Virus record (IMG/VR): IMGVR_UViG_3300030376_006203
Location: 64,001-128,000 of that record
Strand: one strand, 5' to 3'
Origin: a virus
Lineage: Duplodnaviria > Caudoviricetes
DNA length: 64,000 bases
Positions within the stretch are counted from its first letter, which is position 1, and every line of letters starts with the position of its first letter. This document shows, piece by piece, positions 1-64,000 of this stretch. The position numbers and the translations under genes were made by a program. The notes under the pieces were generated by a model. The model did no database searches. It was given only the letters and a program-made list of their open reading frames with translations, and had not been told where the DNA came from.

Positions 1-1509
1 ATCAACATTTGAATTTGCTGTTGTAGAACCACCTGATGGTGTAATAGCAAAAGTTTTGTAAGCAAAGTTATCTGATGTGTTGAAATTGTTATTGCTACCT
101 GTGTAAGCAATTTGTAATTCGCCAGCGACAACATTGGTTGAAATATCAGTGCCGCCAATTATTTTTAAAGTGTCTGTGACAGAAGATGCTGTGATTGTAT
201 CATCTGAATCATCTGCTACTCTATAAAATATGTTTTGATCAACGTTCGGAGCATCATTTGTGATTGTAACTTGATCAACTGCTCCACCTGGACCTGAACC
301 TGTGCCTGTTGCTGTAACACTTATTCCTGAACCACCGCCTATGTATAATACATCATTTGGATCGTCTGCTATCAGTTCCACATTGTTGCCAGGAGTACCT
401 ATAGCAACTATTTCAAAATTGTTTGCTTCGCCACCAACGTTACCTGTGTAATTTATTTCTAATGTGCTACCTACTATGTTTGTAGAAATTGATGAACCAC
501 CTACAATGTTGAAAGTGTCTGTTGTTGTCCCGGCTGTTTTACTTCCTGAGTCTGAACCAAAAGTTTGGAAAATATTTTGTTCTGTGACACTGCTGTCTAT
601 TTGAATTGTGTCATTGCTGGCATTAGGTGTAATCACTATGCCTTGTCCTGCAACTAAAGTTAATGTATCACTTGTAGAATCTGCTACCACATCAGTAACG
701 CCAACTTTTATAGTACCAAAAGCATTTGCCAATGTTTGTGTGTTATTAATTGTAAGTGAATTTTCGTCTGTGCGTGTAACAGAAATATTTGTTCCTGGTT
801 GAATTTTAACATCATCTGTAGCACCTGCTGAACTCTGCAGTCTAATTACAATGTCACTGTCTCCATCCTGAGCACTTGAAATGCCGTAGGTTGTATCAGT
901 GTCCGTACTTGTGAATGTTAATGAATTTGAATCTCTTGTGATACCTACATTTGTACCAGCAACCAAAGTGATATCTTGTATCGCATCTGTGCTGTCTCTT
1001 AATCTAATTTTTTTACTGTTTACATCATCGCCATCTGCACCTGTTAATGTGTAAGTGGTATTTCCATCTGCTACTCCACCGCCTCCACCTGAATGACTGA
1101 TAGTTAAAACATCCGTTCCGTTTTCTTCTGTAAGTGCTGTTGTAACATCACCTGAACCTTGAATTTTTAATGTGTTGCCTGGCAATATTGTTCTTGCCAC
1201 AGAATCATCTGCTGTGATGATTAATCCGCCACCACCTTGAATGGTAACATTTCCACCACCACCGCCACCTTGTCCCAATAAACTTTGTGTGTCTGTTAAT
1301 TCAGATATGTCTGCTGGTATTGTGGGTGCCCCTTGTAGTTCACTGTATTGAAGTGTGAATGGTTGACTGTTGATAGTGATGCTTTGAGTTTGAATTGCAT
1401 TTACACCAACTAGATTAGAATTAGTAAGATCAAGATTATCATTGATCGGTAATTCTTTTATCTTATTGCCGTCTGTTGTGTCTACTACTAGTGGTATTCT
1501 GTTTGCCAT
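1..1509 (-). CDS. tail fibre-like structural protein (3' end runs off the window; absent from the ORF track)
   Basis: ATG at 1509 (MANRIPLVVDTTDGNKIKELP...). Gly/Thr/Asp-rich with recurring fibre-type motifs (ITLVAGTNVGIT, DTLTLVAGQGIVIT). TAAATA motif just upstream. Confidence 0.75.
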   Translation of the reverse strand, partial: MANRIPLVVDTTDGNKIKELPINDNLDLTNSNLVGVNAIQTQSITINSQPFTLQYSELQGAPTIPADISELTDTQSLLGQGGGGGGNVTIQGGGGLIITADDSVARTILPGNTLKIQGSGDVTTALTEENGTDVLTISHSGGGGGVADGNTTYTLTGADGDDVNSKKIRLRDSTDAIQDITLVAGTNVGITRDSNSLTFTSTDTDTTYGISSAQDGDSDIVIRLQSSAGATDDVKIQPGTNISVTRTDENSLTINNTQTLANAFGTIKVGVTDVVADSTSDTLTLVAGQGIVITPNASNDTIQIDSSVTEQNIFQTFGSDSGSKTAGTTTDTFNIVGGSSISTNIVGSTLEINYTGNVGGEANNFEIVAIGTPGNNVELIADDPNDVLYIGGGSGISVTATGTGSGPGGAVDQVTITNDAPNVDQNIFYRVADDSDDTITASSVTDTLKIIGGTDISTNVVAGELQIAYTGSNNNFNTSDNFAYKTFAITPSGGSTTANSNVD

Positions 1510-1531
1510 TTTTTGCCCCTTGTATCTATAT

Positions 1532-2407
1532 TTATCCGGTTGGTGCTGTGTTCTTATATGGGTGACTGACAGGTAAATTACTTGTTAATCCCCATTTGTG
1601 AGCAAGATAACCTTCTGCTTTTTCTATGTAAAATTTGTTGCCACTGCCAAGGCCAGGTAAACCTTGTGACACCATAAATTCAAACAGTTTACCGCCAAAG
1701 GTTTGACTGCCTCTGTTTCTGAATATGTTCATTCCTGCTGTGGTTTTAATACTGTTGTCGTAATCTGTTTCTGGTGTGAAGGCGTTGTTACCGTTCACTC
1801 TTACACCAATTTCACCGTGCGATTTGTCAAAGTAACATAATATCATAAAGTTAGTATTTGGTTGGATAGGTGTCTGGGCAGTAAAGTCTATCAAGTTACC
1901 TGCGTTACTGCTGATCCTGTTTGAACTCAAACCATCAAGATCCAGTTCACCTTCAAAATCGTTTACATTACCTGCACTGATGGCATAATCTCTGTTAGGC
2001 GTTTCTGTGGTATCAAAACTCCATATTGAATCCTTGCTGTTGTTCACACTGGCAATAGTGCCTGCGAATGCGGCCCAATGGTTACCACCGTTGGCAATCG
2101 CAAAAGAACCTGTGCTGAGATATTCATTTGAAGCGTGATCAAACACAATGATTTGTTTGTTGTCTTCTGTGCCCTGTTGTGGATCGTTGTTGATGTCGAT
2201 GACAACTCCTGAATTTCCAGAAGCATCAATGATATTTGTTAATGCGTTAGTGCCTCCGGCTGGCGAAATAGTGGTTGTTGAGGTATCGCTTGGATTGAGC
2301 CACATTCTTAGATCGTTTTCTAACATTGAAGGAGACCAATCACGAGTGAAAGCACTTGCTCTACGTCCTGCGAAAAAACTACCTGTTGCGGTTCCTATTA
2401 GAGGCAT
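1532..2407 (-). CDS. concanavalin A/LamG-like lectin-fold tail-associated protein
   Basis: W..LRMWLNPSD N-terminal motif and EGYLAHKWGL..NLP..HPY C-terminus typical of phage ConA-like proteins; lies among fibre genes. Confidence 0.6.
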   Translation of the reverse strand: MPLIGTATGSFFAGRRASAFTRDWSPSMLENDLRMWLNPSDTSTTTISPAGGTNALTNIIDASGNSGVVIDINNDPQQGTEDNKQIIVFDHASNEYLSTGSFAIANGGNHWAAFAGTIASVNNSKDSIWSFDTTETPNRDYAISAGNVNDFEGELDLDGLSSNRISSNAGNLIDFTAQTPIQPNTNFMILCYFDKSHGEIGVRVNGNNAFTPETDYDNSIKTTAGMNIFRNRGSQTFGGKLFEFMVSQGLPGLGSGNKFYIEKAEGYLAHKWGLTSNLPVSHPYKNTAPTG

Positions 2408-4188
2408 TATACTCCTCCAAATGATACCATTTGTCCTAGCACAACATATGAACTACTGACTTTTAATATTGTGAATGAGAAACTGTCTACACCGTTGGCT
2501 GTTCCTGTTGGCGCATTGTTGTTTTGCCATACGATAGTTTGTGCCGCACCACCAATTTGAACTGCTGTGATTTCGTGTGCTGTGTTACCTTGATCAATAA
2601 CTATTGTAAGGTTTGTTGCGTGTCCTGATGCCAAACCTAAATTTGTAAAGTTTGCTGTGATGTCTCCTGCTGTACTAGTGTGATAGAACATATGACCATC
2701 TGCACAATCATGAGCAACAACACCTGATTGACCTGTCAGTGCGTTGTATGATTCTTCAACACCTGCTGTGAACATTGTGCGTCCTTTGAGGTTAACACTT
2801 GTACCATTGCTTTCATTACCAATCAGTACGTCACCTATACCACTTGATTGACCTATATTGATTTGACCGTTGTTGGTTGAATCAAGTATCACATAGTTGC
2901 TAGCCTGTACGGTAACATTTCCACCTGTTGTAGTTAAACTGAGTGCGTATGGATTGATTGTAAAAGTACCTGAGTGTGTAAGACTGAATCCGGAAATAAC
3001 TGGACCACCTGCTATTTCAATATTGTCTTGGAATGATATCTGTGTGCTGTCGTCTGATCCAATCTGTGTGCCAGCAAAAGTTAAACCACCCACTGTACCA
3101 GTAGTTGATGTTAAATTTCCTGTAATGGTAATATCACCATTGCCTGTGATATCGTTGTTGTTTAAATCTAATGAGCCACCTAGTTGTGGAGTTGTATCCT
3201 GAAGGATATCTGTAATTCCACCACCACTCACAGTGTCAAATTCTAAAGCATTTTCACCAGCATTTACTTTGACAAATTTTCCTGCTTGTCCTGAAAAGTT
3301 TGCTGGAGTATCTGATAATGAAGCAAAAGCCTGTGCTGGTACTGAAGTCAAGTAACCTGAATCATTTGTGAATGTACTAATATTTGTTGGTGCTCCTGTC
3401 AAGTCAGCATATGCACCTGAAAACAAAGTTGGTTTGCCTGTTAAATCAGCATACGCACCAGAGAACAAAGATGGTGTGTTTGTAAAGTTATTGTAATCTA
3501 AATAGTAACTGGCATTTTGTCCACCTAAAGTTGTTGCTGTAATTCCAGTTAATGCTGATCCATCAATTGCCGGAAGAGCACCTGTAAGTGTTGTTGCGTT
3601 CAATGTGCCATTTACACTGTCAACTAATAATGTTGAGTCTGCCGCAACAATGTCTATTGAATGTGTTGAACCACTTGTCAATACTGAACTTGAAATAGCA
3701 TTGTCTACTTCAGTTTTTGTATAAGCATCTGAGATTCCATATCCTGATAATGTTGTTGGCTTACTTGTTAAATCTGCAAACGCACCTGAAAATAAAGTTG
3801 GCTTACCAGTTAAATCTGCATATGCACCTGAAAATAATGTAGGAGTGTTTGTAAAATTGTTATAGTCTAGATAATAACTTGCGTTCTGTCCACCAAATGT
3901 AGTTGTTGTGATTCCTGTCAATGCTGAACCATCTATTGCCGGCAGTGCACCGGATAAATTTGCTGAAGGTATTGTGCTGTTTATTCCATCAACCAGTAAT
4001 GTTGAATCGTCACCAAACACAGAACCTTTGATATCACCAGTTGTTACTGTGACACCACCTGTTTCAAGATTAGTTACTTTAAGAGAAAGTTCTGCGAAGT
4101 TATCATTAATCTTATCAAAGGCGGTTCTTAATGGTTCACCGTCACCCTTGTTTGGACTTGTACCAATATTGATAATTTGAATTGCCAT
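2407..4188 (-). CDS. tail fibre protein with T4 gp9/gp10-like N-terminus
   Basis: INIGTSPNKGDGEPLRTAFDKINDNF motif, DTTPQLGGSLDLN motif, internal YADLTGKPT repeats. Confidence 0.75.
   Translation of the reverse strand: MAIQIINIGTSPNKGDGEPLRTAFDKINDNFAELSLKVTNLETGGVTVTTGDIKGSVFGDDSTLLVDGINSTIPSANLSGALPAIDGSALTGITTTTFGGQNASYYLDYNNFTNTPTLFSGAYADLTGKPTLFSGAFADLTSKPTTLSGYGISDAYTKTEVDNAISSSVLTSGSTHSIDIVAADSTLLVDSVNGTLNATTLTGALPAIDGSALTGITATTLGGQNASYYLDYNNFTNTPSLFSGAYADLTGKPTLFSGAYADLTGAPTNISTFTNDSGYLTSVPAQAFASLSDTPANFSGQAGKFVKVNAGENALEFDTVSGGGITDILQDTTPQLGGSLDLNNNDITGNGDITITGNLTSTTGTVGGLTFAGTQIGSDDSTQISFQDNIEIAGGPVISGFSLTHSGTFTINPYALSLTTTGGNVTVQASNYVILDSTNNGQINIGQSSGIGDVLIGNESNGTSVNLKGRTMFTAGVEESYNALTGQSGVVAHDCADGHMFYHTSTAGDITANFTNLGLASGHATNLTIVIDQGNTAHEITAVQIGGAAQTIVWQNNNAPTGTANGVDSFSFTILKVSSSYVVLGQMVSFGGV
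3385..4014 (-). repeat. intragenic duplication of ~87 codons (3754-4014 and 3385-3645), each with tandem LFSGAYADLTGKPT units
   Basis: Near-identical peptide blocks GALPAIDGSALTGIT..GGQNASYYLDYNNFTNTP.LFSGAYADLTGKPT, offset by 369 nt. Confidence 0.9.
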
Positions 4189-7100
4189 TATACTCTACCT
4201 ACCACTGCTTCTATAACACCTTCTCCGGCATCTGTTTTGTTTTCTAATGCTTTACCTATCACTGTGCCTACTTTAGGATCAGTGCTTCTTGTAGCAAATC
4301 CTTTTGTGCTTGAACTTACCAACATATCACCTTTTTGTACAACACCAACAACTTTAACAGGAGTTCTTCCTGTCAATGCCACTGCTGTTACATTTTCACC
4401 TTCCAGTGAAGTATTCATTAAGTGTGCTGGATTTTCAGAAACAACACCTGCGACTCTTGTGTCGTCTCTTAATGATGTTGTGGTTACTTCTGCGTCACCA
4501 CCAAATATTAAAACTGTTCCCACTTCGTACTGATTGTCAGCAAGATAATTCTCAGCCAAGTCAGCATATTGAGCCTGCGTTGCTGTACCATCAAAAATTT
4601 CTGCGTATACATTTTTAAATCGTTTGCCAGATGATGAACCAATATCAATGTTATTATTTCCTGGAATTAAACCTTGTGCTGTTGCTATCACAGGAACAAC
4701 ACCATCTGCCACAAGTGCTATTTGACCTTCTGTAGATTCATCTAATCCTACAATGTATGGATTATCATTTCCTAATGCTATACCTGTAAAGTTAGCACCT
4801 TTACCTTCTGACTCAATATATTTTGTGTAGATGTAAGTTGAAGCCAATGCAGGATCTGTGTTTTGTGCTGATCCATTATCATTGCTTGGTGATGCTGAAG
4901 CATCTGCTCCGCCAAAACTAAATCTATTACCTGTAAATGTGTGTTGTGTATTATCTGTGTTAGAACCAATTACACCGTATGCTAAAACTCCACCTGGTGT
5001 AGAAACTTGAAGTGTAGAAGCAGAAGTGTCAAACACTAATGTGCCATCTAATGCTAATGAACTAACATCAAGTTGTCCGTTTGTATCAGTTTTAACAATA
5101 CTGTTGCCTTCACCTGTTTGTGAAACATTTGTGTAAGCATAAGTTGTAGCACCTGTTTTGATTAAAGCACTTCCTGGATCTGCCGCAACACCTACTTCTG
5201 CTACAAAATCTCCATCTTCTAAACCGCCACCAACTCCAACAATAGTAGAGAAAGCAACTGCCTCAGGAGCACCTGTACCTGCTGTTGACCTACCAAATGC
5301 AAATGAATTTGCCAGTTCAGGTAAGTCTGCTAAATCTACAGAAGCACTTTTTAATGTTACCCAACCGTTAGTAACTGTAAAGTCACCTGCATCAAAACTT
5401 GCTAAACCTAAATCTGCTTGAGTAATACCTGTGTCATTGGCTCTTGTTGTTGCCGCCTGCATTGCCAATTTACTTTGACTGATTGCCGCTGTTGGCGATA
5501 CATCTGCGTTTATGATTGAATCAGCATTAAGTTGGAAATTAATTGTTGTTTCAGAATTTGTTCTTGTGGCACTAACTGTGATATCTGATCCTGCATCTTC
5601 AACGCCGTTTCCAATTTCATAGATACCAGCATTAATCACATTGGCTGTGACACCAGAACCATTATCAATTAAATCATTTGTGTTAAAATCTGTACCACTT
5701 GTTAAATTGTAACTGATTCTTGTTGCTAGTCCATAACCTGGAACATTTTCTTGAATTAAATCATAGATTACACCAGTTGCGCCTGAGTTTGAACCAGTGA
5801 TTGTCATACCACCTGCAAACAGTCCACCGTTTGCTGGAGTTGTGAAAATTCTTCTAGCACCATTGTAAACTAATAATTGTCCTGCTGATGTTGGAGCAAG
5901 AATGTTTACATCTCTATTGTCAACTAATTCATCTGTGTCATAATTAACTTGGTCAACATAAGATTTTGTTGCCGCGTCTTGATCCACACCTGGATCTTGT
6001 AAATTTTGTATTTTAAATCCACCTGCTGAAATATTATCTGTGAATGGAGTTGAACCATCTCTTGCTAAAGCACCAGCACCAATTGGGTTACTTACTAATT
6101 GTCCTTGATGATCAAAATGTAATCTTCTGTTTACATATCCTCTAACAGCCGACTCAGTTGGCACTGTGTCAGATGAATTATCTGTCATTGCTGTGTCAGA
6201 TGAAAATTCTGCTACAACAACACCACGTTTAAATCCAATACCATCCAAGTTACTCAAAGCAATTGATGCCGAGAATGTTACAGAACCAGTACCTTGGTCA
6301 ACTGTGAAGAATTTACCAACACGGAAGAAACCGTCTTGGTCAGTTGACACGTAGAACACACGTCCTTTGCCACGTTCATCTACTTCGTATGCTTGAACTG
6401 GTGCTTGAGGATCACCATAAATTACATTCGGATAGTTTGTTGTGTTGAAACCACCTGTACCTATATCTAAGAAATCATGTCCAGTTGCTCTACAAGTTGA
6501 TATAGAAACTGTTAAAGTTCCTGTTTCGCCTGCGGCAAGGTTTGCTCTCAAGTTTACACTTTGATTTAATCTGTATACTGAACTGTGTAGACCTGTGCCA
6601 ATTGGAGTAGCATTTATATCATTTACATCCACAAGAGAAATTGTAGCATAAGTTGTTCTGTCTGTGTATCCTGTAATTCTGTGAACTTTACCATCCCAAC
6701 CAAATATCATGTCACCAGCATTTAATCTATTAATGTCTGATTGTTGTGTTAAAACATCAATAGCAATTACCACGTCACCCGGTGTATTACCCATTGTTGT
6801 TCCTGTGCCAGCATATGTGTTGTTGACTGCTTCAGTCATGTTAACATTCATTTTAACTGTGTCGAATGGAGAATCCATTCCAATGATTGCTTCATCATTT
6901 GCTAGAGCATTTCCAACCGAATCATTTGTTTGGAAAGAAACACTTCTGTAAACAGCATCTGTGTATTCATCAAACACAATCGCTGTTGATGGTCTTGTAG
7001 GTGAAACATCTTCTAAATCTTCAAACTTAAATGATCTAGATGATCTAACAGTTACAACTTGATCTGCTGTAAGAGCCTGTTTCAATCCACTTGTTGCTGT

Positions 7101-10100
7101 GTTGTCTGATCCACCTGTTCCTAAATTAACTTTGTAAACTGTGCCATCTCTTGTGGCTGGTTGACTTGGAGCCACTGTTGTTTCAATGTTTGTGACTTCA
7201 TATCTCACAATACCTGTTGAGCCACCGTGGTCAATTTCTACTTCTGAATTACTGTATGGTAAGAAATCAAAATCATATAGATATATTGCTGTTGATGAAG
7301 GTGGTTGAGCAAAATCTACTGTGCCATCATTAAACACAATGGCAGTTTGTGTCATGTTATCACTTAATGTGATGTTATCAATTTTTTCGTTTGGATTTGA
7401 ACCTTCAGCAACTAATCCATAATCACCATTTGCTGATGAACAGTTCAACGCACGAATTTGACCACCATCGTTGGCGTACATCGCTATGTGATTGTAATAA
7501 GTGAAAGTAGATACTTGTTCCGACAAACCTCCGTTTGTAGCAACAACACCATAACCTAAATCGTTAATCTGTACAAAGTCATTGGCAAGTAGAGATCTGT
7601 TACCTGCTGTTTGTACAATAATGTTGTAAGGTGTTGCGTATGTGCCATCCCAACCAGCACCGCTATTAGAACTTGCCGCTAATAAAAGTGTTGCTGTACC
7701 TAAACTTTGGTCATAATTTGTAATTGCCGCAACTTGATATCTTGCACCGTTTATATAGAAAGGTGCTGGCATTTGTGGTTTACGTAAAAATAAACCTGTG
7801 CCTGCCGCGGAAGTAACTTCAATACTGAATGCTGTATTAACTCCAGTGACTGCCATTTCAACGTTACCAGCATAACCATCAATGTACATACCACCTCTGA
7901 ATGATTTAGCATTAACACTTTGTGAAAATGAAGAAGCAGTTTGTGTGTATGGAGATTTTGTAAGCACTTGTCCATTTGGATCTAATACTTCAGCAAATCC
8001 ACCGTGTGCTTGGAACGTGATGTTTCTAACAACACTGGCATCGTTCATTAAGAACACATCCATTGCTCTGTTGTTTTTTGCTGTGTTATAAGCAGGATCA
8101 TTTGCTGGAACAGAAGTGTTAATTGGTTTTGTTACATCTTCAGCATAATGATATCCATATTCTTGTGTTCCTATTGTTAAACCATCAAAGGTTGTGTTTC
8201 TATAGAAATAAACATTTGCCCAAGGTGATTGTGAAACAGCATCTAAAGGTCGGATAATTGTTCTTCTAAATTCATCTCCTTTGATTGATGTGTTAGCAGG
8301 AATCTTAATAGGCATATGTTCTTCATATATGCCTGATTCTACTCTAATTGTAATCTGTTTATTTTTAACTTTATTTCCAAATTCTAATTCTTCACCAACT
8401 GTAAATACTTTTGGCTCACGTAAAAACATTGTAACTGTGTCGTCTGATCCACCTGCTGTTACAGAAACTATTTCACCTTTTGCTCCTGAAGTTTTACCAA
8501 CAATTATTTTACCTGGAACTAAATCTTTGTTGTTTGGTTGATTTTGATCAACATAACCTGTATTGCCATTTGAAATTGTTATTGTGTATGTGCTTCCATC
8601 AACTGATGATACAATATAATTGTAATCTTGAATAATACCTTTTACAATTTCAAATTTAGCATTCGCAGAATCTTTTCCTGATTGTGGAACAACTTTTGTA
8701 ATATCAATTGTTTGTGTTAAAACTTCTGGATATACTTTGTTGCCTAATGGACAACTCCAAGTAATATTGGCAACCTGTACAACATCACCAACCTGTGCAC
8801 CATGTCCTGTTCCTGTTGTGACTGTTACTATACCTGAATTGTTATCGTAAGTGGCTGTTGTAATGTTTACTGTGTTACCACCGAACGTAACTGTACCACC
8901 ACTCACATAAGTGTGAACGTAATTGTTTGCACCTGCGAATATTGTGAAAGTGTTTGAACTAAATGAATCTGAACGAACAGCAAATTTTCCTTGATACGTT
9001 GTTGCTGGTGCTGTGTTTGTTAAAATACTATTAACAATTAACCCTTGAGCAAAATTAATGGCACCCAATGTTTCAGTCAATTGTTGATTGATTGCTTTTA
9101 AACCACTATTGCTGTTGTAATATCTTTTACCTGCTTGAATAGATTGTGTGTTTGCTGTTAGTCCACTTAATACATCAATGACCACAGCATCTTGAATTAA
9201 TCCTACATCTCTTTTACAAGTTGCTATATTATATGTAAAGTTAGGATATGTGGCATTAACAAAAGCCACAGTTTCGTTTGTGATATAATCTTTGTTTGCC
9301 GCCATTAAAAATTCTAATTGCGTTTGATTTGAAGAACTTGTGATGCCTTCTGTTGTAACAGTAGAATTACCTGCGCCACTATTGAATGTTACTGTTTGTG
9401 CATATGGACCTGCTTCAAATGGTGCAGTATCAATAATTTGTTCTGCTCTTTCAGCCGCTTTAGAAATTGTTTTGTAAGCATAAGCCAATGATCTACCGTA
9501 TTTGTCTGCAGGTACTCCCTGCATTGTGTCATCACCATCTTGGCTTACAAATAAATTTGTTGTTGAAGCATATGATGTTGTGTCAACATAATATTTTGTT
9601 GCCGCTTGTAAATCATCAATGCCATTAGGTGTTCCGCCACCTGCTAAATCACCTGGATGATCATTTAGGTATAGTGCGCCAGTCATTTGGTCACCTTGAC
9701 GTCTTACTGCTGAAGTTCTTTGTATTGCTTCAGTTCCAAGATAATTTCCTGATAGTGAACTGTTATACGCACCATCTGTAATTGTTTGTGTTCCTGTTCC
9801 CCCTGAAACTGTAATTTTTATTCTTGTAGCATCATTATCATTTGTTGCTTCAGCGGCTGAGGCGTGTAAAGAAATTGTGTTGTCATCAATAAATCTAATG
9901 TAGTAAGATACTCCAGTTGATACATTGTTCGCATCATTGCCTGTTGAATTGTAAATGAATGGTAAACCGTTTGATGTTGTTGTAAAACCATGTGAAGGAA
10001 TATTTAAATTTCCACTTACATATGCTGTGATTGTTTTTACATACTCTGTTGCGTTTGCAGGTTCTGGTCTTACTCTTATCTCACCACCTACTCCACCAAC

Positions 10101-10583
10101 ACCTGAACTTCTTAAATATCTTCTGTCTGCGTAACCTTTATCAATCACAAGATCATCTAAAGTGATTGCTGTTCCATGTGTGCTGTTAAAATCATCTACT
10201 GCTGTTTGGCTTACACCAACATTTCCAATTGCATATGCATTGGCATTTAATGGACCACCCATGTCAGGATCAGTGTCTGTGCTTAAATCAATTGAACTGA
10301 CTGTAAGTAAAAGATTGTTTGGATCTGTAAAATCTACTGAAATACCTGTTCCAGATATTCCTTTCATCTCAATGGCTGTTCCAGCCGAATTGGATATAGG
10401 AATTTTGTTTGCTCCTAATTGATCAGGTGTATCACTTAATGATGTAAAACCTATCTGTCCACCTTGACCAAATACAGCATAAAGTTCTGTAAAATTTTCA
10501 TTGGATTTGTTGAACGCATCTCTGATACTATCGCCTGTACCGTCGTTCCCTTCTATACCAATATTAATAAACTGTTTAGCCAT
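4188..10583 (-). CDS. large baseplate wedge/tail fibre protein (2131 aa) with C-terminal intramolecular chaperone-like domain
   Basis: gp9/10-like N-terminus (INIGIEGNDGTGDSIRDAFNKSNENF), HDFLDIGTG/VSTDQDGFFRVG motifs of marine myovirus structural proteins, and a C-terminal YADLAENY...GKALE peptidase G2/IMC-like domain. Confidence 0.8.
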   Translation of the reverse strand: MAKQFINIGIEGNDGTGDSIRDAFNKSNENFTELYAVFGQGGQIGFTSLSDTPDQLGANKIPISNSAGTAIEMKGISGTGISVDFTDPNNLLLTVSSIDLSTDTDPDMGGPLNANAYAIGNVGVSQTAVDDFNSTHGTAITLDDLVIDKGYADRRYLRSSGVGGVGGEIRVRPEPANATEYVKTITAYVSGNLNIPSHGFTTTSNGLPFIYNSTGNDANNVSTGVSYYIRFIDDNTISLHASAAEATNDNDATRIKITVSGGTGTQTITDGAYNSSLSGNYLGTEAIQRTSAVRRQGDQMTGALYLNDHPGDLAGGGTPNGIDDLQAATKYYVDTTSYASTTNLFVSQDGDDTMQGVPADKYGRSLAYAYKTISKAAERAEQIIDTAPFEAGPYAQTVTFNSGAGNSTVTTEGITSSSNQTQLEFLMAANKDYITNETVAFVNATYPNFTYNIATCKRDVGLIQDAVVIDVLSGLTANTQSIQAGKRYYNSNSGLKAINQQLTETLGAINFAQGLIVNSILTNTAPATTYQGKFAVRSDSFSSNTFTIFAGANNYVHTYVSGGTVTFGGNTVNITTATYDNNSGIVTVTTGTGHGAQVGDVVQVANITWSCPLGNKVYPEVLTQTIDITKVVPQSGKDSANAKFEIVKGIIQDYNYIVSSVDGSTYTITISNGNTGYVDQNQPNNKDLVPGKIIVGKTSGAKGEIVSVTAGGSDDTVTMFLREPKVFTVGEELEFGNKVKNKQITIRVESGIYEEHMPIKIPANTSIKGDEFRRTIIRPLDAVSQSPWANVYFYRNTTFDGLTIGTQEYGYHYAEDVTKPINTSVPANDPAYNTAKNNRAMDVFLMNDASVVRNITFQAHGGFAEVLDPNGQVLTKSPYTQTASSFSQSVNAKSFRGGMYIDGYAGNVEMAVTGVNTAFSIEVTSAAGTGLFLRKPQMPAPFYINGARYQVAAITNYDQSLGTATLLLAASSNSGAGWDGTYATPYNIIVQTAGNRSLLANDFVQINDLGYGVVATNGGLSEQVSTFTYYNHIAMYANDGGQIRALNCSSANGDYGLVAEGSNPNEKIDNITLSDNMTQTAIVFNDGTVDFAQPPSSTAIYLYDFDFLPYSNSEVEIDHGGSTGIVRYEVTNIETTVAPSQPATRDGTVYKVNLGTGGSDNTATSGLKQALTADQVVTVRSSRSFKFEDLEDVSPTRPSTAIVFDEYTDAVYRSVSFQTNDSVGNALANDEAIIGMDSPFDTVKMNVNMTEAVNNTYAGTGTTMGNTPGDVVIAIDVLTQQSDINRLNAGDMIFGWDGKVHRITGYTDRTTYATISLVDVNDINATPIGTGLHSSVYRLNQSVNLRANLAAGETGTLTVSISTCRATGHDFLDIGTGGFNTTNYPNVIYGDPQAPVQAYEVDERGKGRVFYVSTDQDGFFRVGKFFTVDQGTGSVTFSASIALSNLDGIGFKRGVVVAEFSSDTAMTDNSSDTVPTESAVRGYVNRRLHFDHQGQLVSNPIGAGALARDGSTPFTDNISAGGFKIQNLQDPGVDQDAATKSYVDQVNYDTDELVDNRDVNILAPTSAGQLLVYNGARRIFTTPANGGLFAGGMTITGSNSGATGVIYDLIQENVPGYGLATRISYNLTSGTDFNTNDLIDNGSGVTANVINAGIYEIGNGVEDAGSDITVSATRTNSETTINFQLNADSIINADVSPTAAISQSKLAMQAATTRANDTGITQADLGLASFDAGDFTVTNGWVTLKSASVDLADLPELANSFAFGRSTAGTGAPEAVAFSTIVGVGGGLEDGDFVAEVGVAADPGSALIKTGATTYAYTNVSQTGEGNSIVKTDTNGQLDVSSLALDGTLVFDTSASTLQVSTPGGVLAYGVIGSNTDNTQHTFTGNRFSFGGADASASPSNDNGSAQNTDPALASTYIYTKYIESEGKGANFTGIALGNDNPYIVGLDESTEGQIALVADGVVPVIATAQGLIPGNNNIDIGSSSGKRFKNVYAEIFDGTATQAQYADLAENYLADNQYEVGTVLIFGGDAEVTTTSLRDDTRVAGVVSENPAHLMNTSLEGENVTAVALTGRTPVKVVGVVQKGDMLVSSSTKGFATRSTDPKVGTVIGKALENKTDAGEGVIEAVVGRV

Positions 10584-10926
10584 TTACTTTTTCCATATCA
10601 AATTGAATGCTTTCACCACAACCACAAGCACTCTTTGTATTTGGATTTCTGATTTCAAATTGTGAACCAAATACTTCGTTAACATAATCAATCTCAGTTC
10701 CAAATAAAAACATAACACTATGGCTGTCTATCACTAAATTTCCACCATCAACTTGGATTAATTCATCTGCGTCTTCAATTTGTGATTCATCCGCAAAACT
10801 CCAATCATAGGAAAATCCAGCACACCCACCGCCTTTAATACCCAATCTTACAGCATATTTGCTGTTGTTTTCGCACAATGTTTTTACTTGCTTCTTTGCC
10901 GTGCTTGTAAGTGTTAAAATAGCCAT
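10576..10926 (-). CDS. iscA: A-type Fe-S cluster carrier (HesB/IscA/ErpA family)
   Basis: GGGCAGFSY and NPN..SACGCGES motifs. Confidence 0.92.
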   Translation of the reverse strand: MAILTLTSTAKKQVKTLCENNSKYAVRLGIKGGGCAGFSYDWSFADESQIEDADELIQVDGGNLVIDSHSVMFLFGTEIDYVNEVFGSQFEIRNPNTKSACGCGESIQFDMEKVNG

Positions 10927-10988
10927 GTTTTTGTGTTCTGTTTTGTTGTATTTATTGAAAATTTACAAATGCTAATGTAAATACCTGT

Positions 10989-11276
10989 ATGTATCTAGGA
11001 GAAAAAACACAAATATCAATCACAGAAAGAGTGAGCAAACTTGGTGTAAAACACAAATGCAAACGCACAAAGACGTTTCATGTTTTAAAGTGTGATGTGT
11101 GTGCCAATGAATTTATGAGGCCGAAAGGCAAAGTTGAAAAAAAGCGTCTATCTACTTTTTATAAACACGTGTGTTCTGAATGCGACCCAAAACGTTTTGC
11201 TCAACAACAAGGTGTAAAACAAAGACAGGTTTTGGGTATGAACGCATCCAGTGACATTCCTATCAGTAAATTGTGA
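10989..11276 (+). CDS. hypothetical zinc-finger protein
   Basis: CDVC...CSEC pairs; TAAATA 5 nt upstream of the ATG. Confidence 0.6.
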   Translation: MYLGEKTQISITERVSKLGVKHKCKRTKTFHVLKCDVCANEFMRPKGKVEKKRLSTFYKHVCSECDPKRFAQQQGVKQRQVLGMNASSDIPISKL

Positions 11277-11450
11277 TTACTCTGATTTCCAGATAGTCCA
11301 ACCACCATACACAATTGCCGCATAAGCAACAATCGAAGCGATTGGTTTAAAAATTAAAAATGAAATTCCTGCCGCAATCAAAAGAGCACCATCTAGTGTT
11401 GTTCTTTCTTTGATTCTAGCATTAACCCATTTTTGTACTTGATTAATCAT
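11277..11450 (-). CDS. small membrane protein (57 aa, below ORF-track cutoff)
   Basis: MINQVQKWVNARIKERTTLDGALLIAAGISFLIFKPIASIVAYAAIVYGGWTIWKSE; AGGAGA RBS; fills the gap. Confidence 0.7.
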   Translation of the reverse strand: MINQVQKWVNARIKERTTLDGALLIAAGISFLIFKPIASIVAYAAIVYGGWTIWKSE

Positions 11451-11463
11451 ATCGTCTCCTTTT

Positions 11464-12018
11464 TTAAGATTGTAGTCTTAAATTAATTGACTCCCAATTA
11501 ATTATCCTCATCATGCCCTCTATGTATTTTTTCTTGGCATCCTTGGCAGGAACATAATCCGAAAATGAATGTTCCCACATATCCACAGGCATTAAGATGT
11601 CTGTTTTGTATGATTGATTTGGTGTAGTTTTGATATTACCGTTTTTGGCAACATACACCCAACCAGAACCTTGTATGGTCATGGCTGATCTAATTAATTC
11701 TTTTTTGAAAGCATCAAATGTTTTGTGCTTGGATTCTATTAATGTTTTGATTTCGCCAGTTGGTTTATTTCCTGGACGAGGTGCTTGTAACTGTAACCAA
11801 AACATATTGTGAAGTTTTGCTCCACCGTAATTAAAATCTGCGTCACCTTCACCATCGTTGTATCTTCTGACATATGCTTTAGTCAATACATTGTAATGAT
11901 AATCTATGTTTGCTTCAGATAGCACCGGTGAAAGGTCTTTCATTTTGAAAGGTAGTTTAACCACTTCTAATTTTGATTCTCTATTTTTTTTGGATTCAGT
12001 TATGTGTTCTAGTTTCAT
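11464..12018 (-). CDS. sod: Fe/Mn superoxide dismutase (Mn-type signatures)
   Basis: LPF...LSP, YHY, NYGG..LHNMFW, QGSGW and DMWEH metal-ligand motifs. Confidence 0.88.
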   Translation of the reverse strand: MKLEHITESKKNRESKLEVVKLPFKMKDLSPVLSEANIDYHYNVLTKAYVRRYNDGEGDADFNYGGAKLHNMFWLQLQAPRPGNKPTGEIKTLIESKHKTFDAFKKELIRSAMTIQGSGWVYVAKNGNIKTTPNQSYKTDILMPVDMWEHSFSDYVPAKDAKKKYIEGMMRIINWESINLRLQS

Positions 12019-12032
12019 AACGATATTTATCG

Positions 12033-13079
12033 TTATACAATGCCTAGTTCCACAGCCTGATTGTGTAGTTGTTCTGCCGCTTGATTCTTCATCTTGGCTT
12101 CAACTTGTATATCTAGTTCTGGCAAGAAAGTCAGTGCCCATTCATTTACTTTTTTGTTGGGCAACATTTCTGAGTGTGCCCGTAATTTTTGTTTCTTACA
12201 ACCTTTGCTTAATAGTGTCTCCATGTCATGAAAATCATTGTGCATATCCTCGGCATTTGGATAAGCAGGAGTCAACCATTCATCTCTTGAATAAGAATAG
12301 TGCATGGTAGGTCTTACACCACGCCATGAATCTATTACTCTTTTAACTCTGTCGTCATTGGCTTGTAGATATTCTCCTGTACGCACCCAATGATGATGTA
12401 TGTCCAATACCAACGCACAATGTTTTTCTAATTCTAAAGAGGATTCCAATCCCCAACCCATCTCATCATTCTCAATAGTGATCAAGTTTCTTGCTTCTGG
12501 TGAAAGTCTTGGTAATGCTTTTATGATACCTGCAGGTCCTTGTCTACCTGAGATGTGTACATTTATCTTACAACCATCTTGGAAAGTTTTGCCAAACCCC
12601 ATCCAACGTGCCATGTTCACATGATATTCAAATTCGTCTATACTTCTGTCAACAATGTCTGGAGTTTCACTTGCCAACACTGTGAATTGTCCAGGGTGGA
12701 AACTTACTTTTACATCATGCTTTCTAGCAAGATCACCTGCCTCTGCGAAATGCTTTTCACAATATTTTATTATTTCAGGTTTGTCCCAATAGTATCTCCA
12801 GTCTTCTTGTGTTGCTACTGGCAATATGGGAGATGAAATTCTACACATACGTCTGCTCTTAGGCAGTGTGGAAACTTTCAAGATTAAATTTTTAATACCG
12901 TCTATGTTGTGTTTGAATACAAAATCTAATTTTGCTTCTGCTTCGTCTTTGTGTTCGTTAAGCCAACGCACAGTTGTTGAACGTGTGTTCATTGGTCTTT
13001 CAATTTCTTCTAATTGTTTCTTTTTAAGAGTTCTATCATGGTGGAACCATTGACAGCAGAATCCAATACGTCTAGTCAT
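12033..13079 (-). CDS. uvsE: UV damage endonuclease
   Basis: RIGFCC, RISS.ILP, SFHPGQF, IENDE, LDIHHH and QVEAKMK motifs. Confidence 0.92.
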   Translation of the reverse strand: MTRRIGFCCQWFHHDRTLKKKQLEEIERPMNTRSTTVRWLNEHKDEAEAKLDFVFKHNIDGIKNLILKVSTLPKSRRMCRISSPILPVATQEDWRYYWDKPEIIKYCEKHFAEAGDLARKHDVKVSFHPGQFTVLASETPDIVDRSIDEFEYHVNMARWMGFGKTFQDGCKINVHISGRQGPAGIIKALPRLSPEARNLITIENDEMGWGLESSLELEKHCALVLDIHHHWVRTGEYLQANDDRVKRVIDSWRGVRPTMHYSYSRDEWLTPAYPNAEDMHNDFHDMETLLSKGCKKQKLRAHSEMLPNKKVNEWALTFLPELDIQVEAKMKNQAAEQLHNQAVELGIV

Positions 13080-13084
13080 GTCTT

Positions 13085-13113
13085 ATTATAGCAAATATTT
13101 TGGTATGTGTCAA
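13085..13113 (-). promoter_or_regulatory. sigma70-type early promoter of uvsE
   Basis: TTGACA-17 nt-TATAAT; the ATG follows 5 nt after the -10. Confidence 0.8.
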
Positions 13114-13114
13114 A

Positions 13115-13690
13115 CTAAACATACATGGTATTGAATGAAATTGTTATTCTTTTATCTGTTTGATTTTGATTAGTATAGTGTTCTAACCAACTAGGGAACA
13201 AATATAACGCACCTTGTTCACAAGGAACTTCTACATTTTTAACATTATACTCTGTGTTTTGTACAAAAAATTCGTGCATTCTATACGGGTCAATAGGACT
13301 TCTAAAATTTAATCCAGCACTGTCTTTATCTGACTTAACGTAATATGCCGCACTTAAAATACTTACTTCGTGTCTGTGTAAATTTACACTTTGTCCTTTT
13401 TGTAGAACATTGAACCAACTCATACTGATTTTTACATTGTTGCCAAGTCCTACTTTTTCACAATACACATCAACTGCTTTTTGAAAATCTGCTTTTAAGT
13501 CTTTTAAGTCTTCGTGGTCTAGAATGTGTTTATCACTTTTCATATAACTGCTTTGAGCACCAGACACTAATTGATGTGGTGCTGTTTCCCAAGATTCAAT
13601 TAGTTCTAAAAGTTTATCATTGTCCTTGTGTTTTGAAAAATCAAATTTAAGAACAGGAGTTGGAAACATATTTGCTATGTTGTAATTCAT
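13115..13690 (-). CDS. 2OG-Fe(II) oxygenase (TIGR02466-like)
   Basis: FPTPV, SWFN, HRH..SILSAAYY, LFPSWLEH and RITISFN motifs. Confidence 0.85.
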   Translation of the reverse strand: MNYNIANMFPTPVLKFDFSKHKDNDKLLELIESWETAPHQLVSGAQSSYMKSDKHILDHEDLKDLKADFQKAVDVYCEKVGLGNNVKISMSWFNVLQKGQSVNLHRHEVSILSAAYYVKSDKDSAGLNFRSPIDPYRMHEFFVQNTEYNVKNVEVPCEQGALYLFPSWLEHYTNQNQTDKRITISFNTMYV

Positions 13691-14400
13691 TTCCAGTTCT
13701 CCTTACACCAAGGGTCTTGGCAAGTTTTAGGTTGTGGGTCTCCGTGAAATACAGCAATTGATGTTTGAGGGTGTATCTTTGGTACACCAGGAGATATAAA
13801 ATCTTTAACACCATCTTTGTTTCGTACCATAGGTGGTTTGCCTCTCATTTCCCATTTGTAACTCATTACCCATTCATCGGGCCAAAAATTAAAATCATTT
13901 TTCACTTGAGCATACAACCAATCTTGGTCTCCATGGAATCTACGCACAGGTGCCGCAGGATTTTTTATGAAGTCTCTGTAAATTTGTGGGTGTTGTCCTA
14001 TGTTCCATCTCACCACACTGCTGTTGAATCTATTCCATTTAGGATTATTACATCTATTAAAGTCTCTTATCACACAAAACTCATTTGGTTTGTATGTAAA
14101 AAGTCTGTCAATACTTCTAAAAACAATCACATCAAGATCCATATATAAAATTGTACCTTGCGGATCTTCCAAAGGTAAACTGGGATTGAATAATAAAGGT
14201 TTATGCCACCAACCATTGACACCATAACTTTGAGGTATTGGCATCACTCTCACTGTGCTGTTTAATCCTTTAGGGTCTTCTGTAAAACAAACAAATTCAA
14301 ATGGAAGTGTGCAGTATCTACGCACCATCTGTTCCAGTGTATTCACATACTCTGGACCATACTTGTTACCCCATTTTAAACAAACAATGTAATTGATCAT
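13687..14400 (-). CDS. GT-A fold glycosyltransferase
   Basis: CLKWGNKYGPEYVN, WWHKP, DLD (DxD), NSSV, GDQDW and FHG.P.P motifs. Confidence 0.8.
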   Translation of the reverse strand: MINYIVCLKWGNKYGPEYVNTLEQMVRRYCTLPFEFVCFTEDPKGLNSTVRVMPIPQSYGVNGWWHKPLLFNPSLPLEDPQGTILYMDLDVIVFRSIDRLFTYKPNEFCVIRDFNRCNNPKWNRFNSSVVRWNIGQHPQIYRDFIKNPAAPVRRFHGDQDWLYAQVKNDFNFWPDEWVMSYKWEMRGKPPMVRNKDGVKDFISPGVPKIHPQTSIAVFHGDPQPKTCQDPWCKENWK

Positions 14401-14849
14401 TATCCTTCATAGATTGCTGAATTGGCTCCATGCTCAGCACATTCAACTTTCACTACATAACAACGATTGTCTGTTGCTTCACGTATAAGTTTGTCTGCAA
14501 AGTTAAAGGCGTGTTCCGCAAATTTTTCTGCTCCAACTCCATCAAACATTCTGATGTCTGCCAAGTCAAGTGCTTCAAGTTCTTTAAATTTTTCTAAATG
14601 TGGATCATTAACATCTAAACAAAGTTTGTGATCAAATGAATCTGTCAGCCATGCCTTAAGAGGTTTCAATCCTCCAAAGTCCACTGCCCAGTTTTTGTTG
14701 TCTAATTTATCACAACCAAATGTAAATGTAAATGCTAGACTGTATCCATGTAAAAAATGACAATGCGAATGATCTGCGTTAGGTTGTCTGAACACTGCTG
14801 ATAAGCCAATGTTGTGTCCATAATGTTTTGTACTATAATGTTTGCTCAT
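14400..14849 (-). CDS. queD: 6-carboxy-5,6,7,8-tetrahydropterin synthase (QueD/PTPS)
   Basis: HCHFLHGY, VDFGGLK, FDHK and EHGANSA motifs. Confidence 0.88.
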   Translation of the reverse strand: MSKHYSTKHYGHNIGLSAVFRQPNADHSHCHFLHGYSLAFTFTFGCDKLDNKNWAVDFGGLKPLKAWLTDSFDHKLCLDVNDPHLEKFKELEALDLADIRMFDGVGAEKFAEHAFNFADKLIREATDNRCYVVKVECAEHGANSAIYEG

Positions 14850-14912
14850 ATTTTTCTCCTGTTGTAACGGCGGAGTATTTAAAGAGGGTCGACGTTGTTA
14901 AAGTCCTCATTG
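14850..14912 (-). promoter_or_regulatory. structured 5' leader of queD (candidate pseudoknot riboswitch)
   Basis: GAGG/CCTC stem; loop AACGTCG complementary to downstream CGCCGTT; directly followed by AGGAG RBS. Confidence 0.45.
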
Positions 14913-14913
14913 T

Positions 14914-15507
14914 TTAAATTATAATGTTTTTTTCCAAGTCTGTCAATGGAATAATTTTTAAATTTGGTATTTTCTTCCATTCTTCTGGTATAGGAAAGTT
15001 TTCTTCAACATAATAATTAAATGTGTGTTTGTCATAATGTTCAAATATTTTTTGATTTTGATATATCCAATAACTAGGATCAACTTGCCTTTTTGAACTG
15101 ACATCGTAAGATTTGGTATTTTTGTACACATTGTTCACATATCCTTCTATGCCAAATAAATCAAATCCAACAATATGAATTAATTCTGTAGCAGAATATT
15201 TAACAGCCACCAATAAAGCAAATTGCCCAGTTCCCCAATGCCAAGGATCATCTTGTCTTAATTTCCCTACATAAGGCACATCAGGCACAGGAAACACACC
15301 AAAGTCTTCATTCCAATCATGTCTTGTGTACACACAACTCTGTTGAGTGTTTGAATGATTTATTGCTTCACGCACCATTCTTTTGTCGCAACACACTAAA
15401 TGGTCAACTTTTCTATCTCTAAAAATGGCGTTACAGCCGACAGTTGGCAGTTTGTATGAATCTATATCTAAATCTATTCGACTCTCACCATTTCCAATTA
15501 CTAACAT
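14914..15507 (-). CDS. conserved phage protein, MptE/MAF_flag10-like Rossmann fold
   Basis: VIGNGESR, GCNAIFRD, DHLVCCD, WGTG and IVGFD motifs. Confidence 0.55.
   Translation of the reverse strand: MLVIGNGESRIDLDIDSYKLPTVGCNAIFRDRKVDHLVCCDKRMVREAINHSNTQQSCVYTRHDWNEDFGVFPVPDVPYVGKLRQDDPWHWGTGQFALLVAVKYSATELIHIVGFDLFGIEGYVNNVYKNTKSYDVSSKRQVDPSYWIYQNQKIFEHYDKHTFNYYVEENFPIPEEWKKIPNLKIIPLTDLEKNIII
14918..14946 (-). promoter_or_regulatory. sigma70-type promoter for queD, inside the 3' end of the upstream gene
   Basis: TTGACA-17 nt-TATAAT exact consensus. Confidence 0.75.
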
Positions 15508-15523
15508 ATTAAATACCTTTATA

Positions 15524-15961
15524 ATGAACAGTTCTATTTACACAGATGTGGTCGAGTGGATGGCTAAAATTGTAAAACCACAAAAAGCATTAGGCAACAT
15601 ATCTATTTGTCCATATGCTAAAAAGGCGTCATGGGCCATCGTTGAATGTGAAAATATGAAGATAGATGTAGAACAATGTCACCAAGAGGTCACTATTTTC
15701 GTGTTACCAAAATCTATGAGCAAAGCCAAACTTGAATCTTATGCTTTAGATTTAAAAAAGAAATATCCTACATTTGTATTCTTACCTGATCATAAACAGG
15801 CAAATACTAAACTTAAAAATGTATCTACAGGCAATGGCAAACACAATTTATTATTAGTTCAACGTAGAAAAAAATTAGATGGTGCTAGAAAGAATCTTGC
15901 TAAAGGCAAATACTATGATAATATGTCTGAAGATTACAAAAAGAAATTGTTCAGTTATTAA
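15524..15961 (+). CDS. hypothetical protein (DUF1415-like CPYA motif)
   Basis: ICPYAKKA; ATG at 15524 is 8 nt after TAAATA. Confidence 0.55.
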   Translation: MNSSIYTDVVEWMAKIVKPQKALGNISICPYAKKASWAIVECENMKIDVEQCHQEVTIFVLPKSMSKAKLESYALDLKKKYPTFVFLPDHKQANTKLKNVSTGNGKHNLLLVQRRKKLDGARKNLAKGKYYDNMSEDYKKKLFSY

Positions 15962-16272
15962 CGTTTCTTCTTTTTAAGATATTCTTTTTTAATAGATTTT
16001 AATTCAACAAGCACTTCAGCAAATCTTTTATTAGCACTATTCAACAGTCTAAATATATCTCTTACCGCATAGATTACCCACCACCACCATGTAAAGGCAG
16101 TAATGGCAAAGAGTAATGCTATTGCTGATACAAGATAAGATACCCAAGAAGTGAAATCAAATGCTAGTGTGATACACAAAATCATCAGAGCGGTTAATGG
16201 TCCAACTCTTCCGAGCCATGCCCAAATGCCTACTGAATTTTTTATTGAGAAATATTTCCGAAACTTTTCCAT
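15958..16272 (-). CDS. two-TM membrane protein
   Basis: Two hydrophobic helices and a basic C-terminus; likely start MEKF at 16272. Confidence 0.6.
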   Translation of the reverse strand: MEKFRKYFSIKNSVGIWAWLGRVGPLTALMILCITLAFDFTSWVSYLVSAIALLFAITAFTWWWWVIYAVRDIFRLLNSANKRFAEVLVELKSIKKEYLKKKKR

Positions 16273-17123
16273 TCGCCTGGTGTACCTGTTAAAATACAGA
16301 TCCAACCGACCACACTGCCTGCTACTGGATTAGAATTCCAAACAATATCACCTTTGGCATGAGCACCTACTGTAGGTACATCATCTGCTACACTGAAACG
16401 TTTGCCTTCTAATCTTACAGGTCCTGCTACTTCAAAACTAGCATCATCTCTGATGTTGTTAACACCAACAGCAAGTTTGCCGTGAATTTTAACTTTTTTG
16501 TCTGTGCCACCTTGTGTCCCGATTGTAACGTCTCCGTTAGCACCTACCACAATTCTGTCTGTGCTATCTGTTTGTATTCTTAAGTCATGTGTTGTGTAAG
16601 TTCCAATTTCAGCATCAACTTCATTTGGTTGAACTCTATATTCAACGTAATTAGATGCTACTGAAAATTGACCGTTACCTGCTTCAATACCAACACCTAA
16701 TCTACTCATTCCTGAATTCCAGAAAATAAATTGATCAACATTCATATCACCGTTGACTGCTAAACCATTAAGCACACCAACTGATCTTAAATTTGAATTT
16801 CTTACTGTTGGTCCTAATTCTTCTGATGAAAGAACCAATGTGTTGTCTATTGAATAATGAGCATCTCTGTGTAAGTCTAAAGTGTTTGAACTCCACAATC
16901 TATCTGGATTTGCTTGGAAGTTCAACATTTTTGTATTGCCGAATCCACTCCATTGTAAGCCTTTTCCGTAGATAGGTGTTTTATCTGAACCAGCGAAGTT
17001 GATTGTTTTGCTTGAATTAACTACACTTTCGTCAGCAGATGCGTGAACACTTAGGTTTTCTATTGCGTCACCCAGTGTTACTAAACCGTTTTTAATTGAA
17101 ATTATATCGTCTCTTATGCTCAT
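16242..17123 (-). CDS. putative virion structural/fibre-like protein
   Basis: SNLRSVGVLNGLAVNG fibre repeat and C-terminal GDIVWNSNP..G..VGWIC...GTPGEWKSFG motif. Confidence 0.6.
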   Translation of the reverse strand: MSIRDDIISIKNGLVTLGDAIENLSVHASADESVVNSSKTINFAGSDKTPIYGKGLQWSGFGNTKMLNFQANPDRLWSSNTLDLHRDAHYSIDNTLVLSSEELGPTVRNSNLRSVGVLNGLAVNGDMNVDQFIFWNSGMSRLGVGIEAGNGQFSVASNYVEYRVQPNEVDAEIGTYTTHDLRIQTDSTDRIVVGANGDVTIGTQGGTDKKVKIHGKLAVGVNNIRDDASFEVAGPVRLEGKRFSVADDVPTVGAHAKGDIVWNSNPVAGSVVGWICILTGTPGEWKSFGNISQ

Positions 17124-17133
17124 ACACAGTTAT

Positions 17134-17976
17134 TTATCTAACTGCTCTTAACAAAATGACTTCAGAATTAACTCGACCATTCAGTTTGATGCCCATAGTT
17201 TTAATAGCATCAAATACTTCTATCACTTTTTTAGGCCCTGAATTAGCAAATTCTTTCAACTGCTCTTCGGGTTTTCTGAGTGTTTTTTGTATGCTGTTTT
17301 CTTCATCAAATCCTTTGATCGAAGTGCCTTTCACCATCAATCCTGTGCCTGGTCTATTCATGCCACGTGGGTCAAGCACTTTTGCTATGTAATGCCCTAA
17401 CTTCCTGGTCTTGGTATTGTAAACCCAAACCTGTTCAGCATATATTATTTCAGCAGGATCTATACTTTCAAGATTTGCTTTTTCATCATTCTTTTTAAAC
17501 TGCATTTTTGCCACCAACTGCTCCGGAGATTTTTCTTTCTTTTTGCGTGGTTTACGATTAGCATTAGCAATAGCAATCATTCGATCACAGGCTTCAAATA
17601 TATTGTCAAATGCTTTGATACCTTTTTGAATTGTTTCATTATCAACATCTTCATATGACTCCAACAGTTGACGTTCTTCAGAATCGTTGTCTTCTTCATC
17701 TGTTATTTCTTTAAATTTTAAATTCTTTGAACGTAGTATTAAAAGGTCTTTGTATTCTTTGTATTGTGGTTCATACATTTCCATTATTTTTCTAGCATGA
17801 ACTCCACCTACCTGTTGCTTTTTAAACACATCTACTAATTTAAACTTGTCAGGATTAAATTTTTCAGGAGACGTCACGTATCTATCCAACCAAATTTCGA
17901 TTGGTTCTAGGATTTCATGAACCCTTTTTTGAATTCTTTCTTGTATTGTTGGCTTTTTTATTTCTATATTTTCCAT
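17134..17976 (-). CDS. conserved hypothetical protein of T4-like marine phages
   Basis: WVYNTKTRKLG, GL.VKGTSI, QKTLRKPEEQL and NGRVN..ILLR motifs. Confidence 0.65.
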   Translation of the reverse strand: MENIEIKKPTIQERIQKRVHEILEPIEIWLDRYVTSPEKFNPDKFKLVDVFKKQQVGGVHARKIMEMYEPQYKEYKDLLILRSKNLKFKEITDEEDNDSEERQLLESYEDVDNETIQKGIKAFDNIFEACDRMIAIANANRKPRKKKEKSPEQLVAKMQFKKNDEKANLESIDPAEIIYAEQVWVYNTKTRKLGHYIAKVLDPRGMNRPGTGLMVKGTSIKGFDEENSIQKTLRKPEEQLKEFANSGPKKVIEVFDAIKTMGIKLNGRVNSEVILLRAVR

Positions 17977-18013
17977 GGTACTATAACTGCTATATAGTCT
18001 CTTGATGGAAAAA

Positions 18014-18244
18014 TCAAGTCTTATTCTTTCTTTTCTTTTCTAAAAGTATCTGTTTTGGTGTTTTTGATCCTGGTGAAAGTTTCATTATTCTTAAGCCAAA
18101 CAGTTTCTTTTTGCCTTTTGAAGTTCGTATTACTGGCTGTCCATGTTCGTCAGTTTCAATGTCCAACACTGTGGCTTGAACGTTTCTAAACCTACCTACT
18201 TCTACTTTATCACCCACTTTGATGTCTATTGTGAAACTTTTCAT
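18014..18244 (-). CDS. hypothetical protein (KOW/SH3-like)
   Basis: IKVGDKVEVGRFRN...DEHGQP; coding strand and spacing fit. Confidence 0.55.
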   Translation of the reverse strand: MKSFTIDIKVGDKVEVGRFRNVQATVLDIETDEHGQPVIRTSKGKKKLFGLRIMKLSPGSKTPKQILLEKKRKNKT

Positions 18245-18315
18245 AGTCTTGGACCTCTCCATCCTGTTAATAATACAAGAAGTGTGAACACTGTGGCAAA
18301 TACAATTAATTCCAT

Positions 18316-18900
18316 TTATCTTATAAAAGTATTAAAACTAATACTAATCCTTTCTTGATCTTTTAATTGTTGTTCTACTGAATGCTCTACAAAACTTGGA
18401 AACAGATACAGTGTTCCCATTTTTGGAACAAAACTTTTTGTGCGACTTGTAAAGGTAGGATTGATTGATCCTCTCCAGGGCCAATTACTCACTTTGTTTT
18501 GATCGTGAAATGTAATTCTAGCATCATCTTTATTTGCCTTAACATAATATATACCACTAATGACATCTGGTATATGATTGTGATTGCCATGACTGCTGTA
18601 TTTTCTGTTGATATTAAACCAACTGCCAGTCATATTGGCATAACCTTCCATGCCCATATCTTTAATGGCTTCAACAACACTCTCCATCACAAAGTTTTTA
18701 AGTTCAATACACTCATCATAATCTAAAATATTGTTTATAGGCCCATAACTGGTATAGCCTTCTTTAGTGTATTTTATATTATCATTAGGATTGTTCTTTT
18801 CAATTTCTTTAAACATAGGCACAATTTTTTCTTTGAATTCATTTGCTTTATCAAATTCAAATTGCCATACAGGTACAGGAAATATTTCATGTCTAATCAT
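18316..18900 (-). CDS. 2OG-Fe(II) oxygenase (TIGR02466-like)
   Basis: FPVPV, SWFN, HNH..ISGIYY, FPSFVEH and RISISFN motifs. Confidence 0.85.
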   Translation of the reverse strand: MIRHEIFPVPVWQFEFDKANEFKEKIVPMFKEIEKNNPNDNIKYTKEGYTSYGPINNILDYDECIELKNFVMESVVEAIKDMGMEGYANMTGSWFNINRKYSSHGNHNHIPDVISGIYYVKANKDDARITFHDQNKVSNWPWRGSINPTFTSRTKSFVPKMGTLYLFPSFVEHSVEQQLKDQERISISFNTFIR

Positions 18901-19304
18901 TCGTGTTCTCCTCCTGGATCGTCAGGATCAAATTCAACCCTTGTACCATCAATGCCAATCATTCCACCTCTTGCTCTGCCACCTGAATGATAGCCATCAA
19001 ATTTATAATCAATATATCTTTTACTTGCTCCATGGAATTGTTTGAATGTAAAGTATGACGCAAATATTATCGCAACGTGTCCACCAAACCATCCTAACCA
19101 TATATCAACTCTCATCATTCCCCATATGTAAATGGTAAAGGCAGTGGACCAAATAAAACTTAAAGTAAGGAGTAATTGTAATCTCACTGTCTTAGGTAAT
19201 GCTCTTAGGTCATTCTTTGAGTCGTTAAACAGAACAGTGGCAACGTCTATTGCCCAATTACGCAATCTATTACACCAACCACACTGACTAAAACTGTAAT
19301 TCAT
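18897..19304 (-). CDS. hypothetical membrane protein
   Basis: Two TM segments after DLRALPKTVRLQ; C-terminal DPGGEHE. Confidence 0.6.
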   Translation of the reverse strand: MNYSFSQCGWCNRLRNWAIDVATVLFNDSKNDLRALPKTVRLQLLLTLSFIWSTAFTIYIWGMMRVDIWLGWFGGHVAIIFASYFTFKQFHGASKRYIDYKFDGYHSGGRARGGMIGIDGTRVEFDPDDPGGEHE

Positions 19305-19305
19305 G

Positions 19306-19497
19306 TTATCTGAAAAATTTCTTGAACTTGTCAATACTATTTGATAACGGTCCATACACCCTTTCTATAAAATCGATATGTTTGGTTAGACGCTTGTCCA
19401 AATCATCAATCTTATTGTTGAGTTGTTTCATCTCTTTCAAGAAAACTTTTTTATTGTCCGCCATCGCTTTCTTTATAATATCTACTTCTTTAGTCAT
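19306..19497 (-). CDS. small coiled-coil hypothetical protein
   Basis: LDKRLTKHIDFIERVY; tightly packed with neighbours. Confidence 0.55.
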   Translation of the reverse strand: MTKEVDIIKKAMADNKKVFLKEMKQLNNKIDDLDKRLTKHIDFIERVYGPLSNSIDKFKKFFR

Positions 19498-19646
19498 TTT
19501 TAATATTCTTTACTAATTTTAATTGTTCTAATAGTTTAAGTTTTTTTTGCTCTTTAATCAATTGGTTTTGAATTTTAGTCTGTGCTTCTAGTAAACCAGT
19601 CACCTTACCTAATTGAGCCATATGCTCAAATGAATTATATTTCTTT

Positions 19647-19847
19647 TTACTCATCTTTAACCTTTCTGATCATTGTTGCTTTTCTAGGCCACAATTGATT
19701 CTGTATATGTTCCTCATCAAAACCCTGCATTCTTTTTAGTTTGCCATTTACTTTTACACTAAACATATATGGAGGACCATTCCAGGGAGTTAGTTTCATA
19801 TTTTCGTATCCTACTGCTATCACTTTAGATTTTCTCGCCAATTTCAA
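19647..19847 (-). CDS. hypothetical protein
   Basis: Coding strand; overlaps the ligase stop. Confidence 0.45.
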   Translation of the reverse strand: MKLARKSKVIAVGYENMKLTPWNGPPYMFSVKVNGKLKRMQGFDEEHIQNQLWPRKATMIRKVKDE

Positions 19848-21159
19848 ATCCTCTGAATCTCATAAATCTTGGAAATCTCAATGAGTATTCTGTTTCACTG
19901 TCTTGGTTCTTTGTGACAGCATCTGCTCTCACTTCTACAATCTGACCAATTAATTCATCTTTGTGTTGCCAAAACTTATCTCTATTGTCATCACTCAATC
20001 CAGAACCAACATTAGTTTTAATCATTTTGCCATCATCTTCACCTTCGCAAATCAAAGCACCCAATTTGCCAACATTTCTTCCTGTGCCTTCTTCTGTTGC
20101 TTTCACTGTCAAACTTACTTCAATAAATGGTTTCAATTTTAACCAAGCATGACTTCTTTTACATTCATAAGGAGCATTGATATCTTTAATCATAATACCC
20201 TCATATCCTCCCTGTACGGCCCTTTTATTCACCTCTGTATAAGTCGTTTGCCCTTCGGGTGTGTCTAAGTTCACAATTTCATGGTCCAGCACTGTAACGG
20301 CGTCTAAATGGGTCTTGTGTTGTTCATACCATGCTTTTAACATCTGCGTTCTTAAAGTTTGTGTCTTATCCCAACTGCCTTTTTTAAAATCTTCTAATGG
20401 TAAGAAATCAAACAAATGAAGCACTGCGTCTTTGGCATTGCCTCCTTCTTTCCTATGGACCTGTTTCATAAGGTCTTGAAAGTTCTCACTCATAACTTCA
20501 CCATCTAATACAACTGGGTATGGTGGAGGACTATTTTTTACAACTGCTGATATCTGTTCTTGTATGTGTCCAAAGTTTGTAAACTCTTTACCATTTCTGC
20601 TGAACATATCAACTTTGCCATCTGGATACACAATGGTAACAACTCTTACACCATCCAGTTTAACTTCTAACATCTTCTCACCCACCAACTTCTTTTCATG
20701 GTTTGTACTGTCATGGGCAAGTTGGCAAGTAAACACGGGCACCATGTACTTGCCATACTTGTTCTTTTTTGCTACGGAGTTCACAGTTTTTTCTGAAACA
20801 CCGCAACGCAAATCTTTAATCAATATTCTTCTATAGAAACCATTCCATTGTTCTGCTGTCGCTGAACTCATCACAAGATTAATGGCATCTCTTGCCGCGT
20901 GTCCTGTTAATTCTCTTGCGTGTAATTTTTCAGCAAGGTCTTTGAACACTTCCCATTTACAACCTTGTGCAGAAATAACATCATCTTTGGTTGGCACTTG
21001 CTTGACTCCAAATGTGTATAGTTTGTCCAAACACATTCTTAAGCCTTCAAAGAATTCATCCAATCCTTCATTCATTGCTTCTAGCAATATCTTCTCTTTT
21101 GCTAGTCTGCTATTATCTGCTTCTAGTTTAGCAATAACTTCTTGTGGTTGTGTTCTCAT
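19825..21159 (-). CDS. lig: ATP-dependent DNA ligase
   Basis: KLDGVR (motif I), LDGEV, EGIMIK, WLKLKP, VGSG and SLRFPRF; likely start MRTQP. Confidence 0.95.
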   Translation of the reverse strand: MRTQPQEVIAKLEADNSRLAKEKILLEAMNEGLDEFFEGLRMCLDKLYTFGVKQVPTKDDVISAQGCKWEVFKDLAEKLHARELTGHAARDAINLVMSSATAEQWNGFYRRILIKDLRCGVSEKTVNSVAKKNKYGKYMVPVFTCQLAHDSTNHEKKLVGEKMLEVKLDGVRVVTIVYPDGKVDMFSRNGKEFTNFGHIQEQISAVVKNSPPPYPVVLDGEVMSENFQDLMKQVHRKEGGNAKDAVLHLFDFLPLEDFKKGSWDKTQTLRTQMLKAWYEQHKTHLDAVTVLDHEIVNLDTPEGQTTYTEVNKRAVQGGYEGIMIKDINAPYECKRSHAWLKLKPFIEVSLTVKATEEGTGRNVGKLGALICEGEDDGKMIKTNVGSGLSDDNRDKFWQHKDELIGQIVEVRADAVTKNQDSETEYSLRFPRFMRFRGFEIGEKI

Positions 21160-21314
21160 ATCAGTTTCACCAAAATGTATATTTGTAGACACAACACCGC
21201 AATAGGAACGATTGTTCTAATCAATTCCATTGTGTGATTGTACTCGTCTAATTTTCTTTCCAATTTGTTTCTTTTTGCTTTTTTCATTGTACTAATTTTA
21301 TTATCTTTTACCAT
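21156..21314 (-). CDS. small protein with C-terminal TM helix (52 aa)
   Basis: MVKDNK...ELIRTIVPIAVLCLQIYILVKLI; AGGAGA RBS; ATGA overlap with the ligase. Confidence 0.55.
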   Translation of the reverse strand: MVKDNKISTMKKAKRNKLERKLDEYNHTMELIRTIVPIAVLCLQIYILVKLI

Positions 21315-21327
21315 AATTGTCAATCTC

Positions 21328-22332
21328 CTATACTGGTTTCAGCACGGTGCTTTTAGCCATATCTTTCCAATTTTCTGGAAATGCTTTTGCCAAATCAGCA
21401 ATTTTAAGCACTGTTCTTAAACTTATTTCTCTTAATTGTCTTTTATACTCATCAATGAAAGCAACAATAGATTGTTCAGTTTCATTTGGTAAAGCATATG
21501 ACTTTAACATACCATCAGTAACGATTTGTTTAATTCTCAAAATCTTCTCTCTAATAGTATCAATTGTTAAATCTATGTAATGACATCTAGATTCTAATGC
21601 TTCTAAATGGTCTCTTAACTTTTTACTCTTTACATTATCAAATTTAATGTTTGTGATAAAAATTACAGAACCTGCGAATTCAAAAGTATCAGGCACACCC
21701 TCTCTTCTTAACATATGGGAGTCTGTGTTCCAACATATCTTTCTAGTTTTTTTAGAATCCAATGCCGCCTTAAGTATGTTCAAACTTAAATCGTCTAGTA
21801 AAATACTATCACAGTCATCAAATACCAATACATTGTCAGCATCTGAAAAGTTGTATAATTTACAATATAAGCCAATTGGCGACATAGCACCTTTTACAAC
21901 TTCATATTTGGGTCTAGTATTACCTAGTGTACTCACAACGCCATATCTGTCAAGCACTTGCTCAACTCCATAACTTTTACCAACTCCTGGAGGTCCTGAA
22001 ACAATCATTGCTCTCACATCACCTTTTTTACAAGCCTTAGTCATGCTGTCTAGTATGTTGAATCTTTTTCTCATTCTTTCAACTGTCTCAGCATCACTTT
22101 CCTCTTTAGGTTGTTCAGGAGCCGAATCTCTCAATTGATTCTCGTTCTCAACATTTATTCTGATTTGTTTTTTAGTAGCACCTGGAAACTTTTCCAAGTC
22201 ATCTATTTTCACAGTAATGAATCCACCTTCTTTGTGTGGATGTGGTTGATAACCTTTTACAACTTGGAATGTTTGATTTTCTACAGTTTTGTTTCTGTAA
22301 GTGCCTTCTAGTAAGTATATTGTGTTTTTCAT
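21328..22332 (-). CDS. P-loop AAA-type ATPase, conserved in large phages
   Basis: Walker A GPPGVGKS, Walker B LVFDDCD, IFITN and ALESRC. Confidence 0.8.
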   Translation of the reverse strand: MKNTIYLLEGTYRNKTVENQTFQVVKGYQPHPHKEGGFITVKIDDLEKFPGATKKQIRINVENENQLRDSAPEQPKEESDAETVERMRKRFNILDSMTKACKKGDVRAMIVSGPPGVGKSYGVEQVLDRYGVVSTLGNTRPKYEVVKGAMSPIGLYCKLYNFSDADNVLVFDDCDSILLDDLSLNILKAALDSKKTRKICWNTDSHMLRREGVPDTFEFAGSVIFITNIKFDNVKSKKLRDHLEALESRCHYIDLTIDTIREKILRIKQIVTDGMLKSYALPNETEQSIVAFIDEYKRQLREISLRTVLKIADLAKAFPENWKDMAKSTVLKPV

Positions 22333-22376
22333 TTGTGCCCTTTTCTGTTGCCTTAATTAATTTGCCTTATTTTATT

Positions 22377-22405
22377 ATTATAGTTTCTGCTAACCAAAAA
22401 GTCAA
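22377..22405 (-). promoter_or_regulatory. sigma70-type early promoter
   Basis: TTGACT-17-TATAAT upstream of the ATPase. Confidence 0.7.
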
Positions 22406-22408
22406 GCA

Positions 22409-22870
22409 TTAATCTGCTCGACTTTCACTGATTACATTTAAACCATATTGTTCTTCTAATACCTTAGCAAAGGCATCACAAGCCGTTTCTTTGATGTCCA
22501 AAGATTGACAGTGTCTCCACTTATGGTTCTCTGGCATAATATCGTAGTAGGATACTCTCCAACCACCTCTATAACCATTGCTACCAATACCTTGTTTCTT
22601 TAACCAACCAACAAATTTACCTTGTGCTGGTCTGATTGTGATGTTAGCAAATCCACAATACATAGGTTCTTCTTTACCTTCCATATATGTGTCAACGGCA
22701 TCAACAGCCGCCTCTTTGGCTATACCCCACATCTTCATTGGTTCTACTTTTGCGTTTACAAATTTAACTACTTGTTTTACATCTTCTTTTATCATGTTGT
22801 TTTTCCTTTTGTTAAGTTTATTAAAGTGTTGATACATTTTGTTCAATTGTTTTTCTATTAATTCGCTCAT
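22409..22870 (-). CDS. hypothetical early protein
   Basis: CGFANITI.PA.GKF..WLK, QSLDIKE..AFAKVL..SRAD motifs seen in phage early proteins; start could instead be 22795. Confidence 0.6.
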   Translation of the reverse strand: MSELIEKQLNKMYQHFNKLNKRKNNMIKEDVKQVVKFVNAKVEPMKMWGIAKEAAVDAVDTYMEGKEEPMYCGFANITIRPAQGKFVGWLKKQGIGSNGYRGGWRVSYYDIMPENHKWRHCQSLDIKETACDAFAKVLEEQYGLNVISESRAD

Positions 22871-23247
22871 TAAACTAACAATCTTTTTTGACCGTCCATA
22901 TAACAAGCACCAGTCCATTTTACAACGTACTCACCAAAAATGTTACCTCTTGGAGCATTCAAAGCCGGTAATGCCCAACTTGCCGCTTTTAAGATATCAC
23001 CCTTTTTGAACTCTACACCTTTAGAAGTTGTGAAGTCTTTACTTGCTATGAATGAATGTACTGAATTACTAGTACCAATCTTTGTCATAACCTTAATGTA
23101 TTTCTTGCCCGGTTTTACTGTGATACTTTCACAGAACTCTTTAACCATGTTATCTCTAACAGTTCTTTCTGTTTCTGTTTTTGGATTATTCCAACCAACA
23201 TAGTCTTTTTTAATGTTTTCAATGTAATTGTCTATTTGTGTTTTCAT
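22870..23247 (-). CDS. conserved phage early hypothetical protein
   Basis: GKKYIKV, SVHSFI, GDILKAASW..PA.N.PRGNI. Confidence 0.65.
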   Translation of the reverse strand: MKTQIDNYIENIKKDYVGWNNPKTETERTVRDNMVKEFCESITVKPGKKYIKVMTKIGTSNSVHSFIASKDFTTSKGVEFKKGDILKAASWALPALNAPRGNIFGEYVVKWTGACYMDGQKRLLV

Positions 23248-23277
23248 TTGTGCCTCTTTGTTTGTTGTTATAGTATT

Positions 23278-23307
23278 ATTATACAGCCAGAACTACCAAA
23301 AAGTCAA
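23278..23307 (-). promoter_or_regulatory. sigma70-type early promoter
   Basis: TTGACT-18-TATAAT. Confidence 0.65.
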
Positions 23308-23349
23308 CCAAAAAGATAGGTCAAAAACGTCAAGGTTTATGCGGGTTTT

Positions 23350-23607
23350 TTAATCGTCGAATGCTTTTGCTTGGGGATTTTTGCTGAATTTACGCCAAAT
23401 CTTGTGTAAAGCATAGAACCAAACACCATTAATACTTGGTTCAATTAGTGCTACTGCGCCTGCTTCAAACAGACTGGCTCCAGTCATTACACTGACAACA
23501 CACATCGCAATAACGATATGTCCTAAGGTATAAATGATAGCCAGTGCTAAACTGCTAGTGCCTAGCAATTTTAATATATTAAAGATTCCTTGTTTAAATT
23601 CGCTCAT
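23350..23607 (-). CDS. DUF2061-like membrane protein
   Basis: IYTLGHIVIAM...ALIEPSINGVWFYALHKIW. Confidence 0.65.
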   Translation of the reverse strand: MSEFKQGIFNILKLLGTSSLALAIIYTLGHIVIAMCVVSVMTGASLFEAGAVALIEPSINGVWFYALHKIWRKFSKNPQAKAFDD

Positions 23608-23653
23608 GCTTTATTATAACATCTAATGTTATGTAAAGTCAATACCTTATGTC

Positions 23654-23683
23654 AAAAAAAAAGGCGACCGAAGCCGCCTTTTT
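23654..23683. terminator. intrinsic terminator, possibly bidirectional
   Basis: A9-GGCG(A)C-CGAA-G(C)CGCC-T5 hairpin flanked by A and T runs. Confidence 0.8.
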
Positions 23684-23705
23684 AATCTAGTTAAAAACTA
23701 TACAA

Positions 23706-23969
23706 TTATAATTGTACACCTTTTGCTAATGCTTTGTATCCAAGACCTACTACCATTCTAGGTGCTTTACCTGTTCTGTATACTTTAACACCAGTTCTTT
23801 TGTTAGTGTTTAAGAACACAGGTAAACCTTTGAATCTTAATGCTTGAATTACTGCACCTGGGTTACCAGCACCAAATCTATTTTTAATAGCATTTGATGT
23901 TAATGCTTCACCGTTTAATAAAGCATTTTCTACTCTTTTTTGTATAGTCATAGTTTTAGTTTTAGCCAT
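23706..23969 (-). CDS. small helix-turn-helix DNA-binding protein
   Basis: ALLNGEALT...RFGAGNPGAVIQALR.KG..V.LN...YR.G pattern; start uncertain (23969 or 24053). Confidence 0.6.
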   Translation of the reverse strand: MAKTKTMTIQKRVENALLNGEALTSNAIKNRFGAGNPGAVIQALRFKGLPVFLNTNKRTGVKVYRTGKAPRMVVGLGYKALAKGVQL

Positions 23970-24108
23970 TGAGCTAACTCCTCTTCTGATTTTTGTCTTC
24001 TTCTGGACAGTATTCGTACCAGTCGAAAACATATTTTTTATTATGTCTAACATTAATATTAATATACATTCTTTTAAGGAAATAGTCAATAAGGTAGGTT
24101 TACCAAAA

Positions 24109-24702
24109 TTAGCCAAAAATACTCATGTCACAATCTAACACTGTGGCAACCAAGTGTACTCTGTCTTCTTCACCACCGTTGAAAGCATTATGGTACTTGG
24201 TATTGTCGGTAATCCATACACCACCATCTGCAGGCATATGATGAACTTCAGTATCGATACACATACGAGCACCAAAATTTGTAACAATTGGTATGTGGAG
24301 TCTAGGTTCTGGATCTCTATGCCAACTCAAAGTTGTTCTTGGCAGTTTCCAAAGCAACCTAATCCTACCAAGTTTATACTTTTTGGTAAGTGCTTCGTAC
24401 ATCTCTTTGAAATATGTGTCTTTGAATAGCGAAACAAATTCTGAATATTGTGCTTCGTCTATCACTTCTTCTCTTTGAACTTCTTGATAAGTGCTGTCTG
24501 GTTTAGTCCAGTACAGTCCTCTTACATTACCACCTGTGATTGAATTTGGATCATTTGGTATTTGTGTAAGGCAGATAGCATTTATATCTCTTTCACCTAA
24601 CGGCGACTGTCTTGCTACTCTTGAATCAACTTCTGCTAATGCTGACTGCATTTTGGCAACATCGAATTTTAATGTTGGATCTCTGTAAAATCCTTTTGGC
24701 AT
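24109..24702 (-). CDS. aspartyl/asparaginyl beta-hydroxylase-like 2OG oxygenase
   Basis: GRIRL, LSWHRD (HxD), RLHIPIVTN, H.AFNGG..DRVHLV. Confidence 0.8.
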   Translation of the reverse strand: MPKGFYRDPTLKFDVAKMQSALAEVDSRVARQSPLGERDINAICLTQIPNDPNSITGGNVRGLYWTKPDSTYQEVQREEVIDEAQYSEFVSLFKDTYFKEMYEALTKKYKLGRIRLLWKLPRTTLSWHRDPEPRLHIPIVTNFGARMCIDTEVHHMPADGGVWITDNTKYHNAFNGGEEDRVHLVATVLDCDMSIFG

Positions 24703-24703
24703 A

Positions 24704-26080
24704 TTAATCTCCGAATTTGATACCTTGTGCTAAAGGTAATGATTTTCCATAATTAATTGTGACTGTGCTTCTACGCATATATTGTTTCCAAGCATCAGAA
24801 CCAGACTCACGTCCGCCACCTGTGTCTTTCTCACCACCAAATGCTCCACCAATTTCTGCTCCACTAGGACCAATATTAATATTAACAATACCACAATCTG
24901 AACCAACTGCTGATGTAAATGTTTCTGCTTCTTGAACGTTGTCAGTAAAAATACACGAACTTAATCCTTGTGGCACTGCGTTATGAATATCAATTGCTTC
25001 ATCTAAATCTTGATATTTCATAGTGTAAAGTATTGGAGCAAATGTTTCAGTCTTAACCAAATCACATTGTTCTGTTGCTTCTACTATTGCAGGACGAACT
25101 GTACAACCTTCTACAACTTCACCACCATGAACTGTGTAACCTTTTGCTTTAGCCTGCTCTAATACCGAAAGCATTCTATCTGCTGACTCTTGGTTGATTA
25201 GCGGTCCTACCAAAGTTTCTTCTTTAAAGTTATCTCCCACTGGTAAACTTGAATAAGCAGACTTTAATTTTTCTAACAACACATCATATACAGATGTATG
25301 TACAATTAATCTTCTCAATGTGGTACATCTTTGTCCTGCTGTACCAACCGCACCAAACACAATACCTCTTACTGCTAAATCAATATTGGCGTGTTTGGAT
25401 ACAATCATACCATTGTTTCCACCTAGTTCATATAAACCTTTACCCATTCTTGCCGAAACTCTTGGAGCCAATGCTTTACCCATTGCTGTCGAACCTGTAG
25501 CACTTAACAAATTGATTCGTGAATCATCTGCCATCCATTCTGCTTCAGTTTTATCTCCGTCAACTACCTGTAATAAATCTTTAAATTTTGTATCAGGAAA
25601 GAAGCATTCGCTGATTGCTTTGTCCCATGCCTCTTTACAACTGTCTGTTACATTTTTTGCTTTGGGTGAACCTTTCCATACCACACTGTTTCCACATACC
25701 ATCGCTATACAATGATTCCATGCCCAAACGGCACAAGGAAAATTAAAGGCAGTAATTACACCTACAACACCTAATGGATTGTAAACTTCCTGTAATTTGT
25801 GTTCTGGTCTTTCACTCTGTATTGTTAATCCGTATAATTGTCTTGAAAGTCCTACTGCGAAATCACACATATCAATTGCTTCTTGTACTTCACCAATTGC
25901 TTCTGCGTGTATCTTTTTTGCGTCTTTCATAATGGCTGTACCAATCTTTTCAATGTCTTGTCTTAAATGATTGCCAAACACTCTGATAACTTCACCTCTT
26001 TTAGGTGCTGGTACAGTTCGCCATTCTTTTTGAATTGATTTTGCTCTTTCTATTATGCTGTCGTAATTATTTTTATTCAT
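24704..26080 (-). CDS. pcd: ALDH7/Pcd-family piperideine-6-carboxylate (aminoadipate semialdehyde) dehydrogenase
   Basis: PAPKRGE, GEVQE.ID.CDFAVGLSRQLYG, ITAFNFP, ELGGNN, GTAGQRCTT, ETFAPILY and GAEIGGAFGGEK.TGGGRESGSDAWKQY; start at 26080 overlaps the upstream stop. Confidence 0.92.
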   Translation of the reverse strand: MNKNNYDSIIERAKSIQKEWRTVPAPKRGEVIRVFGNHLRQDIEKIGTAIMKDAKKIHAEAIGEVQEAIDMCDFAVGLSRQLYGLTIQSERPEHKLQEVYNPLGVVGVITAFNFPCAVWAWNHCIAMVCGNSVVWKGSPKAKNVTDSCKEAWDKAISECFFPDTKFKDLLQVVDGDKTEAEWMADDSRINLLSATGSTAMGKALAPRVSARMGKGLYELGGNNGMIVSKHANIDLAVRGIVFGAVGTAGQRCTTLRRLIVHTSVYDVLLEKLKSAYSSLPVGDNFKEETLVGPLINQESADRMLSVLEQAKAKGYTVHGGEVVEGCTVRPAIVEATEQCDLVKTETFAPILYTMKYQDLDEAIDIHNAVPQGLSSCIFTDNVQEAETFTSAVGSDCGIVNINIGPSGAEIGGAFGGEKDTGGGRESGSDAWKQYMRRSTVTINYGKSLPLAQGIKFGD

Positions 26081-27098
26081 ATAGTTTCCCAAATTTATTG
26101 CTTGTAAATATTTCCAATGGAACATCTTCTTGTTTTTGAAATCCACTGCCAGATAATTTGCCTTCTGTGTAGGCTTGTACAACCGCACATACACCAGAAG
26201 CCGTTGTTCTTTGAATAGCATTCAAAGTTTTATCTCCGTATATTTTCTTTTGAAAAGTTCTTTCTTGTAATTTGCCATCTATCACGCCAATCACAGTAAT
26301 AAACATAACCACAACGTCTTTGGTTGTGTATGGGACTTCCTGATCAAACAAATCAATAAATTTTAATTTGTTGTGTTTTAGATTAAGGTCTTCTAATAAA
26401 AACTTCATATTAGAATGATGTCCAGGATATCTAATAGTCTTATAACTCATTGTCTTAACTTTGTCAGCAAATGTTTCACACATTGAAGCAACTCCGCCTG
26501 AAGTGTTGAATGCTTCATATTTGTTTCCATCTATGAATAAATGTTCCAATCCATCCAATGGTTGAACTTTAATCGCTTTGCCGTTTGAAATAACATCTAC
26601 ATCATTAATATATTCATTGATTAGACCTGAAGTTGACCATGTCAAATAATATGCCATACTGTTGGCTGTGTACATAGGCAACGCACCTACTCTCATTTTC
26701 ACTTTGTCTACTCTACTGAATTGTTTTATAAGATCCGATGCTATAATATTAACTGCTCCAGGAGCCAATCCACATTGTGGCATCATGAATGCTTCTGTTT
26801 TTAATCCTTTGATATGATCCGACACTGCGACATCTTCTGTAAGGTCAAAGTATGCTACATCATTTTCGGCACAGGCATCTGCTATTGATATATTAGCATC
26901 ATAAGAAGCACAACTAACAACTATGTCTTTGTCTTTAATAAACTCAGACAATGCGTGGTCATCATTGGCATCTATATGAATTGCATTTTGAATTTCGGTA
27001 TTTGAATCAACTAAAAAAACTTCATGCTTTTCTAATTTTAAGAAAGCACTTACTATACGTCCGATTTTTCCTGCTCCTACTACAACAATTTTTTTCAT
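26073..27098 (-). CDS. saccharopine dehydrogenase-family enzyme, most like lysine 6-dehydrogenase
   Basis: GAGKIG Rossmann motif, YFDLTEDV, PQCGLAPG, RVGALP, TWST.GLINEY, EAFNTSGG, YKTIRYPGH and AIQRTTA. Confidence 0.88.
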   Translation of the reverse strand: MKKIVVVGAGKIGRIVSAFLKLEKHEVFLVDSNTEIQNAIHIDANDDHALSEFIKDKDIVVSCASYDANISIADACAENDVAYFDLTEDVAVSDHIKGLKTEAFMMPQCGLAPGAVNIIASDLIKQFSRVDKVKMRVGALPMYTANSMAYYLTWSTSGLINEYINDVDVISNGKAIKVQPLDGLEHLFIDGNKYEAFNTSGGVASMCETFADKVKTMSYKTIRYPGHHSNMKFLLEDLNLKHNKLKFIDLFDQEVPYTTKDVVVMFITVIGVIDGKLQERTFQKKIYGDKTLNAIQRTTASGVCAVVQAYTEGKLSGSGFQKQEDVPLEIFTSNKFGKLYE

Positions 27099-27101
27099 AA
27101 T

Positions 27102-27338
27102 TTATCTTCCTGTTTTACTTACAAATTTCTGTGGACCTTCAGTTATAAATTCGAGTCCGCTCATATTACCAATATAAACATTTTTTTCAATATTGTATTG
27201 TAATTGTAATTTAACTGTTTTTTGAAACACCACACTTAAGAACTGATTCTCTTTGAACGTGAGGATATTTGCTTCTACCTTTTGTCCATTTCTAGTGCAT
27301 TCAATAATACAATTATCATCGAAATGTATCGTTTCCAT
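27102..27338 (-). CDS. hypothetical protein
   Basis: Start METIHF after AAGGA RBS; YIGNMSGLEF motif. Confidence 0.55.
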   Translation of the reverse strand: METIHFDDNCIIECTRNGQKVEANILTFKENQFLSVVFQKTVKLQLQYNIEKNVYIGNMSGLEFITEGPQKFVSKTGR

Positions 27339-27546
27339 CGTCATCCTTATTTTTATTTTTAAGTTGTTGAACTCTTTTGTAACTGATATAATAAATGAAA
27401 TCAACCCAAAGGACATTCATAAAATATCCTAGTAATGTCAGTCTCAATCCAAATAGGAAAGGTAACAAAAATATTGCCACCCACATAAAAAACAAATAGT
27501 GACTTATTCTTTCACCTGGCACTGACCAATACAGCCATTCATTCAT
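27316..27546 (-). CDS. small membrane protein
   Basis: Two hydrophobic segments. Confidence 0.55.
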   Translation of the reverse strand: MNEWLYWSVPGERISHYLFFMWVAIFLLPFLFGLRLTLLGYFMNVLWVDFIYYISYKRVQQLKNKNKDDDGNDTFR

Positions 27547-27547
27547 A

Positions 27548-27745
27548 TTATAAAAAATTTCTTTTTAATTTCTGTGCTTTTTTAATATTAACTAATCTTT
27601 GTTTCGCTTTTTCTCTTTTTACTTCGCTTGGCTTTTGATAGTATTGTCTATCTTTTAACTCTTGAAAAACACCATCTCTTTTCATTTTCTTCTTCATTAC
27701 CCTTAATGCTTTTTCAACATTATTATTTCTAACTTCTATCTTCAA
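27548..27745 (-). CDS. rpsU: ribosomal protein bS21
   Basis: VRNNNVEKALRVMKKK...ELKDRQYYQKPSEVKR; TTG start after AGGAGG. Confidence 0.9.
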   Translation of the reverse strand: MKIEVRNNNVEKALRVMKKKMKRDGVFQELKDRQYYQKPSEVKREKAKQRLVNIKKAQKLKRNFL

Positions 27746-27854
27746 TTTTCCTCCTGTTTCTGTTTTTAACCTTCGGTTACTCTAAATTAACTAAAATATA
27801 ACACTATTTGAGTATAAAGTCAACTACTTATTAAATATATTTGGAGATGTTAAA

Positions 27855-28028
27855 ATGGTTAAAAAATCTGACAGGGTTATCCGAAGAGAGCAGAAAAAAG
27901 CCAATAAACAGATCAAGAATCAGTCACGTCGTAAACCAAAAAGTGTGATTGAAGAACCTGAAAACGGTACAAGAACATTTCCAAAATCCCACATAATCAC
28001 CCTAGATGATCTGACTAAACCAGATTAA
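27855..28028 (+). CDS. small basic hypothetical protein (57 aa)
   Basis: TAAATA, then GGAG RBS, then ATG; fills the gap between rpsU and clpP. Confidence 0.5.
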   Translation: MVKKSDRVIRREQKKANKQIKNQSRRKPKSVIEEPENGTRTFPKSHIITLDDLTKPD

Positions 28029-28052
28029 GATAAATAGCACTTGTATTTTAGA

Positions 28053-28616
28053 TTATAAAATATGATCCGCTACTTTTAAATCCACTAATTGTTTTGCTGT
28101 GTAATATTGATCCGAAGGATTTTTTATAAATTTGGCATTAACTTCCTGCACACTCATTCCTGTTGCTTCACGTAGTATCTGCATACATCTTTGTTCACAG
28201 TTTCCATTTTCTTTCATCTGTGCTTTCATATCATGCATTTTGGAATCCATTGTGTCGGAGTGTTGATGATTCATTATGCCTGTGTTCTTACCAATGTAAC
28301 GTTCGCCTTGTTTACCACTGGCAAATATTAAGAAGCCTGCACTCATCACAGCACCAATGCCTATTGTAGAAACATTATGATGACTATTTTTCATCACATC
28401 AATTAATGCGAAAGATTCATACAAGTCTCCACCAACTGTGTTGATATACAAAACCAACTTACGTTTAGGTTTTTTCTGTAGATTGGCAGACAGTATCCAT
28501 TTGATTGCTTTGGCAATATTCTCTTCGTTTAACTCGCCGTTGAGATAATGAATGTCATTGTCAAAAAGACTGTTATCTGCTCTATCCTCTGCACTGTGAT
28601 TTTCGTATCTTTTCAT
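28053..28616 (-). CDS. clpP: ClpP-like protease
   Basis: LYINTVGG, VMSAG (Ser), MNHQ (His), SDQYYTA (Asp) and ADHI. Confidence 0.85.
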   Translation of the reverse strand: MKRYENHSAEDRADNSLFDNDIHYLNGELNEENIAKAIKWILSANLQKKPKRKLVLYINTVGGDLYESFALIDVMKNSHHNVSTIGIGAVMSAGFLIFASGKQGERYIGKNTGIMNHQHSDTMDSKMHDMKAQMKENGNCEQRCMQILREATGMSVQEVNAKFIKNPSDQYYTAKQLVDLKVADHIL

Positions 28617-28673
28617 AATATAGTGGTATTTATTTAAATTTTGTAATAACCATAAACTGCGTATTTAATGAGT

Positions 28674-29144
28674 TTATTTGAGCTCTTCTTGTGTCCAAGA
28701 TTGACTGGATAGTTCCGAATCTTCTGCCCATCTGATGAACAGTCCTAATTCTTTTCCATGTGCTTCTATTTCCCAAGGTTGATCCCAATAATTTGTCTGC
28801 TTGTTCACAGGGACATTTTGCCACTTGGTTTGTCCTGAACGGGACATATCTATCAATTCTCCTTTGGAGTATTGTTTCACATGAACCATCTCGTGAGCGA
28901 TAGTTTCCATGATCTTTCTTTTTGAACCAGTACTGTCTACTGTGATTGTAAATTCTTTTGGTCGGTGATTACTGTCATCGAAATCAACTTCACCAAGTAT
29001 TCCATCTTCCTTGTATAGAGTTTTGGAAAATTCTACGTCAATTGTTACTGAATCTTTTATCTTTAATTTGTTCGCACAATAATGAATCAGACTTTCTGTT
29101 AAATCAGTCACCTTCTTATTTGCCCCCGAGACCGTAACTAACAT
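28674..29144 (-). CDS. putative zinc metallopeptidase
   Basis: AHEMVHVKQY and YWDQPWEIEA. Confidence 0.75.
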   Translation of the reverse strand: MLVTVSGANKKVTDLTESLIHYCANKLKIKDSVTIDVEFSKTLYKEDGILGEVDFDDSNHRPKEFTITVDSTGSKRKIMETIAHEMVHVKQYSKGELIDMSRSGQTKWQNVPVNKQTNYWDQPWEIEAHGKELGLFIRWAEDSELSSQSWTQEELK

Positions 29145-29308
29145 TATCCTTTTGCCAATTCCATAGCCAATTGTTTCAATTCATCCATTAAGAAGTTTAT
29201 TTCTTCTTCAGGCTTCTTATCTGCAACTGCTTTTTCTACTTCCATGCTCTTTGTTTTCATGGCAGTAAGTTTAATTTTTATATCTTGTATATTATGATAT
29301 TGTAACAT
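29144..29308 (-). CDS. small hypothetical protein (54 aa)
   Basis: ATG 6 nt after a TTGACA-17-TAATAT promoter; stop overlaps the next start. Confidence 0.5.
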   Translation of the reverse strand: MLQYHNIQDIKIKLTAMKTKSMEVEKAVADKKPEEEINFLMDELKQLAMELAKG

Positions 29309-29347
29309 ACTTGTATATTAACACAAATACAAGTTGATGTCAATTAC

Positions 29348-30046
29348 CTATTTTTTGATTTTGGGAAATAAGGCGTCTGTACAGAAAAGTTCAACGTCTT
29401 CTTCTTTAAGTCCTAATGACTTCATTACCCTTGGAGTATGCGGATTTTGTTGTTGATTATGGCAATAGTAATTCTGTGCTTGAATGGTTTCTTCTTCATT
29501 TGCTGTGTTTTTGTAATCACCAATGGAATCAAAATAAACTTTTAAATTGGCTAATGCCATTTCCACAATGGCTTTGGATTCTTCTTCACTGCTGACATTT
29601 CCTGCCGCAACCATTGAACCACTGAATATGTTTAATGCCCATTGCGGTAATTCTCTTTTCTTACTAGGTACAAATTCTTCTACTGCTTCTTTAAACCAAT
29701 CTATCAAAGGATGTTCTTCGCCACCAGAACTTTTTGAAAAGTCATGAAAGGCTCCTGTCATTTTGTTTTTACCTGCTATAACATCAAATCCATATATAGG
29801 ACCGTTGTTATCCAAATTAGGAAAAATACACACGTGCATCATCCATAAACCTTTAGACTCTCTAGCATCTACCACATCTATATGGCAACGTCTACAATCT
29901 TCTGTTTGCCATACTCTATTAATCCAACCGTTATCAGGTTGATTAAATTGTGCCATGCCTTCTTCTTGAATTTCTTTACCTCTAGAATCAAATTCTTTTA
30001 TGATTTGTTCTTTACAGTCTATTAGTGTGTCCCAAATGATGCTCAT
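29348..30046 (-). CDS. pcyX: ferredoxin-dependent bilin reductase, PcyX/PcyA-type
   Basis: RRCHIDVVDAR..KGLWMMHVC, PIYGFDVIAG, AFHDFS, RELP.WA..IFS and QNYYC..Q.QNPHTPRVM. Confidence 0.85.
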   Translation of the reverse strand: MSIIWDTLIDCKEQIIKEFDSRGKEIQEEGMAQFNQPDNGWINRVWQTEDCRRCHIDVVDARESKGLWMMHVCIFPNLDNNGPIYGFDVIAGKNKMTGAFHDFSKSSGGEEHPLIDWFKEAVEEFVPSKKRELPQWALNIFSGSMVAAGNVSSEEESKAIVEMALANLKVYFDSIGDYKNTANEEETIQAQNYYCHNQQQNPHTPRVMKSLGLKEEDVELFCTDALFPKIKK

Positions 30047-30258
30047 ATTAAATTTGAATCCGTGTGGTATATGAAAGGATCGTCTGTTTCTATACCTTTC
30101 AATGCTTTCACTCTTGTTTCTAAAGCATCTATTGTTGTATAGATGTGTCCTGTATCTGTTTCTTGAATTAAACTTTTAAAATATTTGATTTCGTCTTCTA
30201 GAACTTTTATTTTTATAAGATTACCAGGAAAGTCTTTGAATTTCTTTTTCCTAGGCAT
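30043..30258 (-). CDS. hypothetical protein
   Basis: DTGHIYTTI motif; overlaps both neighbours by a few nt. Confidence 0.55.
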   Translation of the reverse strand: MPRKKKFKDFPGNLIKIKVLEDEIKYFKSLIQETDTGHIYTTIDALETRVKALKGIETDDPFIYHTDSNLI

Positions 30259-30787
30259 TGTGTAAATCTTTAAACAAGTCAGCGGCAAATTTGAAACACA
30301 GTCTGGCTTCATCTGCCATGCTGTCATCTGTTTTACTTCTGATTCTTTCTTTTACTTCTTTGATGTCTGCTCTACCAAACTCATACATTGTTCCGCTACC
30401 AGGTGCTCTTTTCTTAATCATTTGTCCACCTGATAAATCTCCCATGTGTCTAACATATATGTGAGCCATTAACTTTTTAGGATCATCTTTAATTGTTGCC
30501 ATGTGTTTAAGATATTCTTCTGTGCTAGGAGCAAGTTCTGGCATATCTTCTTTTTTCCATAATTCTTGAAAGTCTGCTAATATGGCAGGTGCTCTTCTAA
30601 TTTGCGGGAAGTCATTTAACAAACCATGTGACATCGCACAGGCTTCTAACAAATTGTATATTGCGTGTTGATTGTATAAAAATTCAGCATAAAGTTCCTC
30701 AGACATTTTGCCACTCATTAAAACTCTTACAAAGCCTTGTCTTTCTGCGTCTTGGTGTACTTCTTTTGTTAACTCTTTTAGTCCCAT
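30251..30787 (-). CDS. hemO: heme oxygenase
   Basis: LKELTKEVHQDAE (proximal His), AHIYVRHMGDLSGGQ and EA..CF. Confidence 0.92.
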   Translation of the reverse strand: MGLKELTKEVHQDAERQGFVRVLMSGKMSEELYAEFLYNQHAIYNLLEACAMSHGLLNDFPQIRRAPAILADFQELWKKEDMPELAPSTEEYLKHMATIKDDPKKLMAHIYVRHMGDLSGGQMIKKRAPGSGTMYEFGRADIKEVKERIRSKTDDSMADEARLCFKFAADLFKDLHNA

Positions 30788-30930
30788 TAAAATCCTTCCG
30801 CAAACATTACCTTGGCATTTGGAAATCTTGCTTCAACTATTTGTTTGGCTTCTGAGGCAGTCCTGCCTTCTTCAGCAACTTTCATTGGTGCTTTGTTTTC
30901 CAGTGTTACCCAAAAGTAGTATTTGTTCAT
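30787..30930 (-). CDS. small hypothetical protein (47 aa)
   Basis: MNKYYFWVTLENKAPMKVAEEGRTASEAKQIVEARFPNAKVMFAEGF; coupled to clpS and hemO. Confidence 0.6.
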   Translation of the reverse strand: MNKYYFWVTLENKAPMKVAEEGRTASEAKQIVEARFPNAKVMFAEGF

Positions 30931-31232
30931 TCTTGTTCTATTTTTACTTGTAAAGGGAAACCTCTGTCTCTACTTTCGTTAGTGGCTTCTGTTCCTTTTT
31001 GTTCTGCTAATTCATATGTATATGTTCCGCAGACTGCTGAACCTTCTTTATGAATCTTTAGTGTTAGGTCTTTTGCTGTTTCTGGTTTGTGTTTGAATAT
31101 CTTTACCAATAACTCAATCACAAAATCCATTGGTGTGACTTCGTCATTCAATAAGATTACATGGTAATTCTTTGGAGTCTTTAATATTTGTTTTACTTTC
31201 GAGTCTACCTTTACTTCTAAATCTGTTGTCAT
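30927..31232 (-). CDS. clpS: N-end rule adaptor ClpS
   Basis: YHVILLNDEVTPMDFVI, IHKEGSAVCG and FPL. Confidence 0.92.
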   Translation of the reverse strand: MTTDLEVKVDSKVKQILKTPKNYHVILLNDEVTPMDFVIELLVKIFKHKPETAKDLTLKIHKEGSAVCGTYTYELAEQKGTEATNESRDRGFPLQVKIEQE

Positions 31233-31251
31233 TATACCTTCTTGTTTAAGT

Positions 31252-31273
31252 GGTAGGGTGTTGCCACCCTACC
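31252..31273 (-). terminator. hairpin after hsp20 (terminator or stabiliser)
   Basis: GGTAGGGTG-TTGC-CACCCTACC inverted repeat. Confidence 0.6.
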
Positions 31274-31283
31274 TATATTAAAA

Positions 31284-31727
31284 TTACTTAACTTCAATAG
31301 TTCTTGCTTTTTTACCTTCTGGAATTATACGTTCCATAGATATTTTCAATAAACCATCTTTAAGTTCTGCTCCCTTTACTTCTACATCATCAGCAATAGT
31401 AAATGATTTTGAAAACCATCTCTTGCTAATGCCTCTGTGAAGCATACCGTCCACGTCATTATCTTTGGCTTTTTCCTTAGATTTGACAGTCAACATATTG
31501 TCTTTGTATTCTACATCTATGTCGTCTTTTGAAAAACCTGCAAGTGCAAGTTCCACGTCATAAGTGTATTCACCAGTCTTCACTATGTTGTATGGTGGGA
31601 AGTTTGTAGCAACCATAGTATTGAAATTGTGATCATCAATCATTCTTTCAAAATGATCGAACACATTGTCGAATCCTACTGTTACTGGTCTTAATCGATT
31701 GAATATAGATAGTGCTTTATTTGTCAT
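31284..31727 (-). CDS. small heat-shock protein Hsp20 (IbpA-like)
   Basis: FPPYNI, ELALAGF, LHRGISKR.F and GAELKDGLL.I. Confidence 0.93.
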   Translation of the reverse strand: MTNKALSIFNRLRPVTVGFDNVFDHFERMIDDHNFNTMVATNFPPYNIVKTGEYTYDVELALAGFSKDDIDVEYKDNMLTVKSKEKAKDNDVDGMLHRGISKRWFSKSFTIADDVEVKGAELKDGLLKISMERIIPEGKKARTIEVK

Positions 31728-31786
31728 CGCTTTTCCTCCTTATTAAGCAAGTTAATTTAATGTAAGTCCTATCCAAGCAACTTACA
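31728..31786 (-). promoter_or_regulatory. ROSE-like RNA thermometer in the hsp20 leader
   Basis: CUUGCUU-AAU-AAGGAG hairpin occludes the SD with a bulged G; the upstream hairpin also has UUGCU/AGGA. Confidence 0.55.
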
Positions 31787-31841
31787 CTTTTATTTATCAC
31801 GTACTGTGATACTATATTATATAATAACTCATTAGGAAAAA

Positions 31842-32552
31842 TCAAGAGTCTAACCATATATTTTTTGTATCTTTTTTACCAAAATCTTTGCTTTGATACC
31901 CTTCCCTTACTTCAATTGTAAAAGATTTGCCTCTGGTATCTGCTGTAAGATGATATTCAAATCCATCATATTGAACATGGCATATTACGGGCCAACCTTC
32001 AATTTCTTGATATTCTAGATGTATTTGATCCAAACGCAAACCATGTGGCCCAGCCTTAATCTTTTCTTCTGTGTACCAAACACCCTTTTCAAAACTTTGT
32101 CCAAATAGATAATGTTTATTTTCTACTGCTAAATGGTCGGCATCAAAGGTTCCGGTCTCAATACATTTGATTCCGTATTTGCCTAATTCTTCATAACCTA
32201 ATGGAATAGTGTGAATAGTGTCCTCAAATTTAAAATCTTTATCATATTGGTCAATATACAAAGTACAACTTTCAGATAGTTCACAACCGCTGACGTGTGT
32301 AATATCATCATGTTCATACCAATCTCTCTCCAACTGTGCTTTTTTTGGCACTTTGTTAAGCATATTCATATCTCTATATTCTGCGAGATACTCACCTAAT
32401 TTGTCTTGTTTCTTACTCCAATAATCATAGGCTTCTTTGGTAATATGGCCCATAACTGCTTCACCACCATAGGCTTCAAACCTAAGGTCATAAAACTTTC
32501 TATCGTTTTTGATTTTTTCTATTAGAACTTTTTTTTGTTTAGACGTAGCCAT
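31842..32552 (-). CDS. hypothetical protein
   Basis: Long ORF with YGGE.VMG and S.EKG motifs. Confidence 0.6.
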   Translation of the reverse strand: MATSKQKKVLIEKIKNDRKFYDLRFEAYGGEAVMGHITKEAYDYWSKKQDKLGEYLAEYRDMNMLNKVPKKAQLERDWYEHDDITHVSGCELSESCTLYIDQYDKDFKFEDTIHTIPLGYEELGKYGIKCIETGTFDADHLAVENKHYLFGQSFEKGVWYTEEKIKAGPHGLRLDQIHLEYQEIEGWPVICHVQYDGFEYHLTADTRGKSFTIEVREGYQSKDFGKKDTKNIWLDS

Positions 32553-32576
32553 CTAAAACATAATAACACAAATATT

Positions 32577-33221
32577 TTATTCTGTCAATGGAGGGAAACC
32601 ATTTAATTTTGCCAGTTCGTCATTGTCTTTTGTCATAGCAATGGAAGTATTGAAACTCATTGATATTCTACTGCTGTCAGATAGATTTCCTTCAACAGAG
32701 TGTTTGACCCAACTTGGAAATATTAATATACCTCCTGTCATTGGTTTGTACGTTGCTCTAACGGCACTTATATGATTACGTTTTGGCATCACTCTAGGCA
32801 AAAAGAATTCAGCATTGTCTTCTCGTTCAAAATGTATATTACCCATGTTCTCTTCTGGTATGTCAATGTAGTACACACCGCTTAAGATACTGTCTCTGTG
32901 ATCGTGAGGATGATTGTAATCGCCTTTGCCGTTGATGTTCCACCAGTAATCACTTATTTGTAAATCCATTAATCCTGCCATTTTTGTACATTCATTTATG
33001 GATCTTTGAATTGCTATTATAAATTTCTCTACTGCTATTGGTCTTTGATCTAATATTTCAAATGACTTGCTTTGCCATCCGCCATAGTTTGATGCCACTT
33101 TCCCTTGTTCATCTTGTGCTTTTAATTTAACCACATACTCTTTTAATTCTGCGTTGTTCACTTGTTTAAGTTCGTCGTTCCATATCACTGTTGGAAACCA
33201 TAGGTCGGCTTTCATAGGCAT
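32577..33221 (-). CDS. 2OG-Fe(II) oxygenase (TIGR02466-like)
   Basis: SNYGGWQS, HDH..SILSGVYY, FPSWVKH and RISMSFN. Confidence 0.85.
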   Translation of the reverse strand: MPMKADLWFPTVIWNDELKQVNNAELKEYVVKLKAQDEQGKVASNYGGWQSKSFEILDQRPIAVEKFIIAIQRSINECTKMAGLMDLQISDYWWNINGKGDYNHPHDHRDSILSGVYYIDIPEENMGNIHFEREDNAEFFLPRVMPKRNHISAVRATYKPMTGGILIFPSWVKHSVEGNLSDSSRISMSFNTSIAMTKDNDELAKLNGFPPLTE

Positions 33222-33619
33222 TATTGATTCTCCAATTCTTCAATTTTGCTAGGTAAAAATTCTAAATCATACACTTTGTTGTTGTTAATCAAATTATAAG
33301 CAAATGCGTCACTGCCATCGTATAAGAAATAACAGTTTGATTTATTTAGAATATAACCCAACAACCATCTGTCTTTGAAAGTGCCATTTACATCTAATAT
33401 AATAACATCAACTGAGTTAACAACTTCAATCAGCCACTTGATATCTTGTTGTTCATCAGGATCACCTGTTTCAAACATATACAGATTGATATCTTTTTTA
33501 AACATCAATGCTTTTTTGTTGAATTCTTCTTTGACCGAAACTTTAGGATTGATCAACAGAACACTGGCATTGCCATTGAACAGTTTATCTGGTTGTGTAA
33601 TTAAATTTAATTTTGGCAT
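33221..33619 (-). CDS. hypothetical protein
   Basis: Likely start MPKLNLITQPD at 33619. Confidence 0.6.
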   Translation of the reverse strand: MPKLNLITQPDKLFNGNASVLLINPKVSVKEEFNKKALMFKKDINLYMFETGDPDEQQDIKWLIEVVNSVDVIILDVNGTFKDRWLLGYILNKSNCYFLYDGSDAFAYNLINNNKVYDLEFLPSKIEELENQ

Positions 33620-33727
33620 ACAAATAATTATGCTATTATTCGTACAGTTTCTTCCAATGTGATTGTTCTGATTGTTCTTCGTTTTGGTTGTATGAATCAG
33701 GATACACAACCTCAGTCAAATTTGGTT

Positions 33728-35389
33728 TTAGTCTTCCTGATGTTCCTTTTTCACCTGTTGATTGCGTTCTCTCATTATGTATGATAGAGTCTTTTTTTTT
33801 GGATCAGCGTCTTTATCTTCTAAATCATATTTGACTTCGTCCTCATAGGACCCGTCTGGTTCTTTTTTCTCTTCTTTTGAAACTTCTTTTTCTGCTTCTT
33901 CAATCATTTTGTTCCACTGCTCTAACGGCATTGGTGGTACTGGTTCTTTTGGTACTCTACCGCCCAATGTCAATCCTGCACCAGTTAAGCCAGGTCTAAC
34001 TGTTTCTGCTGGTTCGATGTTTTCTAATGTTGTTTTAATATCTTCTTCTAGTTCTTTGTAATCAACTGCTTCTTCTTCCTCTTTGGCTTTACGAGCAACT
34101 TCTTCTAATGCTTTCTTTTCGTCTTCTTCTCTTTGTTTGAATTTTTCTAATTGTTCTTCTGCTTCACGTTCTTTTTGTTCTTGTTCAAAACCTTCCATTA
34201 GCATTTCGTGAGTTGTTTTTTCTTTGCTAGGAGTGGTTGTCACTGGTTTCTTTTCAGCAATATCAGACAATTTAATTGGTTTAGATTTTGCTTGTACTTC
34301 TTTTTGTTGTTCAACTATCTTGGTTAGACTCTGACCTCCAGTAGGCTTAGGCTCAACTGGCTTTACAGGCGCTGGTGGTATTGAGGGTGCTGGTGGAGTC
34401 TTAGGTGCTGTTGGTTCCTCACCATGCTTGTCTATGTATCTCCAACGGAATGTGTACTGCGAAGCAATCAACAATAATACTGCTAATGGATCAAATACAA
34501 ATATAATAGTAATAATCACCCATCTTACTGCTTCTTCTAATAAATTTCTGTCTGCTTCTTCACCATACACAAATTCAGCAATATATCTAATAGGACCAAC
34601 TTCTGATTCCAATTTCATCAGTTGTGATTTTAAAGGTTCTTGTTCTAAAATTAATGTTTCAATTCTTCCTTGAGCATCGAATATGTTCTTTTCAATTGTT
34701 TTAATTTCAACTGTATTCGCATTCAGTTGGTTATTGATTTGTGCTCTTAATTTATTAATGTTTTCTTGTGCTTGAGTGATTTGTGCGTTGATACGATCTC
34801 TTTCAGGACGTTGTTCTTCCCTTAATTTAAGTCCTTGTTTGACTCTACCAGTTCCACCAAATCCTTTGTTACGTGATGTGAATGCTTCTACATCAGCATC
34901 TAACACTTCTAGACGTTTATAAGCATCATCTATCTTCTTTTGTTCTATAGCGATGTCTTGATTAAATCTATCATTAGTGCCCGTGCTTTGCCCTGTAAGA
35001 CGCACTAATACATCCTTTTGACGTATAATATAGCCTTCTTCTGCTTTTACTTTGTTGTCTATGATTTCAATTCTTTGTGTGACTGTGTCTGAAGATAAAT
35101 TTTGATCCACGTGTGCTTTGGAAAGAAATCCAAAGATACCCATTGATGTAATCAACATCAATACTACCACTGCTATTGAGAGATAAGTTTTAAGCCACCA
35201 TGCGGCCCTTTTCCAGTTCTTATGAAGCCATACTGCGGTAACAAGTTTACCAACTTCTAAGGCAGTTCCCATAATGATTATAGGCACAGCCGCCGCGGCA
35301 AATATTGCCACAAGTCCTGCCACTGAATAATAGATTGCTACACCTGATATTGTAATGGCTGTTAAAAATGTAATAAGTCCAAATAACAT
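33728..35389 (-). CDS. membrane-anchored coiled-coil protein conserved in large phages; possible -1 frameshifted C-terminus ending at 33636
   Basis: N-terminal TMs (YYSVAGL, LEVGKLV, TSMGIFGFLSKAH), coiled coil, EVGPIRYIAE, IFVFDPLAV and an acidic tail. Confidence 0.75.
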   Translation of the reverse strand: MLFGLITFLTAITISGVAIYYSVAGLVAIFAAAAVPIIIMGTALEVGKLVTAVWLHKNWKRAAWWLKTYLSIAVVVLMLITSMGIFGFLSKAHVDQNLSSDTVTQRIEIIDNKVKAEEGYIIRQKDVLVRLTGQSTGTNDRFNQDIAIEQKKIDDAYKRLEVLDADVEAFTSRNKGFGGTGRVKQGLKLREEQRPERDRINAQITQAQENINKLRAQINNQLNANTVEIKTIEKNIFDAQGRIETLILEQEPLKSQLMKLESEVGPIRYIAEFVYGEEADRNLLEEAVRWVIITIIFVFDPLAVLLLIASQYTFRWRYIDKHGEEPTAPKTPPAPSIPPAPVKPVEPKPTGGQSLTKIVEQQKEVQAKSKPIKLSDIAEKKPVTTTPSKEKTTHEMLMEGFEQEQKEREAEEQLEKFKQREEDEKKALEEVARKAKEEEEAVDYKELEEDIKTTLENIEPAETVRPGLTGAGLTLGGRVPKEPVPPMPLEQWNKMIEEAEKEVSKEEKKEPDGSYEDEVKYDLEDKDADPKKKTLSYIMRERNQQVKKEHQED

Positions 35390-35424
35390 ACTTTACTCTT
35401 TTCGTATGCTATATTTACCTTAAA

Positions 35425-35856
35425 TTACCTAATAAATTGCCATCCTTGATACGCAACATCCTTACAGGCAGTTTCCTTAAAATCTCTTGCTTTACCCTTT
35501 TTTTGTATTTGAGTAAACACAACTCTACAATAACCACTGCCGTGCGGATAACTTGCTACAATTTTAACAAATCCGTGAGTGTCTTCTTTCATGTTGTGCC
35601 ATGCAACCACTTTGCCTTCCTCTAGACTGTTGAGTGCGAAAAACACTGCTTGATCCTGTTTCTTCATATCTTCTTTGGATAACTTGCCCATATTATTACG
35701 AACAAAGTTATACCATACCTCAACACCTGTACCTGCGTGTGTGTAGTTGTGGCTTACACTTTTCTGACTAGATAAACTGTTGGTTGTTTTTGTAGGTGTC
35801 CCACAGGCAGTCAATAAAAGACTACTTAATAGGATTAACCATTTCCCAACTGCCAT
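35425..35856 (-). CDS. lipoprotein, 17-kDa surface antigen (RT0821/Lpp0805)-like
   Basis: LTAC lipobox; ALN....G..V.W.N, YCR and ETAC...W. Confidence 0.7.
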   Translation of the reverse strand: MAVGKWLILLSSLLLTACGTPTKTTNSLSSQKSVSHNYTHAGTGVEVWYNFVRNNMGKLSKEDMKKQDQAVFFALNSLEEGKVVAWHNMKEDTHGFVKIVASYPHGSGYCRVVFTQIQKKGKARDFKETACKDVAYQGWQFIR

Positions 35857-36172
35857 CAAATTTTTGACAAACATATCCTTTTTTCCTTATCCATTCATTA
35901 GCGATATACATATCGAACCAATACTCTTTACAATCCTTGGCAATACCTGAATATGCTAAAAAGTCTTTCGCTCCGTCATCACATACTAGAGTTTCAACTG
36001 TCTGTTTATCAACAATTTCGCCTTTAGTATTCTTTATAATGACTGTTTCTGTTTTAGCATTACAATACTGATCTGACCACGGTCCTCCTGCTTCAGCAGA
36101 CGTGCTGATCACAAATAGGACCAGACCAAGTGCTAACATCACCAGAGAGATTGCGTACAATATAGGTCGCAT
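35822..36172 (-). CDS. secreted cysteine-containing protein
   Basis: Signal peptide ending AEA; four Cys. Confidence 0.6.
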   Translation of the reverse strand: MRPILYAISLVMLALGLVLFVISTSAEAGGPWSDQYCNAKTETVIIKNTKGEIVDKQTVETLVCDDGAKDFLAYSGIAKDCKEYWFDMYIANEWIRKKGYVCQKFDGSWEMVNPIK

Positions 36173-36173
36173 A

Positions 36174-36761
36174 TTATCTCTCAGATTGCTTTAGCACTTT
36201 ATCTGAAGTGTCGCTGATTTTTAATTTACTGATTAACTTCTTGTTGTTCTTATCTTCAACCAGTGTGATTATATTATCAACGTCTTTCTTCGAGATCTTC
36301 ATCAACACAAATGATCTGTAATTGTTCTTCTCTGTGTTGTAGATTGTTAATTTCTTATCAACAGAATATGTTCTAAGAACAGTTTCTTTGATCATATTAA
36401 CAATAACGTCTTGTGCTTCAACAGTTCCTGCCATAGACTCAGATGCACCTTTTTCAGTATAATTGATAGATGTCTTATTGTTCATCTCACCATTTATTCT
36501 GTCAGTGATCTTCGCTTTTGCTTTTAGAACTGCTTTCTTTTGCGACATCTCCATATCAGGAGATACTGCTACTGCTACCGCATAATAGAAACCATCTCTA
36601 AAGATAATCCCTTCTTTGCCTGTATCAGCATGGTTAAGATACCAAGCCGGTACCTTCTTTGACTTTGAGTCTTCTAAAGGTAATTGTACCATTCTACCCG
36701 AACAAGCGGATAAAACAAAGCCTAGTACAAGAACCATTATTATGTTTAAGTGCCTTTTCAT
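36174..36761 (-). CDS. LPP20-like lipoprotein
   Basis: LSAC lipobox; VPAWY and S.D.EM...KA...AKA motifs. Confidence 0.7.
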   Translation of the reverse strand: MKRHLNIIMVLVLGFVLSACSGRMVQLPLEDSKSKKVPAWYLNHADTGKEGIIFRDGFYYAVAVAVSPDMEMSQKKAVLKAKAKITDRINGEMNNKTSINYTEKGASESMAGTVEAQDVIVNMIKETVLRTYSVDKKLTIYNTEKNNYRSFVLMKISKKDVDNIITLVEDKNNKKLISKLKISDTSDKVLKQSER

Positions 36762-36781
36762 AAGCCTCCTTTGTAGTGTAT

Positions 36782-36810
36782 AGTATATAAGAAACAGCCA
36801 AAATAGTCAA
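36782..36810 (-). promoter_or_regulatory. sigma70-type promoter of the lipoprotein operon
   Basis: TTGACT-17-TATACT, followed by AAGGAGG RBS. Confidence 0.7.
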
Positions 36811-36873
36811 CCACAAACAACCAAAAAGAATTGGCGGAAACCTTGATGTTTTGGCAATGATGTTACCAAAATA

Positions 36874-37389
36874 TTATTTGATTACTATATATTCGAAGTT
36901 TTGAGTGGTTTCGTTCTTTTGGATTAACTTGGCTCCATTTCTTAAATGAAACTTTTCAGCCATCTTGGTAAGCGGAGACAATGTGATTAGTCTGTTTAAA
37001 TGGTTAGACTTCTTAATCATTTTGTACACTTCGTTCACAATCATTTTACCACCACCCTTTTTAAGACTCCAAACTGTGTAGGCAATAGCAATACTGCCTT
37101 GTACGCCTGCTCTGTGTGTTGCTTGTAGATAAGCATCTTTAGAAAGAACATCTAGGTCTTCAACTGTCTTAGGTATATGATTAACAAATCCAAAACACAT
37201 CACAGCCTTAATTTCACCGTCGTGTTTTAGACCAAACATTTTTCTGCCGTATGATGTTCTGAATTTGTTGTCTAGTTCTGGTCTGACTGGATCTTGTGTA
37301 CAGTCTACTTCTTTCAATTCAACCAGTTCTGTTTTCTTTAACCAATCAAACTTTAACCATTCTTTAATCTTCGCTTTTGTCGTCGTCAT
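36874..37389 (-). CDS. conserved marine phage protein, GNAT-like fold
   Basis: DPVRPEL, AIAYTVWS.KKGGG, TLSPLT.MA.KFHLRNGA and NFEY. Confidence 0.65.
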   Translation of the reverse strand: MTTTKAKIKEWLKFDWLKKTELVELKEVDCTQDPVRPELDNKFRTSYGRKMFGLKHDGEIKAVMCFGFVNHIPKTVEDLDVLSKDAYLQATHRAGVQGSIAIAYTVWSLKKGGGKMIVNEVYKMIKKSNHLNRLITLSPLTKMAEKFHLRNGAKLIQKNETTQNFEYIVIK

Positions 37390-37477
37390 ACTTTCTCACT
37401 TCTATTAGTATAATTAACGCAACAACTGACACTATCATTCCTAAAGCGAACAAACCGAATCCTGCTTCTACACCCAT

Positions 37478-37672
37478 TTATTCTCCTTTGTATTTCTCAT
37501 TGCCTTTATGCCAACCCACATCCTCAATGTTTTCACTGAGACACGATGGACAACACCAAAATTCTTCTAGTGATTCGTCTTGCTCTAATTCTTGAGCAAC
37601 ACCTCTCCATTTACAATTCCAACAAACGAAGTTCCAGAACTCTTCAGATTTAGTTTCTTCAGCGGTAATCAT
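37478..37672 (-). CDS. small zinc-ribbon protein
   Basis: CWNC...CPSC. Confidence 0.6.
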   Translation of the reverse strand: MITAEETKSEEFWNFVCWNCKWRGVAQELEQDESLEEFWCCPSCLSENIEDVGWHKGNEKYKGE

Positions 37673-38043
37673 TTGTTGCCTTTCATTAATGTAATTTCTG
37701 TTGCGGCTTTTCTGCCTGACACATCATCGTCATCAGCAAACACAGGCACCTGATTGCTTTTGTGCATGGTTGCTATACCAATCAATTTACGTTTACCTGA
37801 ATAAAAGATAGGCTCTTGCTTCTTACCACCACTAACAGGAATCTTGTTGCCTAGTGGGACACCTGTTCGTTCTTCAATAGGCTCTAGCACTAGCGGTTCG
37901 CTTGTTTTCTTCTTGTGTTTCAACTTGTCCAAACCTCTCTCTTTTAACCAAGCCTCGTGCTTCAGTCTTGCTTCTCGTAAAGATTGTGTGTTCGCAAGTT
38001 TGCGTCTGATTCTTTTTTTCAAAGGTGTTTGAATAAATCCCAT
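37669..38043 (-). CDS. conserved phage hypothetical protein
   Basis: LIGIATMHKSN.VPVF motif. Confidence 0.65.
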   Translation of the reverse strand: MGFIQTPLKKRIRRKLANTQSLREARLKHEAWLKERGLDKLKHKKKTSEPLVLEPIEERTGVPLGNKIPVSGGKKQEPIFYSGKRKLIGIATMHKSNQVPVFADDDDVSGRKAATEITLMKGNK

Positions 38044-38063
38044 TGTTTAATACTACTAGATAT

Positions 38064-38795
38064 TTATTGGTTTGTCAATTCTTCAATTTTCCTCAATATT
38101 ATTTGAGGATACTGCTCGTTGGTACTCCAAGCACTTAAACCAAATACCATTTTTGTGATGTTTGGTTCGTATTTGTTTTGGTCTCTTTCTGCTCTGAATT
38201 CTTTGTAAGCAGGATGTCTGTTTATTATATCAATCACATCAGATACACTTTGACATTTTGTTTCGTATTTTTTAACACCAAATTTAGCATTAGGTATCGC
38301 GGCAGGTTTCATGTGTGGTACTTCATCTAAACTCCAAGTCCTTACACCAAACAACGCATTGCCTTCTGTGGCAAATCTGCTTCTGCCATAGTCTGATTCT
38401 ATAATTGCCATTGCTACTAATATGTCTCTGTGTATTCTTTGGTCTTTTGGTAATGTCCAATTTAGATAATCTATACATTTGTTCATTGCCACAACAAAAG
38501 TCTTAGGTCCATCAAAGTTGAATTCTGGTTCATGTAAACCAAAACTTTTTGCCATCTCAACCATTCTTTCATCTTCTTTTTTAATGATTTTCTTGGTTAC
38601 TATGCTGTTTGGATTGAATGTTCCGTATGTGTATGCCAACACTAAAATAAAAGCAAACGCCATAACCTTATAGCAGAACACCTTTACTTTGTGTATTGTT
38701 TTTTTAGATGGAGTAAGTTGTTGTTTAACATCACTGATAAACAACTTACTATTGTCTTTTAGTTCAATAAATTTCTTCTTGATCCAAATAACCAT
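38064..38795 (-). CDS. GH73 glucosaminidase (Bax-like) with N-terminal TM anchor
   Basis: AIIESDYGRSRFA.EGNALFGVR, HPAY..FR..R and L..WST...Y. Confidence 0.8.
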   Translation of the reverse strand: MVIWIKKKFIELKDNSKLFISDVKQQLTPSKKTIHKVKVFCYKVMAFAFILVLAYTYGTFNPNSIVTKKIIKKEDERMVEMAKSFGLHEPEFNFDGPKTFVVAMNKCIDYLNWTLPKDQRIHRDILVAMAIIESDYGRSRFATEGNALFGVRTWSLDEVPHMKPAAIPNAKFGVKKYETKCQSVSDVIDIINRHPAYKEFRAERDQNKYEPNITKMVFGLSAWSTNEQYPQIILRKIEELTNQ

Positions 38796-38843
38796 AACAT
38801 TATTATACACTATTTAGATGTTAAATCAAGAGTTTATTAGTCG

Positions 38844-39107
38844 CTATTTTGCTGGGTTTTTGAGGTGTTGTTTACAGATTTCGTACCAAAATTGTCCGCC
38901 TTCTCTTAACAATTCGTTGTCTACTCGAAGTTTTTCCATGCGTTTATGAATTATCTTCCACTGATAGTTACTGATGACTTTATTACGTTCTTGAAATTTA
39001 TCTAAACGCATCAAAACATCATCTATCGTTGGGCAGGTTATGTCAGGCACTTTTGGAGCCTTTTTCTTCCATTTCTGCCATGCTGTTTTCTTCGTGGGTC
39101 TCGGCAT
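38844..39107 (-). CDS. hypothetical protein
   Basis: APKVPDITCP.ID...LR..N..LR..G..WY; AAGGAG RBS. Confidence 0.6.
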   Translation of the reverse strand: MPRPTKKTAWQKWKKKAPKVPDITCPTIDDVLMRLDKFQERNKVISNYQWKIIHKRMEKLRVDNELLREGGQFWYEICKQHLKNPAK

Positions 39108-39187
39108 AGTAGACTCCTTTACAACAATATTTAGATTGTTATAGTACAAAGTTTAATACAAAGATAAGTTATAAGATGTGTTAATGC

Positions 39188-39512
39188 GTGTGGGAGCCGA
39201 AACTCCCACACCTGACTACTTCTGTTGCCCGGCTAGTCTTCTCCGCCAAGTGGCCGGTTATTAAGCGGCAACCAATTCCGCATCAGCAAATATGCTGACT
39301 GGAACTGTCACTTCTGGTTTAAATGCGTTTGCATTTGTAAATGATCCTTTACAGAGATCAACTGGTAAACTCCATGTGCTTTTATGCTCCGGTCGAACCT
39401 ATATCACCCCCTCGAAATAAACCAGACTATTTCAAATGAGCGAATTTGGTGGAGGTGGTCGGTACTGCCCCGACGTCCCAAAAGTGTATTACACACACTT
39501 CAACGCCTACAG
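39188..39512 (-). ncRNA. ssrA: circularly permuted two-piece tmRNA
   Basis: Acceptor piece ends GTCGGGGCAGTACCGAC-CACCTCC-ACCA at 39447. A 35-nt spacer follows, then the coding piece starts GGGGGTGATATAGGTTCGAC at 39411. The acceptor stem has G3:U70. Tag ORF 39332-39261 reads ANAFKPEVTVPVSIFADAELVAA*. 3' hairpin at 39189-39211. Outer ends are approximate. Confidence 0.9.
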
Positions 39513-39540
39513 TGTATTTAAACAGATTTTATATTAAATG

Positions 39541-39738
39541 TCAAGACTTGATTGGAGACCATCTACCATCAGCACTTCTAACTTTGTCAGAGTGTTTAAC
39601 TTCAATGGTAAACGTCTTAACGTCTTTGAATTCCTTACCATGTGCGAAAGTAAACTCATGACCATTGTCAGTTTTACTTTTCCAATAGTGTTGGAAATCA
39701 TCTATTACAATCTTATTTTTTTGTCTTTTAATTGCCAT
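39541..39738 (-). CDS. hypothetical protein
   Basis: Coding strand, with a TTGACA promoter upstream. Confidence 0.55.
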   Translation of the reverse strand: MAIKRQKNKIVIDDFQHYWKSKTDNGHEFTFAHGKEFKDVKTFTIEVKHSDKVRSADGRWSPIKS

Positions 39739-39780
39739 ATGCTTAATTTAACATATGTTAATTAAAATGTCAAGTGTGGA

Positions 39781-39990
39781 TTATTCTTTGATGATTTTGA
39801 TATCGGTAGCAACTTCTCTACCTCTGAACTCTTGTAGTTCGTATTCCACTACATCACCATCCATAACTTCTTTTAAGTTAGCGGCTTTAAGAGCAGAGAT
39901 ATGTAAAAAGACGTCTTTACCTTCTACGTCTGGTGTAATGAATCCAAAACCTTTTGCGGAGTTGAACCATTTTATTTTTCCTTTTGCCAT
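39781..39990 (-). CDS. csp: cold-shock protein
   Basis: GKIKWFNSAKGFGFI and DVFLHISAL. Confidence 0.93.
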   Translation of the reverse strand: MAKGKIKWFNSAKGFGFITPDVEGKDVFLHISALKAANLKEVMDGDVVEYELQEFRGREVATDIKIIKE

Positions 39991-40050
39991 ATTTTTTGTC
40001 TTGTTCTTTCCTATGCTGTATTTAGTGGATTTTAAAAAATTCGATTGTTT

Positions 40051-40076
40051 GAGTTGCGGATTTTACACCGCAACTC
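40051..40076. terminator. intergenic hairpin, probable terminator
   Basis: GAGTTGCGG...CCGCAACTC inverted repeat. Confidence 0.55.
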
Positions 40077-40084
40077 TAAAGTTA

Positions 40085-40261
40085 TTACATAGAGTTTTTC
40101 TTCTCTTGTATTTCTTTTCTTCTTAACTTCGTAGCCTTACCTAGTAAGCCTAATGCTTTTCTGGCTCTTGCCGCCGCCGCTTTTACACCTTTAGTCTCGA
40201 ATGCTTCAGACTCTGAAATGTAACTTTCGAAGGCTTGTTTTATTTCGTCATGTGTTGCCAT
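40085..40261 (-). CDS. histone H1-like (Hc1-type) small protein (58 aa, not in ORF track)
   Basis: MATHDEIKQAFESYISESEAFETKGVKAAAARARKALGLLGKATKLRRKEIQEKKNSM; AAGGAGA RBS. Confidence 0.75.
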   Translation of the reverse strand: MATHDEIKQAFESYISESEAFETKGVKAAAARARKALGLLGKATKLRRKEIQEKKNSM

Positions 40262-40838
40262 GATGTTTCTCCTTTATAACGTTATAAATTTCAGTCCAAT
40301 TTTTAATTCGTTGAACCAAACTATTATCCTCATTATACACTTGATTGTGAGGAAGGTCAAGTAGTAATGCTACCAAACCCATTCTACTGCCTAACTCTGC
40401 GTTGGCAGGTTTATCTTCTATCCAAATGGTGCCTTCTGGTATTTTGGACAGTGCTTCATCTTTGTCCGCACCTGTATCTAAACACTCAATCTGTTCAAAC
40501 ACATCACCAAACACTTCCTTAAGATTTTCTTGTCGCAACTGATTCGCTTTTTTATCCAATGTCTGGCTAGTGATCACGTGAAATTTATAGCCTAAATCCG
40601 CTAATTTCTTGACGTTTTCAACTGCTCCTTCAATAGGTTTTAAAAACTTCATCCAAGCACTCTCATTGAAAATTTTTACCAACACTTCGCATTGACCTTT
40701 GTTCATATGATAGTTCATACTAACATCATAATGGTCACTGGCGTGTTTGGGAAATCCTTGGAAAGCCATCCAATCATCGAAAGATTGCTCCCAATTTAAC
40801 AATACTCCGTCGCAATCTATTGCTATAATTTTATTCAT
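40248..40838 (-). CDS. HAD-family 5'(3')-deoxyribonucleotidase-like protein
   Basis: IAIDCDGVL, VITS and WIEDK. Confidence 0.75.
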   Translation of the reverse strand: MNKIIAIDCDGVLLNWEQSFDDWMAFQGFPKHASDHYDVSMNYHMNKGQCEVLVKIFNESAWMKFLKPIEGAVENVKKLADLGYKFHVITSQTLDKKANQLRQENLKEVFGDVFEQIECLDTGADKDEALSKIPEGTIWIEDKPANAELGSRMGLVALLLDLPHNQVYNEDNSLVQRIKNWTEIYNVIKEKHHGNT

Positions 40839-41125
40839 TATTTAGGTAGTGTAAGTCCTGATGTACCTTCTCTGTACTGACGTGCCATACCATCTTCTGT
40901 TTCTGTGAAGCATACAACATTTCTTTTGTATATTTCAATATCAGAGTTTTGTGGCACTGTGAATACAAATGGGCCTAGTCCTATACCTTTGTTAGGTATA
41001 TTAACTACTGCTCTAGGTTTAGCAATTTTAATTGCTTCATCTGTAATTTCTATCAGTCTTGCTAACACTTCCTCACCACTCATTAATTTAATAGTGATGA
41101 TATCGCCTTCTTGTAAACTAGGCAT
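40838..41125 (-). CDS. Sm-like fold conserved T4-like phage protein
   Basis: TIKLMSGEEVLAR...QY...TSGL. Confidence 0.6.
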   Translation of the reverse strand: MPSLQEGDIITIKLMSGEEVLARLIEITDEAIKIAKPRAVVNIPNKGIGLGPFVFTVPQNSDIEIYKRNVVCFTETEDGMARQYREGTSGLTLPK

Positions 41126-41375
41126 CCTGTTCTCCTTGTTGGTCTAATAAAGCCTTCAGTTCAGCAAATCCACCGATGTGTTTATCGTCAGCAAATATCT
41201 GCGGAACAGTTCTTGCTCCTGGCACTGCTTCTTGTAACTGTTGAACAGTCCAAGTTCCATGTGCTATATTTCTTTCTTCGTATTCTATGTTTTTTGATTT
41301 TAACAAGTTTTTGGCTTGTTCACAGTATGAACAACCTACGTTGCTCCATACAATCGCTTTAGTTATCTTTGACAT
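41118..41375 (-). CDS. grx: glutaredoxin
   Basis: CSYC, RTVPQIF and IGGF. Confidence 0.92.
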   Translation of the reverse strand: MSKITKAIVWSNVGCSYCEQAKNLLKSKNIEYEERNIAHGTWTVQQLQEAVPGARTVPQIFADDKHIGGFAELKALLDQQGEQDA

Positions 41376-41772
41376 TTGGTATCCTTATTGCTCCTATTCC
41401 TTCTTTATGAAGATCTTTTATTTCTTTGTCTGATGCTGTACCGTATATATGGTCATCACGTTCTCCCAAAGATGCTTTCCGAGCCTCCTTGGCAAAGTTG
41501 TCTCCAACATTTTCACAGTTCTTTTCTACCCATGTCTTAAGATGTTGTAGTGTTGACCTGCTGTTATAAAATGCTGTATTAGTTTTTTTGCTTTTTATCT
41601 TTTGAGATTTAACATTTACGTTGGGAGCCATTACTGCTCTTCGCACACCTGTATTATCACATATTGGACAAGCAATCAGTTTTTTATTTTTTTGGTCCAA
41701 ATATGATTTCTCTGATGCGAACCATCCTTCAAATTCATGATCTCTAGTACATAGTAAATTATATTTGGGCAT
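41359..41772 (-). CDS. DUF1178 family protein
   Basis: YNL.C...HEFEGWF, CPIC, MAPNV, ENVGDNFA.EAR and IYG.A. Confidence 0.85.
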   Translation of the reverse strand: MPKYNLLCTRDHEFEGWFASEKSYLDQKNKKLIACPICDNTGVRRAVMAPNVNVKSQKIKSKKTNTAFYNSRSTLQHLKTWVEKNCENVGDNFAKEARKASLGERDDHIYGTASDKEIKDLHKEGIGAIRIPNVKDN

Positions 41773-41777
41773 AACTT

Positions 41778-41806
41778 ATTATAACTTCTTTAGGATTAAA
41801 AGTCAA
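41778..41806 (-). promoter_or_regulatory. sigma70-type promoter
   Basis: TTGACT-17-TATAAT; ATG 5 nt downstream. Confidence 0.7.
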
Positions 41807-41808
41807 TA

Positions 41809-41994
41809 TTATAGGTGATGTTCTGGTGGTTGAGGTTTACATTCAATTGAACTATCATGTTTATCGAGATATAAACTTATACCAATCATTGCTAAACCAA
41901 AAATTATTAAAATCCAAAGGAACATTCCATCTTCTGGATGTGTTAATAAATGGATCAAAACTTCGAGTCCATTCATTGTGTTGAAGTCAGTCAT
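41809..41994 (-). CDS. small membrane protein
   Basis: Single TM; start overlaps the nrdB stop. Confidence 0.55.
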   Translation of the reverse strand: MTDFNTMNGLEVLIHLLTHPEDGMFLWILIIFGLAMIGISLYLDKHDSSIECKPQPPEHHL

Positions 41995-43094
41995 TATAAT
42001 GAGAATTTTTTAAATTGACCTTTTTGTACGTCTTGTTTGATACCACCAACAATGTAAGATTCTACTTCTGTTTCTTGTGGTGCTACCTGCATACCTTTTG
42101 ATGATAACCAATGCTGTGTCCAAGGTAAAGGATTTTGTGATGCTGACACATCATATATTGGATCATAGCCTAATGCTCTTAATCTTTTGTTAGCAATCCA
42201 TTCTACATATTGTCCTAAAAGTTTTTCATTTAGACCAATTAAAGAACCATCTTTGAATAAATGTTTTGCCCATGCCTTTTCTTCATCAACACAATCTTTA
42301 AACATTTGGATCACAGTTTTTTCTGTACCTTTCATTGCTTTGGTCATTTCAGGATCGTCACCTTTTTGCCATGCTTTGATAATGTGTGTGGATAGGTTCA
42401 AGTGTGTTGCTTCATCTCTAGCAATTAATGAAAGTATTTTTGCTGAACCTTCCATAAGTTTAAGTTCACCAAACGCAAATGTACAAGCAAATGAAATATA
42501 AAATCTTAAACCTTCTAACAAGTTTACTGTGTTCATTGCTAGGTATAGTTGTTTTTTAAGATCAATCATATCAACCTTTTTACCAACAGCATAATCCAAT
42601 GCCATTTTACCAAACTTGTCATATTCGCCTGTAACTGATTGTGCTCTTTTTAATATCTCTTTATCATTTAATATTGTGTCAAACACTTCACTAGGATCTG
42701 AATAAACATTCTTCATGATGTGTGTGTATGAACGTGAGTGAATAGTTTCAAAGAAGTCCCAAGTAACAATACATCCTTCTAGTTCTGGATTAGACACATA
42801 AGGTAAGAACATAAGACTTGGTCCTCTACCTTGTACTGAATCTAGTAGTGTTTGATACTTCAAGTTACTTGTGAATATGTGTTTCTGTTCTGGTCTGAAT
42901 GATTGATAGTCTGCTCTGTCTTTTTGAAGTGATACTTCTTCTGGTCTCCAAAAATAACCAATCATTGTTTGATTCAGTTTGTCAAACTGTGGATATTTAA
43001 AATCGTCATATCTCTGCACACCACCATCTTCACCAAAGAACATTGGTTGTTTTGTGAAATCTATATTTTGTTTATTGAATACTGTTTTTGTCAT
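41994..43094 (-). CDS. nrdB: class Ia ribonucleotide reductase beta subunit
   Basis: FWRPEE, YQTLLDSVQGR, ETIHSRSY, LEG.RFY.SF, RDEATH and APQETE. Confidence 0.97.
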   Translation of the reverse strand: MTKTVFNKQNIDFTKQPMFFGEDGGVQRYDDFKYPQFDKLNQTMIGYFWRPEEVSLQKDRADYQSFRPEQKHIFTSNLKYQTLLDSVQGRGPSLMFLPYVSNPELEGCIVTWDFFETIHSRSYTHIMKNVYSDPSEVFDTILNDKEILKRAQSVTGEYDKFGKMALDYAVGKKVDMIDLKKQLYLAMNTVNLLEGLRFYISFACTFAFGELKLMEGSAKILSLIARDEATHLNLSTHIIKAWQKGDDPEMTKAMKGTEKTVIQMFKDCVDEEKAWAKHLFKDGSLIGLNEKLLGQYVEWIANKRLRALGYDPIYDVSASQNPLPWTQHWLSSKGMQVAPQETEVESYIVGGIKQDVQKGQFKKFSL

Positions 43095-43133
43095 CTAATT
43101 TAATTATCAATTGTTTCATAAAATTCTATGGTA

Positions 43134-45512
43134 TTATATTGTACAGGCATCACATTCACCGTCTTCTAAATCTGCTAATTGTTCTTCTACTGTGGCATCA
43201 CCGTTTATGTGAACGCCATTCAGTTGTTCAGGCTCTGGTTGTACATCAATTCCTGCCGGTTGTACATCTTCTTCCTCACCTTTAAAATCATAAGTGTTTT
43301 GATAGTATGATGTTTTCCAACCATACTTGTATGCTGACAACATATCCTGGGCCATTGCTGAAATTGGTACTTCATTGTTTTCATATTGTAATGGATTGTA
43401 ACTCCAGTTGCCCGATATTGCTTGGTCAAAATATTTCTGCATCATTGCTACAACATTGATGTAGCCTTGATTGTTTGGCATCTCCCAAAGTAGTGTATAA
43501 GCATTTTTAAGTTTTGGAAAGCCTGGCACAATTTGTTTTAATGGACCTTTTTTACTTTTCTTGATTGACAGTAATGCTCTAGGCGGTTCAATGCCGTTCG
43601 TTTCGTTACTAACAACGGAAGAACTTTCTGATGGCATTTGTGCTGACAATGTTGAATGTCGTAAGCCATACTTGGCAATGTCTTTTCTTAAACTTTCCCA
43701 TGCCATTCTTTGTTTGTGTGGAACAATTTCATCTATTTCTTTTTTGTAGTGATCAATTGGCAATAAACCATCTGCGTATTTTGTGCCTTCAAAGCCATCA
43801 CATTTACCTTTTTCTTGGGCAATGTCATTACTTGCTCTTAATAGATAATATTGAAATGCTTCTGTTAATCTATCAACTGAGTCCCAAGCACCTTTGTCTG
43901 AATATTTGAATCCTTGTTTTGCCAAGTAGTGTGCCAGTCCAATATATCCAATACCTAAACTTCTTCTAGATTTTGTAGATACTTCTGCCGCTTTCACAGG
44001 ATAGTCTTGATACTCTATAATTTCTTCCAATGCTCTTACAGCCAAGTCACATAGATTTTCTAAGTCTTCAAGGTTGTTTAATTGTCCAACATTGATAGCA
44101 CTTAAAATACACAAAGCAATTTCACCCTCTGCGTCATCAATAGCATTGATAGGTGTTGTAGGCAGTGTGATCTCTTGACATAGATTACTCATTGAAACTT
44201 TATCTTTAAATGATGAGTGTGTGTTAGCATGGTCTATATTCATAATATAGATTCTGCCTGTTTCTGCTCTTTCTTTTAAAAGGTCACTGAATAGTTCTTG
44301 TGCTGGAATACTTTTCTTTTTAATTGACGAATCTTTTTCATACTTTTTGTACATAGCATCAAACTTGTCTGTTCCAAACGCATCATACAATCCAGGCACA
44401 TCATGTGGAGAAAACAAAGTGATATCTTCTTCATTAATAAATCTTTCATAGAACATTTTAGATATTTGTATTGAATAATCTAATTTACGCACTCTGTTGT
44501 CTTCTGTACCTTTGTTGTTTTTCAGTACAAGTATGTCTTCAATCTCTTGGTGCCATATAGGAAAGTGAACTGTTGCTGAACCACCACGCACTCCATTTTG
44601 TGTACAACATCTCACAGTCGATTCGAATTTTTTTAGGAACGGAATGACTCCTGTGTGTTGAACCTCCCCACCTCTGATTTTAGCATTGATGCCTCTGATA
44701 CGTCCTGCATTAATTCCTATGCCTGCTCTTCTGGCAACATATAATCCAATTGCCATATCGCTTGAGAATATACTTGGTAATGTGTCGTCACTGTCAATCA
44801 AAACACATGAAGCAAACTGTCTAATTGGAGTTCTAACTCCTGCCATTACTGGCGTTGGGATATTAATTTTAAATGTTGATATCGCATCGTAGTATTTTTT
44901 AACGTATGCCATTCTATTTTTTTTAGGATAATTGGAAAATAATGTTGCCGCAATCATCATGTACATATCTTGTGGAGTTTCGAATAGGTCACCTGATGAT
45001 CTATCTTGTACAAGATATTTGTCTACCACTTGTCTCAAACCTGCGTATGTAAAATCTAAATCTCTTTCTCTTTTGATCCAAGTGTTCATTTTTTTAATTT
45101 CAACTTTGTTGTACTGTTCAACAATGCCTCTATCATAAACACCTGCTTTGATATTTCTTACAATTAGTTTTAACAACGGCATATACTCATATTGTCCGTG
45201 TGCTTCTTTTCTTACGTCATAAGAAAGTAATCTTGCCGCGGCATATTGATAGTTGGGTGCTTCTAAAGAAATTAAATCATTTGCTGAACGCACTAAAATT
45301 TGTTGAACTTCTTTTGTTGTCATGCCATCATAGAATTGAATGTTGGCATTAATTTCTATCTGTGAACTAGATACACCTGCTAAACCTTCACAAGCCTCTT
45401 CAACAACAAAATGAATCTTGTCGATGTCTAAGTCTTCTAACCGTCCATCTCTTTTTTTAATTTTGATTGCAGATTTATTTGTGATTGTTTCCTTAGACGT
45501 ATTCAATTCCAT
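43134..45512 (-). CDS. nrdA: class Ia ribonucleotide reductase alpha subunit with ATP-cone
   Basis: KRDG ATP-cone, PTP.MAG.RT, SCV, SNLCQEI, MPSESSS, KTSYY and C-terminal CDAC. Confidence 0.97.
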   Translation of the reverse strand: MELNTSKETITNKSAIKIKKRDGRLEDLDIDKIHFVVEEACEGLAGVSSSQIEINANIQFYDGMTTKEVQQILVRSANDLISLEAPNYQYAAARLLSYDVRKEAHGQYEYMPLLKLIVRNIKAGVYDRGIVEQYNKVEIKKMNTWIKRERDLDFTYAGLRQVVDKYLVQDRSSGDLFETPQDMYMMIAATLFSNYPKKNRMAYVKKYYDAISTFKINIPTPVMAGVRTPIRQFASCVLIDSDDTLPSIFSSDMAIGLYVARRAGIGINAGRIRGINAKIRGGEVQHTGVIPFLKKFESTVRCCTQNGVRGGSATVHFPIWHQEIEDILVLKNNKGTEDNRVRKLDYSIQISKMFYERFINEEDITLFSPHDVPGLYDAFGTDKFDAMYKKYEKDSSIKKKSIPAQELFSDLLKERAETGRIYIMNIDHANTHSSFKDKVSMSNLCQEITLPTTPINAIDDAEGEIALCILSAINVGQLNNLEDLENLCDLAVRALEEIIEYQDYPVKAAEVSTKSRRSLGIGYIGLAHYLAKQGFKYSDKGAWDSVDRLTEAFQYYLLRASNDIAQEKGKCDGFEGTKYADGLLPIDHYKKEIDEIVPHKQRMAWESLRKDIAKYGLRHSTLSAQMPSESSSVVSNETNGIEPPRALLSIKKSKKGPLKQIVPGFPKLKNAYTLLWEMPNNQGYINVVAMMQKYFDQAISGNWSYNPLQYENNEVPISAMAQDMLSAYKYGWKTSYYQNTYDFKGEEEDVQPAGIDVQPEPEQLNGVHINGDATVEEQLADLEDGECDACTI

Positions 45513-45539
45513 TGTATTCCTATTCTTATTCTATTAATT

Positions 45540-46025
45540 TTATTCTGTATTTATCGGTTTTTGTATGTGCGTAGTATATTGCAGAACATAGTGTTTGTCA
45601 AACTCTGATTTGCTTAATTTTGCCATACTGTAAGCGTCTATATAACAATTCATCATTTCAATAATGTAATTAAACTTATGGTTGTTTGAACTATATTCCT
45701 TTTTATAAACTGTATGTATCTTAACATTTGTATCTTTAAAATTATCAGTTAATAAAACAGTATAACTGACTAAGAGAGAAATGTCAAATATATCATACTC
45801 ATTTCTTTCAACCAATTGCCAACCTGTAAGCCACGTGCTTTTTTTATAGATATCGGTATTAGTTTTGGTTCTAGGACAGTGTTGAAAAATATTGACCAAT
45901 ATGTCTATAGGATTATCCACTTCGTTGACAATATTTCTAATGGCTTGCCAATCCTCTAAACGTTCTGTGTAGTTGCCGTAAAAAATATTAGGCTTATGAG
46001 ATATTTTGAATTTGTATTGTGACAT
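45540..46025 (-). CDS. hypothetical protein
   Basis: ERL..W..IR motif; coding strand. Confidence 0.55.
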   Translation of the reverse strand: MSQYKFKISHKPNIFYGNYTERLEDWQAIRNIVNEVDNPIDILVNIFQHCPRTKTNTDIYKKSTWLTGWQLVERNEYDIFDISLLVSYTVLLTDNFKDTNVKIHTVYKKEYSSNNHKFNYIIEMMNCYIDAYSMAKLSKSEFDKHYVLQYTTHIQKPINTE

Positions 46026-47607
46026 TGGCTAATTCATTTGCTTGTACTGGAGCAGGATTTATTGCTTGTATAACAAGAGTTTCGAAATTAGCGTCAGCAT
46101 CTTGGTCCGTTAATGATGCTTGGAATATTAATTTATCAGCATTAGTGCCTTGTGAGTCATAACTGTCACTGATGTGACTTGTAGTATTTTCTTTGTCTAT
46201 TAATATTTTTAATGTGCCTTTTCTCATTCCTGTGTCTACTGTGTTTTTGTATTGATAATTCATGTGAATTGTTTTACTTGTATCTGATGGTAGTTTTAAA
46301 AAGTCTGTGTAAGCATTCAATTGTCCTATTGAAAATTTTGTTGTAAAATTAAATTCGCCTGCGTGTGGTCCTTCGATTTCTGTAATGTAAGGTTTGTTTC
46401 CTGTGAAGTCACGTATTAATGTGCTTGTTCTAGAAAAGAAATCATTTGAAGAAATGTTTTCGTTGCTTTCAAATTTTATAATGCTGTGTACAGGTGCTGT
46501 ATCTAAACCAGCATCGTTACCAACTTGTAAAAAGTTATTGGTTTGACTTACATTGCCTTTACCATTTTTAATCCAAATGGCTTGTTTATTGATTTCAATA
46601 AATTTAGAATTTGTTACGGAGTTGTTTACTGGACCTGTTGCTTGAGCAACTTGACCTAACACTGTGTTTTCACCAAATACAATTCCATATCCGCATTCTT
46701 CAAATTTTGAATTTTCTACAACATTGTGTTGAATGTCATGGTCACTGCTGACTCCATATGAAAAATTAGAAACTGTAATTTTTTCAAAGGTATTATCTTT
46801 TGATGTTACTGCTGTTGACGTTGCTGTAAGTTTTATTCCGATTTGTGTACTAACAAGAGCGGCACCTTGTGCTTGTACCCAAGGACCTTTGACATTCATA
46901 TCTGTGAATGAACTGTTTTTACAACTTGCCAATACTAAACCTGGTTGAGTTGTATTGCTTTCTAAAGTCAAACCTTTTAATTCAATATTACTTGCTTGAT
47001 TCAATGAACTTGTTTGTGCGAGAATGCCTTCTCCGTTAATTGTTTCTAATACAGGAAACACACCTGTTTGTTTAATCACAGTTTTATCACTGCCATCACC
47101 TATTAATGTTGTATAAGGCGGTAATTTTAAACTGTCAGTAATTTTGTATAAACCTGCTGATAGTTTTAATGTAATTCTTTTTTTGTAGTTGTCAGCATCT
47201 TGTGAACTGCTCCAAGGTAGAAATAGTTGATCAATCGCTCTTTGTAAAGACGATGTATCGTCAGTTGTACCGTCACCTGTTGCTCCAAATGATTTAGCAT
47301 TCACTATGTCGTCTAGTCTATCTTGTAAACTTCTTTTAATTGGAGTAGCAGACGTGGCACCTGTTTGTACATTTGAACCATTTCTATAAGTGTATTGATC
47401 ACTTAATTCAAACAGATTGTCGTGTTCTGTTAATATTTTAGAATTGCCTACTGCTGGTGCTCCTTCTGATACTGCGCCATTACCTATGAATAACTCTTGA
47501 GTGTCAACTGCCCAACCTAGTTCACCACCTGCTAGTTGTGGTAATCCAGAACCTTGGCTCTTTCTTCCTCTACGAATCTGTATTCTTGATATTGATACTA
47601 TTGCCAC
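45994..47607 (-). CDS. tail-associated protein with Mtd-like N-terminus and pectate-lyase-like beta-helix
   Basis: ISRIQIRRG...LPQLAGGELGWAVDTQELFIGNG and AKSFGATGDGTTDDT..LQRAI. Confidence 0.75.
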   Translation of the reverse strand: MAIVSISRIQIRRGRKSQGSGLPQLAGGELGWAVDTQELFIGNGAVSEGAPAVGNSKILTEHDNLFELSDQYTYRNGSNVQTGATSATPIKRSLQDRLDDIVNAKSFGATGDGTTDDTSSLQRAIDQLFLPWSSSQDADNYKKRITLKLSAGLYKITDSLKLPPYTTLIGDGSDKTVIKQTGVFPVLETINGEGILAQTSSLNQASNIELKGLTLESNTTQPGLVLASCKNSSFTDMNVKGPWVQAQGAALVSTQIGIKLTATSTAVTSKDNTFEKITVSNFSYGVSSDHDIQHNVVENSKFEECGYGIVFGENTVLGQVAQATGPVNNSVTNSKFIEINKQAIWIKNGKGNVSQTNNFLQVGNDAGLDTAPVHSIIKFESNENISSNDFFSRTSTLIRDFTGNKPYITEIEGPHAGEFNFTTKFSIGQLNAYTDFLKLPSDTSKTIHMNYQYKNTVDTGMRKGTLKILIDKENTTSHISDSYDSQGTNADKLIFQASLTDQDADANFETLVIQAINPAPVQANELANVTIQIQNIS

Positions 47608-47662
47608 TTTTTTCTCCTACTATGAGTATTTATCGAGTGTATCGGTAAATTTGAATTGATAT

Positions 47663-48346
47663 TTAATGTGCGTGTTTAATGTAATATTCTTCTACTCTTT
47701 GCCACCAAAGGTCTTTGTATTTTGCGTAATTTAAAGGTGTAATGTCAAACTGCTGATAAGTCAAGTCTCTAGCACACATAAAAACGTGTCCTTCTTTTAT
47801 AGAAGTTCCATAAGTTTCATTGTGTGCTTCAGCATAAGCAACCAACTGTAAAAAGTAATCTTCAATCCATTCCTTCTTTTTAGGCTTGTTTGTCTGCTTA
47901 AAGTCAATAATGCAAGGTTCACCTTTGTATTCACCTACACAGTCTGTGGTACCTGCATATATTTTAGGAAAATATAACCCAACTTCACTGCCCCAAATCT
48001 CATTCACATCCTTCAAAGCATTTTCATGAACAACCTTTGCCATTTTAAATGCCTGTTGAGCATAAGGATTTGAACCTGGTTGATTCCATTCACCTTTAGC
48101 AATATAATCTTCTATGTATTTGTGCATTCTAGTTCCTATACCTGATGCCTCTTTTGTAATACGCACAGCATTTTGTTCGCCAACTCTTTTGCGCCATTCA
48201 ATAAGATGTGTTTTATCTTTGGTAGAATCCAGTATAGTGGTTACACTTGCCACAGCACTGCCGTCTGGACATTGATAAACTCTCTTGCCATTCAAAGAAG
48301 TTCGTGATAGTTTTTGATAATCTATTTTGTTTGTAATTAAAGTCAT
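47663..48346 (-). CDS. PD-(D/E)XK exonuclease (MGME1/Cas4-like)
   Basis: SVTTIL, GT.MH, AGTTD, IIDFKQ and YFLQL.AYA. Confidence 0.85.
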   Translation of the reverse strand: MTLITNKIDYQKLSRTSLNGKRVYQCPDGSAVASVTTILDSTKDKTHLIEWRKRVGEQNAVRITKEASGIGTRMHKYIEDYIAKGEWNQPGSNPYAQQAFKMAKVVHENALKDVNEIWGSEVGLYFPKIYAGTTDCVGEYKGEPCIIDFKQTNKPKKKEWIEDYFLQLVAYAEAHNETYGTSIKEGHVFMCARDLTYQQFDITPLNYAKYKDLWWQRVEEYYIKHAH

Positions 48347-48936
48347 TTATTTACTGCTTCGCTGTTGAATGCGAAACTCATTCTGTTGTTAGTTTTACTC
48401 AACGCATGACTGACATAATGCCATAACCATGACGGAAAGTACACACATTGATTTAGTTGTGGCTGTACATCTACCCTATCACTATTGAATTCATTCATGT
48501 GTTCTATTATATTGCTTTTGAACACATAACTCATTTGATTGTTTGGATTTATAAAAGTAAGTGGAGCACATCCAGTATCTGCTATGGGCCAATACACAGC
48601 ACTGAAAACTCCATCTACGTGTCTGTGTGGTGCTTCTATGGCACTGTTGTCACTGCCGTCATTTACCCAGAGACTGGAAACTATTTGTTTGTGGTTGTTG
48701 CTTAAACCGATTTGATTGTGTAGGTTGTTAAATCCATTTTCAATTTGCTGTACAAGTTCTTTTAACACAGGTTCATCTACATTAAGATGATTAGTGCCTG
48801 TGGATCTATAATTTGGTGTATTGTCGTGATGTATTTCTTCTCTAGACCAACTCACTAGTTCATCTTTGTTTGAGATGTCTATGTTTTCAACTGCGATGAA
48901 ACTGCTAAAGATAGGATTAATTTTCATAATACCCAT
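48343..48936 (-). CDS. 2OG-Fe(II) oxygenase (TIGR02466-like)
   Basis: HRH...FSAVYW, FPSWLWH and RMSFAFN. Confidence 0.8.
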   Translation of the reverse strand: MGIMKINPIFSSFIAVENIDISNKDELVSWSREEIHHDNTPNYRSTGTNHLNVDEPVLKELVQQIENGFNNLHNQIGLSNNHKQIVSSLWVNDGSDNSAIEAPHRHVDGVFSAVYWPIADTGCAPLTFINPNNQMSYVFKSNIIEHMNEFNSDRVDVQPQLNQCVYFPSWLWHYVSHALSKTNNRMSFAFNSEAVNK

Positions 48937-49035
48937 TTAGATAGGATAACTGCCACCACAATTACACTGATCAACCATAACCAGTTGTCCTCAATAAGGT
49001 CTTTGAATAATTGCCATGTAAGTTGTAATAAAGTT

Positions 49036-49395
49036 TTAATCATCGTTTTCTGTAGATAGTCTATCTAATTCGTCCACCATACTATCGTAGGATGGTCCGC
49101 CCCATTGATTGTATTCATAATAAGGTTTCACATCACTATTAGGATCATCTTCACCTTCTACAGTTTTTACTTCTGGAATATAATGTTTCATTGTGGATTC
49201 AATTCCTTTTTTAAGAGTGGCTGTGCTACCCGCACATCCTGAACAAGCACCTTTCATCATCATGGTCAGTTTGCCTGTTTCCATATCAAAGTCTTTTACT
49301 TCAACCATTCCACCATGTTGTGCCACAGTGTTGTTGATATATTTTTCCATCACGGATTTTATCTCGTGAAGTATTTCTTCTTTAGTTCTAGTCAT
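49036..49395 (-). CDS. nfuA: NifU/NfuA C-terminal domain Fe-S protein
   Basis: HGGMVE, GACSGC and TLKKGIE...PEV. Confidence 0.88.
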   Translation of the reverse strand: MTRTKEEILHEIKSVMEKYINNTVAQHGGMVEVKDFDMETGKLTMMMKGACSGCAGSTATLKKGIESTMKHYIPEVKTVEGEDDPNSDVKPYYEYNQWGGPSYDSMVDELDRLSTENDD

Positions 49396-49435
49396 AACAA
49401 TTAATATTACAACCTTTTTTTGGATTAGTCAAGTA

Positions 49436-49735
49436 TTATGAACGTTTTTTGGTTGCTCTCTTTGCCATTGTTTTTAGGCTGGAAGAACGATCACCTTTCT
49501 TGGTAGGCATATCTGGAGATTCAGCATCTGTGTCTAGTGTAATGCCTGATTGGTCAAATGATTTGATCATTTTTTTGATTGCTGAATTTCTATTGTACAC
49601 ACTTTTGAAACTGTCTGGAGTTACTGCGAAGCCTCCGACGTTGGACAAAATTTTGTTCAACGCATCAAAACTTAAAAATGCTTTTTGATTTTGAGAATCA
49701 GCACTGCTGATTAAATTTCTCAACACACGAATCAA
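49436..49735 (-). CDS. hypothetical protein, probably the -1 frameshift extension of the upstream gene
   Basis: Only a TTG start without SD; the frame is open back through the A9G run at 49765-49774. Confidence 0.55.
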   Translation of the reverse strand: MIRVLRNLISSADSQNQKAFLSFDALNKILSNVGGFAVTPDSFKSVYNRNSAIKKMIKSFDQSGITLDTDAESPDMPTKKGDRSSSLKTMAKRATKKRS

Positions 49736-49758
49736 GTCCGTGTCAGAGGCTTCAGAAA

Positions 49759-50949
49759 TTAAGCCTTTTTTTTTGAAAGTGTTTCTGCTAGTCTTCTAGA
49801 CAAATGTATGAATGATTCTCTCTTGCTTCTGTCTGCTGGTTCTTCACCGCCTGTTGCTGGTTCACTTGCTGAGAAGTCGTCTGCCTGATCTGGCATATCT
49901 GCATCATCATCTGTTGTTGGTTCCATTGCTGGTTCTTCAACGTCGCTGTCCGCACCAATTGTATCTGGTGCTTGTTCGCCTGTCAGTACGGCTACGCCGC
50001 CTGTTAATGCTTCTCTTGTTGCTTCTAGTGAAGTGTATAAAGATTCTAAACTAGGCTTCACTGCGTTTGTGAATTGTTCTGATTGCTCAACTCCCATTTC
50101 GTCTCTAATAGCATCTGCTAATTCTAACATTGATTCACTCTGCATAGATGCTGTGTCTTCCATCCAGCCTGTGATTTTATCAACCATGTCTTTAGCCGCC
50201 ATTACTAATTGAGCAGATTCTTCTGCGCCTTCTTTAACTTCTTTCTTTTTGTCTTTGATTGCTTTTTTCATTGGCTCTTTTTTATCGCCATCTTTGTCCA
50301 TATCTAAAAAGTCTGGTTTTGCTTTTTCTGTCATTGATTTTTGTAATAAGTCTTCTGCGTCTTGAAGTGTAAATTCTTTATCGCCTACTTTAAACTTATC
50401 TCCTTTTTTCATGCCTGCCGCTTTGGCTTTTTGTACTGCTTGAGCAAATGCGTTGCCTTCCATTGCTTCTGGTTCATATTCTGGTTCTTTCATTGAACCA
50501 TCATCTTCGAATTCTTTTTCAAGTCTTTCAAGTGCTCTTTTGATTACTTCTGAATCTTCTTTGCCTGCTCTTGATTTGATGTCAGCGGCAACGGCTTCTT
50601 TGTTCATTTTTAATGCTTCTTTTTCAGCATCAAAATAATCGCCTATCATTTCTTCTGCCGCTTGGTCTACTTTTTTGAAATAACCTTCTTTTGCTACTTG
50701 TCTATCTTGTATTGCTGATGTGATTACATCTAGGAACATTTTTTGCTTGTGATAGTCTTCGTTGTGGCTTAAACCATCAAATGATTCAGTTTGTTCAATA
50801 TCGCTTATCTTGTTGATAATGCTTGATTGAGCACTTTCTAACTGCTCATCTGTGAATTGATCTAATTTAATTGAAGAGCCAAACACTTTTGCCAGTCTAT
50901 CATTCAACTGTTCTGTTGTTGCTTGGTATCTAAATTGCTCTATCTTCAT
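49759..50949 (-). CDS. acidic prohead core/scaffold-like protein
   Basis: E/D/K-rich, KPDFLDMDKDGD motif, AQLVMAAKDMVD, several xxE-type putative cleavage motifs. Confidence 0.55.
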   Translation of the reverse strand: MKIEQFRYQATTEQLNDRLAKVFGSSIKLDQFTDEQLESAQSSIINKISDIEQTESFDGLSHNEDYHKQKMFLDVITSAIQDRQVAKEGYFKKVDQAAEEMIGDYFDAEKEALKMNKEAVAADIKSRAGKEDSEVIKRALERLEKEFEDDGSMKEPEYEPEAMEGNAFAQAVQKAKAAGMKKGDKFKVGDKEFTLQDAEDLLQKSMTEKAKPDFLDMDKDGDKKEPMKKAIKDKKKEVKEGAEESAQLVMAAKDMVDKITGWMEDTASMQSESMLELADAIRDEMGVEQSEQFTNAVKPSLESLYTSLEATREALTGGVAVLTGEQAPDTIGADSDVEEPAMEPTTDDDADMPDQADDFSASEPATGGEEPADRSKRESFIHLSRRLAETLSKKKA

Positions 50950-50969
50950 TGTTTTGTTCCTTTACTAAT

Positions 50970-51395
50970 TTATTTATCAAATATGTAGTCGTCCAGGGTA
51001 TCTCTTAACTTGAGTAAATCCTCCCAAACAATGTCGTATCGTATATTAGCCGATTCTCGTGTTATATCATCGTCGGTTCTGGCTATTGTGTGCTTGTAAA
51101 ACACACATTCGTTGTATTTGTTGTGTATTTGATCGTCAGTGGTTCTGATCATTTTCAGCACAGATTGGTTGTTTTGGGCCATTTGCTTTGCCATAGCCAA
51201 TGCCGCTGTTTTTGTGAATGTTGTTGCCACCTGTCTGTGTTTCTTAATATCATACAGCAAAAATCCCATGCTGTTTTCACGTACCACATAGTTCTTGATA
51301 CGTAGACTGTTGCCATGTTGAATGGGTAGACTGATGGTTTCAGCCTGCTTGTCTATGAACTTTCTTAATTTTTTAGATAGTTTTTGTAGATCCAT
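50970..51395 (-). CDS. hypothetical protein
   Basis: Tightly coupled ORF; start MDLQKL. Confidence 0.55.
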   Translation of the reverse strand: MDLQKLSKKLRKFIDKQAETISLPIQHGNSLRIKNYVVRENSMGFLLYDIKKHRQVATTFTKTAALAMAKQMAQNNQSVLKMIRTTDDQIHNKYNECVFYKHTIARTDDDITRESANIRYDIVWEDLLKLRDTLDDYIFDK

Positions 51396-51588
51396 TAGCA
51401 ACCACCATTGTTTTATTGTCACGTTCTATGCGACGTACCAAACTTTTATTGATAAGATTTCTTATTACTTCTTGTTCGCGTTCCATAAAATTTTCAATGT
51501 CTTTTATTTCTTTAAGTTTATTCAACATTGTTTTTTCCTCATTGGAAGTTTGAATTACAAAATCTTGTATAAGTTCGTTAATTTTCAT
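51373..51588 (-). CDS. hypothetical protein (MKINEL leader)
   Basis: Coupled ORF; LINKSLV motif. Confidence 0.6.
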   Translation of the reverse strand: MKINELIQDFVIQTSNEEKTMLNKLKEIKDIENFMEREQEVIRNLINKSLVRRIERDNKTMVVANGSTKTI

Positions 51589-51965
51589 TATTGTGTTGCT
51601 TTTTGTCTACGTTGTAGATTTGTGATTACAGGATCTAAATCTTTTTTATTCACTGTAATCGATTGTGGTGCTTGAGGTGTAGGTCTTTTGGTTTTCATTG
51701 TTACTTGATCACCTTGGACTTTGTCCACTTCATAATCCGTTTCTTTGTTTGCTCCTGTTGGCATAGGCACAGTTTTACCTGGCTTTACTATCTGTTGCTG
51801 TGCTTGAGTGTTGGTTTGTTTCAGTGGTGCTTTCACTGATCCTGATTTAATTGGACCTTTAGGAAGTTTGTTAGGAGGCACAGGTGCTCCTGTTTTTTGT
51901 TGACTACCCAAGGTATTCAATGTCTTTTGTAGGTAAGGTGTTTCTGTAATATCTCTTATCTTCAT
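51588..51965 (-). CDS. hypothetical protein (MKIRDITE leader)
   Basis: Coupled ORF. Confidence 0.6.
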   Translation of the reverse strand: MKIRDITETPYLQKTLNTLGSQQKTGAPVPPNKLPKGPIKSGSVKAPLKQTNTQAQQQIVKPGKTVPMPTGANKETDYEVDKVQGDQVTMKTKRPTPQAPQSITVNKKDLDPVITNLQRRQKATQ

Positions 51966-52324
51966 GTTTTGATTGGCTTTCTTCTGTACGTGCTTCTTTT
52001 GAATGTTTTACGTCCAACACTTCTTCTGTTTGGTCTGCTTCTAGATGCACTAGGTCTATTCATTTTACCTACTCTAATACTGGCTCCTGCCGTTTTTTTT
52101 GTTCTTGATCTTTTAATTTTCATTGAAGAACCATAACGTGCTTTGGCTTTTTTAATTGCCATTACTCCACTTATTTTTTTAGGCTGAGTACAAACACTTG
52201 GTGAACTGACGACACGTCCTTTTCTAGGACCTGCTGTACATCTGTACTTTCGCACCATTTTGCCGCCTTTGGTACGAGACCAAATTTGTACAACTGATTC
52301 TGTTACTATTTCTGTTATTTTCAT
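51962..52324 (-). CDS. highly basic hypothetical protein (MKITEIVTE leader)
   Basis: RKYRC..G.RKGRVV..P..C motif. Confidence 0.65.
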   Translation of the reverse strand: MKITEIVTESVVQIWSRTKGGKMVRKYRCTAGPRKGRVVSSPSVCTQPKKISGVMAIKKAKARYGSSMKIKRSRTKKTAGASIRVGKMNRPSASRSRPNRRSVGRKTFKRSTYRRKPIKT

Positions 52325-52374
52325 ACCTAAACCTGTATAGTATGAATATTTAGCACTTGTGGGGGGTGTTTTAA

Positions 52375-52608
52375 TTAACCTGGAAACTTCAATAACAGCA
52401 CAACAATAGTGGATAGTAAGCCAGCAACTATTGTTCCTGTGGCACCTATGATCACTTTAACCATACTCTTATTGCCTGTTTGAATATCTTCGTGAATAGA
52501 CTCTACCTTTTCCTCGATTTTTTCTAAACGAGTCTCAAGGTTTTTGTATCTCTGTTCGCACAAATCAACGTGTGCTTCTAAATTTTGTTTTTCCAGCTCA
52601 GTAGCCAT
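52375..52608 (-). CDS. coiled-coil protein with C-terminal TM
   Basis: LEAHVDLCEQRY..LE.RL and a hydrophobic C-terminus. Confidence 0.65.
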   Translation of the reverse strand: MATELEKQNLEAHVDLCEQRYKNLETRLEKIEEKVESIHEDIQTGNKSMVKVIIGATGTIVAGLLSTIVVLLLKFPG

Positions 52609-52707
52609 TTCTCTCACTTCCGTTGTTAATCAATTTTATTTCTCTTGGAAGATGCCTTGTATTTTGTGCCTCTGTAAGCCTTGTATTGTATTTATTCCAC
52701 ATCAACA

Positions 52708-53112
52708 TCAGTTATCTATTTGTTTAATGAACAGTATATTGGTGTGTTCTGGATCCATTGTCCTGTATGCTCCAGTTTTAATTTTGATGGTCTCGTCCAA
52801 ACCTATAATCATTGGAATAAGATCAAAGTCCTCTTCAAAGAATTCTTGCTTCACAGCATCTGGAAAATCAAGTTCAATTACTGTGGTCCATACCATGTGT
52901 TCTCCCACGTAATTTTCACCAAACTTAAAATTGGTAATGTCCTGTATTTCTGCTTTGGGTCCTGACACAATACTCACATTGGATCTCAATTGAAGTGAGT
53001 TCTCAAAAGTCATGTAATTAGCATATTGATTGGCAGGCTTGTCCTCTGCTGAGCGAGTACGTCTTGCCATGGTTTTTGTGATGTCCAGTAGTGATAATAT
53101 TTTGTATCTCAT
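52708..53112 (-). CDS. hypothetical virion-cluster protein
   Basis: LDITKT, LQLRSN and IPMIIGLDET motifs. Confidence 0.6.
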   Translation of the reverse strand: MRYKILSLLDITKTMARRTRSAEDKPANQYANYMTFENSLQLRSNVSIVSGPKAEIQDITNFKFGENYVGEHMVWTTVIELDFPDAVKQEFFEEDFDLIPMIIGLDETIKIKTGAYRTMDPEHTNILFIKQIDN

Positions 53113-53148
53113 GTGCTGTTGTTCCTAGCACATTTACTTATATCTCAT

Positions 53149-53182
53149 AAAAAAAGAGCGTCCAGTTTCCTGAACGCTCTTT
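53149..53182 (-). terminator. intrinsic terminator
   Basis: AAAGAGCGT...ACGCTCTTT hairpin with a T run on the minus strand. Confidence 0.75.
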
Positions 53183-53217
53183 AATATTACTTTGTAACTT
53201 ACTTTGTAATCCTAAGA

Positions 53218-53466
53218 TTACGCAGTGAATGTTGCAACTAGTGAAATTCCACCAACTGCTTCTGCGCCACCTGGGCCACCTTGTACTGCAAGGTGATTAC
53301 CGTTAGCCGTACCTTCAACTGCCGCTATTGTGCCGTTGTAAGTTGTTGTGATTGAAGTTATCGCATCAGCATGAGTAATAGTTCCTGTTGCTACTGCATA
53401 GATGTAAGTAGTTGGACCTAAACCGCTTTTTGCTACAACTGTCGCTGAGTTTGTTCTTGTTGCCAT
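53218..53466 (-). CDS. small Ala/Thr/Gly-rich putative structural protein
   Basis: TAAATA promoter, 5' hairpin ACACTTCG-GAG-CGAAGTGT, GAGGAG RBS and its own terminator. Confidence 0.65.
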   Translation of the reverse strand: MATRTNSATVVAKSGLGPTTYIYAVATGTITHADAITSITTTYNGTIAAVEGTANGNHLAVQGGPGGAEAVGGISLVATFTA

Positions 53467-53561
53467 TGTTTTTCTCCTCTTTATCGTTTAATGACACACT
53501 TCGCTCCGAAGTGTATATGCAATTATTTAGTAGGTTTTGGTAAAATATGTGTGCTACTATA

Positions 53562-54467
53562 TTATTTTCGGCTCTTTTTGGCTCTAGATTGTAATGCTTT
53601 AAGCACACTTACAAAAGCCGGGCCTGCTGTTACTATATCATTTATTAATTGTATTGCTGGTAGATAGGCACCCACTATTGAAGATGGTATTGACTTGCCT
53701 GAAAGAGCAGAGTCTATGAAACGTTTTACAGCCACTAGATTTTTGCCTCCCACTAGATATCTATACAATGCTAGGTCTCTACCTTGTACACTCACATCTG
53801 GTACACTCACCTTAGGTTCAGCATCATTAACTCTGCCTGTTTCTAAATTCCTATCAGCGGCTAATTTTTCCAAGTGTTCTATGCTGTCTGAACTTCTCAA
53901 TTTTGCTCTTGCGGCATGAAGCAATCTTGTCACTAAATTTTGTTTGTCACGGACTGACAAGGTGTTGAATTGAAATAAACTTCTTCTTATTGATTTGTAG
54001 TCTGCGTTTCTTATCTTTAAACCAGTTTCAATGCCCAAAAACACCTGCATGATACTGGGTGCTATTAGTCCTTGTTGTAGAGCACCAAGGTATCTGTTGA
54101 ACGCCATTGTAGGAAAACTGCTTTTGTTTCTCATTTCCATAGCACTTTTTGGATCTTTTAATTTATTGATTGCTTCTTCGTCACCTGTGACAAAATACAC
54201 AAAGTTGTATAAATCTGTGGAATACATTCTAAATCTATCATAATTTGAATGCTTGGTTTCCCTAGCATATCTTGTGGCTATTTGTCTGTATGTAGGATAT
54301 TGATTCAACAGTTGAAGTATCAACAGTGTAAGATACAATCTTTCTGTACAATCTGTATATGTAAGGACTTTTTGATCCCTTGAATCACGAGTCATACGTG
54401 CTTCAAACAATGAACTTAAAAAGTCCAATTGATTAGTAGTTGCTAGGTTCTGCTTTATCGATTCCAT
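53562..54467 (-). CDS. hypothetical protein
   Basis: LFEARM and FRMYSTDLYN motifs; long ORF. Confidence 0.65.
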   Translation of the reverse strand: MESIKQNLATTNQLDFLSSLFEARMTRDSRDQKVLTYTDCTERLYLTLLILQLLNQYPTYRQIATRYARETKHSNYDRFRMYSTDLYNFVYFVTGDEEAINKLKDPKSAMEMRNKSSFPTMAFNRYLGALQQGLIAPSIMQVFLGIETGLKIRNADYKSIRRSLFQFNTLSVRDKQNLVTRLLHAARAKLRSSDSIEHLEKLAADRNLETGRVNDAEPKVSVPDVSVQGRDLALYRYLVGGKNLVAVKRFIDSALSGKSIPSSIVGAYLPAIQLINDIVTAGPAFVSVLKALQSRAKKSRK

Positions 54468-54807
54468 ATGTTGACACAAATAATTCTACCATATCTTTTG
54501 CTTGTAAAAACTTTTCAATGGTTTGACTTTGTTGAAGATCTTTTGTGAACTGTGCTTTGACCTGAGGTTTAACACTAGGTGCAGTTAACAATCTTCTCAA
54601 CACTGTGGCTTGATTCATTGATACTTTGAATTTTTTGCCATCATCTGTTGTTACTGTGTCCAATGGATTTGGATTGCCTCGACTGTCCAGTATTTTGCCT
54701 AATTGATTGAATATAGAATCCTGCTTGAATTCTTTATCCATTCCCGCATTTGGATCATCTGCTGGATCTATGTCTTTAAACTCTTTAATAAATTCTTTTG
54801 CTTTCAT
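54433..54807 (-). CDS. hypothetical protein (MKAKEFIKE leader)
   Basis: AAGGAG RBS; coupled ORF. Confidence 0.6.
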   Translation of the reverse strand: MKAKEFIKEFKDIDPADDPNAGMDKEFKQDSIFNQLGKILDSRGNPNPLDTVTTDDGKKFKVSMNQATVLRRLLTAPSVKPQVKAQFTKDLQQSQTIEKFLQAKDMVELFVSTYGIDKAEPSNY

Positions 54808-54817
54808 TGTGTTCTCC

Positions 54818-55951
54818 TTATCTATTTATCGCTCTGTTGGCTCTAGTGAATCCAGAACGTTTCACCAATTTCATATTGCCTTCAGGAGACCCTAGTACAT
54901 AGCCTTCTCCGCCCGGTTTGCCATTGATTGTTGCTGTGATATCGCCCTGTGCTGAATCCAATTGATTGATGATTGAATCTTTCACTGTCATTATTCCGCC
55001 AACCAAATTCCACAGTTTGCTGAATGCGTTCATGTTTGCTGTTACATATTCTTTAATTTTAATTCTTTTAGGCTGGCTCACAGCACTTGCCGCCAACCAT
55101 CTTAAAAAATCATCACCTAATCTTTTCAATCCTGTATCAACTTTGCTGTTGGTGTAGGTGTACAAAATGTTAGGTAGATCAGTCAATTTCATTTGTGCTA
55201 TTTTGTTTTTGTTCAACAGTTTGTCTATGTCTGCTCCACTGTTGTTTACAAGTGATTTCAATTGGTCTAGTCCTTTTACTTGTATAGGATCTTTTTTGTT
55301 GATTGTTGTAGGTGGGATAGCCAATACAGAACCTTGTACCATGTCTAAATCTTTAATGGGTAGTATTTTTCCATCCTCAGTCAATGTGTGATGTACAACA
55401 ACTCCAACTTTACTGTTGGCAATCTTTTGTCCCAGTTCACTATTCGCATCTACATTGTATTGTACAACATTAGGTTTGAATACTAAACTGTTGCCTGATT
55501 TTTTAGGTGTAGCAAAGTATAACATATCTCCTACAAAATATCCTTGAAAGTTTTCAGGCACTGCTTCTGCCATTGTGTTAAACACTGAAGCCATTTTAGA
55601 AGCATATTGAGATTGTGATTTCTTTTTGGTAGCGTCTTTGCCTCTACTCATAATTACACTTTTTAAATCTTCAGGGTTTGTTGCTCTACCATCATAACCT
55701 TTAGCAACAAATCCAGACTTGTCTGTAAAAATAAATTCACCATTAGGATTTCTACCAAACACCACAGCAGGAGAACCATCCCACTTGATTGTAAGTGACT
55801 GTGTGCTTTTGCTTAATGATTGTAATTGTTCAATGGCTCTTATGGCTCCTTTGGAACCTTCCCAGAAGATTAAATCTTCTGCGTGTTGTATTCTTGATTC
55901 TTTCAGTGCGACATTCTTTTTGTCCACTTCTTTAAATTCTACTAATCTCAT
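54818..55951 (-). CDS. ligase-like covalent nucleotidyltransferase fold protein (DUF6267-like)
   Basis: IQHAED, KWDGSPA (KxDG), GDMLY, GEGYV and KLVKR. Confidence 0.6.
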   Translation of the reverse strand: MRLVEFKEVDKKNVALKESRIQHAEDLIFWEGSKGAIRAIEQLQSLSKSTQSLTIKWDGSPAVVFGRNPNGEFIFTDKSGFVAKGYDGRATNPEDLKSVIMSRGKDATKKKSQSQYASKMASVFNTMAEAVPENFQGYFVGDMLYFATPKKSGNSLVFKPNVVQYNVDANSELGQKIANSKVGVVVHHTLTEDGKILPIKDLDMVQGSVLAIPPTTINKKDPIQVKGLDQLKSLVNNSGADIDKLLNKNKIAQMKLTDLPNILYTYTNSKVDTGLKRLGDDFLRWLAASAVSQPKRIKIKEYVTANMNAFSKLWNLVGGIMTVKDSIINQLDSAQGDITATINGKPGGEGYVLGSPEGNMKLVKRSGFTRANRAINR

Positions 55952-56700
55952 ATTTTTATTTTGTTAAGTAATCTTCTGTACCAGCCAATAGGGTCATTCA
56001 TATTCTCAGGCAATTTTTTACCCATCTTGGCAAATGAATCTTTTACATCTGCCATCAAAGTATCATAGTCTGATCTGCCTTTAATTTTTGCGTGAATCGT
56101 TTCCACAGTGTTAAGATCATTGGCAGTTGCTCCTTTGCCCAACAATAATTCTGCTATCTTGTTAGGGTCTTTAGTCACTGGTTCATTGGTGTCTCTGTTG
56201 AGTAGTCCTGCTTTGTGACTCCATTTGTATCCAAGTGGTTTGGCAATAGAAGCCATCATCACGTGTCTGTCTGCACCTTTGTATTCTGATCCAGGTTCGC
56301 CACCTTGTAAACTCCACTTCATCCATTCCGGATCACCAAACATTAAATCTGTTTGTACATAACCATTCTTGGCACTGCCTCTGATAGGAGTTTTAAAGTG
56401 AACACTGATCCCGCTCTTCTTAACCCACAGTTTAGGATCTTGTTTGTTTTGTATTGCCCACTGATTCAATTTGTCTGCCAATTGATCTTTAGTAACTTTG
56501 GATTGATCAATAGCAACATCTAAATCTCCTGAAGTGGGTGCTTTACCAGTGGTACCTAATGTGTTGTTTTGTAAATCTAGTCCTGTAATTTTTTCTAACC
56601 AGGCAAGTGTGGGAGACACATCTGCTTGATTAATTCTAGTTGTGGCTATTTGTCCATTAGGATCTTTGAATACATTGCCACCCTCTTTAAGAATCTTCAT
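55948..56700 (-). CDS. Pol-beta-superfamily nucleotidyltransferase-like protein
   Basis: LGTTGK...SGDLDVAI and VQTDLM; EGGNVF N-terminus. Confidence 0.6.
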   Translation of the reverse strand: MKILKEGGNVFKDPNGQIATTRINQADVSPTLAWLEKITGLDLQNNTLGTTGKAPTSGDLDVAIDQSKVTKDQLADKLNQWAIQNKQDPKLWVKKSGISVHFKTPIRGSAKNGYVQTDLMFGDPEWMKWSLQGGEPGSEYKGADRHVMMASIAKPLGYKWSHKAGLLNRDTNEPVTKDPNKIAELLLGKGATANDLNTVETIHAKIKGRSDYDTLMADVKDSFAKMGKKLPENMNDPIGWYRRLLNKIKI

Positions 56701-56953
56701 TTGTCTTTTTACTTTCAATTATTTTTTTAATGCCAACTTGAAACTTCTTGGCTTCCTTGTTACGAATACTGTTTAAAAAACGTCTTTCCAACTCCTGTGC
56801 TTGTTCTTCTGGGTAATTCTCTGCTATTGTGTTCAACAGATTCACAGCACTTTCGATGATGTTTGAGCCTGTTGTTTCTATGAAGGCTTCAGCGTCATTG
56901 ACTCTGCCAATGTTTCTTAATTCATCTAGTATGCTTCTGGTACGTTTTTTCAT
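56687..56953 (-). CDS. conserved hypothetical protein
   Basis: TRSILDEL...IESAVNLL...ELERR.LNSIR. Confidence 0.6.
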   Translation of the reverse strand: MKKRTRSILDELRNIGRVNDAEAFIETTGSNIIESAVNLLNTIAENYPEEQAQELERRFLNSIRNKEAKKFQVGIKKIIESKKTNEDS

Positions 56954-57069
56954 AGTCTTGCCCTACTTTTTACTATTTACCGATTAGAAAGCAAATATAA
57001 AGCAGGTATTCATAGTATAGCAGGTCTAATTTTGGTTGTCAATCTTTTAATTGATGGTGTATTTGTGCC

Positions 57070-57077
57070 TATAAATA
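57070..57077 (+). promoter_or_regulatory. T4-type late promoter
   Basis: Exact TATAAATA 11 nt upstream of ATG 57089; the TAAATA core precedes many other genes. Confidence 0.7.
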
Positions 57078-57088
57078 CATATATTATT

Positions 57089-57367
57089 ATGAACTTTTTA
57101 CAATTTGTATCAGAAGTAGGATTTCCAATAGCAGGTGCTGTGGCATCTGGTGTGTTCATATTCATCATTTTAAAATTTATATTAGCCACTGTGACAGGGT
57201 CTGTGAATGGTCTTAAAAACATCATTAAAGCACTGGACAACAGAGTTCAGACCATGAACAATGATCTAATTAAGATTGATGCTTTGCTTTCACACGTGAC
57301 TGGAGTCAAACCCAATGTTGATAGACTTGCCGCCAACGAAGGCAAGGAAGATGCGAGGAAAGACTAG
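57089..57367 (+). CDS. small single-TM protein, paralogue A
   Basis: VGFPIAGA TM, then ALDNRVQTMNNDLIKID. Confidence 0.7.
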   Translation: MNFLQFVSEVGFPIAGAVASGVFIFIILKFILATVTGSVNGLKNIIKALDNRVQTMNNDLIKIDALLSHVTGVKPNVDRLAANEGKEDARKD

Positions 57368-57634
57368 ATGATCACACTTGAATTTGCCAACGCAATCAAA
57401 GAATTTGGATTCCCTATTGTAGCCGCATTTGGTTTGGGTTACTTTGTTTACTATGTGTGGACTTGGGTAACCAAAGAAATAAAACCTGTATTGGGCGAAG
57501 CCAACACAACACTGATAGCACTCATAGATAGAATAAGAATGTTAGACAATGACATGATACGTTTAACACAAAAGTTAAACATGGTGCTTGAACACAAAGA
57601 AAAGCAAGACAAGAAAAAATCTAAGAAGACTTAA
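57368..57634 (+). CDS. small single-TM protein, paralogue B
   Basis: FGFPIVAA TM, then ALIDRIRMLDNDMIRL. Confidence 0.7.
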   Translation: MITLEFANAIKEFGFPIVAAFGLGYFVYYVWTWVTKEIKPVLGEANTTLIALIDRIRMLDNDMIRLTQKLNMVLEHKEKQDKKKSKKT

Positions 57635-59552
57635 CAGTATATACTTTAATATTCTCAGTCTTACCTTTGACTGTGATGCTGTCTATATAATCAAACGGGT
57701 AAACAGTTTCAATGGTGTGTCTTGTGTCCTCACCTATCACTATGGTCTTGCCTAATGTTTTGCTTGAACTTTCTAATCTACTTGCTAGGTTAACTGCGTC
57801 ACCAATCACTGAGTAATCAAATCTCTGTTCCGATCCCATGTTACCAACCAATGCGTCACCTGTATTGATTCCTATCCCTATGTTTATTTGAGGAAGTCCT
57901 TCTGCTTGAAGACGTACATTTAATTCTGCTAGTGCCTTAGTCATCTCAAGAGCACTCTTAACTGCCATCTCTCTATGTTTTTTATTTTCAATAGGTGCGT
58001 TCCAGAATGCCATGATACAGTCACCCATGAACTTGTCTATGGTTCCACCATTTGATATTATCACATCTGTCATGCGTGTTAAGAATCTGTTAATCAATTT
58101 TGTTAGTCCTGCTGGATTGCCTTTGTACTTCTCACTGATAGGTGTGAAGCCTCTGATGTCACAGAACAAGAATGTCATGTTCCTTGTTTCGCCACCCAGT
58201 TTCAACAGAGATGGATCCTTCTGTAATTTTTTAACCATGCCAGGATCAAGATAGTGTTCAAACTGTTTCTTAATTTGTTGTCGCAGTCTGCTCTGTGTGG
58301 CAAAATTATTGTACACAGAATGAGACCAAATCAAAAACACAGACAACATTATCCAAGATGGATCTACAAGAAATCCTCTGTTGGTGTATGCCATGAATGA
58401 TCCGTAGGCAACACCTACTTCCACAAACAACAATAGAGGCACAGCCAACAACACACTGGTTCTAGGTAATACCATTATCAACAATAATAGTAACAGTGCC
58501 ATAAACACAATTTCATAAGTGTCTGCTTGAGGTGTACGCAACAAATATTTGTCTGTGAGTAAAGTATCTAATGCTTGGGCAGTTATGTTCTGATCTGTTG
58601 TAAGTCCGTGTGGTGTATATTTTAACACACTCAATCCCGCGGCATCTAAACCAACAATCACAATTCTATTTTTTATTTTGTTTTCATTGTAATTGCCTGA
58701 AAGAATATCACTTGCTGTCATATTCACATACATTGTAGGATCAGCATAGTTGATATACATTTCTGCATGATGATTCACAGGTATGCCTGCTTTTTTACTC
58801 ACAAGCACTTCATCTATGCCATGTTGTTTGGCTACAACTTTAATTCTTTTTGAATTGTTTAACAACCTAACATTTTCTAATATCATGCTGGGATAAATTT
58901 TTCCATTTATTCTAATCAACACAGGCATTTTTCTTACCACAGCATCTGGTTCTGGTGATGTTACATTTACTCCCATACCAGTGGCACCTGCTGAGACTTT
59001 TGCGTGTGGAGAAACAATGCCACCAAACTCATACAACCATGGTTTGACATTGCCCTTTTCGATAATCTTTGTGGTGCTGGGTAAATTTGTATCAGACTCA
59101 TTTTTCACACTCATCATGAGTACTGCTTTATTTGATTCTTTCAACACTATAGAAAACACAGCATCTGTATCCAATAAAATATTACTCAATTGATCCCGCA
59201 CATCATTAGTCATGGGCATTGATTTTAAATATTCAACGCCACTCATTCTATCTGGTTCAGCAAATAATATATTGTAGTTCACAAGTATGGCACCAGCATC
59301 AGACAGTTTAGCATGAAGCATAGCCATTATGTGTCTGGGCCATGGCCATTGCCCATATGTTTTTAAATCTTGTTCTGTGATGTTTACCACAGTGACTGAA
59401 TCACTTACAATCTGTCTTGGTTGTATTGTTTGAAATTTGTCCCATGTCTTGTATCTTAAAATTTTTATTGTGTCACTGTTGTCTATTCTTATTCCAGTCA
59501 ACACTATGGCAAACACAATCACCATCCATATGCTTGTTAAAAATTTATTCAT
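57621..59552 (-). CDS. CHASE2-domain class III adenylate cyclase
   Basis: GQWPWPR, FAEPDR and DAVVRK.P (CHASE2); three TMs; FCDIRGFT, DKFMGDCIM, GIGINTG, RFDYSVIGDAVNLASRLE and VKGK. Confidence 0.93.
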   Translation of the reverse strand: MNKFLTSIWMVIVFAIVLTGIRIDNSDTIKILRYKTWDKFQTIQPRQIVSDSVTVVNITEQDLKTYGQWPWPRHIMAMLHAKLSDAGAILVNYNILFAEPDRMSGVEYLKSMPMTNDVRDQLSNILLDTDAVFSIVLKESNKAVLMMSVKNESDTNLPSTTKIIEKGNVKPWLYEFGGIVSPHAKVSAGATGMGVNVTSPEPDAVVRKMPVLIRINGKIYPSMILENVRLLNNSKRIKVVAKQHGIDEVLVSKKAGIPVNHHAEMYINYADPTMYVNMTASDILSGNYNENKIKNRIVIVGLDAAGLSVLKYTPHGLTTDQNITAQALDTLLTDKYLLRTPQADTYEIVFMALLLLLLIMVLPRTSVLLAVPLLLFVEVGVAYGSFMAYTNRGFLVDPSWIMLSVFLIWSHSVYNNFATQSRLRQQIKKQFEHYLDPGMVKKLQKDPSLLKLGGETRNMTFLFCDIRGFTPISEKYKGNPAGLTKLINRFLTRMTDVIISNGGTIDKFMGDCIMAFWNAPIENKKHREMAVKSALEMTKALAELNVRLQAEGLPQINIGIGINTGDALVGNMGSEQRFDYSVIGDAVNLASRLESSSKTLGKTIVIGEDTRHTIETVYPFDYIDSITVKGKTENIKVYTVKSS

Positions 59553-59914
59553 CCTAATTCTTTCAGTCCTTCAAGTATGCCAATTGATACGCCAAAGAAC
59601 AGTGAAAGTCCTAACATTATCACAGGACTTAATAACCACAAGTACCAGTAGTAACGAAATATATTCTGTCCTCTTGCCAATCTTATTTTACGTTGATCCA
59701 AAAACCAATGCACTATTCTTTTTATAAAGCCTTTGATATGTTTGTTTACAAATTTATTCAACAACCAACGTATCACTCTCATCACAATCAGTATGGGAGA
59801 ACTCAGCACATCAAACACAATCAGGAACACATCAACACTGAAGTCTACAATGTTGTCTGCTGTGCAGGCTTTCTTCCATCTCTCTTTAAGTGTAAGTTTC
59901 TTTTGTTCTTCCAT
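59549..59914 (-). CDS. membrane protein
   Basis: Two hydrophobic segments; coupled between HlyD and the cyclase. Confidence 0.65.
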   Translation of the reverse strand: MEEQKKLTLKERWKKACTADNIVDFSVDVFLIVFDVLSSPILIVMRVIRWLLNKFVNKHIKGFIKRIVHWFLDQRKIRLARGQNIFRYYWYLWLLSPVIMLGLSLFFGVSIGILEGLKELG

Positions 59915-59915
59915 T

Positions 59916-60641
59916 TTATCTTTCTTGTAGTGCTTGACCAATGCTGTTATGGAATGGTGTTGTAATATAACTTAAAATTGTTCGCTCTCCAGTCAAAACA
60001 AAAACGTGTACCTGTACACCCGGCACCAACTTATACTGCATTTCTCCATTGGCAAAAGCCTGAGAATCTAATTCTAATTCTATTTCATAGTAAGACATTG
60101 TTTGTTTTTGTACAGCATCAGGCGATATAGATATTATCTTTGCTCCTATAGGAAGATATGTAAATGCTTCAGAACTTGCCAATTTTATTTTTGCTGATTG
60201 TCCTACTTCAACATAACCTCTGTCTTTAACTTGTAATTGTCCTTGAACAATTAATTTTTGATCTAGTGGTACCAACACTGCCAAAGCATCACCTTGTTTA
60301 ACAACTGATCCTGGATTTTTAAACGTAAGTTCTTGTATCTTTCCATCTATGTTTGCTTTGATATGATAAGGTTCATAGCCTACACCTGGATTGATTGTGA
60401 TTATGATGTCGCCTTTGTTGACCACATCTCCTTGTTTGTGATTTACTTTTACAATCTCTCCTGTAACCATGGTGCCAAGTGTTGTAATATTTTTCTCAGG
60501 TACAACCAGTCCATTGGCAACAGTGGTTATGTCAACTTTAGAAAATGACATCCACACAAAGAACACAACAAATAGACTTGTCAACAAGACAAAGAATTTA
60601 TTGTTTGATGAAACTGATGATTTCTGTTGTTGCTCTATCAC
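59916..60641 (-). CDS. HlyD/AprE-family T1SS membrane fusion protein lacking the alpha-helical hairpin
   Basis: N-terminal TM, lipoyl halves GDVVNKGDII / IKANIDGKI, ISPDA and LVPG...TGERTILSYITTP...ALQER; GTG start after AAGGAGG. Confidence 0.85.
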   Translation of the reverse strand: MIEQQQKSSVSSNNKFFVLLTSLFVVFFVWMSFSKVDITTVANGLVVPEKNITTLGTMVTGEIVKVNHKQGDVVNKGDIIITINPGVGYEPYHIKANIDGKIQELTFKNPGSVVKQGDALAVLVPLDQKLIVQGQLQVKDRGYVEVGQSAKIKLASSEAFTYLPIGAKIISISPDAVQKQTMSYYEIELELDSQAFANGEMQYKLVPGVQVHVFVLTGERTILSYITTPFHNSIGQALQER

Positions 60642-61350
60642 GTTGTTTTATTGCCTCCTTTGCTTTGGCATATTTGTTAGCACCTTGCAGTGCTCTTGCC
60701 GCCAATATGTTTGAACCTATTAGTAGTCCCACATCCAATGAGCCTGCGATAATTTGTGTCGCACCTACTGACATAATAACCACTGTCATAAGTCCTGTTA
60801 AAAATATTTCTAAATTTGTTGTGCTGTGAATCTGCAGGCTTAGGTTCATTCGTTGTGCTGTCAACACTATCATTATAATCATGAATATAGCCGCAATTAT
60901 TGCCGCTGTCCAATTTATGTACAGCAACACAATAAGAAATGCCAACACGAATGGCCAATCTAGAATCCAACCGGTTGTGGCTGATGTCCTCATATTTTTT
61001 ATTGTTGTGCCTGCACCATCCAACTTTTTATATTGCTCGGCTGTGAGTTGTCCTGCTTTGCTGAATTTTTCTCCAAATGCTTTCAACAGAGGATCGTAAA
61101 CACGTTGGTTGTGTGCTGTCATCATTGCGCCTCTATTCTGTCTGAATCCAAATTCAAACGCCAGCAACATAATGGCTCCCATAGCCAAAGATATTAATGT
61201 TGATGTAACTCCTGATGCTAGATATTTGTTTAACACAATTATCACAAACAACGCAGGTGCCAAGGCACAGATGTTGATGATCAAACTGCTTGTTAATAGC
61301 ATTATAGCATTCGATTTATCGCGGAATAACTGTCGTAAAAAACTTGTCAT
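60598..61350 (-). CDS. T1SS ABC exporter transmembrane domain only (no NBD)
   Basis: S.IINI.ALA.ALFVI.VL, TL.SL, FEF.FR, LD.PF and G.L.VG.LIG.NILA.RAL (LapB/LssB-like); ends just after TM6. Confidence 0.8.
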   Translation of the reverse strand: MTSFLRQLFRDKSNAIMLLTSSLIINICALAPALFVIIVLNKYLASGVTSTLISLAMGAIMLLAFEFGFRQNRGAMMTAHNQRVYDPLLKAFGEKFSKAGQLTAEQYKKLDGAGTTIKNMRTSATTGWILDWPFVLAFLIVLLYINWTAAIIAAIFMIIMIVLTAQRMNLSLQIHSTTNLEIFLTGLMTVVIMSVGATQIIAGSLDVGLLIGSNILAARALQGANKYAKAKEAIKQRDRATTEIISFIKQ

Positions 61351-61378
61351 ATATAGTAGTATTTAATTGATTTGGTAA

Positions 61379-63115
61379 TTAAAGAAGTGGGTCCACAAGA
61401 CCTAACACCTTGTGCAGTTGATATCTAGCAATCTGCCAATCTATCAATGCGTTGGCATAGGCAACTTCACTCATTATGTGTGCTGTCTTCATGCCAAACA
61501 CAGCCATGATAGGTGAATTTCCTGCTTGAAAATCTGCCAGTGTCAATTTGTACATTTCATCGTTGATTTCAACTGTTCTTTTCAAAGTAGCCAGATTCTT
61601 TTCAACCAACACATAATTGTTCCAAGCATTATCAAACTGTTCTTGTGTGGTTCTTAACACATCCGTATATCTAAAGTTTGCGGCATTCAAACGAGAACGG
61701 TCTGCGTTTGTCAAGTGTCTGTTTTTAAAATTAAACAGTTTCCATGTCATTGTGATGTCTGCTCTCCACTCTTCTTTTTGTGAATTATGTGTGTCATAAC
61801 CACCACCTAGTTCACCGTCCTTCTCTGTGTATGAAAGTTTGCCGTCAACTCTAGGTTTGAATTCCGCACGGTCAAAATTTAATTGTTCTTGAGCAATCGT
61901 GATATCCATGCTGGCAATACGCAGTGTGGTATTATTGGACACTGGAGTTCCTTGTACAGGAATCATGCCCAATGCATCCACTAAAGGTTTTGGCATACCT
62001 GCGATGTTGTGTGGCTTGAATCTCCAAACGTTTTGGAATCTCTGTATCGCACTATCAAGACCTAGTCTGCTTGTCATTGAAAGTGTTTGATATGTTCTGT
62101 ATTGTTGTTCTATTTGCAGTTGTTCCAATTTAGAACCTTCACCTTTTTTAACTTTTTCTATTGTCATAGCAAGTGTAACTTTAGCATTGGCTTCTACTTT
62201 TTTATTGGCTTCGTGTGTGTTGTATGCTTTCATCAAGTTTAACCAAGCATTGATTGCCTCAATGATCACATCTTCTTTTACCAGTTCTAATCTGTAGTGT
62301 GCCTGTTGAGCAGTTGCTTTGGCTTTGTCTATCATGGCATTGGTTCTGCCTGCGTCCCAAATCATTTGTGTGATTGTGATTGACTTTTGAATACCTTGTT
62401 TAGAATCATGTGTGATTGTGTTGTTGGGATATGTACCTTTAGCAGGAGTTCTGTCGTCTTCCCAGTTGTTGCCAATTGATATAGAAACTTGCGGATAGTA
62501 TGCTGTGTATTCTGATTTGAGTGCCTCAACAGCCGCTTCGTAATCAAGTTCTGCCGCTTTGATCTTTTCGTTCTCAACAATCAGTCTTGGTAACAATTCA
62601 TGAAACTGCATCCATGTAATTTTTTGATCAGCATCAACATCAGCCCATTCTTTTTCAGTAGCCTGTTCTACCAATTTCTCATCTGCTTTGGCATCTATTT
62701 CTTTTTTAGCAATTTCTTTTTTTACTTCAGGCTTCTGTGTTTCTTCAACAGATGTTTCTGCCAGTTTCTTTTTCTCAATGTGTTCTTTAACTTTGTCTTC
62801 TGTTGCTATTACTTCTTTTTCAATTTTTTCTAACTTTTCTACCTTCTCTGTGGCTTTGGGAGCCTCTTCAACTTTGTCTTTGAATTTCTTTATGGGATTT
62901 TCTTTTTTCTTTTTGGGTGCTTCAACTATCTCTATGGTTAATCCTTCCACAGGTTTGGATCTAATCCTTGCTTGATTATCACCACACTTCTCTTGGATAT
63001 AAGTTTCTGTTTCCTCAACCACTTCCCATTCACAACCTCCACTGTCTTCCGCAAAGACGGCTATGTTCCAATTGAACATAATTGCTATCAAAATGTAGTG
63101 TACGAGTTTGTTCAT
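61379..63115 (-). CDS. tolC: TolC-family outer membrane channel with N-terminal E/K-rich extension
   Basis: Signal peptide; YYPQVS, ITQMIWDAGRT, KGEGSKLE, FKPRVD, WKLFN, FQAG.SPI and YQL...LG repeats. Confidence 0.85.
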   Translation of the reverse strand: MNKLVHYILIAIMFNWNIAVFAEDSGGCEWEVVEETETYIQEKCGDNQARIRSKPVEGLTIEIVEAPKKKKENPIKKFKDKVEEAPKATEKVEKLEKIEKEVIATEDKVKEHIEKKKLAETSVEETQKPEVKKEIAKKEIDAKADEKLVEQATEKEWADVDADQKITWMQFHELLPRLIVENEKIKAAELDYEAAVEALKSEYTAYYPQVSISIGNNWEDDRTPAKGTYPNNTITHDSKQGIQKSITITQMIWDAGRTNAMIDKAKATAQQAHYRLELVKEDVIIEAINAWLNLMKAYNTHEANKKVEANAKVTLAMTIEKVKKGEGSKLEQLQIEQQYRTYQTLSMTSRLGLDSAIQRFQNVWRFKPHNIAGMPKPLVDALGMIPVQGTPVSNNTTLRIASMDITIAQEQLNFDRAEFKPRVDGKLSYTEKDGELGGGYDTHNSQKEEWRADITMTWKLFNFKNRHLTNADRSRLNAANFRYTDVLRTTQEQFDNAWNNYVLVEKNLATLKRTVEINDEMYKLTLADFQAGNSPIMAVFGMKTAHIMSEVAYANALIDWQIARYQLHKVLGLVDPLL

Positions 63116-63134
63116 TATATACCTATATTTAGCA

Positions 63135-64000
63135 TTATCCAGAAACCACCACTTCTGAGATCAATGCTGACTCTGTCTCGATCAGTGCGTAGTTGATGTC
63201 ATCAAATTGTGAGAAATTACTCAGGTCAAGATATGCGTTGTAGCCTGTGGTGTTTGCGACCGTGACTGTGTTGCCGATCTCCACTGACCAACTGCCACCG
63301 CTGTATGTGACCGGTGTCACTTTGAAAGAGTAGTCGCCTGTGGCATCAGAGTCCTGTGTCAGATAGTCCTCTGAGTCATCCAGGATCTTGATCTTGTCCA
63401 GATTGAAAGTGTCAGTGGTCTCCCAAAGGTCACCGTCTCCGTCCCTATCGTATCCTATCACACCATAGTGGTCATCCGCCTGTGTGGGTGTTGGTCCGGC
63501 GTCCATGTCTGTGTTGAAGGCCCAATATACAGAGTCCGCCGAGTCATCCCACACAAGGTCAATGTGGTCCATACCACCACCGATGTACACGTTGTTGCCC
63601 AGGTGTATGGCCTCAACAGCGGTGATGTCGTTCTCTGCGGTGTGCGTTCCTGAGCCAACTGTGTCTCTGAATACTGGAATGAATTCCGAGTCAACCACTA
63701 TGCCTGCACCGTCGGATTCTGTCATTGCGTCCTCGTTCTGTTCTTGAAGCCACGTGGCAATTTCCTTGTGGTGATTCGTACTTCCGATGTAACCCGAAGA
63801 ACTGTGACCGTCGATGTCACCCCAGGCAAGGAATGTTCCTGTGTATTCTGCTTCTGTGTCCTCTCTGCTCCATTCCGCTATCGCACCCTCATTGCCGTCA
63901 CCGTTTGAGGAAACTAGATCTCCCCTACCCATGTATTCCTTGTGATAGACTGATGTGGAACCTCCCACAGTTGCACTCAACACACTATTGGTGTCACTCC
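63135..64000 (-). CDS. C-terminal part of a large acidic D/G/T-rich protein (5' end off window); candidate secreted substrate/adhesin
   Basis: Frame is open to the window edge; DRDGDGD Ca-binding-like motif; visibly higher GC than the rest of the window. Confidence 0.65.
   Translation of the reverse strand, partial: SDTNSVLSATVGGSTSVYHKEYMGRGDLVSSNGDGNEGAIAEWSREDTEAEYTGTFLAWGDIDGHSSSGYIGSTNHHKEIATWLQEQNEDAMTESDGAGIVVDSEFIPVFRDTVGSGTHTAENDITAVEAIHLGNNVYIGGGMDHIDLVWDDSADSVYWAFNTDMDAGPTPTQADDHYGVIGYDRDGDGDLWETTDTFNLDKIKILDDSEDYLTQDSDATGDYSFKVTPVTYSGGSWSVEIGNTVTVANTTGYNAYLDLSNFSQFDDINYALIETESALISEVVVSG

Follow-up and report, generated by a model that had tools for sequence, protein, structure and literature searches.

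A predicted lysine-to-2-aminoadipate dehydrogenase pair beside a core oxygenase gene in large marine phages

Introduction

Most of the metabolic genes known from marine phages relate to photosynthesis, nucleotides, phosphate or sulfur. Here we analyzed a window of 64,000 nucleotides (positions 64,001 to 128,000 of the IMG/VR viral record IMGVR_UViG_3300030376_006203; 148 kb, ~41% complete), in which an earlier note, made from the letters of the sequence, had recognized an operon for lysine catabolism with a lysine dehydrogenase (LysDH)-like gene, an aldehyde dehydrogenase (ALDH) gene and a hydroxylase gene. This raises the question of whether such genes belong to a phage, which reactions they would catalyze, and whether the three act in one pathway. 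We conclude that the locus probably encodes an auxiliary module for lysine to 2-aminoadipate, together with a hydroxylase that is co-transcribed but most likely separate.

Results

The stop of the LysDH-like gene and the start of the ALDH gene overlap by 8 nt (ATGAATAA), and the ALDH stop is followed by the hydroxylase start after a gap of 1 nt (TAAtATG), so that coordinates and junction sequences both agree with the tight coupling described at the outset (Table 1). The small open reading frame (ORF) lies 3 nt upstream of the LysDH-like start, and the packed run is therefore longer than the trio; this ORF is kept at 47–93% identity in related viral and metagenome loci and has no Pfam or PHROG match. 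A promoter and terminator scan found as many sites as expected from shuffled sequence, with no excess, and the one promoter-like site listed may, as a weak indication, show where this unit ends and the following gene begins. Metatranscriptome contigs with exactly the sequence of the window span both junctions and cover the genes, which is weak evidence, and contig depth in these RNA runs gives no basis for ranking the genes.

Table 1 Features of the trio locus in window coordinates
Feature	Position	Strand	Remarks
Predicted L-lysine 6-dehydrogenase-like enzyme, saccharopine-dehydrogenase fold	26073..27098	(-)	341 aa
Predicted short-form ALDH7 (2-aminoadipate-semialdehyde / P6C dehydrogenase)	24704..26080	(-)	458 aa, ~50 N-terminal residues missing
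AspH-like 2-oxoglutarate/Fe(II) oxygenase	24109..24702	(-)	197 aa; core gene, pelagimyophage-type phages
Small conserved ORF	27102..27416	(-)	104 aa; in the packed run that includes the trio
Promoter-like site TTGACT-17-TATATT	24061..24089	(-)	consensus scan only; just after hydroxylase stop

Phage genes flank the locus on both sides (DNA ligase, a clamp-loader-like protein and a ClpP/prohead-protease-like protein, with an S21 match nearby). The earlier note had made its reading depend on recurrence of the trio in other phages, and the trio is indeed syntenic in 20 viral loci, with identities from 95 down to 62% for LysDH and from 95 down to 57% for the ALDH, as well as in >20 metagenome loci. 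It is conceivable that bacterial DNA was mis-assembled or mis-binned into the viral record, or that the genes are a decaying passenger, given that host DNA can occur in IMG/VR records and that close ALDH homologues carry SAR324 MAG labels. However, matching flanks recur across many independent viral contigs, the GC content is flat at ~0.35, dN/dS values of 0.03–0.33 indicate strong purifying selection on all three genes, and the SAR324-type copies nest within the phage clade (the AU test rejects the alternative, p 0.0006), which makes such an artefact very improbable. The window is best explained as a segment of an uncultured marine phage that is large (probably >300 kb) and a relative of the pelagimyophages. 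The host-type genes here lie between phage genes, are kept in related viruses and are under selection, and so have the properties of phage auxiliary metabolic genes (AMGs). A literature search for phage or viral LysDH, saccharopine dehydrogenase or aminoadipate AMGs returned nothing relevant and no paper that treats the pair as such, in line with the earlier impression that it is not a standard phage AMG. Hence, the gene set appears new to the searchable literature, yet it is recurrent in many marine phages.

The product of the first gene matches the Pfam families Sacchrp_dh_C (PF16653, 5e-21) and Sacchrp_dh_NADP (PF03435, 3e-9). Its top PDB sequence match by phmmer is the L-lysine 6-dehydrogenase of Pyrococcus horikoshii (PH1688; 3abi, E 2e-22), whereas saccharopine dehydrogenase 2axq reaches only 1.7e-4. 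In a Foldseek search with an AF2 model (pLDDT 88.6), 3abi is again the top match, aligned end to end in both proteins (TM 0.80/0.78, E 2e-25), followed at ~1e-18 by saccharopine reductase and CASDH; the next matches, 2axq, 8deb and 5l78, are 400–450 aa long. The lead of 3abi thus amounts to ~7 orders of magnitude and length agrees too (349 versus 341 aa), so the LysDH-like assignment, over saccharopine reductase, CASDH or homospermidine synthase, stands by both sequence and fold. Both proteins have the compact (about 340–385 aa) two-domain saccharopine-dehydrogenase fold and an NAD-type Rossmann motif, but they share no more than 24–30% of their residues, with 24% in the fold alignment (structure by Yoneda et al. 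2010, cited in PMC10413350). In the phage protein the motif reads G8-x-G10-x-x-G13 with Asp31 ending beta-2, all invariant in 14 homologues; general knowledge of Rossmann folds suggests an NAD(+)-type dinucleotide site and a preference for NAD. No NCBIfam model scored above its cut-off. We also considered and rejected a carboxy(nor)spermidine dehydrogenase: His228-Glu229-Glu230, central to CASDH and missing from LysDH (PMC10413350), is absent when read off the sequence (rather than a superposition), and the neighbour is an ALDH7 gene with no decarboxylase partner. From sequence and model, the gene product is best read as a predicted lysine 6-dehydrogenase-type enzyme (EC 1.4.1.18).

Pairing with an ALDH7 gene is common for this enzyme type. 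Among bacterial loci with a LysDH-like gene, 48 of 80 have an ALDH7 gene in the 5-kb flank, across many phyla and mostly adjacent, and in 20 viral loci the two are immediate neighbours. The same pairing is found in Ruegeria (Silicibacter) pomeroyi, a marine bacterium, as adjacent genes for LysDH and AASA dehydrogenase (lysdh/aasadh, SPO0234/SPO0235; Lys to AASA/P6C to 2-aminoadipate) that were experimentally verified (per PMC4334477, summarising Neshich et al. 2013). In contrast to the phage pair, the R. pomeroyi pair is cellular and has no hydroxylase attached, and in sampled alphaproteobacterial relatives the ALDH7 is full-length, at about 500 aa, while the LysDH-type protein is only ~42% identical to that in the window. 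The YFDLTEDV motif of the phage protein is shared with PDB 3ic5, an R. pomeroyi 'putative saccharopine dehydrogenase' N-terminal domain, which we take to be the R. pomeroyi LysDH.

The second gene product matches Pfam Aldedh at 7e-112 and scores 690.4 bits with the NCBIfam model NF050084 (pip_6_carb_DH), against 244 bits for the runner-up family. This is 40 bits short of the equivalog cut-off of 730; the match begins at model position 17 of 475, and part of the shortfall may be due to the absent N-terminus. PDB matches to 6dbb, the Pcd structure 6rtr and ALDH7A1 range from E 1e-162 to 1e-128, with ~50–60% identity over 450 residues to ALDH7A1/antiquitin and bacterial Pcd (4x0t, 2jg7, 6rtr, 6dbb). 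In alignment with 6dbb, 6rtr and 2jg7, the AFNFP, ELGGNN, QRCTT and GEVQE motifs and the C-terminal PLAQGIKF are kept, and with them the catalytic Cys and Glu, the oxyanion-hole Asn, and the ALDH7-specific aminoadipate-binding residues (equivalents of E121 and R301, and the C-terminal crook); the roles that we assume for these residues are those assigned from ALDH7A1 structures. Both the intact catalytic motifs and the P6C dehydrogenase assignment proposed earlier are thereby borne out, and the gene product is best read as a predicted ALDH7 / P6C dehydrogenase. An AF2 model of this protein from a 12-row alignment was mediocre (pLDDT 72.5, with values below 50 for the C-terminal 60 residues), and the assignment makes no use of it.

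Unlike the solved ALDH7/Pcd chains of 506–525 aa, the protein begins at about their residue 56–61 and lacks the stretch of ~50 residues that precedes the first long helix in every solved ALDH7. The missing segment presumably corresponds to the N-terminal helix and first beta-hairpin of the ALDH fold. A longer reading frame of 505 aa that overlaps the LysDH-like gene holds no ALDH-like N-terminal sequence. The shortened N-terminus noted at first reading is therefore real but not phage-specific: it is common to all trio phage loci and SAR86, whereas other bacteria have the extension.

The two enzymes could also act on other substrates, the first on another amine (opine-, saccharopine- or polyamine-type), the second in detoxifying other aldehydes or turning betaine aldehyde into glycine betaine, with no role in lysine catabolism. 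ALDH7 enzymes do also take betaine aldehyde and lipid aldehydes. The low identity to characterised LysDH, the scores of the first protein below every NCBIfam cut-off and several phage lineages that have a LysDH-like gene beside PolB but lack an ALDH gene within 5 kb of it are all compatible with this. We nevertheless regard it as improbable, given the clear lead and matching length of 3abi, the missing His-Glu-Glu motif, the lack of a decarboxylase neighbour, the conserved aminoadipate-binding residues and the widespread LysDH-like/ALDH7 pairing in bacteria.

The third gene product matches Pfam PF05118 (Asp_Arg_Hydrox) with 37.6 bits (cut-off 22.6, E 2.5e-9). Its top PDB match is Cpz10 beta-hydroxylase (7v4f, E 1e-16), likewise a small AspH-like 2OG oxygenase, which acts on a nucleoside-antibiotic intermediate in caprazamycin biosynthesis (PMC9814697). 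In the phmmer alignment HRD, H and RVH face HRD, H and RIH of Cpz10, which places the HxD...H iron triad and the 2OG-binding Arg. An Asp/Asn beta-hydroxylase-like gene of similar size (about 180–200 aa) is core to all pelagimyophages (PMC7029224), and the phage protein is 54% identical to the Asp_Arg_Hydrox protein of Mosig (Mosig_00118), the gene for which lies beside a phosphate-transporter gene and no dehydrogenases. The hydroxylase occurs without the ALDH in Mosig, a complete 328-kb phage and several other lineages, all basal in the hydroxylase tree; it is therefore older than the dehydrogenase insertion. A three-gene operon that serves one pathway, as first supposed, is thus not supported. 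Two dehydrogenases in conserved order on a phage contig remain of the proposed auxiliary lysine pathway, but the oxygenase probably does not belong to it as part of a single route and most likely has its own substrate.

The ALDH phylogeny groups the short forms of SAR86 and of the phages as sister clades (SH-aLRT 100 in one tree, 91 in another). The best explanation is that the dehydrogenase pair came from bacteria with the same operon, SAR86 being the cellular clade closest to the phages in its ALDH, and that a single insertion placed it immediately upstream of the existing core AspH-like oxygenase gene. The SAR86 operon resembles the phage pair in its short ALDH7, which also lacks ~50 N-terminal residues, and in its compact LysDH-like protein of 335 aa (identity 55% for the ALDH and 53% for LysDH). 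It differs in being chromosomal, in the order ALDH then LysDH, in having no hydroxylase and in a conserved 166-aa protein encoded upstream. This 166-aa ORF was considered as a split-off ALDH N-terminus or as having a phage homologue; both were rejected, since it encodes a membrane protein and matches nothing in phages. SAR86 and the phages are both AT-rich, and compositional attraction is conceivable for their sister relation in the ALDH tree.

The nesting of the SAR324-type copies also gives a direction: ALDH and hydroxylase moved from phage to SAR324-labelled bacteria after the insertion. On the SAR324-labelled contigs the two genes are intact and adjacent, and no LysDH was taken along. One large (55% complete) phage record likewise has the ALDH and hydroxylase with no LysDH-like gene, so the ALDH is not strictly dependent on a phage LysDH. 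Conversely, a complete 328-kb relative with terminal repeats carries all three genes dispersed, with the LysDH-like gene beside PolB and a separate full-length ALDH7 gene beside ClpP, ~250 kb apart. Both activities thus co-occur even when unlinked and with an ALDH of different origin.

These transfers bear on a further possibility, that the functional unit is the ALDH and hydroxylase, or the whole trio, sharing a lysine-derived metabolite (by hydroxylating lysine, pipecolate or aminoadipate) and yielding a modified amino acid for signalling or as an osmolyte or inhibitor. The two genes stay adjacent in every short-ALDH phage locus with a hydroxylase (gaps of 1–50 nt) and moved jointly into the SAR324-labelled contigs, and Cpz10, the nearest solved relative, hydroxylates a small amino-acid-like molecule and no protein. 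However, single insertion and descent explain the adjacency, neighbours can co-transfer without a functional link, the hydroxylase is a core gene found without the ALDH in basal lineages, and the SAR86 dehydrogenase pair has no hydroxylase. We consider a functional unit of this kind unlikely. Slightly more doubtful still is its bolder form, in which the short ALDH7 and the oxygenase would be a phage-evolved unit making or removing a lysine-derived metabolite (for example hydroxylated aminoadipate or pipecolate), useful enough for export to free-living SAR324-type bacteria, with LysDH as one of several feeds.

Discussion

Our preferred reading remains a lysine-to-2-aminoadipate module, for which substrates, products and physiological purpose are inferred from homology and gene context. 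The two co-transcribed dehydrogenases would be expressed during infection. The LysDH-type enzyme would oxidatively deaminate the epsilon-amino group of L-lysine, giving NH4+, NADH and 2-aminoadipate semialdehyde, which equilibrates with piperideine-6-carboxylate, and the short-form ALDH7 would oxidise the semialdehyde to L-2-aminoadipate with a second NAD(P)H. In the infected cell, lysine would thereby give up nitrogen and reducing power, or aminoadipate would accumulate; which of nitrogen, reductant and aminoadipate would be the purpose is purely an inference. Among possible downstream enzymes, neither a PF00202 transaminase nor a P5C reductase was found in the 148-kb record, an absence that means little at ~41% completeness. 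Its single PF00155 enzyme was rejected as a downstream step, being an unrelated 5-aminolevulinate (ALA) synthase.

As a naturally truncated ALDH7, the phage enzyme offers a test case for the role of the N-terminal segment in a medically studied enzyme family. The ALDH phylogeny provides a rare directional signal, with a short form shared with SAR86 and phage-to-bacterium export into SAR324-labelled genomes, and this signal may aid host assignment for an uncultured phage group. If the proposed function is true, scavenging of amino-acid nitrogen and reductant would join the repertoire of marine phages, and would do so in abundant large ocean phages.

Results

The three genes, which the earlier note described as tightly coupled, do lie in a packed run on the minus strand, with an 8-nt overlap between genes 1 and 2 (ATGAATAA) and a 1-nt gap between genes 2 and 3 (TAAtATG). 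A 104-aa ORF of unassigned function terminates 3 nt ahead of gene 1, so the run is longer than the trio. GC is flat across the region (~0.32-0.37), and the surrounding phage genes encode an ATP-dependent DNA ligase, a clamp-loader-like PHROG and a ClpP/prohead-protease-like protein; a ribosomal protein S21 match to pelagiphage HTVC008M is also among the neighbours. The source is a 148-kb IMG/VR viral record with a completeness of 41% (CheckV), of which the window covers bases 64001-128000.

Features of the trio locus and of related loci (window positions unless a locus is named)
Feature	Position	Strand	Description
Gene 1, LysDH-like	26073-27098	minus	ORF, 341 aa
Gene 2, ALDH	24704-26080	minus	ORF, 458 aa counted from ATG at 26080
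Gene 3, hydroxylase	24109-24702	minus	ORF, 197 aa
Small gene directly 3' of gene 3	23673-24045		PHROG 4973, function unassigned
Promoter-like site	24089-24061		candidate
'Ferredoxin oxidoreductase' AMG	29348-30046		PHROG
5-Aminolevulinate synthase, same record, outside window	G000:C1:133484-134521; locus L255:1480-2670	minus	TIGR01821, 544 bits
SAR86 membrane protein	L067:3139-3639; same site in L062-L064, L068, L069		166 aa, multi-pass
Host-like genes adjoining the markers in related large marine phage contigs	L039:2373-3611; L251:2204-3253; L174:7968-8336 and 13730-15622

The metatranscriptome contigs that carry the PHROG 4973 gene have 5-8x the depth of the operon contigs, and DNA depth is flat; this phage gene may be strongly expressed and have a promoter-like site (24089-24061) to itself. 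The 5-aminolevulinate synthase and the 'ferredoxin oxidoreductase' together suggest tetrapyrrole or bilin metabolism, of a kind discussed for aquatic phages (PMC11480375).

Gene 1 carries both saccharopine-dehydrogenase domains (Pfam), and no NCBIfam model attains its cut-off on it. Among solved proteins, the L-lysine 6-dehydrogenase PH1688 of Pyrococcus horikoshii (3abi) is its closest relative by sequence (E 2e-22); yeast saccharopine dehydrogenase reaches only 1.7e-4. The same structure is the top fold match of an AF2 model of gene 1 (pLDDT 88.6), aligning end to end in both proteins (E 2e-25, TM 0.80/0.78), and is followed at 1e-18 or worse by saccharopine reductases, carboxy(nor)spermidine dehydrogenase (CASDH) and homospermidine synthase, which are 50-130 residues longer. 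G8, G10, G13 and D31 are invariant among homologues, a pattern that fits a predicted NAD-type site, and the His-Glu-Glu motif central to CASDH (PMC10413350) is absent from the gene 1 sequence.

On the P6C-dehydrogenase equivalog model, gene 2 reaches 690 bits, below the cut-off of 730, with the second family at 244 bits; its matches among solved ALDH7/Pcd structures have E values from 1e-128 to 1e-162. Its alignments retain AFNFP, ELGGNN, QRCTT, GEVQE and the C-terminal PLAQGIKF, among which we place, from ALDH7A1, the catalytic residues Cys, Glu and Asn as well as those that hold aminoadipate. As had been noticed earlier, the N terminus is missing: the first residue of the gene 2 product corresponds to roughly residue 56-61 in the solved chains, and the open frame upstream, overlapping gene 1, is not ALDH-like. 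This ~50-residue extension is absent in SAR86 and in every trio phage, and present in all other bacterial ALDH7s of the compared set. The short forms of SAR86 and the phages are sisters in the ALDH trees (SH-aLRT 100 in one, 91 in another), although some compositional pull is possible given that both are AT-rich; full-length ALDH7s of other jumbo phages fall just outside them, and ordinary bacteria further out. Because SAR86 and all trio phages share it, the truncation is an old, selected, clade-wide feature and no phage defect, and it is evidence independent of the tree columns. In an unrelated huge phage (LR756504.1, 636 kb, uncultured), the vicinity of a full-length ALDH7 (504 aa, 53% identical) contains no LysDH-like gene; this ALDH7 falls among bacterial sequences, which suggests that it was acquired separately.

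Synteny holds in other phages, with the trio in the same order in 20 viral-contig loci (LysDH-like identity 95 down to 62%, ALDH 95 down to 57%) and in more than 20 further metagenome loci. Four loci (L017-L020) are mosaic, combining an ALDH 85-93% identical to the window's with an adjoining LysDH-like gene that is only 68% identical; the comparison with 24704-27098 of the window implies that cassette variants have recombined at the 8-nt overlap or close to it. Pairwise dN/dS for all three genes is 0.03-0.33, values that are rough because dS frequently approaches saturation. In two metatranscriptome runs, made from samples that also gave DNA runs, window-identical contigs bridge both gene junctions; this hints at transcription, though weakly because DNA carry-over is possible.

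Gene 3 scores above the Pfam Asp_Arg_Hydrox cut-off and aligns with Cpz10 (7v4f), a caprazamycin-biosynthesis enzyme that beta-hydroxylates a small molecule (PMC9814697); the HxD, the distal His and the Arg coincide in the alignment. An Asp/Asn beta-hydroxylase is core to all pelagimyophages (PMC7029224); in Pelagibacter phage Mosig a 54%-identical hydroxylase gene adjoins a phosphate-transporter gene, with no dehydrogenase nearby. Of the 30 viral loci retrieved by the hydroxylase, those of several distinct lineages have no ALDH upstream; these include one complete phage genome of 328 kb and two records (235 and 158 kb) in which neither dehydrogenase is present. These lineages are basal in a tree rooted on Mosig, and all hydroxylases linked to an ALDH fall in a single derived group (support 89). 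The hydroxylase predates the arrival of the dehydrogenases, and a single insertion upstream of a resident hydroxylase gene accounts for the trio. The adjacency behind the earlier reading of a single three-gene operon stands, but the hydroxylase is the older member and occurs without the ALDH in basal lineages that include Mosig and the 328-kb phage.

Another phage group has the LysDH-like gene overlapping the start of a family-B DNA polymerase gene, with Clp ATPase, flavodoxin and, in one case, indoleamine 2,3-dioxygenase nearby. In its complete 328-kb member a full-length ALDH7 adjoins ClpP ~250 kb away and the hydroxylase occupies a third site. That this phage keeps both dehydrogenases, its ALDH having another ancestry, speaks for selection on the two-step pathway. 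Counting against strict coupling, ALDH and hydroxylase occur without a LysDH-like gene in a record of 242 kb (55% complete). Host-like genes adjoin these markers in related contigs: one has indoleamine 2,3-dioxygenase next to the LysDH-like gene, another a glutamine-synthetase-like gene next to the hydroxylase, and a third ribosomal protein L7/L12, DnaK, SufBD and ClpX near the ALDH.

In bacteria, an ALDH7 gene lies inside the 5-kb flank, usually directly adjacent, in 48 of the 80 best loci of the LysDH-like family, including Microvirga, Phenylobacterium, Planctomycetes, Myxococcota and many Gammaproteobacteria. PMC4334477 gives Ruegeria pomeroyi SPO0234/SPO0235 an experiment-based annotation as lysine dehydrogenase and AASA dehydrogenase, a pair that makes aminoadipate under high salt. 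The closest cellular relatives among species genomes are SAR86 (LysDH 53%, ALDH 55% identical), whose ALDH7-LysDH operon has the reverse gene order to the window's pair; in the LysDH tree a well-separated set (98), without internal resolution, unites the phage clade with SAR86 and a few other groups. The membrane protein directly upstream of, and overlapping, the SAR86 operon has neither a Pfam match nor a phage homologue, and may serve the pathway as a transporter.

Searching a database with the ALDH gave a large number of 460-aa proteins that are 74-78% identical, which several independent submitters labelled as MAG proteins of SAR324 or Deltaproteobacteria. In metagenome contigs matching the search protein at 89-93% identity, GC is 0.47-0.48 and the neighbours on both strands are ordinary bacterial genes (glycoside hydrolase, EamA transporter, kinase, DHDPS-family enzyme, aminotransferase, ABC ATPase). 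Here the hydroxylase (75-80% identical) comes immediately after the short ALDH, upstream of which there is no LysDH-like gene. The bacterial copies nest within the phage group in both the ALDH and hydroxylase trees, and an AU test rejects a phage-only clade without them (p 0.0006, the group having been named after tree inspection). The simplest reading of these sequences is that ALDH and hydroxylase passed into SAR324-type bacteria from a phage belonging to this lineage. Three such contigs (L145, L146 and L160, called SAR324 via labels of near-identical NCBI MAG proteins) carry the phage-derived pair at a conserved chromosomal site, apparently an instance of gene export from phage to host.

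Discussion

The trio genes are intact, conserved and probably transcribed. The families of genes 1 and 2 catalyse the conversion of lysine to 2-aminoadipate semialdehyde/piperideine-6-carboxylate (AASA/P6C), releasing NH4+ and NADH, and then to 2-aminoadipate with NAD(P)H; lysine and AASA/P6C would be the substrates here too. We favour a purpose in which lysine oxidation during infection would release nitrogen and reductant, as hinted by the Clp protease genes recurring near the ALDH and by the glutamine-synthetase-like gene of one relative. Alternatively, aminoadipate itself may be wanted, as an osmolyte or glutamate analogue; no enzyme processing it further was found in the 148-kb record.

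The enzymes and the bacterial operon are already known, and a literature search for these enzymes as a viral gene set found no paper describing it. The new points are a clade-wide short ALDH7 common to these phages and SAR86, the hydroxylase's independence and earlier presence, the probable export from phage to SAR324, and the dispersed arrangement in a complete genome.

Follow-up and report, generated by a model that had tools for sequence, protein, structure and literature searches.

The window analysed here is a stretch of 64,000 nucleotides, corresponding to bases 64001-128000 of a 148,056-bp phage genome (35.7% GC). On its minus strand, the gene of a 553-aa membrane protein contains, in frame and close to its end, the sequence CCA AAA AAA AAG, in which a run of nine A's (A9) is followed by G (Table 1). 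Beyond the run the 0 frame continues for 20 codons, here termed the S-tail, and the -1 frame for 51 codons, the L-tail. The preliminary description of this DNA had located the run within the 553-aa ORF, had given these two lengths together with a TAA TAG end to the -1 frame, and had noted that the -1 frame fills an otherwise empty gap of about 100 nt ahead of the next gene; the coordinates bear out all three statements, the next gene starting 17 nt past the first -1-frame stop codon. The first ~18 codons of the L-tail form a variable linker overlapping the S-tail, followed by a conserved block, and the S-tail has a conserved motif of its own, T-Y-[IM]-x-[KR]-[DE]...Q-[IV]-x-K. No ATG occurs inside the L-tail, and no conserved alternative start was found in the window or in the relatives, so that the -1 segment should be reachable by a shift only. 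Annotation pipelines call the short ORF only, so that about 100 nt behind it look empty, and a conserved domain of ~110 aa in relatives goes wholly unannotated.

Table 1. Features of the putative shift site, its surroundings and the other in-frame A9G sites (window positions unless marked as genome positions).
Feature	Position	Strand	Remarks
Shift site (candidate)	33791..33802	-	CC 33802-33801, A9 33800-33792, G 33791
0-frame ORF, predicted short isoform, 553 aa	33728..35389	-	
Conserved motif E-Q-W-N-K-M-I-E-E-A-E	33890..33922	-	~30 aa upstream of the run; would be common to both isoforms
S-tail, 20 codons of the 0 frame after the run	33731..33790	-	followed by TAA 33730-33728
L-tail, 51 codons of the -1 frame from G 33791	33639..33791	-	would be read only after the shift
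L-tail conserved block, G-R-[IL]-K-P-[ND]-L-T ... Y-x-Q-N-E-E-Q ... W-K-K	33639..33737	-	
Double stop of the -1 frame	33633..33638	-	TAA 33638-33636, TAG 33635-33633
Next gene, 132 aa	33221..33619	-	ATG 33619; without family match; syntenic in relatives
Second A9G site	49765..49774	-	TCA AAA AAA AAG GCT TAA, end of a 396-aa acidic ORF
Third in-frame A9G	genome 34543-34551	-	TCA AAA AAA AAG; outside the window (L163 744-752)

At the N-terminus of the 553-aa protein are three TM helices, followed by ~190 aa that form a coiled-coil hairpin; a fourth TM helix spans aa 290-312, and the C-terminal region is of low complexity and rich in P, E and K. Its AF2 model (pLDDT 75) is all-helical, with a TM bundle and a long coiled-coil hairpin, and across the family TM helices 1-3, the hairpin, an E-V-G-P-I..Y-I-A motif and TM4 are conserved, with 36 invariant columns. 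Pelagibacter phage Mosig EXVC030M, a T4-like myovirus, carries the nearest named relative of the gene. The product, Mosig_00157 (QOI69118.1, hypothetical), has a homologous N-terminal TM and coiled-coil domain with 43% identity over residues 1-321, but at 326 aa it has a different C-terminus, without the A run, the S-tail or the L-tail. The window's protein is a member of this virus-only, Mosig_00157-like family of TM/coiled-coil hairpin proteins. Neither the membrane protein nor the ~110-aa extension seen in relatives could be assigned to a family by searches of Pfam, PHROGs, PDB profiles and a protein atlas, which gave no more than a sub-threshold Tetraspanin match, and fold searches with the membrane protein gave generic coiled-coil matches only. 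The extension is modelled by AF2 as a small helical domain (pLDDT ~60). By the positive-inside rule, the hairpin probably faces the periplasm, and the C-terminal region, with it the two tails, would lie on the cytoplasmic side.

The phage is an uncultured, marine, T4-like one. A TAAATA-type motif, GTAAATAT, lies at 35405-35425 (minus strand), ~30 nt upstream of the membrane-protein start; it resembles a T4-type late promoter core and hints at late transcription of the gene. The upstream neighbours show no homology to the glucosaminidase adjacent to the Mosig gene. Downstream, the minus-strand segment 31284-33221 encodes a 2OG-Fe(II) oxygenase (32577..33221) and an Hsp20 protein (31284..31727), both typical auxiliary genes of marine T4-like phages. 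A phage tmRNA with the tag peptide ADAELVAA is found at 39170-39542 (minus strand), and six tRNAs are encoded near the genome end, tRNA-Lys not among them.

We scanned viral contigs and obtained 78 relatives of the membrane-protein gene, about 55 of which, representing 43 distinct ORFs, share the layout of the window (type I). The run is positioned 17-32 codons ahead of the 0-frame stop and consists of nine A's in 38 distinct ORFs and of ten (A10) in five, never of seven or eight, while the -1 frame is open and holds an invariant Y.QN.EQ....W in relatives down to ~35% identity. Within the window's marine clade the L-tail ends shortly past this motif; a deeper clade (~35-45% protein identity) has a -1 tail extended to ~110 aa with further conserved positions. 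The first A of the run occupies codon position 3, 1 or 2, depending on the lineage. The base following it is G (nearly universal) or C, and the codon preceding it encodes P, S, A, L or Q with the final A always kept. Elsewhere in the same Lys-rich ORFs there are 46 runs of six A's, 13 of seven, none of eight and one of nine, Lys codons are AAA in only 67% of cases and four-fold third positions are A in only 41%; against this mutational and synonymous background the run is conserved among orthologues. The single A9 elsewhere, which is the sole other run of at least eight A's in the 43 distinct ORFs, is found at ~4132 in L012, L013 and L018, ~110 codons upstream in the same membrane-protein gene.

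We also applied a pattern search able to match runs of eight to eleven A's to JGI, Tara and ENA assemblies. It yielded 33 further metagenome contigs, all of which (33/33) have a run of nine or ten A's, either as A9G or as A10 created by an upstream C-to-A change that leaves the frames unchanged; a frame-fusing A10G or A8G variant occurred in none of these 33 independent contigs. The preliminary description had been concerned that the run length might be a sequencing artefact and that the -1 peptide might not be conserved. The former is excluded by the recurrence of the same length in independent JGI, Tara and ENA assemblies, and as to the latter, YxQNEEQ..W is kept in the ~55 viral and 33 metagenome contigs with substitutions of the coding type. 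Among cultured phages, the homologues in Mosig and in the Flavobacterium immuto, RAS14, SCTP-2 and RsoM2USA phages have neither the A run nor the S-tail or L-tail, and a tblastn search with the -1 domains of this site and of the second A9G site against a cultured-phage collection gave no match. Literature searches returned no report of the gene family or the site.

The distribution of substitutions shows how the two frames are constrained. Past the 0-frame stop (33 codons), variable sites fall on codon positions 1, 2 and 3 of the -1 frame as 14, 6 and 20, and pN/pS is 0.27 in this frame vs 0.67 and 4.0 in the other two. Where the tails overlap, the 0-frame S-tail has pN/pS values of 0.07 (the window's sub-clade), 0.0 and 0.50 in three sets. 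For the -1 frame of this stretch the ratio is 1.04 in the deep set, and the two close sets lack synonymous changes altogether. Judged from these substitution patterns, purifying selection acts on the S-tail in the 0 frame and on the L-tail in the -1 frame. The reversal of constraint between the overlap and the post-stop zone indicates a short product with its own conserved C-terminal peptide and a long product in which a free linker would be followed by the conserved motif. The earlier reading of the -1 frame as an alternative C-terminus for the 553-aa membrane protein is thereby supported, the -1 tail being both conserved and coding.

Taken as a single sequence, the window makes a weak case, a -1 frame open for at least 51 codons being met at ~5% of positions near gene ends, and it is the comparative evidence that is decisive. 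Runs of at least eight A's are depleted (11 in the window vs ~30 expected), the whole genome has five A9/T9 runs and none longer, and no over-representation of the 9-mer was found. An in-frame A_AAA_AAG, of which the first inspection by eye had noticed no other example, occurs 23 times in the 148-kb genome when stop-to-stop ORFs of at least 100 codons are scanned. Twenty of these lie in runs of six or seven A's, where the -1 frames are 1-26 codons long; the three in-frame A9 sites have -1 frames of 1, 51 and 109 codons.

Two other layouts are evident among the relatives. In type II (L019, L021, L024 and L025; L052, L053 and L076) the run is A10 and the upstream ORF is in phase with the L-tail, while in type III (L056, L060, L064-L066 and L078) there is no run and an S-like and the L motif share one frame. 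An in-frame L-tail is found in at least three lineages, the block being in frame in L019, L021, L025, L052, L053 and L056 among others, and in a tree of the N-terminal domain, where type I makes up most of a clade of 71 rows, the in-frame forms are nested within it. The S-tail of type II phages lies in the +1 frame, closed by a stop, and still appears constrained: differences fall on third positions of the S frame in 6/6 cases between L052 and L053 and in 5/6 within the L019/L024/L025 group, counts that are based on few sequence pairs. By this comparison type II phages seem still to make both forms, and the constraint on an S-tail in the +1 frame means that a shift in the opposite direction would be needed. 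The A10 in-frame lineages have distinct flanks, A10 being followed by T, and are old enough for divergence. The two-isoform arrangement is nevertheless dispensable, as the L056 group is without the run. The reciprocal A9/A10 arrangement speaks, on comparative grounds, for slippage that works either way, and the evolutionary signature is unusually clear, with two constrained tails whose default frame has been swapped between lineages.

We are highly confident that the A9 run is a deeply conserved recoding site from which two isoforms are made. Of the original proposal of a recoding device at this position, the conserved device stands, but its determinant looks like the A9 run and not the A_AAA_AAG heptamer. 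We infer that the shift takes place during transcription, and on comparative grounds transcriptional slippage is, with moderate confidence, the most likely mechanism, ahead of -1 ribosomal frameshifting. On nine A's or T's, slippage of bacterial RNA polymerase is efficient in vivo, and the RNA-DNA hybrid of the enzyme is 9-10 bp long (PMC5009743), and selection against homopolymer runs becomes visible at a length of nine (PMC1088944). Under the slippage model, the unslipped mRNA would give the 553-aa short form ending in the S-tail, whereas in a fraction of transcripts the polymerase would realign on the nine A:T pairs, just enough of them to fill the hybrid, and add one A. Ordinary translation of the resulting A10 mRNA would then produce P-K-K-K-D, the variable linker and the conserved L-tail motif, that is, a long form of 584 aa here and, in many relatives, one ending in the small helical domain of ~110 aa. 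In A10 lineages the polymerase would instead drop one A or add two in order to reach the S-tail frame. Five observations favour slippage: (i) the length of the run is conserved at never less than nine, though a ribosomal heptamer needs only 7 nt, (ii) the codon phase of the run varies among lineages, (iii) both directions of shift appear to be used, the second of which a -1 ribosomal shift cannot supply, (iv) there is no conserved RNA structure or SD-like element, and (v) the long -1 frames of the genome go with A9 runs and not with heptamers. As to the fourth, MFE z-scores across 29 lineages are ~0 for both the 60 nt downstream and the 50 nt upstream, and no conserved SD-like element was found near the site.

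A_AAA_AAG is the best-known bacterial -1 slippery heptamer, and a tandem tRNA-Lys slip of the dnaX type on an unaltered A9 mRNA is the most serious alternative, although we consider it rather unlikely as the main route. It would produce the same P-K-K-K-D junction as slippage, so that protein sequencing cannot discriminate between the two. The heptamer is correctly phased in the window and in most relatives, A_AAA_AAA is present in every phase variant of the A9 run, the G after the run is nearly universal, the -1 direction fits the majority arrangement, and a phage without its own tRNA-Lys depends on the host set for decoding. Against this, seven nucleotides would suffice for the ribosome, and yet none of the 43 distinct ORFs has a run shorter than nine, and the codon preceding the run keeps its final A while the amino acid varies; the conserved G can also be put down simply to the need for Lys without a longer run. 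A conserved stem-loop, pseudoknot or SD-like stimulator is absent, the 20 other in-frame A_AAA_AAG heptamers are without an extended -1 frame, and a -1 move cannot reach the constrained +1-frame S-tail of the A10 lineages. Unstimulated ribosomal shifting may occur at a low level, and with the heptamer correctly phased in most lineages, ribosomal frameshifting may contribute to the long form or even dominate.

Three further explanations fare considerably worse. Sliding of the ribosome on the homopolymeric A stretch, with exit in either frame, would depend on run length and be bidirectional, properties compatible with A9 and A10 lineages alike; however, the Escherichia coli system is robust at A11 and gives little product at A9 or A10 (PMC4363877), and the runs here are held at nine or ten, which makes sliding very improbable. 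We find it just as hard to credit phase variation at the DNA level, in which replication slippage would toggle subpopulations between A9 (short) and A10 (long). Such runs are hypermutable and lineages with A10 and an in-frame long tail do exist, but a simple frame-fusing A10G was seen in 0/55 viral and 0/33 metagenome contigs (consensus assemblies could hide minor variants), and the A10 in-frame lineages differ in their flanks and are of an age sufficient for divergence. A non-functional origin, whether through an error of sequencing or assembly at the homopolymer, decay of the gene end or a separate small ORF occupying the gap, deserves scarcely any credence: an open -1 frame of 51 codons is a ~5% event in a single sequence, but the run length is identical across assemblies of different projects, each frame is under purifying selection in its own segment, the -1 segment is without a conserved start codon, and a true A10 would leave the S-tail untranslated when this tail is in fact conserved.

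The arrangement can be placed alongside several known systems. It resembles E. coli dnaX in having an in-frame A_AAA_AAG and two isoforms differing at the C-terminus. The -1 ribosomal frameshift of E. coli dnaX depends on two stimulators, an SD-like element upstream and a stem-loop downstream, whereas the phage site has no conserved stimulator and its run is held at no fewer than nine A's. In phage lambda, the tail assembly chaperone pair G/GT is made in a set product ratio by ribosomal frameshifting on diverse heptamers; the site described here is likewise in a phage gene with a short and a -1-extended product and an arrangement conserved by position, but it is a fixed A9 run, and the membrane protein concerned is not encoded in the tail module. 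In Thermus thermophilus dnaX, the tau and gamma forms arise through transcriptional slippage on a 9-nt A/T run (PMC5009743, PMC1088944), and here the likeness includes a 9-nt homopolymer late in the coding sequence, two C-terminal forms and no need for RNA structure. The differences are that heterogeneous mRNAs are documented for T. thermophilus dnaX while the phage site is known from its DNA sequence, and that in T. thermophilus the long form is the 0-frame product, truncated by slippage, whereas in the phage A9 lineages slippage would extend the protein; the A10 lineages have a polarity like that of T. thermophilus dnaX. The gene families are unrelated. Transcriptional frameshifting on A/T runs is also described for Shigella spa13 and mxiE and for Citrobacter rodentium tssM (PMC5009743, PMC4256274), where homopolymer slippage similarly leads to a short and a C-terminally extended form of a secretion or membrane-complex protein; TssM, an inner-membrane protein, occurs in two lengths, as is proposed for the phage protein. 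These are bacterial chromosomal or plasmid genes, while the site in the phage family is conserved over a very deep divergence. The mechanism is thus of a known kind, and the gene family is new and virus-only.

With this locus, homopolymer recoding in phages gains a well-supported example from a widespread gene family. On a more speculative reading, which we hold to be unlikely, slippage of the host RNA polymerase, with both insertion and deletion of A's, would set the isoform ratios, and a change from A9 to A10 would flip the default isoform with both tails kept. The ratio might then respond to NTP pools or to a phage-modified polymerase, and so provide a timing signal. As a working idea, we suggest that the two tails are probably alternative docking motifs, and as candidates of this kind they could reveal the role of the membrane protein.

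The claim that the device recurs in this phage lineage also holds, since the site at 49765 is equally conserved. There, 109 codons of the -1 frame (49765-49439, within the region 49436-49790) continue the 396-aa ORF, and A9 or A10 with an open -1 frame and a conserved domain of ~115 aa is found in 65/67 related viral loci. In L153, a locus without the run, the ~115-aa domain seems to have its own ATG. The product of this second gene is scaffold-like. The third in-frame A9G lies in a gene for a 270-aa Cys-rich modular protein, where the -1 frame stops after one codon and a -1 shift would truncate the product. Only the close relatives L165 and L167 retain the run, and in other relatives the downstream module is exchanged precisely at this junction. 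That A9 runs are a general, selected expression device of uncultured aquatic T4-like phages, used in several unrelated genes per genome, here those of the membrane protein and the scaffold-like protein, belongs to the same tentative reading and is likewise held to be unlikely.

Two A9 runs of the genome are placed differently. The only one on the plus strand of the window (23654-23684) lies between genes, ahead of a GC-rich hairpin and T5. On the minus strand it reads as a hairpin and T9, an intrinsic terminator after the gene 23706..24116, so that it has the look of a terminator working in both directions and not of a recoding site. The fifth run, at genome 138216-138224 (plus strand) and outside the window, reads ACC AAA AAA AAA TTA and falls in the reading frame of a small plus-strand ORF, close to its N-terminus.

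What the first reader, a model, noticed from the sequence alone, without database searches (positions are those of the whole stretch)
49436..49790. Probable programmed -1 frameshift extending the scaffold-like protein
Seen: gene 49759-50949 ends TCA AAA AAA AAG GCT TAA, with an in-frame A_AAA_AAG at 49771-49765. The -1 frame reads KKK-GLISEASDTDLIRVL... straight into ORF 49436-49735, which has only an SD-less TTG start. Known: A_AAA_AAG is the most efficient bacterial -1 slippery heptamer (dnaX, IS3 family). Inference: two isoforms (396 aa and about 504 aa) are made in a fixed ratio, with an ISE prohead-protease-like site just after the shift.
Basis: partly seen in the sequence, partly recalled or inferred. 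Interest (0 to 1): 0.75.

Follow-up and report, generated by a model that had tools for sequence, protein, structure and literature searches.

The report
Conserved A9G frameshift joining two phage genes
An abundant group of uncultured ocean phages keeps a ten-base slippery signal (A AAA AAA AAG) at the very end of one gene, so that some of its protein continues into the next, start-less gene; the same phage uses this signal at two more genes.

Summary
Gene 49759-50949(-) ends TCA AAA AAA AAG GCT TAA, and the -1 frame runs from the run into ORF 49436-49765, giving products of 396 and 504 aa.

Comparative data make a programmed event very likely.
- All 53 run-bearing junctions, from many metagenomes and down to about 35-40% protein identity, keep A9G (rarely A10 or A11).
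- The run always ends on a frame-0 codon boundary, 0-3 codons before the stop. The downstream domain is always in -1 and has no conserved start.
- A sister clade encodes that domain as a separate gene with GGAG + ATG.
- Synonymous sites are fixed: TCA 37/37, and AAG 39/42 against 18% elsewhere.
- 34 of 34 junctions found by pattern have exactly A9.

Two further A9G sites in the same record, one of them inside this window, are conserved in the same way.

I could not separate ribosomal -1 slippage (favoured) from RNA-polymerase slippage on A9. One RNA-derived contig has A11.

The "scaffold" label and the protease-site idea are not supported. I found no similarity to T4 gp22 and no head genes nearby. 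The extension looks like a winged-helix domain with a basic tail.

First-stage readers of this scan noted the same arrangement here and on another genome.

The parts
50971..50977 (-). ATAAATA, a T4-type late-promoter-like motif 22-28 nt upstream of the P1 start
   Evidence: 12 of 14 copies in the window lie on the - strand just upstream of ORF starts, and the motif is under-represented overall (14 against 23 expected). Promoter function is inferred.
50958..50962 (-). Shine-Dalgarno-like AAGGA, 8 nt before the ATG of P1
   Evidence: Read directly from the sequence.
49759..50949 (-). P1, the frame-0 gene (396 aa). It has a conserved N-domain, a variable insert, the AKPDFLDMDKDGDKKEPMKKA motif, a long helical hairpin, an acidic disordered tail, and the C-end SRRLAETLSKKKA.
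   Evidence: more than 4000 homologues, all 'hypothetical'; alignment A2; AF2 model, pLDDT 68.
49765..49774 (-). Recoding signal A_AAA_AAA_AAG (A9 run 49766-49774 plus G 49765; classic heptamer 49765-49771)
   Evidence: invariant in length, phase and synonymous positions across diverged homologues, while the flanks vary.
49759..49761 (-). Frame-0 stop TAA, one codon after the heptamer
   Evidence: in all 53 homologous junctions the frame-0 stop lies 0, 1 or (in 2 cases) 3 codons after the run.
49747..49766 (-). Conserved hairpin AGGCUU-N8-AAGCCU that begins inside the heptamer. On the + strand it reads as a stem followed by T9, which is terminator-like.
   Evidence: MFE folds; synonymous sites GGC, TTA, ATT and GCC are fixed, and the variable site lies in the loop; terminator-like hit on + at 49745-49768. 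Its role is unknown.
49436..49765 (-). P2, the -1 frame extension (109 codons plus stop). It has a winged-helix-like fold (residues 5-77) and a disordered basic tail ending MAKRATKKRS.
   Evidence: A1: aligns end to end with stand-alone homologues; pLDDT 74; winged-helix-like matches, weak; codon-position bias is the same before and after the TTG.
49796..49798 (-). TAG that closes the -1 frame upstream and sets the 5' limit of the shift window
   Evidence: -1 frame open from 49795. In some homologues the whole shift window is only 16-19 nt and consists of little more than the run.

Best explanation
This is a programmed -1 recoding site. Ribosomes translating P1 reach the in-phase A_AAA_AAA_AAG at its last codons. 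Most read on and terminate at TAA, giving the 396-aa P1. A fixed fraction of tRNA-Lys slip back one base on the run and continue in the -1 frame through 109 more codons. That gives a 504-aa P1-P2 protein in which the acidic, helical P1 carries a C-terminal winged-helix-like domain with a basic tail.

P2 has no initiation signal of its own in this clade, so recoding is its only route to expression. A sister clade makes the two proteins from separate genes, which suggests that they act together and that the shift fixes their ratio.

Shown: the anatomy, the conservation, the phase, and the selection at synonymous sites. Inferred: that the slip is ribosomal rather than transcriptional, its efficiency, and the function. 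The function is probably that of a late protein, given the ATAAATA motif and the leader-like N-terminus.
For: -: in 53 of 53 run-bearing junctions P2 is in the -1 frame, the run ends on a frame-0 codon boundary, and the stop follows within 0-3 codons.
- stand-alone P2 homologues with GGAG + ATG align end to end with the extension. The conserved peptide starts right at the slip. There is no conserved start codon.
- third-position bias is 0.43 before the TTG and 0.41 after it.
- the final Lys codon is AAG in 39 of 42 against 18% elsewhere in P1. The two Lys codons before it are AAA in 42 of 42. The Ser codon is TCA in 37 of 37 against 40% elsewhere. The next codon upstream takes 17 different forms.
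- 34 of 34 family junctions found by pattern have exactly A9; an independent DNA run has A9.
- none of the 120 best protein clusters is fused.
- two more A9G sites in the same record have the same phase and G, and are conserved in their own gene families.
- the 46 nt after the run are more structured than control windows (z -1.23 against -0.39, p = 2e-4).
- (PMC5009743): A_AAA_AAG is the most shift-prone heptamer in E. coli.
Against: - No protein or read-level data exist here, and the efficiency is unknown.
- A9 is three bases longer than a heptamer needs. It is exactly the length at which bacterial RNA polymerase slips efficiently.
- One of the two RNA-derived contigs that span the site has A11.
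- There is no upstream SD-like stimulator. The conserved hairpin in the window's clade starts inside the heptamer, too close to act as a classical downstream stimulator. In other clades the hairpin spacings vary.
- The host and its tRNA-Lys set are unknown.
- The sequences are related, so the counts are not independent events.
Confidence: 0.55

Rival explanations
1. Transcriptional slippage. RNA polymerase stutters on the T9 template and makes a population of mRNAs with A10, A11 and longer runs. Standard translation of the A10 species (also A13 and A7) gives the same P1-P2 fusion. This is the mechanism of Thermus thermophilus dnaX. It could also act together with ribosomal slippage.
For: The run is at least 9 A in every junction, and the synonymous TCA is fixed. 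That is more than a heptamer needs and equals the RNA:DNA hybrid length. The review PMC5009743 reports efficient in vivo slippage at 9 A/T and its use in Thermus dnaX. An RNA-library contig (X15, depth 5.6) carries A11, whereas the DNA contigs carry A9. As in Thermus dnaX, both non-zero frames at site 3 close quickly.
Against: Phase and the following G should not matter for polymerase slippage. Yet all three independent sites are xxA AAA AAA AAG in phase, and AAG is 93% at the site against 18% background. At site 3 a subclade keeps the heptamer with only A8. The other RNA contig (X16) has A9. The A11 contig is shallow and comes from a strain variant, and reverse-transcriptase or PCR stutter could produce it. 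No conserved upstream hairpin was seen.
Confidence: 0.3
2. Genomic heterogeneity or artefact. The true or functional gene is a single 504-aa ORF with A10, and A9 is a homopolymer miscall. Alternatively, A9 and A10 are a DNA-level phase-variable tract in the phage population.
For: One contig (L062) has A10 and an in-frame fusion, while its near-identical relative L063 has A9.
Against: A9 is seen in about 50 distinct assemblies from many samples and in 34 of 34 pattern hits, and in an independent 2025 DNA run. None of the 120 closest protein clusters is fused, and no longer P2-bearing protein was found. The frame-0 stop is kept 0-3 codons after the run in all clades. Two other genes show the same design.
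Confidence: 0.04
3. P2 is translated on its own, by re-initiation after the P1 stop or from a non-canonical start, with the A-rich run acting as a ribosome-binding enhancer.
For: Stand-alone P2 genes exist in relatives. Gene callers start P2 at GTG or TTG. The frame-0 stop overlaps the first P2 codons.
Against: No ATG, GTG or TTG is conserved near the junction. The window's TTG is TTA in most homologues, and the 'AAAG TAA' clade has no start codon for more than 12 codons. There is no SD. Peptide conservation and codon-position bias begin at the first -1 codon. This model does not explain the fixed phase of the run.
Confidence: 0.05
4. The run plus the adjacent hairpin is primarily an intrinsic terminator for antisense (+ strand) transcription, and the ORF arrangement is incidental.
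For:: on the + strand there is a terminator-like stem at 49745-49768 followed by T-rich sequence. The hairpin is conserved at synonymous sites in the window's clade.
Against: Clades with 'AAAG TAA' keep the run but have no adjacent stem. This model does not explain the -1 ORF, the phase, the AAG, or the stand-alone homologues.
Confidence: 0.03

Closest known systems
E. coli dnaX tau/gamma programmed -1 frameshift (A_AAA_AAG)
   Same: The slippery heptamer is identical and in phase. Two isoforms share an N-terminal part. A stop in one frame lies close behind the site. Site 3 of this phage (KKKD*) copies the dnaX logic of truncation.
   Different: Here the shift extends the protein by a 109-aa domain instead of truncating it. 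The run is A9, not A6. No upstream SD-like element was seen, and there is no stem-loop at the dnaX spacing. The gene family is unrelated.
Thermus thermophilus dnaX transcriptional slippage on a run of 9 A/T
   Same: Homopolymer of exactly nine, and the products are the same as for a -1 shift.
   Different: Phase and the following G are conserved here, which polymerase slippage does not require. RNA heterogeneity is only hinted at, by one shallow contig with A11.
IS3/IS911-family orfA-orfB fusion by -1 frameshift at A_AAA_AAG
   Same: Two consecutive ORFs, the second lacking its own efficient start, are fused at A_AAA_AAG close to the orfA stop.
   Different: This is not a transposase and not a mobile element. 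No pseudoknot or three-way junction was identified.
Tailed-phage tail assembly chaperone gpG/gpGT (lambda G_GGA_AAG) and T7 capsid 10A/10B
   Same: A phage late protein is made as a short form and a C-terminally extended form in a fixed ratio by a -1 shift conserved across diverged phages.
   Different: The gene family and genomic position differ: this gene sits next to an exonuclease, NifU and RNR, not between tail tube and tape measure or in the head module. The slippery site also differs.
T4 gp22 prohead scaffold and T4 internal proteins with capsid-targeting leaders
   Same: Acidic, largely helical or disordered protein with a late-promoter-like motif. Its N-terminus MKIEQF resembles the T4 leader MKTYQEF, and an aliphatic-x-Glu follows the junction.
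   Different: No sequence or profile similarity to gp22. The gene is not in a head-gene module. No prohead protease was found in the record. The leader idea is untested.

Membership tests
Programmed -1 ribosomal frameshift site | X_XXY_YYZ heptamer in phase with the upstream frame | tested here: met
   A_AAA_AAG at 49771-49765 is in phase. The phase is kept in 53 of 53 junctions.
Programmed -1 ribosomal frameshift site | Conserved -1 ORF without its own initiation signal, under purifying selection from the shift site onward | tested here: met
   no conserved start or SD. The peptide is conserved from the first -1 codon. Third-position bias is 0.43 before the TTG and 0.41 after it.
Programmed -1 ribosomal frameshift site | Slippery site conserved at synonymous positions across diverged homologues | tested here: met
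   AAG 39/42 against 18% background, AAA AAA 42/42, TCA 37/37 against 40%; 34/34 have A9.
Programmed -1 ribosomal frameshift site | Stimulatory element (downstream structure at 5-9 nt, or upstream SD-like sequence) | tested here: inconclusive
   The downstream 46 nt are more structured than controls, but the hairpins differ in place. In the window's clade the hairpin starts inside the heptamer. No SD-like element was seen and there was no Rfam match.
Programmed -1 ribosomal frameshift site | Trans-frame protein detected from an unedited mRNA | not testable with these tools
   Needs proteomics or a reporter assay.
Transcriptional slippage site | Homopolymeric A/T run of about 9 or more | tested here: met
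   A9 at 49766-49774. The run is at least 9 in all 53 junctions.
Transcriptional slippage site | Run-length heterogeneity in RNA that is absent from DNA | tested here: inconclusive
   only assembled contigs were available. RNA X16 has A9, RNA X15 has A11 (depth 5.6), DNA X13 has A9.
T4 gp22-type prohead scaffold | Sequence or profile similarity to gp22 or scaffold families | tested here: not met
   hhalign of A2 against T4 gp22 gives probability 0.2%. No Pfam or PHROG scaffold family matched.
T4 gp22-type prohead scaffold | Position in the head module beside the prohead protease and the major capsid gene | tested here: not met
   The neighbours are NifU, a 2OG oxygenase, a PD-(D/E)XK exonuclease, a spike-like protein and RNR. 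The same synteny holds in distant relatives. No Gp23 or S77 protease match was found in the 148-kb record, but the controls were silent and the record is a fragment.
T4 gp22-type prohead scaffold | Cleavage by the prohead protease at (L/I)-x-E | not testable with these tools
   An aliphatic-x-Glu motif follows every frameshift junction, but no protease or cleavage data exist.
Winged-helix DNA-binding domain (P2) | Three-helix bundle plus beta-hairpin wing matching solved winged-helix domains | tested here: inconclusive
   The AF2 model has pLDDT 74. The best Foldseek E is 0.036 and the best VIA Z is 6.3 (JetB/KITE, MCM8 WH, Rok, ORC2 WH). These are below the level at which the tool's notes call a match safe.

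The most novel reading that the evidence does not exclude
An abundant lineage of large uncultured marine phages uses one 10-nt signal, A_AAA_AAA_AAG, as a small recoding 'regulon' at three or more unrelated genes, with three different outcomes. At this site it adds a domain. At window 33791-33800 it swaps in the ancestral C-terminus of a 553-aa protein. At record 34542-34551 it gives a dnaX-like truncation that removes a C-terminal domain. All three isoform ratios would then depend on one variable of the infected cell, either tRNA-Lys decoding or modification state, or RNA-polymerase fidelity. In P1/P2 the signal replaced an ordinary two-gene arrangement that survives in a sister clade.
Probability: 0.45. 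Interest if true: 0.7.

Novelty: new member of a known kind. Interest (0 to 1): 0.6.

Why it matters
Programmed frameshifts in phages are known almost only from tail chaperones, a few capsid genes and mobile elements. This case is a deeply conserved one in a very abundant ocean phage protein family that is entirely unannotated (more than 4000 clusters).

It comes with a natural control: a sister clade with two ordinary genes. It also has two sibling sites in the same genome.

There are three practical consequences.
- Annotation: the downstream ORF is currently called from spurious GTG or TTG starts, and this can be corrected.
- Interaction: the arrangement predicts that P1 and P2 act together physically.
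- Experiment: the system is compact enough to ask whether A9G sites work through the ribosome, the polymerase, or both.

Tried and rejected
- Phage isolate collection: no DNA or protein match for P1 or P2. Profile searches of HTVC008M and Melnitz found nothing, with no positive control.
- Function: Pfam, PHROGs, PDB sequence profiles and the ESM Atlas gave nothing. Foldseek with the P1 model gave nothing.
- Known frameshift RNA elements: none in Rfam.
- Fused natural forms: a search of longer proteins with P2 found none. The tool calls this weak evidence.
- Read-level test: only Logan contigs were on offer, so minor length variants could not be counted. RNA run X17 did not cover the site.
- Gp23 and S77 protease families in the record: no match, but the controls were silent too, so this is uninformative.
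- Upstream SD-like or upstream hairpin stimulators: none convincing by eye.
- A loop-downstream pseudoknot (AAUUUC with GAAAUU) exists in the window's clade but not in others, and it falls on the conserved LRNLI codons. I rejected it as unsupported.
- The careful tree did not finish in time. Only the quick tree is cited.

Full report
**What is there**

On the - strand, gene 49759-50949 (P1, 396 aa) ends TCA AAA AAA AAG GCT TAA.
- The A9 run is 49766-49774.
- The in-phase heptamer A_AAA_AAG is 49771-49765.
- After a -1 shift the reading is ...SKKK-GLISEASDTDLIRVL... for 109 codons (49765-49439) to a stop at 49438-49436. The products are therefore 396 and 504 aa.
- The -1 frame is closed upstream by TAG at 49798-49796, so the shift must occur within about 34 nt around the run.

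P1 has a good start, with AAGGA 8 nt before the ATG. It also has an ATAAATA motif at 50971-50977. Twelve of the 14 copies of this motif in the window lie on the coding strand just upstream of ORF starts, like T4-type late promoters.

The TTG at 49735 that a mechanical ORF list uses for the downstream ORF has no Shine-Dalgarno sequence.

**Context**

The window is part of a 148-kb IMG/VR virus record, about 36% GC, with nearly all genes on one strand. The nearest cultured phages, by a neighbouring cyclase gene, are the pelagimyophage HTVC008M and the OM43 phage Melnitz. Neither has P1 or P2.

The neighbours are as follows:
- NifU (49036-49395);
- a 2OG-Fe(II) oxygenase;
- a PD-(D/E)XK exonuclease;
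- a pectate-lyase-like spike protein;
- ribonucleotide reductase.

The rest of the window is mostly nucleotide metabolism and proteins of unknown function.

**Is it more than chance?**

The heptamer alone is common: there are 59 in the window. A9 runs, in contrast, are avoided, with 3 found against 11.5 expected. The case rests on comparison.

P1 has more than 4000 homologous protein clusters, all 'hypothetical'. The 120 best are all about 396-404 aa and none is fused. IMG/VR holds several hundred homologous loci.

I examined 63 distinct junctions.
- Fifty-three carry the run: A9G in 50, A10 in two and A11 in one.
- In all 53 the run ends on a frame-0 codon boundary.
- In all 53 the frame-0 stop follows after 0, 1 or (twice) 3 codons.
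- In all 53 the P2 homologue lies in the -1 frame.
- This holds down to about 35-40% protein identity, with diverged flanks.
- In some homologues the open overlap is only 16-19 nt, which is little more than the run itself.

A pattern scan that allowed A8 to A11 found 34 family junctions, all with exactly A9. An independent 2025 DNA run also has A9.

Synonymous positions are fixed.
- The last Lys codon is AAG in 39 of 42, against 18% AAG elsewhere in the same genes.
- The two Lys codons before it are AAA in 42 of 42.
- The preceding Ser codon is TCA in 37 of 37, against 40% elsewhere.
- The next codon upstream takes 17 different forms.

So both the length of nine and the final G appear to be selected. 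The conserved unit is the in-phase 10-mer A_AAA_AAA_AAG.

**P2 is a real coding region that needs the shift**

Five distinct junctions (six loci: L071, L078, L079, L109-L111) lack the run. They encode P2 as a separate gene with GGAG + ATG (MRLFEL...). These stand-alone proteins align end to end with the -1 extension.

In the run-bearing clade no start codon is conserved. The window's TTG is TTA in most relatives, and the 'AAAG TAA' subclade has no ATG, GTG or TTG for more than a dozen codons. Peptide conservation begins at the first -1 codon. Third-position bias is the same before the TTG (0.43) and after it (0.41).

A quick tree puts three stand-alone forms (L078, L079, L110) as sister to the run-bearing clade, with both branches at 100 (SH-aLRT). 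The fourth, L071, nests inside the run-bearing clade with weak support. This fits a single origin of the frameshift arrangement and perhaps one reversion.

One contig, L062, has A10 and therefore an in-frame fusion with exactly the predicted junction (...GKKKGLVIETD...). Its near-identical relative L063 has A9.

**Two sibling sites**

The 148-kb record has only three A9 runs on the coding strand. All three are xxA AAA AAA AAG in phase with a long ORF.

Site 2 is at window 33791-33800, in the 553-aa ORF 33728-35389.
- It lies 60 nt before the stop.
- Its -1 frame runs 51 codons to a TAA at 33636-33638 and carries a conserved C-end (...GRIKPNLTEVVYPESYxQNEEQSxxSHWKKLYE).
- A9G or A10G in the same phase is kept in all 17 distinct run-bearing homologous contigs.
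- In more distant homologues the same C-terminal motif is in frame 0 and there is no run.

Site 3 is at record 34542-34551, outside the window.
- It reads TTC AAA AAA AAG ACT GA.
- The -1 frame stops after one codon, which is dnaX-like.
- The heptamer and the immediate -1 stop are kept in at least 10 diverged homologues. One subclade has A8G.

Three independent sites with the same phase and the same following base are unlikely if phase were irrelevant.

**Mechanism**

Ribosomal -1 slippage on A_AAA_AAG is the classic explanation. Three observations favour it:
- the fixed phase;
- the enrichment of AAG;
- the A8G variants at site 3.

The heptamer is the most shift-prone one in E. coli, where a single tRNA-Lys reads both codons (PMC5009743).

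The run is three bases longer than a heptamer needs, however. Nine is the length at which bacterial RNA polymerase slips efficiently, and Thermus dnaX exploits this. An A10 transcript would give the same protein.

A triple (E/P/A-site) slip on the 10-mer would explain both constraints, but this is my inference.

The only expression data available were assembled contigs. One RNA-library contig has A9. Another, shallow and from a strain variant, has A11. That is a hint of RNA heterogeneity and no more.

The 46 nt after the run are more structured than control windows of the same genes (mean z -1.23 against -0.39, p = 2e-4; the sequences are not independent). The hairpins differ among clades. In the window's clade the conserved hairpin (49747-49766) starts inside the heptamer, which is too close for a classical stimulator. 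On the opposite strand it reads as a terminator. There is no Rfam match.

My probabilities are as follows:

| Reading | Probability |
|---|---|
| Programmed recoding of some kind | about 0.85-0.9 |
| Ribosomal slippage as the main step | about 0.55 |
| Polymerase slippage as the main step | about 0.3 |

**What the proteins are**

No family, solved structure or atlas cluster names either protein.

| Residues of P1 | Feature in the AF2 model |
|---|---|
| 1-208 | helical N-terminal region |
| 211-241 | disordered stretch holding the nearly invariant AKPDFLDMDKDGDKKEPMKKA motif |
| 242-323 | long helical hairpin |
| 325-396 | disordered acidic tail |

P2 is modelled at pLDDT 74 as a small alpha/beta domain followed by a disordered basic tail ending MAKRATKKRS. 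Its best structural neighbours are winged-helix domains (JetB/KITE, MCM8, Rok, ORC2), but the scores are too weak to be safe.

The synteny [about 160-aa ORF]-P1-P2-exonuclease-spike is kept in the distant stand-alone clade.

The 'scaffold' label fails the tests I could run:
- hhalign against T4 gp22 gives probability 0.2%;
- the gene is not in a head module.

P1 does share an N-terminal pattern, M-[KR]-h-x-[EQD]-h. It occurs in 14 of 224 ORFs of the record against 0.18% of internal Met positions. These ORFs cluster around sites 1 and 3. Other first-stage readers read this pattern as a capsid-targeting leader, but it is untested. An aliphatic-x-Glu follows every frameshift junction. Whether it is a protease site cannot be told.

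**Verdict**

The ribosomal mechanism is favoured but not proven. The scaffold and protease-site parts are unsupported.

This is a new, deeply conserved member of a known kind of recoding. It stands out because it replaced a two-gene arrangement and because the same signal recurs at three genes of one abundant marine phage lineage.

First-stage notes of this scan had flagged site 2 (e1-5688950) and the same P1/P2 design on another genome (e1-6022770). I tested the former directly. I saw the latter's sequence type in loci L052 and L070.

Noticed in passing
window 33636-33800 (-): Second conserved A9G site. CCA AAA AAA AAG lies 60 nt before the stop of the 553-aa ORF 33728-35389. The -1 frame adds 51 aa with a conserved C-end (…YPESYxQNEEQ…SHWKKLYE) that is in frame 0, without a run, in distant homologues L132 and L138. 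A9G or A10G in the same phase is kept in all 17 distinct run-bearing contigs.
   Followed up: yes
outside the window: G000:C1:34344-35156 (-), run at 34542-34551; locus L193: Third A9G site. TTC AAA AAA AAG ACT GA lies in a 270-aa ORF, and the -1 frame stops after one codon (KKKD*). This is a dnaX-like truncation that would remove the C-terminal …PSAYASGALVQCRKKGAANWG domain. The heptamer (A9G or A8G) and the immediate -1 stop are kept in at least 10 diverged homologues.
   Followed up: partly
window 49759-55951 and G000:C1:33940-38992: N-termini matching M-[KR]-hydrophobic-x-[EQD]-hydrophobic occur in 14 of 224 ORFs against 0.18% of internal Met positions. They cluster in two blocks that contain A9G sites 1 and 3. 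The stand-alone P2 of the sister clade starts MRLFEL.
   Followed up: partly
window, 12 sites on the - strand (e.g. 50971-50977, 47627-47633, 54823-54829): ATAAATA is under-represented overall (14 against 23 expected), but 12 of 14 copies sit on the coding strand just upstream of ORF starts. It looks like a T4-type late promoter element.
   Followed up: partly
window 49745-49775 (+): On the antisense strand, the hairpin next to the run followed by T9 scores as an intrinsic terminator. It is conserved at synonymous sites in the window's clade only.
   Followed up: partly
L062:582-591 (IMGVR_UViG_3300032220_001558): The only junction with an off-length run inside an A9G clade: A10, giving an in-frame P1-P2 fusion. 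Its near-identical relative L063 has A9. Whether that data set is DNA or RNA is not known.
   Followed up: partly
window 49765 (run), RNA run X15: A 246-nt contig from a metatranscriptome library carries two extra bases in the run (A11). Another RNA run and a DNA run have A9.
   Followed up: partly
window 50248-50310 (-), P1 residues 214-234: The motif AKPDFLDMDKDGDKKEPMKKA (DxDxDG-like, possibly metal-binding) is almost invariant across the whole P1 family, although the AF2 model shows it as disordered.
   Followed up: no
window 49404-49432 (-): A sigma-70-like promoter (TTGACT-17-TAATAT) lies directly after the P2 stop and ahead of the NifU-like gene.
   Followed up: no
G000:C1:145819-147970: A cluster of six tRNA genes (Thr, Gly, Cys, Glu, Asp, Gln) lies at the end of the record. 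The part held has no tRNA-Lys.
   Followed up: no
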